DNA from: Squalus acanthias
Taxonomy: Eukaryota
Assembly: GCA_030390025.1 (NCBI GenBank)
Contig: CM059426.1
Coordinates: 60,078,001-60,142,000 of the forward strand
Direction: 5' to 3'
Length of the DNA: 64,000 nucleotides
The position numbers and the translations under genes are program-made. Of this stretch, positions 1 through 64,000 are shown piece after piece. The stretch's first letter is position 1; each line of letters opens with the position of its first letter. Below the pieces are notes generated by a model that was given only the letters and a program-made list of their open reading frames with translations, was not told the DNA's origin and made no database searches.

Positions 1-21784: not shown

Positions 21785-22955
21785 CGTTTCGATTTTCGAT
21801 TAGGCCTTCTGAACTTAACATTGACTTCAACAATTTCAGACCATAAACACCGCTCCCGTTTTTTCGGACAGCAGGTGCTGATAATGGTTCTGCTGTTGCC
21901 ATTTACACCTCCTCTAGACCCATCTTTCGTTTCTTTACTTGTCCCATTACCATCCCCTTTTGCCTTGTAGCATTATCCCTTTTGTCATTTAATCTCTCCT
22001 GCCTTCCACCCTATCACGCACTTACCCTTTTTTCTTTCCTCCCCCTCCCCCACCTTTTCCCTGTCTCTGTACTTGCTTAAAACATTTTACATCTCTAACT
22101 TTTGCCATTTCTGACAAAAGGTCATTGACCTGAAACGTTGGCCACGATATTTACTGCAGGCGGCAGGAGTTTGGATCGGGAAACCCAGAAGTCTGGGTTC
22201 CCCCGAACATTATGGAGTTTTGACTCCACGACGTGCATGAGTTTTTTTTAATATGTTCCCCGCACAGAAGCCAGCCTGATTGACAGGCTTGGCTCCCTGT
22301 CGGGCGGGGAACGCTGCAGAAAAGGCCGTAGCCCAGGAGCAGGTAGGTTTCCTTGCTCCTCGGGGTAGAGATCGTGGGGTGGGGTGGTTTGGAAGGTTGA
22401 GGGGGTGATTGTGGGGGGTCAGAGAAAGATCGGAGGCAGAGATTGGGGGTCGGGGGTGTAATTGATTGCGGGGGAGTCGGTGATCACAGGGGCAAGGGGG
22501 GGTCCAATCATGGGAAAGGAAGCAGGTTAGCTTGGGGGCCCGGGGGGAAGCACTCCTGCTCCTCCTGGCCCACAAGCAGTGCTGGAAAAGCACTTACTTC
22601 TTCCATGCTGCAGTCCTCACCTCCCTTTAGCTGCCAGGATTTCCGAGGCCCGGGAAACCCAACCAGCCAGTGTTAAAGCTGGAAGGGAGATAAAATATGG
22701 GACACGCAGCCTCATTAAAATATTTAAATGAGCGACCCACCTCCTGGGAGCGGGTTGGTCACCAGGCCCCCCATCCCGCCACTGTTAAAACCGGAAGTGG
22801 GTGGGTTCGATTCGGGATTGAGATTTAAAAATTTTAACATCCTACCGACCCGAACCCACCCATTTTTGGAGGTTAAAATTACCCCAATAGACTCTGTTTC
22901 TCTCTCCACAAATGCTGCCTGACCTGTTGAATATTTCCATCATTTTCTGTTTTAT
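21785..22955 (+). mobile_element. Penelope-like element 3' end (ORF C-terminus, 3' UTR/pLTR with hammerhead), interrupted by MITE 22140-22885
   Basis: FRLG..LNIDFNNFRP* C-terminal motif; CTGACAA-A-AGGTCA-T-TGACCT-GAAA-CG-TT at 22111-22139; resumes ACTCTGTTTCTCTCTCCAC at 22891. Confidence 0.85.
22140..22885. mobile_element. Harbinger-type MITE with asymmetric termini
   Basis: Ends GGCCACGATATTTAC / GGTTAAAATTACCCC; reverse-oriented relative of 32606-33571; interrupts a PLE consensus. Confidence 0.75.
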
Positions 22956-23929
22956 ATACAATAACATTACTGTTCCCAACAACTGTTCCTTGAGAATTCC
23001 ATATATATAGGGAAATTGCACAAATATGATTTTTTTAATGTAGCGACAGTACATGTGTAACCAACAAACAAACTCTTAACCCTTTACATACTGTCTGGAG
23101 TGGCTTTGTAACCCAAACCAAGAAAAGAGCTTTAACATTCACAAATGTGCTTTCTTTTTTCACGTTTTCCATCACTTTTCTGTCTACTGACAAGAAAATA
23201 TCCACACAAGAAGGACCCCAAATCAAGATTCCAGAGGAAGTTATTCAACACAATATGGTATTCGATAGCACCATGACCCCACATGAGCTGCTGTCTTGCC
23301 CATGTTATGTGATTGAAAAGCTAAGCAGATTTCATTTGGGTGTTGCTCTTCTGGTTTGATACAACTAGCCTATCTGCTCTTGTCATTCACAAGTTCATAT
23401 GATGATAAGAACGATTCAAAAAGACCAGAAAGAGGTGGAGGTCCTGGTGAAACAGAAGATAAAGAGAAGTAGAAGAACCAGATGGTAAACTTCCTTCTGA
23501 TATTTCTGAGTGTGATGTAGCAGACAGTGACGGAGCAAGTGAAGCATTTGCTGATAGAACCAGCAGAGAGTTGAATACCACTCCACATTATCAGTGCCAA
23601 GGAATGAGCTGCAAAGGGGAATGTACTTACAGGGCCATGAAGTTTTAGTACTAACATCAAGTCCTTGTGAGACCTTTGACGAAGTATACCAGCACACAAA
23701 TAAAAAAGATAAGCATAATTTTGACTCTGGACATTATATAGAATCCCTGGGCTTCACACTAACTTTATTTCCATCAGCCTAACTCTTCTGGTTCCTGAAG
23801 TAAAGTTAAAAGTTATTCATGTTAAAAATTCATATTTTGTGCCAAAGGTTAAGTGATGAGGGCAAAGATCAGTCACTCCTGGTTTATTTAAAATATCAAA
23901 GAAATACAATTGGTTAAAGCAAACCCAAG

Positions 23930-24090
23930 TGGTTAGGAATTTCCACGGGATATGCTGCCATAGATTCAGTGGAAGATCAGTGAAATCCCTGGAGAAACGG
24001 CGTAAATGGCTGTTTTTAGCCGCTTATGCTATTCTTCTGGGTGTTCTGCTGATCTTCCACTGGAGAATCCCCAACAGAAATTCCAGGTGA
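23930..24090. mobile_element. Small palindromic MITE
   Basis: GGAATTTC...GAAATTCC ends and internal CAGTGGAAGATCAG / CTGATCTTCCACTG inverted repeat. Confidence 0.65.
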
Positions 24091-24261
24091 GTGTCTATAT
24101 CCCTAATTACGGATGAAATGATAGGACAGATTCCGTGATCAGGCCAAAAGATCTGGATGCACTTACGCTGGATGAGTGCAAGCCCAAACACACCAGATTA
24201 CATGGGTTGGGTAACTAACATCATGAAAATAATCTTCCTGCATGGCTTTCTTAAAGTATCA

Positions 24262-24392
24262 GGCTTGGTTCAGTGGTATCACTCTCGCCTTTGAGCCAGA
24301 AGGTTATGGGTTCAAGCCCCACTCTAGGATTTGAGCACATAATCTAGCCCTCTCAAGATCTCCAATGGAACTATTCAAAGAAGAGCATGGCA
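24262..24392 (+). mobile_element. DeuSINE fragment (tRNA head + deleted Deu domain)
   Basis: TGGTTCAGTGGTATCACTCTCGCCTTTGAGCCAGAAGGTTATGGGTTCAAGCCCC, like the 25796 head. Confidence 0.75.
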
Positions 24393-24399
24393 TTCATAG

Positions 24400-24875
24400 A
24401 AGAGATGAGGTTGGCGAGGGTGGTGAGAGTAGCAGCTTGGGGTTAGGATGAGTGAAAGGCTGAGAGGTGGTTCATGGTGGGGAGGCTGTTACGTCGAGGT
24501 CTCATTCATTGAGAGGAAAAAGTCCACTAGCTCCTCCCATTTGGTGTTAAAGGTGAATGTGGAAGCAAGGGGGTTTCACCAGATGATTTGTCATAGAAGA
24601 AAGGAGTGGTGTGTTGTTCTTGCCTTCCAAGATGATCCTGGAGCAGTATGGGGATTTCACCCAGAGAGCAACATATGGTAATGCTTGACATGACTCAGAC
24701 AAATTTGGTGATGGGTGACCAAACCAGTTGTGCACAAGGTGCATTCAAATCTGCAGTCCTCAGACTTAAAGGTACAAAGATGGGACCCAGAATAGAGGTA
24801 CGACAATGTGGAAGATGATGAGTGACTAAGTGGTGATGAGGATATTGAAGGTAGGAGTGAGAGAACTGTTTAGCT
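24400..24875 (-). mobile_element. Degenerate LINE fragment (CR1/L2 group)
   Basis: Minus strand LTLQDHLGR..PRRNSLP..HSS*PQAATL-type degenerate coding; recognised only loosely. Confidence 0.35.
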
Positions 24876-25795
24876 GCTCAGTAAGTGTATAGATATCTCT
24901 ACTTACGGCAAATAAGATTATGTGGCAAATAAAATAGTTTGCTGATACCTTTTCATGACGATAATGCTCTTTTAAAGCACTAGTTTAATTTGATGGCTGA
25001 AATGATTAACTTAACACACTCAGGGTCTTTACTCTCAGTTTCTCAGAGCCATGAGATTTGATTGCCTTGTTATTGTTTCACAGGCATCCATTCTGGCAAA
25101 GATGTGTGTTCCACCACCGAATGAGATTATACTTGAAAAATGAAACTTAAAGAGCTCTTCAAACTTCTTCAGTCAGATCAGACAATCAGACATAATTGCA
25201 GCCTGCGTTATTCAACAGGCAGCACTCATACTTCCCCCAGCTACAGGACCAATGATTAACATCGAATAAACTGCGGAGGAGGCAGAATGCACATATATGA
25301 ATCTGGGGTTATGTAATGGTGAAAATGTTGACTGTCCTGTTTATTCAGCAACCATGTTATTAATAAATGATTGAAATGTAGTTTACATGCATCATTCATC
25401 ACTAAGAAAATAAGCACCGATAAAGCATTTTTATATAAAGGTTGACCTTTATAGATGATGGGCATTACAAAGTAGTTTGGCTGACGGTAGTTGAATTGCA
25501 TAGGGGCTGTATCTAGTTCATTGAGAATTAATTGTGCTTTTGCCATTCATATCACACATGCACATGAAACAGAATAAAATGATAATTTTAGCAGTGCCTC
25601 ATTCAATCATTTAAAGAGTCTGGCTTTGTCCTTCCATGTTCAGTATTTTGGACCAGCAAACATTTTCATCTAACTTATTTGGGGAGAATTTGCTGCTGGG
25701 TATGTGGTTGACTTTGTTACCCACTGAAAATAATGCAGCCACAGCGGTGACGGATCTAGTTTAATATATACATTTTACCACCCCTATTTAACTAT

Positions 25796-26232
25796 GTCAG
25801 CTATGGCTCAGTGGTAGCAATCTCATTCTGAGTCAGAAGGTTGTGGGTTCAAGTCTCACTCCAGAGATGTGAGCACAAAATATAGGTTGACACTCCAGTG
25901 CAATACTGAGGGCGTGCTGCACTGTCGGAGGTGCTTTCTTTTGGATGAAACATTAAACCAACAGCCCCATCTGCCCTCTCACGTGGATATAAAAAAATTC
26001 CATGGCACAGTTTCGAAGAGAAGGGCAGATCCCCCTGGTATCCTGGTCAATATATATCCTTCAATCAACTTCACCAAAACAGATTGTCTGATCATTATCA
26101 CATTGCTGTTTGTGGGACCTTGTGCGCAAACTGGCTGCTGCGTTTCCTACATTACAACAGTGACTGCACTTCAAAAGTACTTCATTGGCTTTGGGACATC
26201 CTGAGATTATGAAATGCAAGTCTTTCTTTCTG
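25796..26232 (+). mobile_element. Near full-length DeuSINE (SacSINE1-like)
   Basis: A box TGGCTCAGTGG, B box GGTTCAAGTC, Deu domain, tail AAATGCAAGTCTTTCTTTC. Confidence 0.9.
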
Positions 26233-26589
26233 TTATGCTTTTAATCAAATTGAATAGCGCTAGTGGCGTGGAAGATCCCAGAAACTACAAGCTGCATCAT
26301 ATTTCTTTTTGACCAGTATTCAGCATCCCTTGATTATGGAGAATCCATACAGTTGGAATTCTGCTCTTGGAAAGAGGGATAACATTGAAAAATATATTTT
26401 CACTGGCTAATAATGTAATAGAGTATGCTTTTGTCTGACATTCTCACCAGCCTGTTTCTTAAATCAGAAAACCAGTAACAGGGCAGCAATTGCTGTCTAT
26501 AAACACTTAATTAATAATATCACTTGTTCAGCTCAGAAAATGGCATACTGTGGGGAGATCAGGTAATAACATAAAATAATTTAAGGCAG

Positions 26590-28030
26590 AGAGCATAGGA
26601 ACAGGAGTAGGCCATTCCGCCCCCTTGAGTCTGTACGGCAATTCTATTAGATCATGGCTGATCTGTAACGCAACTCCATTGTCTGCCTTATTTCCATTTC
26701 CATTGATACCCTTACCTAACAGAAATCTATCCTATCTCAGGCTTGAAAATTTCAATTGACCCATTATCCACATCCTTTTGGGGGAGAGAGTTCTAGATTT
26801 CCACTGCCCTTTGTGTGAAAAAGTGCTTCTTGATTTGATTTCTAAATGGTCTGGTTTCAAGATTCTCCCACTAGAGGAAATCATTTCTCTGTATCTATCC
26901 TATTGAATCCATTTATCATTTGCAACATTTTAAATATTTTTTCCTCTTTCTCCACTGTCAAAACGGATACAGAATACTGATTTAACAAGTCTGTCATTTT
27001 CTTATTGTCCAGTATTATCTCACCTCCACCTGTCTGTAATGGGACTACATTCTCCTTCGTAAAATGTGTGACATCGGCTAGGCCACCCGTTAAATACCTC
27101 TCTCGATTTTCGTTACTATTGAAGTCAATGTTTAACAGGTGGCCTAGCTGATATCGCACGTTTTACACTAGCACTCAAAGTCAAAATTACCTCCTATTTC
27201 TCTTAATATATTTTAAAAGACCTTTGCTGTTAACTTTGATATTGCTTGCAAAGTTTTTTTCATATTCCCTATTACAGGAAACTTTTGTTTATCCGGCACC
27301 CAAATATCCGGAATTCTCGCTTAACCGGCAAAAATCATCCTCCGAAAACTCCTCTCAAATAACCGGCAATGTTGCCGAGTTGCAGTCAAGTCTCCGCGAA
27401 CGCCGAGTACTCCGAAAACTCCTCTCAAATAACCGACAATGTTGCCGATCCCGAGTCCGAGTCCGAGTCCGCGAACGCCGATTTAGTCAGCAGGGGTAGT
27501 TTTCAAAAGTACCCAAATACTGTATACTGCACATTTCTTGATTTATTTATTTTTCTTTGTTAAAAATAGCCTCGGTAGATATAACTCTCCGTTATCCGGT
27601 ACTTTCGATAAACCGGCACCACGCCGGTCCCGTCGGTGCCGGTTAATAAAGAGTTTCCTGTACTTTCTTTGTTTCCCTTTGTTGCTTTTTATAGCTCTCC
27701 CAGTCCTATGGATTTCCACATTTCTTTGCATTTGTGTAAGCCTTTTCTTTTAGCTTGATACTGTCTCTTACCTTCTTTGTTGACCATGGTTGCCTAACTA
27801 CACAAGTGGAGCCTTTGCCTTTTAACGATGTGTACTAGTTTGGTATCGTATCAACAAACTCTTTGAATACTTCCCACTGTTTGTCTGTAGGTTAACAGTT
27901 CAGCTCAGTTTAATGTAGTCAATTAATTTCTCTTTCCTTCAAAGTATGCCTCACTTAATTTAAAACCTATCTTTGTGACTCTTCCTGCTCCCTCTCAAAC
28001 TTAATATCAAATTCAATCCTTTTAGGGTCA
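26590..28030 (-). mobile_element. CR1-type LINE, deleted/degenerate, with nested MITEs
   Basis: 3' tail CATAGGAACAGGAGTAGGCCATTC; GEIILDNKKMTDLLNQYSVSVLTVE (CR1 ORF2 linker); continues to ~28030. Confidence 0.75.
27275..27660. mobile_element. pogo/Tigger-type (Tc1/mariner superfamily) MITE
   Basis: TA TSD on both sides; 26-bp TIR CAGGAAACTTTTGTTTATCCGGCACC (22/26 match to the other end); internal 38-bp direct repeat at 27341 and 27411. Confidence 0.88.
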
Positions 28031-28105
28031 CTATTTGCAAGATGGTTGGAGCATGATGGTTGAGTTTATGCACAAGTGTTATTCATATGCCAGGGTTAGT
28101 TCAGT

Positions 28106-28236
28106 GATCCTGCACTCCCAGTAGGGAGTTGTGCTCAAAGGGATTGCAAGTTGAAGAATTGAGGCTACAATGTTGCAGCTCTATCTTTGACCTGTGCTCC
28201 CTTTGAGCACAGCTTCCCCACTCAGAGCATGGGATT
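28106..28236. repeat. Imperfect palindrome (probable old MITE)
   Basis: GGGAGTTGTGCTCAAAGGGA...TCCCTTTGAGCACAGCTTCCC arms. Confidence 0.65.
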
Positions 28237-28469
28237 GATTCATTTACTCACAATTTTTATTCTGGAAACACAAATAAGGTTACTGAGAGGATATTATATA
28301 GAATAACAGACGGCATCAACGTACTCAAAGATCTGGTGAGAGAATAAAATCTCTTTAATAAAAGGGAGAACATGGTGCCTTAATTTACCAGTTGTCTCCC
28401 CAGTCTATTCTTCTCCAGTGTCAGACACAAAAGTTCAACCTCGACTCTACCATGCAGTCTTGTCTAAAT

Positions 28470-28802
28470 GTCACCTTGGCCCAGTTCTTCCCTCTGAGCC
28501 AGGAGGTCATGGGCTCAAGTCCCACTCCAGGTCTAGTGTGCATAATTGTTGAATGTGCTATCTTTTTGATGAGACATGAAGCCAAGCCCCAAATGTACTA
28601 GCTGCAGAAGAACTTAATCACTCTTGGTGTCCAGGTCAACATTCATCCCAAGAACAGATTATCTGGTCATTCATCCCATTTGCTGTTCCTGGGATCTTGC
28701 TGTGCCTTGCACAAGTTGGCTACCAGCTTTGTCTACATAACAACAGTGGTCACATCTTCAAAATTAATTCAATGGGTATGAAATGCTTTGGGACATCCAA
28801 TG
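28470..28802 (+). mobile_element. DeuSINE, degenerate
   Basis: CTCTGAGCCAGGAGGTCATGGGCTCAAGTCCCACTCCAG head; AACAGATTATCTGGTCATT..TTTGCTGT..GGGATCTTGCTGTG. Confidence 0.75.
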
Positions 28803-28834
28803 CGCTTGAAATAAAAGTACTACACTTTTATGTG

Positions 28835-29420
28835 AAGTTATGTTAAACTTGTATAGGACCCTGGTCAGGCCACACTTAGAGTACTGTGCACAGTTCTGGT
28901 CTCCATACTATAAATTGGACATAGAAACACTGGAGAAAGTGCAAAAAAGACTTACAAGGATGGTACCAGAACTCAGAGATTACAGCTATCAGGAAAGATT
29001 GAACAATTTGGGGCTTTTTTCTTTAGAAAGGAGAAGACTTTAAAATTATGAATGGGTTGGATAGGGTAGATGCAGAGAGAATGTTTCCACTTGTGGGAGG
29101 AGCCAAAACTAGGGGCCATAAATACAAGATAGTTACTAATAAATCCAATAGGGAAATGAGGAGAAATGTCTTTACTCAGAGAGTGGTTAGAATGTGGAAC
29201 TCGCTACCACAGAAAGTGGTTGAGGCAAATGGGTGAGATGCTTTCAAGAGGAAACCAGACGAGTACATGAGTGAAAAGGGAATAGAAAGATATGCTGAAA
29301 GGCTGAGAAGAAGCAGCTGGAATAGGATGAGACTCGTGTGGCGTATAAACATCAGCAAAGACTAGTTGGGCAGAATGGCCTGTTTCTATGCTGTATATTC
29401 TATGTAATTCTATGTAATTA
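28835..29420 (+). mobile_element. CR1-type LINE 3' end
   Basis: LYRTLVRPHLEYCAQFWSPY..LEKVQKRLTRMVPEL..FTQRVVRMWNSLP; ATTCTATGTA tail repeats. Confidence 0.92.
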
Positions 29421-29939
29421 TGTGCTGCAGTACATTTTATTCTGAGTAACAAAACACAGTGCAGAAACGGACTTGATCCAGCACACATCCAGCAAGGATA
29501 TGAATACTGTTTTCTCAGGATGTCTCAGCAACGTGCCTCTTAACCAAAGCCCAGCCCTAGGTGAATGTAACCAATGTGCTAAAAATTACTGACCCTCTCA
29601 TACTCAGCAATTAAAGCAATGCTATTAACTGCATATCTGAAGTAAATAATAACTGGATTTTCAAATATTAGTTTGCGCAAGTGTGCATACGGTGGATTAT
29701 TTGATAAATCATTGCTATGGAGATTCATTAAGATGAACAACAAGGTGCTTTCTCAATATGTAAAGGACAAGTAAGAAACATAGGTGAACGGCCAAAACCT
29801 ATAGTACAGGCTATCACCCAGGATACAAAAAGAACAAGTGAGAAGGTAAGGTGAATCAGAAGTTGCCAAGATTGGAAATTGTATTGGAAAATATATATTT
29901 TTAAGTCTAACTTCAATGTAAAATGTTTAATGCCACCAG

Positions 29940-30330
29940 CAAAGAAGGTGCGGAGGTGAGGGGGTGGTGGGGGGCTCGGAGATCATGGAGGCGGAGTCCA
30001 GTGACAGCAACGGCCCAGATTATTTTCATGGGATCCTTTGCTGGGTCTCATTGGCTCTATCGCCTGTGGAACTGATCAGATCATCCATGGTGCATGCTCC
30101 GACCAGTTCCAACCTGTACTGGCAATTTGGGCCCCAGGACCCCGATTTGCATATTAAAAGGGGCCTACCTCCTGAAAGAGGCAGGACCTTTGGGCGCCCA
30201 GCAGTAGGCCCCTTTCAAAATGACACCAGCCGCATCGTCATATTTAATGGGGCGGTATGGCTACTGACCCCATTTTGAGGTTGTTACCGTCCCATTAACG
30301 TTAGACGAAACAAGTTAAAATTAATCTCTT
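29940..30330. mobile_element. Harbinger-type MITE fragment
   Basis: CAGGACCCCGATTTGCATATT..GGGCCTACCTCCTGAAAG shared with the 6140 region; ends GTTAAAATT. Confidence 0.5.
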
Positions 30331-31009
30331 GATTTCAACAAAGCTCAAAGGAAGCAAAGCATGAACGAATAATGAATTTACAGCTTAAGAGGAATAAGAG
30401 AGGCAGGTTCTGGGGAACAAATACAAGAGAGACAAAAAAGGATATGATAGAGTGAATTTAATAATTTAAGTAGTGTTTCTTACAGGTTGTGCCCTCCAAT
30501 AACAGGTATCTCCTTTTTGTAATTTATTTTCCTGCCTCCATTTTAAGCCCTTTCATGCAATGATGCATTATCCAACCAAGGGGTGGGTAGGGGAACTGCT
30601 CAAAGGTGTCTGGCAATTGTGCTCTTCAAACAGCCGTTAAGGGGTGTGTGGGAGTAGTGTAGGCCGATTTCTCATCTCAACCAGTTGATGTTGAGAACTC
30701 CTCATGTGGGGAATTGTGAACCAAAGAGATCGGAAATATTGTGGGTGGTTTAGAGATTACAGCTTGCTGACAGTGAAAAAATAAAATAAAAACATGAGGC
30801 ATTGACAAAGTTCTATTTATACTGAGAAATCCAGGGAGAGAAAAAAACAACAGATCCCACACTCCAAGCAGGCAATGGAACATGAAGGGAAATTATTTAC
30901 CTTCTATTCATTATAGTGGGCAGAAAATCATAAGCTGTGATTTTCCACGTTGCATTCTTTACAAGCCCTCTCCCTACTTGTAGTGTAAAATGCAGAATTG
31001 TTCCTGGAA

Positions 31010-31200
31010 ACTGCAAATGCTGGAAGTCTGAAATATAAACAGAAAAAGCTGGAAATTCACAGCAAGTCAATATCCATCTGAGAGAGAGAGATAGGTAGGC
31101 TAATGGTTTGGGTTCTTGTATAAATTGTTTCACCTGAGACATTAATCTATCTTTTTCTTTCAGATGATGATCAAGTCTACTTTGCATTTTGTGTATCTGA
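31010..31200. mobile_element. Degenerate fold-back Penelope-like family 2 fragment
   Basis: Minus-strand pLTR end (TGCTGGAAGTCTGAAATATAAACAGAAAAAGCTGGAAA) followed by plus-strand ACCTGAGACATTAATCT..TTTCAGATG. Confidence 0.6.
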
Positions 31201-31219
31201 AATTTTTTTTAAAGTCCAA

Positions 31220-32111
31220 GGGGGAAAAATTCAGTTGGTTGCGCCTCCCGTTAGCGCCTTAAGAGGGCGCTAATGGGGCGCAAAGCATCTAGCGCCCAGG
31301 CGTGGCGAAGTTTGCGCCGCTCGCGAAATTAACTAGACATTTTGCGGTGGCGCTAAACACTACCGCCACGATCTCCTGCGCCGGCAGATCGTGACGTCAG
31401 TCGAGTGCGCAACGCCCCGGTATCGCCCCGGAGCGGATATTGAGTGGCGCCCCTGCCTTACCGCCTGACGCTAGCAACGACAGGTTGAGGGGAGCGTTCT
31501 GCAGTCATGAAGGGAAAGGGGGAGCGCTATTTAAAGGTGACCGCTTCCTGCCTTTTATTGTTGGTGCCATTTTTGAACTACGCATTCTGAGAGAGAGAGG
31601 GAGAGACTTCTGGAGAGATTCAACGTTGTGTGAAGGAGTTTTGGGTTCTGAGCAGCACTTTGCAGGTTCATTTTGATTTGCCATTCCTTGTATCGATTTA
31701 GAAGAGACTGTGGGGGCTTAACTCTGAGCTCTTTGCCTGGTACTCTCCTTTGTTCTTTCCAGCAGATTTGATGTGCAGGTCTCTCCAGGCCGAGATTCAA
31801 GGCTGCAATGAGCAGGATGTGGATGGAAAGCAAGATTAACCATCCCCTTTAAGAACTGGCCCGTGCCATTGTGTGTGTGTTCCATTGCTGACTGACATTA
31901 CATGAGCTTCGCCAGCGCTCTGAGTTAGCGCCTCGCTCCTCGGCCTTTGCGCCTTAAGACAGGTGTGAAGCGCCTGATTTAGCGCTCCAATCACCTCCAG
32001 GGGCGATAAAAGTCAAGTTTGCAGTCGGTGGCGATAATTAGCGCCAGGCGCTAATCTTTGCGTCCGGCCGATAATTGCGCCCCAAATGAGGTGATACTGA
32101 ATTTCTCCCTC
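31220..32111. mobile_element. Harbinger-type non-autonomous element
   Basis: TIR GGGGGAAAAATTCAG / CTGAATTTCTCCCTC; TSD CAA; arrays of TTAGCGCC/GGCGCTAA at both ends. Confidence 0.82.
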
Positions 32112-32605
32112 CAACTTCCTTGTAAAATATTTAACATTCCTACAGGCCATTGGCAATAAGGCTGAACTTGTCAGGGTAGAAATACTGTCACACAGGTAGA
32201 GGCTGTGCTTTTAAAATTGTCACAAACCTGCTTTCCAGAAAAAAAATTTGTGGAAATTGAAGTACTGTACCTTGTATGGAATATTTTTCTCTCATAGGAG
32301 ATGCTCTTTCCCCTTTGTGATATTTTAAAACTATTTTGCTGTGTTTGTGCTTAAAGGAAAATGTTTATTAATTACCACGCTCGGGGAATTGCATATTTTC
32401 TAGAAAAGAACATCTTGTGCAACAGTTTATATACTGATCACAATTCAGGACTTTATTCATCTTTATGAAAAGTATTTGGAAATTTGTTATGCTTAAATAA
32501 TGTATTTTTAAACAAAGTGAATTCATACAGGTTCAAAACAAAACGCCACAGACGGCAAGCATTGAAGATGTGTATTAAGAGCCAGTTTATGTCATTGAGC
32601 CACTG

Positions 32606-33571
32606 AGGGAGGCGCTTTAACCGGCAAAGACGGGTGGGTTTGGGGCGGGTGGGAAGGTAAAAATTTTAAAATGCTCAAACCTGACCCAACCCACTTCGAA
32701 CCCACCCTCTTCCGATTTTAATGGAGGTGAGTCGGGAGCCGGGCGACCAATCTGCTCTCAGGAGGCGCTCACTGAAATATTTTAAGGAGGCTGTGTGCCT
32801 TCATTTTAACAGCATTTTTATTTTTAACTCATGGAGGTCAGGATTCCCAGGCCTCAGGAATCCCAGCAACTAAAAGGAGGTGAGAAGGACTGGATCCATG
32901 AGGTAAGTGCATGCCTTTATTGCACTGCTTGTGGGCCAGGAGAGGCAGGAGTGTTTCCCCCGGCCCAACAAGCTTACCTATAAACACCCCAAGATGGGAC
33001 CCCTTGATCGGCTGACGCCCACTGCCCCACTATGTCCCATTCACACCCCCCCACAATGTCCAATTCTCCCCCACCCTTTCACAATGTCCGATTCACTCCC
33101 ACCTCAGCTGCGATGTCTGATTCACCCGCCCCCCCCCCTCCCCGCAATGCCTGACCCCCACCGGCCCCTCCAGGAAGCCTTTGGCCACCCCCCTGCCAAG
33201 CACAGACTCTCTCTCCCCCGACCCAATCATCGATCTCCTCCCCTCCAGCCCGATGTCCTCTCTCCCAAACAAACCACGATGGCCGACCTTCACCTTCCGC
33301 CACGATGGCCGATCTTCCCCCCCCCCTTGCCCGGTTGGTGGGACTGTCCCCAAGAATCCTAGGCTGTGGCCTCCTGCCACTGGTTTTCCCTCCTGGCCTC
33401 TGGCCAGGCTGTCAATTTGGTTGACTGCTGGACAGGAAATGGATCCAAAGAATGATAACATGGTCCTGTCATTAAGATCGACAAGGCCTCCACGTCCCCA
33501 GCCTTGCCGGGTTCTTCGGCCGTTTCCGGCCTCCCCCACACCCTCACCACCTTCCCGTAAATATCGGGGCC
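32606..33571. mobile_element. Harbinger-type MITE with C-rich core
   Basis: Left ..TTTAACCGGCAAAGACGGGTGGGT, right GTAAATATCGGGGCC; same family as 22140-22885 in the opposite orientation. Confidence 0.75.
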
Positions 33572-33719
33572 ATGAAATCCAGTTCAGATCACGAGGGAGT
33601 CCTATTGTTACATGTCTAGGTTACACTTTCGTATAATTAGTGTAAGACACTTGGACCACTTACGGGAGAGGCTAGCATCACTATACCCGAGATTATCTAC
33701 AGCAAGACCCAAAACATGT

Positions 33720-35830
33720 AGGATACTGAGAAGTGTAGAGGAACAGAGGGACTTTGGAGTGCATGTCCACAGATCCCTGAAGGTAGCAGGACAAGTAGAT
33801 AAGGTGGTTAAGAAGGCATACGGGATACTTTCCGTTATTAGCAGAGGCCTAGAATAGAAGAGCAGGGAGGTTATGCTAGAACTTTATAAAACACTAGTTA
33901 GGCCACAGCTAGAGTATTGCATACAGTTCTGGTCACCACATTACAGGAAAGATGTATTAGAGAGGGTGCAAAGGAGATTTATGAGGATGTTGCCAGGACT
34001 GTAGAATTTTAGCTACGAGGAAAGATTGGATAGGCTGGGGTTGTTTTCTTTGTAACAGAGGAGGCTAGGGGGAGATTTAATTGAGGTGTATAAATTTATG
34101 AGGGGCCTAGATAGAGTGAATAGGAAGGACCTAGTTCATTTAGCAGGGGGCATATATTTAAAGTAATTGGTAGAAAGATTAGAGGGAAGTTGAGGAGAAA
34201 TTTTTGCACCTAGAGTGTGGTTGGGGTGAACGGGATTATTACTAGTCCTAGCCCTTTTCGGGCTACCCTGGATCAGGCATATTCCCCAGATATTCACCTT
34301 CAACTAAAGTTAGAGGTAGCCAGATCCTAAAGATGCTTAATTGGGTCTAAAGGTTCAGACTATCTCTCCCTAAAGGAAAGGAACGACCTGAAGATGTTAC
34401 CGTCCTCCAGATAGCACTTTTAATAAGTTTAGCTAGACTGTAACCTTCCGGATATTATGAGGGTCCGGAAAACTCCCCCAGAATTCTGCAACTCCTCACT
34501 AAAGAGTGTACAGAGATTGAGTTTGCAAGTTTGATACAGAAGTACTATGTGAGACAATTCTAAAAAAATATAGATTTATTAAAGAACCGACATGTAGTTT
34601 ACAGCTGCTGATTCAATCACAACTTTAATAATTCCAAAACAAAAGCTTACAATTCTTTTATCAGAGATCATTATTCTCAAATCTTAACTTCGTTACATTT
34701 TTACATTTCTTGCTTAGTCTTATTCCAGAATATCCACCAAAATCAAATACCTTTGATACCCAAGACTTAAAGAGTTGAAAACTTACAGAGCCTGCCTCTG
34801 AAGTCTGAGAACCGCTTTGCCCCTTCCAGCAAATTCTGTCTTCCTATTTGAAAATCCAATCTTTTATACTCTTTCTCAGTGGTATATCCTTTAAAGTTTT
34901 CTGCTGATGTAAGCTAATTATCTCTAGTCATTTTTCTGTTGACCCCTTCTATTCTTACAATTAGTTCAGCTTGTAGCATGCAGAATTATGTCTGCTGTGT
35001 AGGTGTTCAAAACTTATCATAAAAACAGTGTGGAGCAGATGTCTTTCTTACGAAGGTCTTCTATGCAATTCTTAAGTCACCTCAGCTGGTTGTATTACAG
35101 ACTTCGTGTCTCCTAGGTGTTCCAAGTTCAACACAAAAACAATGTGATGGCTGTTACATCTATTGATGTCATATTTATGAAAGTCTTCTGTTTGTATCTT
35201 TTTACAACATGTAAATTAAAAACACCTCAACTAGGTACATCATTGCCTTCTTAGTTACCTCAACTGGTTGCAACACAGACTCCTGTCTCCATGTTTCATT
35301 TGATGTTATATTTACGAAGGCATATGTTTCTTTAATTTTCTGTGATTCATTTCGAAGTGTTGGTTTATGACACTTTAACCAGGGTATGGTATTGTCTTCT
35401 TTCTCAAGCTGCAGACTTTCTGGCAGCTCTAACCTTCTGCTTCAATGAGGCTATTGTTTCAGTGTCAACAACTTATCTTATCTCAAAAGCCTGTATTCTG
35501 TTTACAGCTTCTGATTGTTAGGTTTCCAGATTTCCAAGCCCAGTTTGTCATGTTTTAATCAGAATTCTTTCATAGGATGGTGTATTTTTCTGAATATGGC
35601 TATTCCTTCACAGGGAGTCTGGAACTCGCTGCCTGAAAGGGTGGTAGAGGCAGAAACCCTTGCCACATTTAAAAAGTGCTTGGATATGCACTTAAAGTGT
35701 TGTAACCTATAAGGCTACAGACCAAGAGCTTTAAAGTGGGATTAGGCTGGATAACTCTTTTTTGGCCGGCACAGACATGATGGGTCGAATGGCCTCCTTC
35801 TGTGCCATAAATTTCTATGATTTCGATGTA
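33720..35830 (+). mobile_element. CR1-type LINE 3' end split by solo LTR
   Basis: LRSVEEQRDFGVHVHRSLKVAGQVDKVVKKAYG..; RVVG|VWNSLPERVVEAET continues across the insertion; ATTTCTATG tail. Confidence 0.9.
34227..35612 (-). mobile_element. Probable solo LTR (~1.39 kb)
   Basis: Clean insertion in CR1 coding sequence; TG...CA termini (TGAACGG / CCTTCACA); flanks GGGG/GGGA; minus-strand TATAAAA 34862-34868 and AATAAA 34575-34580; duplicated blocks in putative U3. Confidence 0.65.
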
Positions 35831-36857
35831 ATAATGCTTAGCCACATCTCCAGCTCCCTCAATATAATCCATTATGTCTGTTATTTATTTTCCTAGGCAG
35901 CAGATGTTTGCACCTGTACAACATATGGTCAGCCCAACATATGGCTTTTATACTGTAATTGTCCATAATGAAGGATTATTGAGCATCCCTGAATTGCCCT
36001 TTGATGACCATGCCACTGGATCACACTTCAGACTGCCTCGAGCAAAGACCCTTTCTTCTATGATTTCAGACTCTGCAGGGAAAATGTATTAGATGTCTAA
36101 TTCATCTGTGGATGCTTTGTGGCTTCTGATTAGGCTGCAGCTTTTCTCTTGTACTTCTGACTTTACCATATCCATAGCACAAAATAGTGGGTGCTATCAC
36201 TGTACCAGGAACGACAAAACTCAGCTTAAATACAATTGAATGCTTTGATCTTCAATGTTCCATTCTTATCTGAGCAGCCTCCAGAGCTTTTGCAAAAATA
36301 AAATCACAATAAATGGATTCCATTCTAAAGAAATGGCTGCGCTCAGTATTTTAATATAACTGAAATTCACATAACAAAACATAAAACTACTAAAATGTAT
36401 TATCATATGTTCTTATATTTTTTCACACTTAGTTCTATTTTTGCAGTTTCAAAATAAAACCAGACCAAAAATTTCAATTTTGTTTTCAAACATATGCTCC
36501 ATTGTTTGAAGATTTTATATTTTGCATCATCTTCTGTAATATTAAATGAACCATTTCTGTTTCAGAAATGCAAATTATATTTTCAGAAACTACAACGAGC
36601 AAGAGGAATGTTCTCTGTTTCGGAGACAGCAGCATAAAGAAGTGTTGCATATTAGCAAAGGTTATCAGATTTGATCAAGCCATTTAAATGTCCCAGATTA
36701 GAGGTCCCAAGTGTTTCCTGAGACTTGCAGCATGCTTTCACTGCAAGTAATTAGAATCCACTTGATGAATGTGATGTATGAAGGCTTCCACACCGACAAA
36801 TAATGGCAACTACATATAGGAATAATTAGAAACATATCTGAATGCATGCTACACCTG

Positions 36858-37405
36858 TAGCCCCGATTTTAACCCTGCCTGACCAGCATGAGCGTTGCGG
36901 GCATGGGGTTAAAATAGCAATCGGGCACTACCCGTTATGTTCCCGACGCGTTTGCGCCACCGCCACATTAACCCCACCAATTCAGGTCACGGGGAAGGTG
37001 CCGGCCACAAACCGACGGATGACTCATAATTCTTAAAAAGACGGAGTTCGATGACGTAATTCTGATCTGACGTGAAAGAATCGCAACTCACGCAGTCCCG
37101 GAGCTGCCAGTAAAACCTGGCGACAAGCAAGATTGGGGCCAGAAGAGGCCCAGAAAACTTTTTCATCTTTCCTTTGTGGGCCAGAAGTAGCCATTCCGAC
37201 CCCCACCTGATTGACTTGCCTGGCTACTATTTCCTTGGCTTCCTTGAAATCCCGCTCCCACAAGCCGACCTCTACATCATTACTTCGGTCAGGAGTCAGC
37301 TTTGCCAAATTTAAATGAGGCCCGTGAGTTAAAATGGCCCAGGCCTCATGCTGGCACCGTTGTGGGCACTTGCTACCCGGCCTAGCTATCTCCCCTCAAG
37401 TTAAG
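36858..37405. mobile_element. Harbinger-type MITE
   Basis: Starts GCCCCGATTTTAACCC; core TTGTGGGCCAGAAG shared with other MITEs; right end eroded. Confidence 0.55.
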
Positions 37406-38775
37406 AAGCTTTTATCTGTAAAAAAAAACTGCTTTAATAAAAAAAAATGACTCTACCATTCAAAACAAGTGCTGAACCTAACAATTGTTTTTGCATTTAG
37501 TAAAGAACAATTTTACCTGTAAAATTTAATAATAGGGAATGCTTCAGCAAAGCAAGAGTCAGAATGACAAGAGAGCAAAGATGCCATATGACAATAAATG
37601 GCGTCATAAAAAGTACTTCATATTCTGGAGTTGAAAGAACATACAGAGTGACATCCAGAAGGATGAAAAGAAACTCCTTGTCATGCAGTATTGTTGTGCT
37701 GTCTACTATTTTAATCACAACATAATGATAATGCTATTAACATTTCTCAAAAGAAACACCAGGTCAAAGATGCAGCAGGGGAGAGAAAGGGGTGAGAAAA
37801 GCAAGATTACGTGTGCTAATTACATTTTCTTCAGCTCAGGATGGTGGCACATACTGTTTGTAAGGCAACTTAATAAAGTTGGTCATGGTCAATGGATACC
37901 ATTCAAAAACAATTCTGGCAACATTACTGCATGTCATTCGTTTTGTCTGACAGCGCTTGTAACAACACAGGTGAGGTGGTATTGAAGACCTGGCGTACTT
38001 TCCTTAATACCTGAAATAGTTTAGTCTATTGGCACTTACAGAAAAGCAAACACTTACTACAGTATCAGAAACACTTACCTTCGGGTCCCCTTTAAAGTTG
38101 TTAGGTTAGTTTTTGAGCTGTGTTTGTAAACATCCAATCCAATTATGGACATCCATATCACTCGAGCGTATGTCACTTACATATGACACCATAAGTGTCA
38201 TTAGTACATGGTAAAAACAAAAAATTAATTTGTTTCTTTCAGAATATATTCTCTTCTCCAAAACAGTAAAGATTCTCCCATTAAAATGTTTTATTTTGAT
38301 GTTTGTCAATGGAAATGACAATCGGATGGTTTCTATAAGAGGCGGCTGATCGGCAAAGCCAGTTTTACACCCGGGCAGAGTGTTGGCCATACTCTCGTGG
38401 TTCACAATACAATACAGAATACATCCTGTTTGATGACAGGACTGAGATCATTCTTTGGTTAAGTGGGTGGGGTGGGGGGGCGGGCAGGTGGAGCAGGTTG
38501 GCGATTGTGATATTTCTCAGGGTTTGGGATGACAGTAATACTGGACCTGTTTATTCAATGGTTGGCTTGAGGGAGAAAGCTCTGGGAGAAAGGATTGTTC
38601 TGGGGAGCTGAATGGGGGAGCGATTAAAGCAAAGGAGCTCACTTATTCTGGTATTTGTCACTTATTCAGGCATAGCTGTCTGTCACTTTTTCAGATTGAT
38701 AAAGATCTCATGTTTGGCTCAATTATGTGTTTGCTGTGGGTGGTGTTTGGCCTACTGCACCTAGATAAGTACATT

Positions 38776-41775
38776 GGGGTAGAAATTTGTGCAGGCCCGT
38801 TTCTGGGCCAAGAATCGGTGCCAGGTTGGCAGCATGTGCCTAATCACGTGGGCGAGACAAGACTAGTAAATTGTTCGAGGTTGCTCTGCTCCTAATGCCA
38901 CACTCCGCGCCTCCTACTCTCCTCACTAGTACTGCCTTCACCTCTTCACACCTCCGCCACCCTCACACACCAGCACCTGTATACCACCTTGACGTGCACA
39001 TCCTCAAACCATCTCACTAGGCAACCACTAACCCTCTCCCTTCTTTCTTGCAGTCAAAGCTGGCAAACAATAGTAGAAAGGAGGTGAGGACGGGAGGAGG
39101 CAAAGCATCGATTCATGTCCTCCCACCACTCGAGGAGCAAGTCATGGAAATTGTGGGGATGGGTCGTGTCAGGGGATTGCGAGTGGCCAGGCTGGAGGAC
39201 CCTGTCATTCACTCTGTCCCTTCTCACTGAAATCTCACCCTCTGACACTAAGCATGACAAAGTGCAGCTGCTTCCAGCAAACACTCATCTGTATCTGTTT
39301 ATCCTTCACACTAAAACCTAATCTTAGTCCCTCTCTTCCCTTTCAGGCCAACAAAATGTAGAGCACCCGGAGGATGAGGAACTGACAGGAAGCATCATCC
39401 AAGGTGGCACACTCCACCTGACTTTAGCTCAGAGACTAGCCTCCGTGTACATTAGCTGATAGACTAGAGGGGTCTACACTGGGAGACTCACCGAACACTA
39501 GTACACAGGAGTATGGGCAGGGGGTGGGATGGTTCAGGAAGCAGCTAGTCGGAAGGAGAGCTCACATCCTACCTCTACTGCAGAGGGAACAAATGCAGAT
39601 CTCGAAGGGTGCAACCTACATTTAAAGACTGATCCCTGTACACCAGGACCTTTTAAGTGCACTAGGCAGCCTGCCAGAAAGCTTGCACAGAATGGCACAG
39701 AGCATGGAGGAGTCCAGCTCTAGCTTGCGTAGGGTCATCCAGCAAGGTAGTGAGACCATATAGTCAACCAAGGAGTGAGTCATCAGCTCTATGAACACTG
39801 CAGTGGGGCCCACAATGATGGAACCTCTGGTGACAGCTGGTGACAGTTTCACTGGGAGCTCAGATTGCTGCCATCATGGTTCTGGGGTTTAGTATCTCCT
39901 CAACCTTTCAATCCATGAAGGTGATTATCGGTGGGAATGTGGAGAGCATGGATAGAAGCTTTCACAGCATCATTACACTCCTTCACTCTGTTCTCACACA
40001 GACCAGAGGCAGTATACAGAAGCAACCCCATGACAGTGGCATCGGCTCCATGGGAGAGGGTCCTGCTGCCCACTCTCAGGATGACAACATGCCTGCACCC
40101 CTGCCAGCTTCTGACCCAATGCATTTGTTGGTCCCACACAGCCAGCTGGCCCAGACTACCCCTTGCGACGCGAGGTACAACAAGGCCCAGAGCTACTCAC
40201 AGTCATGCACCACAGCCTCCTCAAGTGTCCTCAGTAGATGATCAGCAGCCTACCACACCCTGAGATGGGGAAACACTTCATAGGAGCACTAGAATATGTC
40301 AACAAGCACCAAGGCTAGGAACAAAGGGATTGCAGTAGGGTGATTTAATTTCAATACATAGAGGAGGGGAAAGTTGTAAAGTGCACAATGTGCATGATGT
40401 GAAGTTAACAGATTTTATTTGCTTGGCTTTGCTGTTGGTCTTCATATTCATATTACAGTTGTATTGGAGGGCATTCAGAATGGCATAGTTGTGTAGCATA
40501 CAGCAAACCATGACAAATTTGGAGACTCGCTCGGGGCTATACTGCAGGACTTCACTGGATTGGTCCAGGCACCTTTGTTTGAGGACGTCTCAGGTTTACT
40601 CAATGAGAGGCCTAATTTCTGTGTGGTTCTCATTGTATCGGCACTCAGCATCTGTGCCCAAGTTCCTGAGAGGAATCATGAGCTAGGTATAGAGGGGTTG
40701 CCCCCTGTCTCCAAGAAGACAGCCTGCCACCCGCTGGTCTGGTTCAAAGATTGATTGCGGACTGGCGCAGTATGAAGCTGTTACGACTACTGCCAGGATA
40801 CTGGGCACAGACCTACATTAACATTTAAGGAGTGGAACCCCTTCTTGTTATAAAACATGGCTGGTTCATGATGGGGGAATGCAGGGCAGTGTGTGTGCAG
40901 TCAATGAGACCTTGCCCCTGGAGAAATCCAGTGATGCGGGCAAATCCAAGTGCGCCCTCCTCCTGATCAGTAGCCTCTGTGGGGAAAGTGATGTATTGCT
41001 CTCTCCTTGAAACGAGAGCATCCATCATCTGGTTGATAGCTGTATGGACAGCAAACGGACTGCTGTTACTGATGTCATCCATTGCAGCCTGGAATGAACC
41101 TGTAGCATTGAAGTTCAGAGTCACCATTACCTTTACAGCCTCAGGCAGTTCTGTGTGTGCCCTGGCTTTTGGCTCCAATTCCTGCTGCAACAGATAACCG
41201 TGACTGCCTGGTGAAGCGCAGCCTCCTCACACACTGCTCCTTTGACATGTTGAGATACGACATCCTGTCGCAGAAGACCCACATGCTGTAATGACTCCTT
41301 GGCCATTGCTTCCTTTGTCATCTTTTTTGACCCTCCATAAGTCTTTGCTGCTGCTGCTGCTGCTGTCTCCGCCATTGTGGCAGCTTCAATCTTAATCCCA
41401 GCAACATTCCCATCTTTTCTGGTCCTTTAGCAACAATGGAGTCAAACAGTGCAGCTACAGTCAAAGATCAGCACTCCAACTGTTCTGTAGTCTGAATTCC
41501 TGCCAAAACTCAGCCAAAACTGGCAAACAAATGGCTCCAAAAAGACTCCAGTAGCCAAAAATCACTTTCCCATGACTTACCTTAATCGAGGTGAGAACCC
41601 TTTAAAATAGCTGTGCTTCAGCCAACTTCCGAAGTGCCATGTTTTTGTGAGCGGATACATGAAAGCACGAATGAAAGGCTTCAAGGCACCAATTTCGTAA
41701 AGGGATCAATTCAAGCGCAGGACCCCTGTTAACATATCTTATTGAGGCCAGCATTCATTTCAGGCGGCCATCAGA
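38776..41775. mobile_element. Degenerate PIF/Harbinger transposon (Myb exons on +, transposase on -)
   Basis: Left TIR GGGGTAGAAATT; SKLANNSRKEVRTGGG (Myb exon 2) at ~39053; transposase remnants at 40455-41375; right end cut at LINE. Confidence 0.85.
40455..41375 (-). pseudogene. Harbinger DDE transposase pseudogene
   Basis: LPEAVKVMVTLNFNATGSFQ..GFARITGFLQGQGLIDCTH.., LLGDRG.., VCCMLHNYA; multiple frameshifts. Confidence 0.88.
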
Positions 41776-41779
41776 GATG

Positions 41780-43120
41780 TTTTTTTTGATTCATTCATGG
41801 GATGTGGGCGTCGCTGACAAGGCCAGCATTTATTGCCCATCCCTAATTGCCCTTGAGAAGGTGGTGGTGAGCCGCCTACTTGAACCGCTGCAGTCCATGT
41901 GGTGAAGGTACTCCCACAGTGCTGTTAGGGAGGGAGTTCCAGGATTTTGACCCACTGACTATGAAGGAACAGCGATATACTTCTAAGTCAGGATGGTGTG
42001 TGAGTTGGAGGGGAACTTGGAGGTGGTGGTGTCCCCATGCACCTGCTGCCCTTGTCCCTCTAGGTGGTATAGGTCACGGGTTTGGGAGGTGCTGTCGAAG
42101 AAGCCTTGGCGAGTTACTGCAGTGTATCTTGTAGATGGTACACACTGCAGTCATGGTACGCTGATGTTGGAGGGAGTGAATGCTTAAGGTGGTGGATGGG
42201 GTGCCAATCAAGCGGACTGCTTTGTCCTGGATGGTGTGGAGCTTCTTGAGTGTTGTTGGAGCTGCACTCATCCAGGCAAGTGGAGAGTATTCCATCACAC
42301 TCTTGACTTGTGCCTTGTAGATGGTGGAAAGGCTTTGGGGAGTCAGGAGGTGAGACACTTGCCACAGAATACCCAGCCTCTGAGCAACTCTTGTTGCCAC
42401 AGTATTTATGTAGCTGGTCCAGTTAAGTTTCTGGTCAATGGTGACCCCCAGGATGTTGATCGTGGGGGGTTCGACGATGGTAATGCCATTGAATGTCAAG
42501 GGGCAATGGTTAAACTCTCTCTTGTTGGAGATGATCATTGCCTAGTACTTGTGTGGCACGAGTCTTACTTGCCACTTATCAGCCCAAGCCTGAATATCGT
42601 CCAGGTCTTGCTGCATGCGGGCACACACTTCTCCATTATCGGAGGAGTTGCAAATGAAACTGAGCACTTTGCAATCATCAGCGAACATCCTCACTTCTGA
42701 CCTTATAATGGAGGGAAGGTCATTGATGAAGCATCTGAAAATGGTTGAGCCTAGGACACTGCCCTGAGGAACTCTTGCAGCGATGTCCTGTGGCTGAGTT
42801 GATTGGCCTCCAACAACCACAACTGTCTTCATATGACTCCAGCCAGAATAGAATTTTCCTCCTGATTCTCATTTACTTCAATTTTACTAGGGCTCCTTGA
42901 TGGCACACTCGGTCAAATGCTGCCTTGATGTCAAGGGCAGTCACTCGCACCTCACCTCTGGAATTCAGCTCTTTTGTCCATGTTTGGACCAAGGCTGTAA
43001 TGAGATCTGGAGCTGAGTGGTCTTGGCGGAACCCAAACTGAGCATCGGTGAGCAGGCTATTGGTAAGTAAGTGCTGCTTGACAGCACTGTCGATGACACC
43101 TTCCATCACTTTGCTGATGA
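41780..43120 (-). mobile_element. CR1-group (L2/Crack/Daphne-like) LINE, 3' 1.3 kb
   Basis: QFGFRQDHS..ALDIKAAFDRV / VPQGSVLG..FINDLP..MFADDC / ILGVTIDQKLNW..YKAQVKSVMEYS; tail (reverse) CCCATGAATGAATCAAAAAAAA. Confidence 0.9.
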
Positions 43121-43406
43121 ATGCCTAGGGTTGGATTTTGTCAATGGGTTGGGCTGGGGTCGTGTGAGGTGGAAATCGTGGTCTCCACCTGACTCCAATT
43201 GGAAGTGGGGATGAGAATGAATTTTCCCCTAATTGGGCAATTGATTTCCTGCGTGTGGGAACCCTAGCCCAATTAGTTTTTCCAGTCTGAAAGTCGGGTC
43301 CGATGACATCATCATTGCTGCTGCATTTAAGGTCTGCAAGAAGCCTTGCTTCCTCTGCAGACTGCCAAGCTTTCTGTATTAGCAACCACACGAAAGTAGT
43401 AGCAAA

Positions 43407-45415
43407 ATGAGTTTCAGCAGACCTAAGTCTGCCCCGAGATTCGAGGACGTCGCCCTGAAAGCTTTGATAGAGGGAGCAGGAGCTAACAAAGAGGTGCTCT
43501 TCCCTTCCTCAGGGAAGAAGAAGCCTCCCCAACAGACAAAGGCTGTGTGGCTTCAAGTGGCCCAGGAGGTGTCCTCCTTGGCGCAGATACCCCGGACTTG
43601 GCTTCAGTGTAGGAAGAAGTTCCATGACCTTATACGCACTGGAAAAGTGAGTATGACTTTCCCATCACCCTCAATCTCATCACCATTGCCTCTCCTCTCT
43701 AGCACTCAGCTTTGACAACCTCTTCCTCCACATACCACTTGACACTGACATCCCTGCCCCCTTACCCTCTCTCTGTATGCTCACATTCACCTAACTATTC
43801 GACTATGCAGCCCTCACACTTCCTACCACTGTGTTGCTATGACACAACTTACAACGCACAGGGAGGGCCCTTGGTCTTGCCACCTCACTCCACCTTTGTC
43901 TCCTTCTAAGCATCTATGCTATGGATTCTCTACACTCACTCCTTCATTCTCACTCAAACTCCACTTGTCTCCCTCATTGCAGGAAAAGAGAGCCCACAAT
44001 AAAAGGGAACGAGCGAGGACAGGAGGAGGGCCACCCTCCATAGCCCAGCTCACAGACTTGGGAGGAGGCGGCCCTGCAGCTAGTCAGGGTCGAGGACGAT
44101 GCACAAGTGGGGGATGGACAGACGGGTGCAGCCTGAGCAAGCTGGTGACAGAAGAGTTTTTCATCTCTCTCATTGACATTGCATGAGTCGCTGATAATGA
44201 ATCTGATGCTCTATCAGATTGACTTATGATCATCTGCAATATTCAATGTGCATGTAACCTTGGCCTCACATCTCTGACTCTTTCCTTTACTCCCTGACAG
44301 GACCATCGACAGGCCCCCTCCCCACTGTCCAGGAGGAACATCCGGAACCTCCAGACTGTAACATCTGAGGGCGCAGCGTCAGCAGAATTCAGCGCACCCA
44401 GCACCAGCGCAGACACTCACACCTCGGTGGGATCCTCTGGACATTGAGTAGAGTTGTCACCTGGTGTATCACAGCTCACAACTGAGCATCAGCAGATGGT
44501 GGAGACAGGGACAGCAGTGGAGAGTCCTAGTCGGAGGGCGCAGGACTCTCCCAGCTCGGCTCAGCTGCATGTCGACCCTCTGCCTCTGGGTCCATCCAGA
44601 AGAAGAGCGGTGCTGGAACTCCAGGAAGAGGTGTAGGAGTCTCTGGCAGGTTTTGTCTCCAGGGTCGCTGCGAGTGTGGCGCGAATGGAGGAGTTCCTCG
44701 CTAGCATGAGCAGAGCCTTTGTGGAGGTGTTGGCGCATGAGCGCATCACTACGGAAAGGATGGCAACCTACGTGGAAAGGATGTCTACCTCCATGGTAAG
44801 GCTGACTACCGTAGAGGAGAGGATGGCAACGGTAGAGGAGAGGTTGTCTATGGTAGTGGAGAGGATGGCTACGTCCATGGAGGAGCTTAGTTGCCAGGGT
44901 ATGGAAACCATGGTATTTACTCAGAATAGAATGACATCTCTTGAGGAGCGATGGTCAGCTATTGAGCAATCAAACCAGACCTTCAGGCAAGTCCTCGCCA
45001 GTCGGACTTCCAGTACAGAAACAGGTCCTAATGGCCCCCCTGAAGTGCAGCAAGGTGCTGTCAAGCCACTTGCTAGCTCTGAAGTGTGGCTGACCCATGA
45101 GAGGGATGTTGGTGGCAGACAACAAGGATGTGGGGGCTCCTCTCAAGCACTCACACGACCATGCCACTGCAAAGCCCTCGGTCAGAGCCCCACCAGAGTC
45201 CACACCCAACTGAGATCGGCGTCTCAACCCCTGCTCAGCAGCAGGAGCAGCAGACTGTTGCCGAGCCCTCACAGGTTCGCAACCCCAGAGGACGCCCGCC
45301 AAAGGAGTCGAGACAGGAGCAGCAAGAAAGTGAGCAAGGGGCCTCCACATTTGCTGAAGCCACAGGGGAACCACCACGTAGGAGCACGCGTAAGAGAAAG
45401 ATACTACACAAATAG
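43407..45415 (+). pseudogene. Harbinger Myb/SANT DNA-binding protein, 3 exons (43407-43646, 43983-44144, 44301-45415), disrupted
   Basis: Exon 1 APRFEDVALKALIE..WLQVAQEV..RTWLQCRKKFHDL then AAA|GTGAGT; exon 2 after TTGCAG: EKRAHNKRERARTGGGP (frameshift ~44060); exon 3 after CTGACAG with coiled coil and C-terminal PRRSTRKRK; stops and frameshifts present. Confidence 0.85.
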
Positions 45416-45457
45416 TCACAAGGGTAGTCACTTGAGTGAAATGTTATGTTTATTGTG

Positions 45458-45697
45458 AGAAGTCGCACAACACCAGGTTATAGTCCAACAGTTTTATTTG
45501 AAATCACAAGCTTTCGGAGCTGCTGCCCCTTCATCAGGTGAAGTGAAGGAATACGATTCGTATTCCTTCACTTCACCTGATGAAGGAGCAGCAGCTCCGA
45601 AAGCTTGTGATTTCAAATAAAACTGTTGGACTATAACCTGGTGTTGTGCGACTTCTCACTTTTGTCCACCCCAGTCCAACACCGGCATCTCCGCATC
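45458..45697 (+). mobile_element. Miniature fold-back Penelope-like insertion, copy 2
   Basis: 102-bp inverted arms 45455-45556/45558-45659 (1 mismatch); 38-nt tail; 12-bp TSD ATGTTTATTGTG (45446-45457, 45698-45709). Confidence 0.9.
45573..45610 (+). ncRNA. Minimal type-I hammerhead ribozyme motif (mirror copy on - strand in the left arm)
   Basis: UCAC-CUGAUGA-A-GGAGC(AGCA)GCUCC-GAAA-GC-UU-GUGA: conserved core boxes, 5-bp stem II, 4-bp stem I, palindromic AGCU in place of stem III. Confidence 0.8.
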
Positions 45698-45924
45698 ATG
45701 TTTATTGTGGACAAGCCATCTGTTGTTTCAAGTAAAAAAAAAATCAGATGGCAACTGGTGCCCTTGTAGCGTTTATCATATCGCTGATGGGACTTCCACA
45801 TTGAGGGCTTAGGATGACTTGCACTTGTCAGTATGGTGCTCAGAGTGCTAGGAATCCATTGGTTCTTGGCCATTGTCGAAGCTCTGCTAAGAAGCTGCGA
45901 GTCCGAAATGCTTGATTGGCTAGG

Positions 45925-57765: not shown

Positions 57766-59319
57766 ACCTTTAACATAATAAAGCGTCCCAAGGCGATTCA
57801 CAGGAGTGTTATAAAATGAAATTTGACACGAGCCACATAAGGAGATATTAGGACAGATGATCTAAAGTTTGGTCAAAGAATTTAAGGAGTGTCTTAAAGG
57901 AGAGAGAGGTAGAGGCAGAGAGGTTTTGGGAATTCCAGAGCTTAGGGCCTAGGCAGCTGAAGACACAGCCACCCATGGTAGAGCAATTAAAGTCGGGGAT
58001 GCGCAAGAGGCCAGAATTGGAGCAGCGGAGAGATCTCGGAGGATTGTAGGTCTGGAGGAGGGTACAGAGATAGGGAGGGGTGAGGCCATGAAGGGATTTG
58101 AAGACAAGGATGAGAATTTTAAAATTGAGGTGTTGCCACATTATGGTTCTGAATGAGGATAAACTTTCTCGACAAACCTCAGACCTCTAGTGGGATTTTC
58201 AGCAGCCTAGCAACTAAGAATTGAATCAGCCTTACTTGTGATAGTGGTTTTTTAACAATTACAATTTAAGCTTAAATATAAAAATTAATAAAACCCAAAT
58301 AATTAATTGACATAAAATTATTTACACATTTGTTGCATTAGTAAAGTGGGCAGTGAGGAGCTGAGGAATAACAATTTTATTCCACTGATGAGAAGATAAT
58401 TGTAACACATGAAATAAACTGAATATTCCATTGGTTTCCATTTTGTATTATTTATATTTCAAATGTTTATGCGTTATTTTCCACCAAACTATTTAAAATC
58501 TATTCTTTTCTGGTTCCAGGGTAAATAAAAGTTACCTTTACTTAAATATATATTTAATTGTTTAGGAAAATGACACATGCGGGAAAACGTAAATGACTTT
58601 AACCTTATCATTGATTTAAACAATAGAATGTGTGTGGACTGTCTTGGTAAATTGAGGCTAGGCTGACTGATTAAAGGAGGAGAGCACAGGCCAAGTCAAT
58701 CAATATACCAGTCTACTCTTAGTTTAGCAATTATATTCACAAATTCCATTATTGGTATTCAATCAAACCATAAATAATCTTGTTACGACTTAACTTCTGT
58801 TTTTTTCTATCTGATACTTTCCAGCTATGCCTTCAGTGAATCTATTCTGTGATGATGCCACACCACTTGTATGTATGTTGACGTGCGATGGACAACTTAA
58901 CTTTAACGTAATAAAGGAAAGTCCATGGCCTGGCCTGGATAGTCCAGTGAATGATAATTTGTATATTTCGCAATGTCCATCAGTAAATAAAATGACTGTG
59001 TCCTTTGCGCCAGCACTTGTGGTAATGCCTGGTGTTAATTTGGGGTGTTGGTACACTGGAAAGAGCAGGCTTCCTCTCCACCTAGAAAATAAGTCATTCT
59101 ATCTGCCCTGATTCAATTATAATAGTGAAAAAAATAATTTCCTCAATAGGATAAACTCCAACTGTGCATTTTCAGAACACTCAGAAGGGGATATCAAACA
59201 TATTTTGATGTTTCTATATCTGACCTGAACTTTGACGCAGACTTGGGGATTAAACTCTTCCTGATAATAATTTTAACAAGAAATCAGTGTGAGTACAAGA
59301 AGGGATTTCCCGTTTAGAA

Positions 59320-59548
59320 TCCACGGAATTACAAATTTTACAGCACAAAAACTGGTCATTCGGTCCAACAGGTCCATGCTGGTGTTTATGCTCCACACGC
59401 TCCTCCTCTCACCCTCCTTCATCTCACCCTATCACCGTATCCTTCTATCACTTTCTCCCTCATGTACTTATCTAGCTTCACCTTAAATGCATCTCTGCTA
59501 TTTTTTAACCATTCCATGTGGTAGTGAGCTCCACATTCTCACCAACTA
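59320..59548 (-). mobile_element. CR1-type 3' tail fragment
   Basis: TACAGCACAAAAACTGGTCATTCGGTCCAAC..ATGCATCT..CCACATTCTCACCA. Confidence 0.75.
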
Positions 59549-59593
59549 TTATACTGAAATTACTGAAAGGAGGGATTTCATGCTGGGACATTT

Positions 59594-60866
59594 GGGCCGG
59601 AATTTTCCTGGTATCGAGCGTGTGGGTTTGGAGGCAGGTCAGCAGTTATAAGCACGGAAATTGACAGCGCGTCGGGAACCCGCTGTCATCCCGCCGACTT
59701 CCGCATTTAACTCAGGCGCGTTTTGAGGTGCGCCACAGAACTGCTCGGGCGACCTCATTGAGGTCACTAACTGCTGTTTGAGAGACCCTTAACTGCCTTT
59801 TTAACATCAGGTTTTGGCTTTAACGTCCTGCGCACGGGATTTACCTACCTTGGGAACCTCGCCTGTGAAGGGGAGGTGGAAGCTCAGTGGCCATTGTGCG
59901 AGTTCATTAAGTGACAGCTGGAAAAAACACATAAATACTCAGACCTTACACCTGCTTCCTTGCCTAAGGCAATGGCTCTGGCTGACTCCATTTTGTGCAG
60001 AGATTTAGCTTTCAGGAGTTTGCAGATCATTTCTGCAACCTCGGAAGCCACGCTCACCACATTGCTAGTCACTATCACAACATTGAAGGATTGGGCCTCT
60101 GATCTCCACTTTACCTGCCATCTATTAGATCAGCATGGGTGTCGCTTATGCTGTCTCACCTTGGACCTCAGAATCAGACCAACATGAGGCCCAGCACCAA
60201 CAATATCAGCCACACCAGCAGCAGCAGCCACAAGGGCAGCAGCAGCAGTAACCACAACAACAGCCTTCTCCTCAACGACCTGATGCTCCACACGAGAAAG
60301 GGAGTCAGCACAGGGGTGCACCGCGCCGGAGGCGATATTCCCAACACAAGGTATACAGGCAGAGGATGAGCTTCCTGGACATGACTGAACAGCAGTGCTT
60401 CAGGTGGCTCAGGCTATCGCGCCAGGTCATCGCAGATATTTGTAGCTTGCTGGAACAAGACCTGCTGCCCAGAGGACCTGGTGGACATGCCTTACCAGTG
60501 GCTGTCAAAGTCACCACCACCCTCAACTTCTTCGCCTCAGGCTCCTTCCAGGGATCTGCAGCAGACATTTGCAGGATCTCACAGTCGGCCGCCAACAGGT
60601 AACTGATGCCATGTTTCACAAGTCAGCCACTTATATGAACTTTGCCACTGATGAAGCCAGTGTTATTAAGCAGGTGCTCGGTTTTGTGGCTCTGGCTGGC
60701 TTCCCTCAGGTGCAGGGTGCCATCGACTGCACACTTGTGGCCATCAAGGCACCCACATATTACCCAGGAGTGTTTGTGAACTGGAAGGGCTTCCACTCCC
60801 TCAATGTGCAGCTCATCTGCAACTATAAAAAGATCATCATGCATGTGTGCACCAGACTCCCTGGTA
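59594..60866 (+). mobile_element. PIF/Harbinger transposon, transposase-side end, truncated
   Basis: TIR GGGCCGGAATTTTCC matching the 4344 end; transposase 5' half downstream. Confidence 0.88.
60136..60866 (+). pseudogene. Harbinger transposase 5' half (stop + frameshift)
   Basis: MGVAYAVSPW..Q-rich..[40 protein letters not shown] / [24 protein letters not shown]. Confidence 0.9.
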
Positions 60867-61255
60867 AATGTGTATTCAATCCAGACAATATGCAATAATA
60901 CATTTTGGATGTAAGAATAGGGAAAGAAAATATACCTTAAATGGTAATATTTGCAATGGAGTAGAAGAGCAGAGAGACCTTGGTGCATATATACATAGAT
61001 CATTACAGGTAGGAACACGAATAAATAAAGCCATAAAAAAGGGAAACTGATTCCTTGGGTGTAATTTTCAACTTCACTGCCTGGGCAGTTCCCTGGCAGA
61101 GGGGATCGCCTATTGATTTGAAGGGGTTGAAAATTGGGCAACTTCTATAATGGACGGGCGATCTGCTCCACCAGATTACTGCCCAGGGAGTTAAGTTGAA
61201 AATAACTCTGCCACCCACCGTTGGTTTTGCATCTAGAGGCATAGAATACAAAAGC
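60867..61255 (+). mobile_element. CR1-type RT fragment split by MITE
   Basis: IIHFGCKNRERKYTLNG..VEEQRDLGAYIHRSL; resumes ASRGIEYKS. Confidence 0.75.
61057..61208. mobile_element. Small Harbinger-type MITE
   Basis: GGGTGTAATTTTCAACTT / AAGTTGAAAATAACTC; inner CCTGGGCAGT / ACTGCCCAGG; related to 9475. Confidence 0.75.
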
Positions 61256-61257
61256 AA

Positions 61258-64000
61258 GAATATCCTTCCTCAGATAAGGAGACCAAAACTGTGCACAGTA
61301 CTCTAGGTGTGGTCTCACCAAAGCCCTGTACAATTGTAACAAGACTTCCTTACTCTTGTACTCCAACCCCCTTGCAATAAATGCCTTTTGCCTTCCTAAT
61401 TGCTTGCTGTATCTGCACACTAGCTCTCTGTGTTTCCTGTACGAGGATACCTAAATCTCTTTGAACATCAACATATAATAGTTTCTCACCATTTAAAAAA
61501 AATTCTGCTTTTCTGTTCTTCCTACTAAAGTGAATAACCTCACATTTCCCCATATTTTACTCCTTCTGCCACTTTATTGTCCTCTCACTTAACCTGTCTA
61601 TATCCCTTTGCAGTCTCTTTGTGTCCTCCTCACAGCTTACTTTCCCACCTAGCTTTGTATCATCAGCAAACTTGGATACATTACACTCGGTCCCTTCATT
61701 TAAGTCATTAATATAAATTGTGAATAGCTGAGGCCAAAGCACTGATCCTTGTGGCATCCCACTAGTTACAGCCTGCCAACCTGAAAATGACCCATTTATC
61801 CCTACTCTCTGTTTTCTGTCCGTTAAGCAATCCTCTATCCATGCTATTAAATTACTCCCAACCCATGAGCCTTTATCTTGCATAACAACCTTTTATGTGG
61901 CACTTTATCAATGCCTTTTGGAAATCCAAATATACTACATCCACTGGTTCCCATTTGTCTACCCTGCTAGTTACATCCTCAATAAACTCTAATAAATTTG
62001 TTAAACATGATTTCTCTTTCATAAAACCATGTTGACTCTGTCTAATCATATTGGGCCAGAAATTCGGCTTTCTGGCTTCCTGCGGGTGCAAGCATCGCAC
62101 GCGTACTTGCCTACCACGCCTGCAGTTGTGCTTTGGGCCCACGAGGACTTCGGCTCCTGGGCCTCCTCCAGCTACCGGCGCGCAGTACTTGCGTATCCCA
62201 GGGGCGCAGTTAGTTCGAAGCGTCCCCTGGGATCACGTGGGCCATGGAGAGCCAATCCTAACAGGGCATTTTCATTCATAGATTTGACTGGAAGACCTGT
62301 CAAATCTATGAATAGAGATCGGCCCCAAAACCACACTTAAACTTCAAATCTTTTTTTTTTAAATCACATTTTTAAAATAACTATAAGTTACATAAATTAA
62401 CTACTTTAAACAAAAATTTTAATTTTTGAAAAAATTAATTATACTTTTAACGGTGCTAAAAATAAACTTACCTTTCTTTAAAGTATCTAAAAAAGATAAA
62501 CCTGTTGAAAAAATGTTTAAATTGAAATTAATTAACCACTTACCTTGTTAAAAACAGGCCTTGCGCCTCCTTTTTAAAAGTGCAGCTTCTTCATACTTAC
62601 CCTCCCGGAGAAACCTGAAAAAAAACCTGAAGTTCGCTGCATGTGCGCAGCCTCTCCCGCGCACGCGTTCAACTTCTGAACCCCTCCCTTCAGGGGAACG
62701 GAAGTTCCGGTTTCCCGCGCATGCGCAGTGCATGCAGGAAACCGGCACTTCAGGTGGCCTTATGGGTGAGTACACAGCGCGTACTCACCCGTGGAGAGCC
62801 GAATTTCTGGCCCATTATGATTTTCTAAGTGCCCTGTCACCACTTCCTTAATAATGGATTCCAGCATTTTCCTGATAACTGGCCTGTAGTTCCGTTTTCT
62901 CTCTCCCTCCTTTCTTGAATAGTGGGGTTACAGTTGCTACCTTCCAATTCACTGGGACCGATCTTGAATCTGGGGAATTTTGGAAGATCACAACCAATGC
63001 ATCCACCATCTCTGCAGCCACCTCTTTTAGAAGCCTATGATGTAGGCCATCAGGTCCATGGGATTTGTTGGCATTTAGTCCCATTAGTTTCTCAAGTACT
63101 TTTTCTTTACTGATCTTAATTACTTTAAGTTCCTCACTCGCATTAGACCCTTGGTTCTCCATTATATTTGGTATGCTTTTTGTGTCTTCTACTCTGAAGA
63201 CAGATACAAAATATTTGTTTAAAGTCTCTGCCATTTCCTTATTCCCCTTTACAATTTCTCCCGCCTCAGCCTCTAAGGGACCAATGCTTACTTTTGCTGC
63301 TCTCTTTCTTTTTACATACTTGTAGAAGCTTTTACAACCTGTTTTTATATTTCTTGCTAGTTTACTCTCATATTCTATTTTTTCCCTTTTAATCAATTTT
63401 TTGGTCATCTTTTGCTGATTTCTAAAGCTCTCCCAATGCTCAAGCCTACTACTATTCTTATTATAAACATCTTCGTTTAACCTAATACTATCCTTAACTT
63501 CTTTAGTTAGCCACAAATCACTTTTCCCGTGGAGTTTTTATTCTTCAATGGAATGTATATTTGTTGAGAATTTTGAAATATTTCTTTCAATGTTTGCCAC
63601 TGCTTATCTACCGTCATACCTTTTAATCTAATTTCCCAATCTACCTTAGCCAACTCGCCCATCATACCTATGCAATTGACTTTATTTAAGTTTAAGATTC
63701 TAGTTTTGGATTTTAGTATTTCACTCTCAATCCCAATGTGAAATTCTATCATCTTCTGATCACTCTTCCCCAGAAGATCTTTTACTACAAGATTACTAAT
63801 TAACACAATACAAGATCTAAAATAGCCTGTCCCCTGGTTGGTTCCAAGATGTATTATTCTAGGAAACTGTCTTGAATGCATTCCATGAACTTGTTGTCCA
63901 GACTACCTTTGCCAATTTGATTTGCCCAGTCTATATGAAGATTAAAGTCCCCCACAATTATTGAATTACCTTTGTTACAAGCTCCTATTATTTGTTGATT
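61258..64000 (-). mobile_element. CR1-type LINE ORF2 (EN-RT), degenerate, runs off window
   Basis: [88 protein letters not shown]. Confidence 0.95.
62053..62813. mobile_element. Young Harbinger-type MITE (761 bp)
   Basis: Perfect 17-bp TIR GGGCCAGAAATTCGGCT; TSD ATT (62050-62052, 62814-62816); interrupts CR1 RT. Confidence 0.93.

Follow-up and report, generated by a model that had tools for sequence, protein, structure and literature searches.

Three short hairpin insertions in a chromosome of Squalus acanthias as probable dead-end products of a Penelope-like element

Three short DNA hairpins in a 64,000-nt stretch of Squalus acanthias contig CM059426.1 (assembly GCA_030390025.1, positions 60,078,001 to 60,142,000; hereafter the window) are real insertions. 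Copies A, B and C are independent of each other, 199-264 bp in length and flanked by their own TSDs (15, 12 and 13 bp, respectively), and every copy (3/3) consists of a head-to-head palindrome with a tail of 39-41 nt on one side only. Judged by the cis features in their sequence, they are very likely extremely shortened leftovers of Penelope-like elements (PLEs). In the model that explains them best, to which we assign a probability of about 0.7, the three inserts are dead-end, extremely 5'-truncated products of an endonuclease-bearing PLE, for which both nicks were primed and a snap-back of cDNA provided the joining. The copies are thus very likely the smallest form of the PLE inverted-end structure and not a new class of element. 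Template positions are numbered from hammerhead A9 as +1, and the ranges given for ends span the 2-3 nt over which TSD and template show microhomology. Direct observations are the anatomy, the TSDs, the microhomologies, the positions of the ends and the hammerhead pattern; the parts of each copy are as follows.

305-319, left TSD of copy A, 15 bp; its final 2 nt match the tail end (microhomology)
318-356, minus strand (sense on minus strand), tail of copy A, unpaired; ends at +113 to +115
357-421, minus strand, long arm of copy A, with helix II 3' strand, GAAA, cleavage site and downstream region; no CUGANGA core
422-426, loop of copy A, 5 nt; centre +9, where the hammerhead has its helix II loop
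427-491, plus strand, short arm of copy A; ends at +73 to +76, final 3 nt common to the right TSD
489-503, right TSD of copy A, 15 bp; exact repeat of 305-319
45446-45457, left TSD of copy B, 12 bp; final 3 nt common to the short arm
45455-45556, minus strand, short arm of copy B, 102 nt; ends at +74 to +77
45557, palindrome axis of copy B; position -25
45558-45659, plus strand, long arm of copy B
45660-45700, plus strand, tail of copy B, unpaired; ends at +115 to +118 or later, final ATG common to the right TSD
45698-45709, right TSD of copy B, 12 bp; exact repeat of 45446-45457
57515-57527, left TSD of copy C, 13 bp; final 2 nt common to the short arm
57526-57622, minus strand, short arm of copy C, 97 nt; ends at +77 to +79, hammerhead C3 at 57610
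57623-57629, loop of copy C, 7 nt; axis 57626, position -21
57630-57726, plus strand, long arm of copy C; hammerhead C3 57642, A9 57648, predicted cleavage after 57671
57727-57765, plus strand, tail of copy C, unpaired; ends in ATG at +118
57766-57778, right TSD of copy C, 13 bp; exact repeat of 57515-57527

An earlier note on this DNA, made from the letters alone, had already described three independent TSD-flanked insertions, and this description stands. All TSDs are perfect, variable in length and AT-rich (73-77% vs 57% in the window), and an exact pair of 12-mers is expected by chance only ~2e-4 times per 50x50 search box. When the insert of copy A and one TSD are removed, the site becomes colinear with the paralog at 26665-26825, with no insert-sized gap; the same treatment of copy C gives colinearity with the paralogs at 53040-53160 and 16660-16772. 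No paralog spanning the junction of copy B was found within the window. BLAST of the 64 kb returned copies A, B and C only, all three of them hairpins, and they hold the top three scores among the 8 hairpins detected in the window. It is very improbable that they are artefacts of assembly or amplification made of chimeric inverted reads. The window does hold a gap of 181 N (9057-9237), and palindromes are error-prone in assemblies, but the individual perfect TSDs and the two colinear empty sites speak against this explanation, as do the single transition that distinguishes the arms of B and likewise of C, and a geometry found at three sites and in either orientation.

Divergence between the host repeats and their own paralogs amounts to 20-30%. 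We take the host of copy A to be a CR1 and that of copy C to be an L2, names based on RT motifs in linked fragments. The inserts are younger than their hosts, because the TSDs are perfect and just 2/264 arm pairs are mismatched while the host repeats have diverged to this extent. LINE-type reverse-transcriptase fragments are also seen at 53911-54336, 61560-61892 and 42569-42829 (all on the minus strand); by their motifs, they are presumably L2-like and CR1-like. Overall, the repeats of the window look like those of a cartilaginous fish. As for copy B, which had been placed in a Harbinger element, it indeed has a Myb/SANT ORF on one side and a convergent DDE_Tnp_4 ORF on the other, an arrangement known from Harbinger, but the termini of such an element were not found in the window.

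43383-43712, plus strand, Harbinger-like Myb/SANT ORF; part of the convergent pair at 43383-46920
45928-46920, minus strand, Harbinger-like DDE_Tnp_4 ORF; open for 331 aa

An inverted pair at 41781/47331 was considered as the Harbinger terminal repeat and rejected on inspection. Transposase fragments related to these two ORFs occur near 3665-3908 and 60102-60895.

All six arms, read in one sense, align to a single template. Pairing is complete in copy A (65/65, 5-nt loop) and nearly so in copy B (101/102 around a 1-nt axis, which folds as a 3-nt loop) and copy C (96/97 with a 7-nt loop, or 98/100 with a 1-nt axis). The near-perfect palindromes of the earlier note are confirmed. The sole arm mismatches, one transition each, lie in the helix II region at 45527/45587 (B) and 57597/57655 (C); the former makes a G-U pair A-U, and the latter is compatible with CpG decay. 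The centres are located at +9 (A), -25 (B) and -21 (C). Their sequences differ, and B and C also differ upstream of the hammerhead core; the claim that every copy has a different centre is therefore right for sequence, although B and C are only 4 nt apart. The outer edge of the short arm had been regarded as one and the same point. Instead, the ends form a cluster from +73 to +79, in which the ranges of A (+73 to +76) and C (+77 to +79) do not overlap. The tail is one-sided and unpaired as claimed, and its length between microhomology-inclusive ends is 39-41 nt and not ~38 nt.

Over 101 shared nt, A and C show 2 differences, B and C 6, and B and A 8. Five between-copy differences fall within the arms, and at 5/5 of these sites both arms of each copy agree, just as had been noticed before. 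Later gene conversion could also account for such within-copy identity. The microhomology of 2-3 nt, reported earlier for most junctions, was found at 5/5 testable junctions, the sixth (the outer end of C) being untestable, and it is always located at the 3' end that would act as a primer (chance ~1.5e-6). In these copies A9 is followed by AAG, all three frames are closed before the tail, and no reading frame is open from the hammerhead through the tail. The outer RT start coincides with an ATG (57763-57765 in C, 45698-45700 in B); one might guess that this terminal ATG was the start codon of the missing partner ORF. By eye, the sense strand looks intron-like over 68-70 nt at 45607-45674 and 57672-57741 (both plus strand): it has GT exactly where the ribozyme would cleave, a CTCA(C/T) resembling a branch point where the inner RT start lies, and further on a stretch of pyrimidines and, within the tail, CAG. 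Introns are known to be kept by PLEs.

TSDs of 12-15 bp, different centres and the one-sided tail together support the earlier proposal that the hairpins were built during integration. They also make it hardly credible that a transposase copied them whole as MITEs or foldback DNA transposons. The copies are short, non-coding and palindromic like MITEs, and B sits between Harbinger-like ORFs, but TSDs of 12, 13 and 15 bp are not of fixed size, the interior is not uniform since the centres differ, the inverted repeat is non-terminal on the tail side, and a hammerhead is present.

A descriptor of the minimal hammerhead gave four matches in 64 kb, one in every arm of copies B and C; 30 block-shuffled windows averaged 0.03 matches each. 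In copy B, the two motifs are placed as follows.

45504-45541, minus strand, minimal type I hammerhead in the short arm of copy B; C3 at 45537
45573-45610, plus strand, minimal type I hammerhead in the long arm of copy B; C3 45577, A9 45583, predicted cleavage after 45606

In these hammerheads A9 is followed by an additional base, G10.1-C11.1 is present, 15.2/16.2 is palindromic and helix I measures 3-4 bp; 34/36 cells of their alignment are paired, helix II contains a G-U pair in 3/4 of the complete arms, and cleavage is predicted after +24. Copy A begins inside helix II and retains the 3' half without the core, so that the name of a hammerhead-bearing family suits B and C completely and A in part. 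The motif fits the published consensus of PLE hammerheads, and its exact sequence was not found among the published PLE hammerhead motifs compared (PMC4209133, accessible part). One helix I pair is altered on both sides between B and C, which is not significant (85/500 shuffles score as high, with four related rows). The monomer hammerhead folds no better than shuffled sequences (z -0.2 to -1.3), nor is single-arm RNA folding significant. In A, B and C alike, the predicted folds place the inner start in an apical loop of 11 nt, which is not counted as evidence (z -1.0 to -1.5). A search of the 64 kb against Rfam gave 0 matches at the gathering score, thus no hammerhead; searches by E-value gave 15 and 22 sub-threshold matches, nearly all to generic (microRNA-type) hairpins and none to a hammerhead family.

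The window also contains fragments of a second, older hammerhead family with a sequence unlike that of A, B and C.

6240-6345, plus strand, second-family fragment
22105-22139, plus strand, second-family fragment
22891-22964, plus strand, second-family fragment, solo copy without tail
31005-31069, minus strand, second-family fragment
54472-54621, second-family inverted pair

Degraded minimal hammerheads of the same build are recognizable by eye at 6242-6275 and 22110-22140, where the descriptor missed them through core changes. One solo copy of this family has a tail of ~25 nt and one (22891-22964) has none. The inverted pair at 54472-54621 carries a tail on one arm and has unequal arms, with a 30-bp stem and a 46-nt loop; the left arm apparently stops in helix II, and the junction of the pair possibly holds 4 nt of inverted microhomology. 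No TSDs were found at 6235, 22885 or 54470, where the copies are decayed. Judging from the two families, several outcomes appear to exist, of which the symmetric hairpin is one. Pyrimidine-tract/CAG sites are seen in the second family as well. A purine-rich 15-nt tandem repeat (5 copies, 54632-54724) directly follows the inverted pair.

The PLE origin proposed earlier is supported by four features: the minimal type I hammerhead of the pLTR, found by descriptor in B and C (its cleavage is only predicted) and as a half in A; a tail of 39-41 nt, where PLEs have 30-40 nt on one end only; a 5'-truncated, inverted unit that meets the direct one head-to-head in 3/3 copies, at a junction that is often palindromic in PLEs; and TSDs of variable length (15/12/13 bp) at AT-rich targets (73-77% AT). 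The earlier note had also suggested looking for an RT+GIY-YIG partner that ends in the same tail, and none was found in the window: Pfam searches of 51/58 ORFs (at least 110 aa) gave no PLE match and no GIY-YIG, the scan covering all but 7/58 ORFs, one of which spans the N gap. Two ORFs matched RVT_1, and both look LINE-like by their motifs. When the open tail frame of copy C, lengthened by 17 flanking codons, served as a (weak) protein query, 3 candidates came back and none of them scored. The 24-nt arm motif had 0 matches in GTDB contigs, as expected for a prokaryotic set.

The hairpins had previously been suggested to be an independently amplifying, ribozyme-carrying "hairpin SINE", that is, a non-autonomous unit in which hairpin masters, or a short RNA of hammerhead and tail, are mobilised in trans by a PLE protein. 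We consider this quite unlikely. It gains from the fact that 3/3 copies in the window are hairpins without an ORF (one-sided 95% lower bound on their share ~37%) and without a frame open from hammerhead to tail, and also from the literature, in which non-autonomous PLE derivatives exist (PMC8557442; bioRxiv 10.64898/2026.07.22.740005) and rotifer pLTRs are sufficient for mobilisation in trans (PMC3846280). However, no two copies have a centre in common, B and C differ upstream of the core, A is devoid of the ribozyme core, and the copies end at the outer RT start. They reach +118 at most, whereas Poseidon of the anole needs RNA to +172, ~55 nt more (PMC11167929). If the whole hairpin were transcribed, its RNA would form a long duplex hiding the ribozyme and the start sites; as DNA, the hairpins have folding energies of -80 to -127 kcal/mol. 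A tRNA-, 7SL- or 5S-derived head and a single master, the traits of SINEs, are lacking, as there is no Rfam match at the gathering score and no shared centre. The copies resemble non-LTR retrozymes, which are non-coding, carry a type I hammerhead and have a proposed origin from PLE pLTRs. Retrozymes, though, are head-to-tail tandems giving circular RNA, and A, B and C are single head-to-head units (PMC7229834; bioRxiv 10.64898/2026.07.22.740005). Such single units go uncounted in a tandem-based retrozyme pipeline (bioRxiv 10.64898/2026.07.22.740005).

The closest parallel is found in a biochemical system. Purified Poseidon of the anole (Anolis carolinensis) nicks and extends both strands in vitro, and its reverse transcription starts internally at two sites, one on each side of the tail, with +111 to +118 as the main one (PMC11167929). 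This numbering follows from the printed template, where the A of AUG corresponds to A9 as counted by eye, and the main start then matches the tail ends of +113 to +118 in the present copies. The RNA in Fig. S1B of that paper spans ~+30 to +125. This span suggests, but does not prove, an upstream position of the second start, near the inner cluster of A, B and C. Further likenesses to anole Poseidon are a minimal hammerhead of the same build, a tail between two starts, AT-rich targets and an uncleaved template; ribozyme cleavage is not required in vitro, and a dimer is predicted (PMC11167929). Unlike A, B and C, anole Poseidon has an ORF that starts at A9 and a coding tail. In the accessible text, priming is said to take place at a site "not homologous" to the target, microhomology of the primer is not mentioned, and hairpin products without an ORF are not described (PMC11167929).

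Genomic copies of other PLEs show the same asymmetry. In Pen2a of the rotifer Adineta vaga, the direct pLTR exceeds the inverted one by 37 bp, a tail of 31 bp is optional and the TSDs are 8-10 bp, shorter than the 12-15 bp found here; palindromes are frequent at inverted junctions of rotifer PLEs and were attributed to self-priming in 2013 (PMC3846280). An inverted 5'-truncated copy and a one-sided tail of 30-40 bp are regarded as typical of PLEs, with their origin unresolved (PMC8557442). Thus A, B and C share with EN+ Penelope elements (A. vaga Pen2a and D. virilis Penelope) an inverted copy shorter by 30-40 bp, a tail on one end, a palindromic junction and a TSD, but the EN+ Penelope copies enclose an ORF or captured DNA and nothing lies between the arms here (PMC3846280, PMC2377424, PMC8557442). 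Thousands of dispersed minimal hammerheads derive from truncated PLEs, with opposite-strand pairs 100-700 bp apart in Schistosoma; the pairs are closer in the present copies (C3 to C3, 40 bp in B and 32 bp in C), and the published pairs are, in the accessible text, not resolved into TSD-flanked hairpins with a tail (PMC4209133). The hairpin geometry is therefore not new, because two-start priming (PMC11167929), in essence the earlier note's idea of two defined RNA positions, and palindromic junctions attributed to self-priming (PMC3846280) have both been published.

In the preferred model, a PLE protein, predicted to be a dimer, would bind unprocessed RNA near the hammerhead/tail region and nick AT-rich DNA on both strands, 12-15 bp apart. 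The 3'-OH of each nick would pair with 2-3 nt of the RNA and prime reverse transcription, one at the outer start (+113 to +118) and the other at the inner start (+73 to +79), and the RNA between the two starts would give rise to the one-sided tail. Both cDNAs would pass the uncleaved hammerhead and stop after just 65-140 nt, within helix II in A and ~20-25 nt upstream of A9 in B and C, the latter possibly at the 5' end of the RNA. One cDNA 3' end would then fold back, or find a short inverted match in the other end, and be extended; the new strand would pair with the second cDNA, and repair would seal the head-to-head palindrome between the TSDs. Priming at both nicks fits the polarity of the junctions, because at each end the 3' terminus of the duplicated target runs on directly into cDNA and matches the RNA over its final 2-3 bases. 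The centre requires a further step, since the two cDNAs have the same sense and would be unable to anneal over their full length; a fold-back is the simplest such step. All 6 arms cross the cleavage site (+24), and therefore the template was uncleaved or religated. We infer that the partner of this family behaves like the PLE studied in vitro, and that the stop, fold-back and joining of the cDNA took place in this way; we also infer that the three copies cannot move again.

The earlier note had offered snap-back synthesis and priming at two defined RNA positions as alternatives. The two need not exclude each other, since one can explain the centre and the other the ends. Snap-back following a single priming appears unlikely. 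There, the cDNA from the outer start would copy itself, halt or be cut ~40 nt short, and join the other nick by microhomology, which accounts for the near-perfect symmetry in 3/3 copies and for the agreement of arms at 5/5 diagnostic sites. Self-priming has already been proposed for the palindromic junctions of PLEs (PMC3846280), and the tail was formerly attributed to endonuclease resolution of an intermediate (PMC8557442). However, this course requires a fixed stop at +73 to +79 that the sequence does not explain, and the in vitro work found an RT start on either side of the tail and extension of both strands (PMC11167929). Furthermore, the solo copy of the second family at 22891-22964 also ends without a tail.

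Within the two-nick model, the origin of the centres can be narrowed to some extent. The centre of A lies on helix II; of the 16 candidate snap-back hairpins that the cDNA of the B long arm offers, the one at this axis is among the top two in strength (-4.1 kcal/mol). The cDNA of the C long arm has no Watson-Crick hairpin at the axis of A, A is closer to C in sequence, and the 5-nt loop of A has no exact match in the loop of B or C; the argument for a helix II snap-back in A is weakened. Whether a single cDNA folded back or two ends annealed, the resulting sequence would be the same, so that the window does not tell these routes apart. The centres of B and C, 4 nt apart despite different upstream sequences, hint (n = 2) at a shared stop such as an RNA 5' end. 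A bolder reading, to which we give low but not negligible credence, is that the template is a short leader and that the centres at -25 and -21 mark the 5' end of the transcript ~100 nt upstream of the inner start. Both RT subunits of a dimer would run off, making the arms equal, and the hairpin without an ORF would be the main product, possibly templated by a dedicated hammerhead RNA of a non-autonomous kind, and would scatter sources of perfect dsRNA (65-100 bp) through the genome. The long arm of C starts at TCAGT, an initiator-like motif; this single degenerate match fits the leader reading.

Inversions during TPRT, by priming from the second nick or by fold-back of cDNA, are also known from other elements. 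Snap-back of cDNA, often after full-length synthesis, has been seen in R2 insertions (PMC11371274), and the present copies are similar in kind to these and to L1 twin priming. Unlike in L1, both starts are fixed here and the arms cover the same template. In L1 twin priming, the position of the second priming varies, and what becomes inverted does not repeat the direct part.

How PLEs form inverted ends and complete the second strand is listed as unresolved (PMC11167929, PMC8557442). If the preferred model is true, each copy of 200-260 bp would record both nicks, both RT starts, the primer pairing and the junction. Extrapolated from the 3 copies in 64 kb, their number would be many thousands in a genome, and a genome-wide table could test the in vitro two-start model in vivo and tell RNA-structure snap-back from 5'-end run-off. 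Such copies are open to mis-annotation as MITEs or microRNA precursors, as the sub-threshold scores with microRNA models illustrate. A literature search, with most subscription journals outside its scope, found no paper devoted to PLE hairpins without an ORF, and a paper on killifish Neptune contained nothing pertinent. Apart from the PLE families, the window holds a perfect 28-bp hairpin with a 6-nt loop at 9812-9873, unrelated to them and situated in a GC-rich stretch (9780-10360), and weaker hairpins at 9474-9599, 19862-19959 and 27059-27166.
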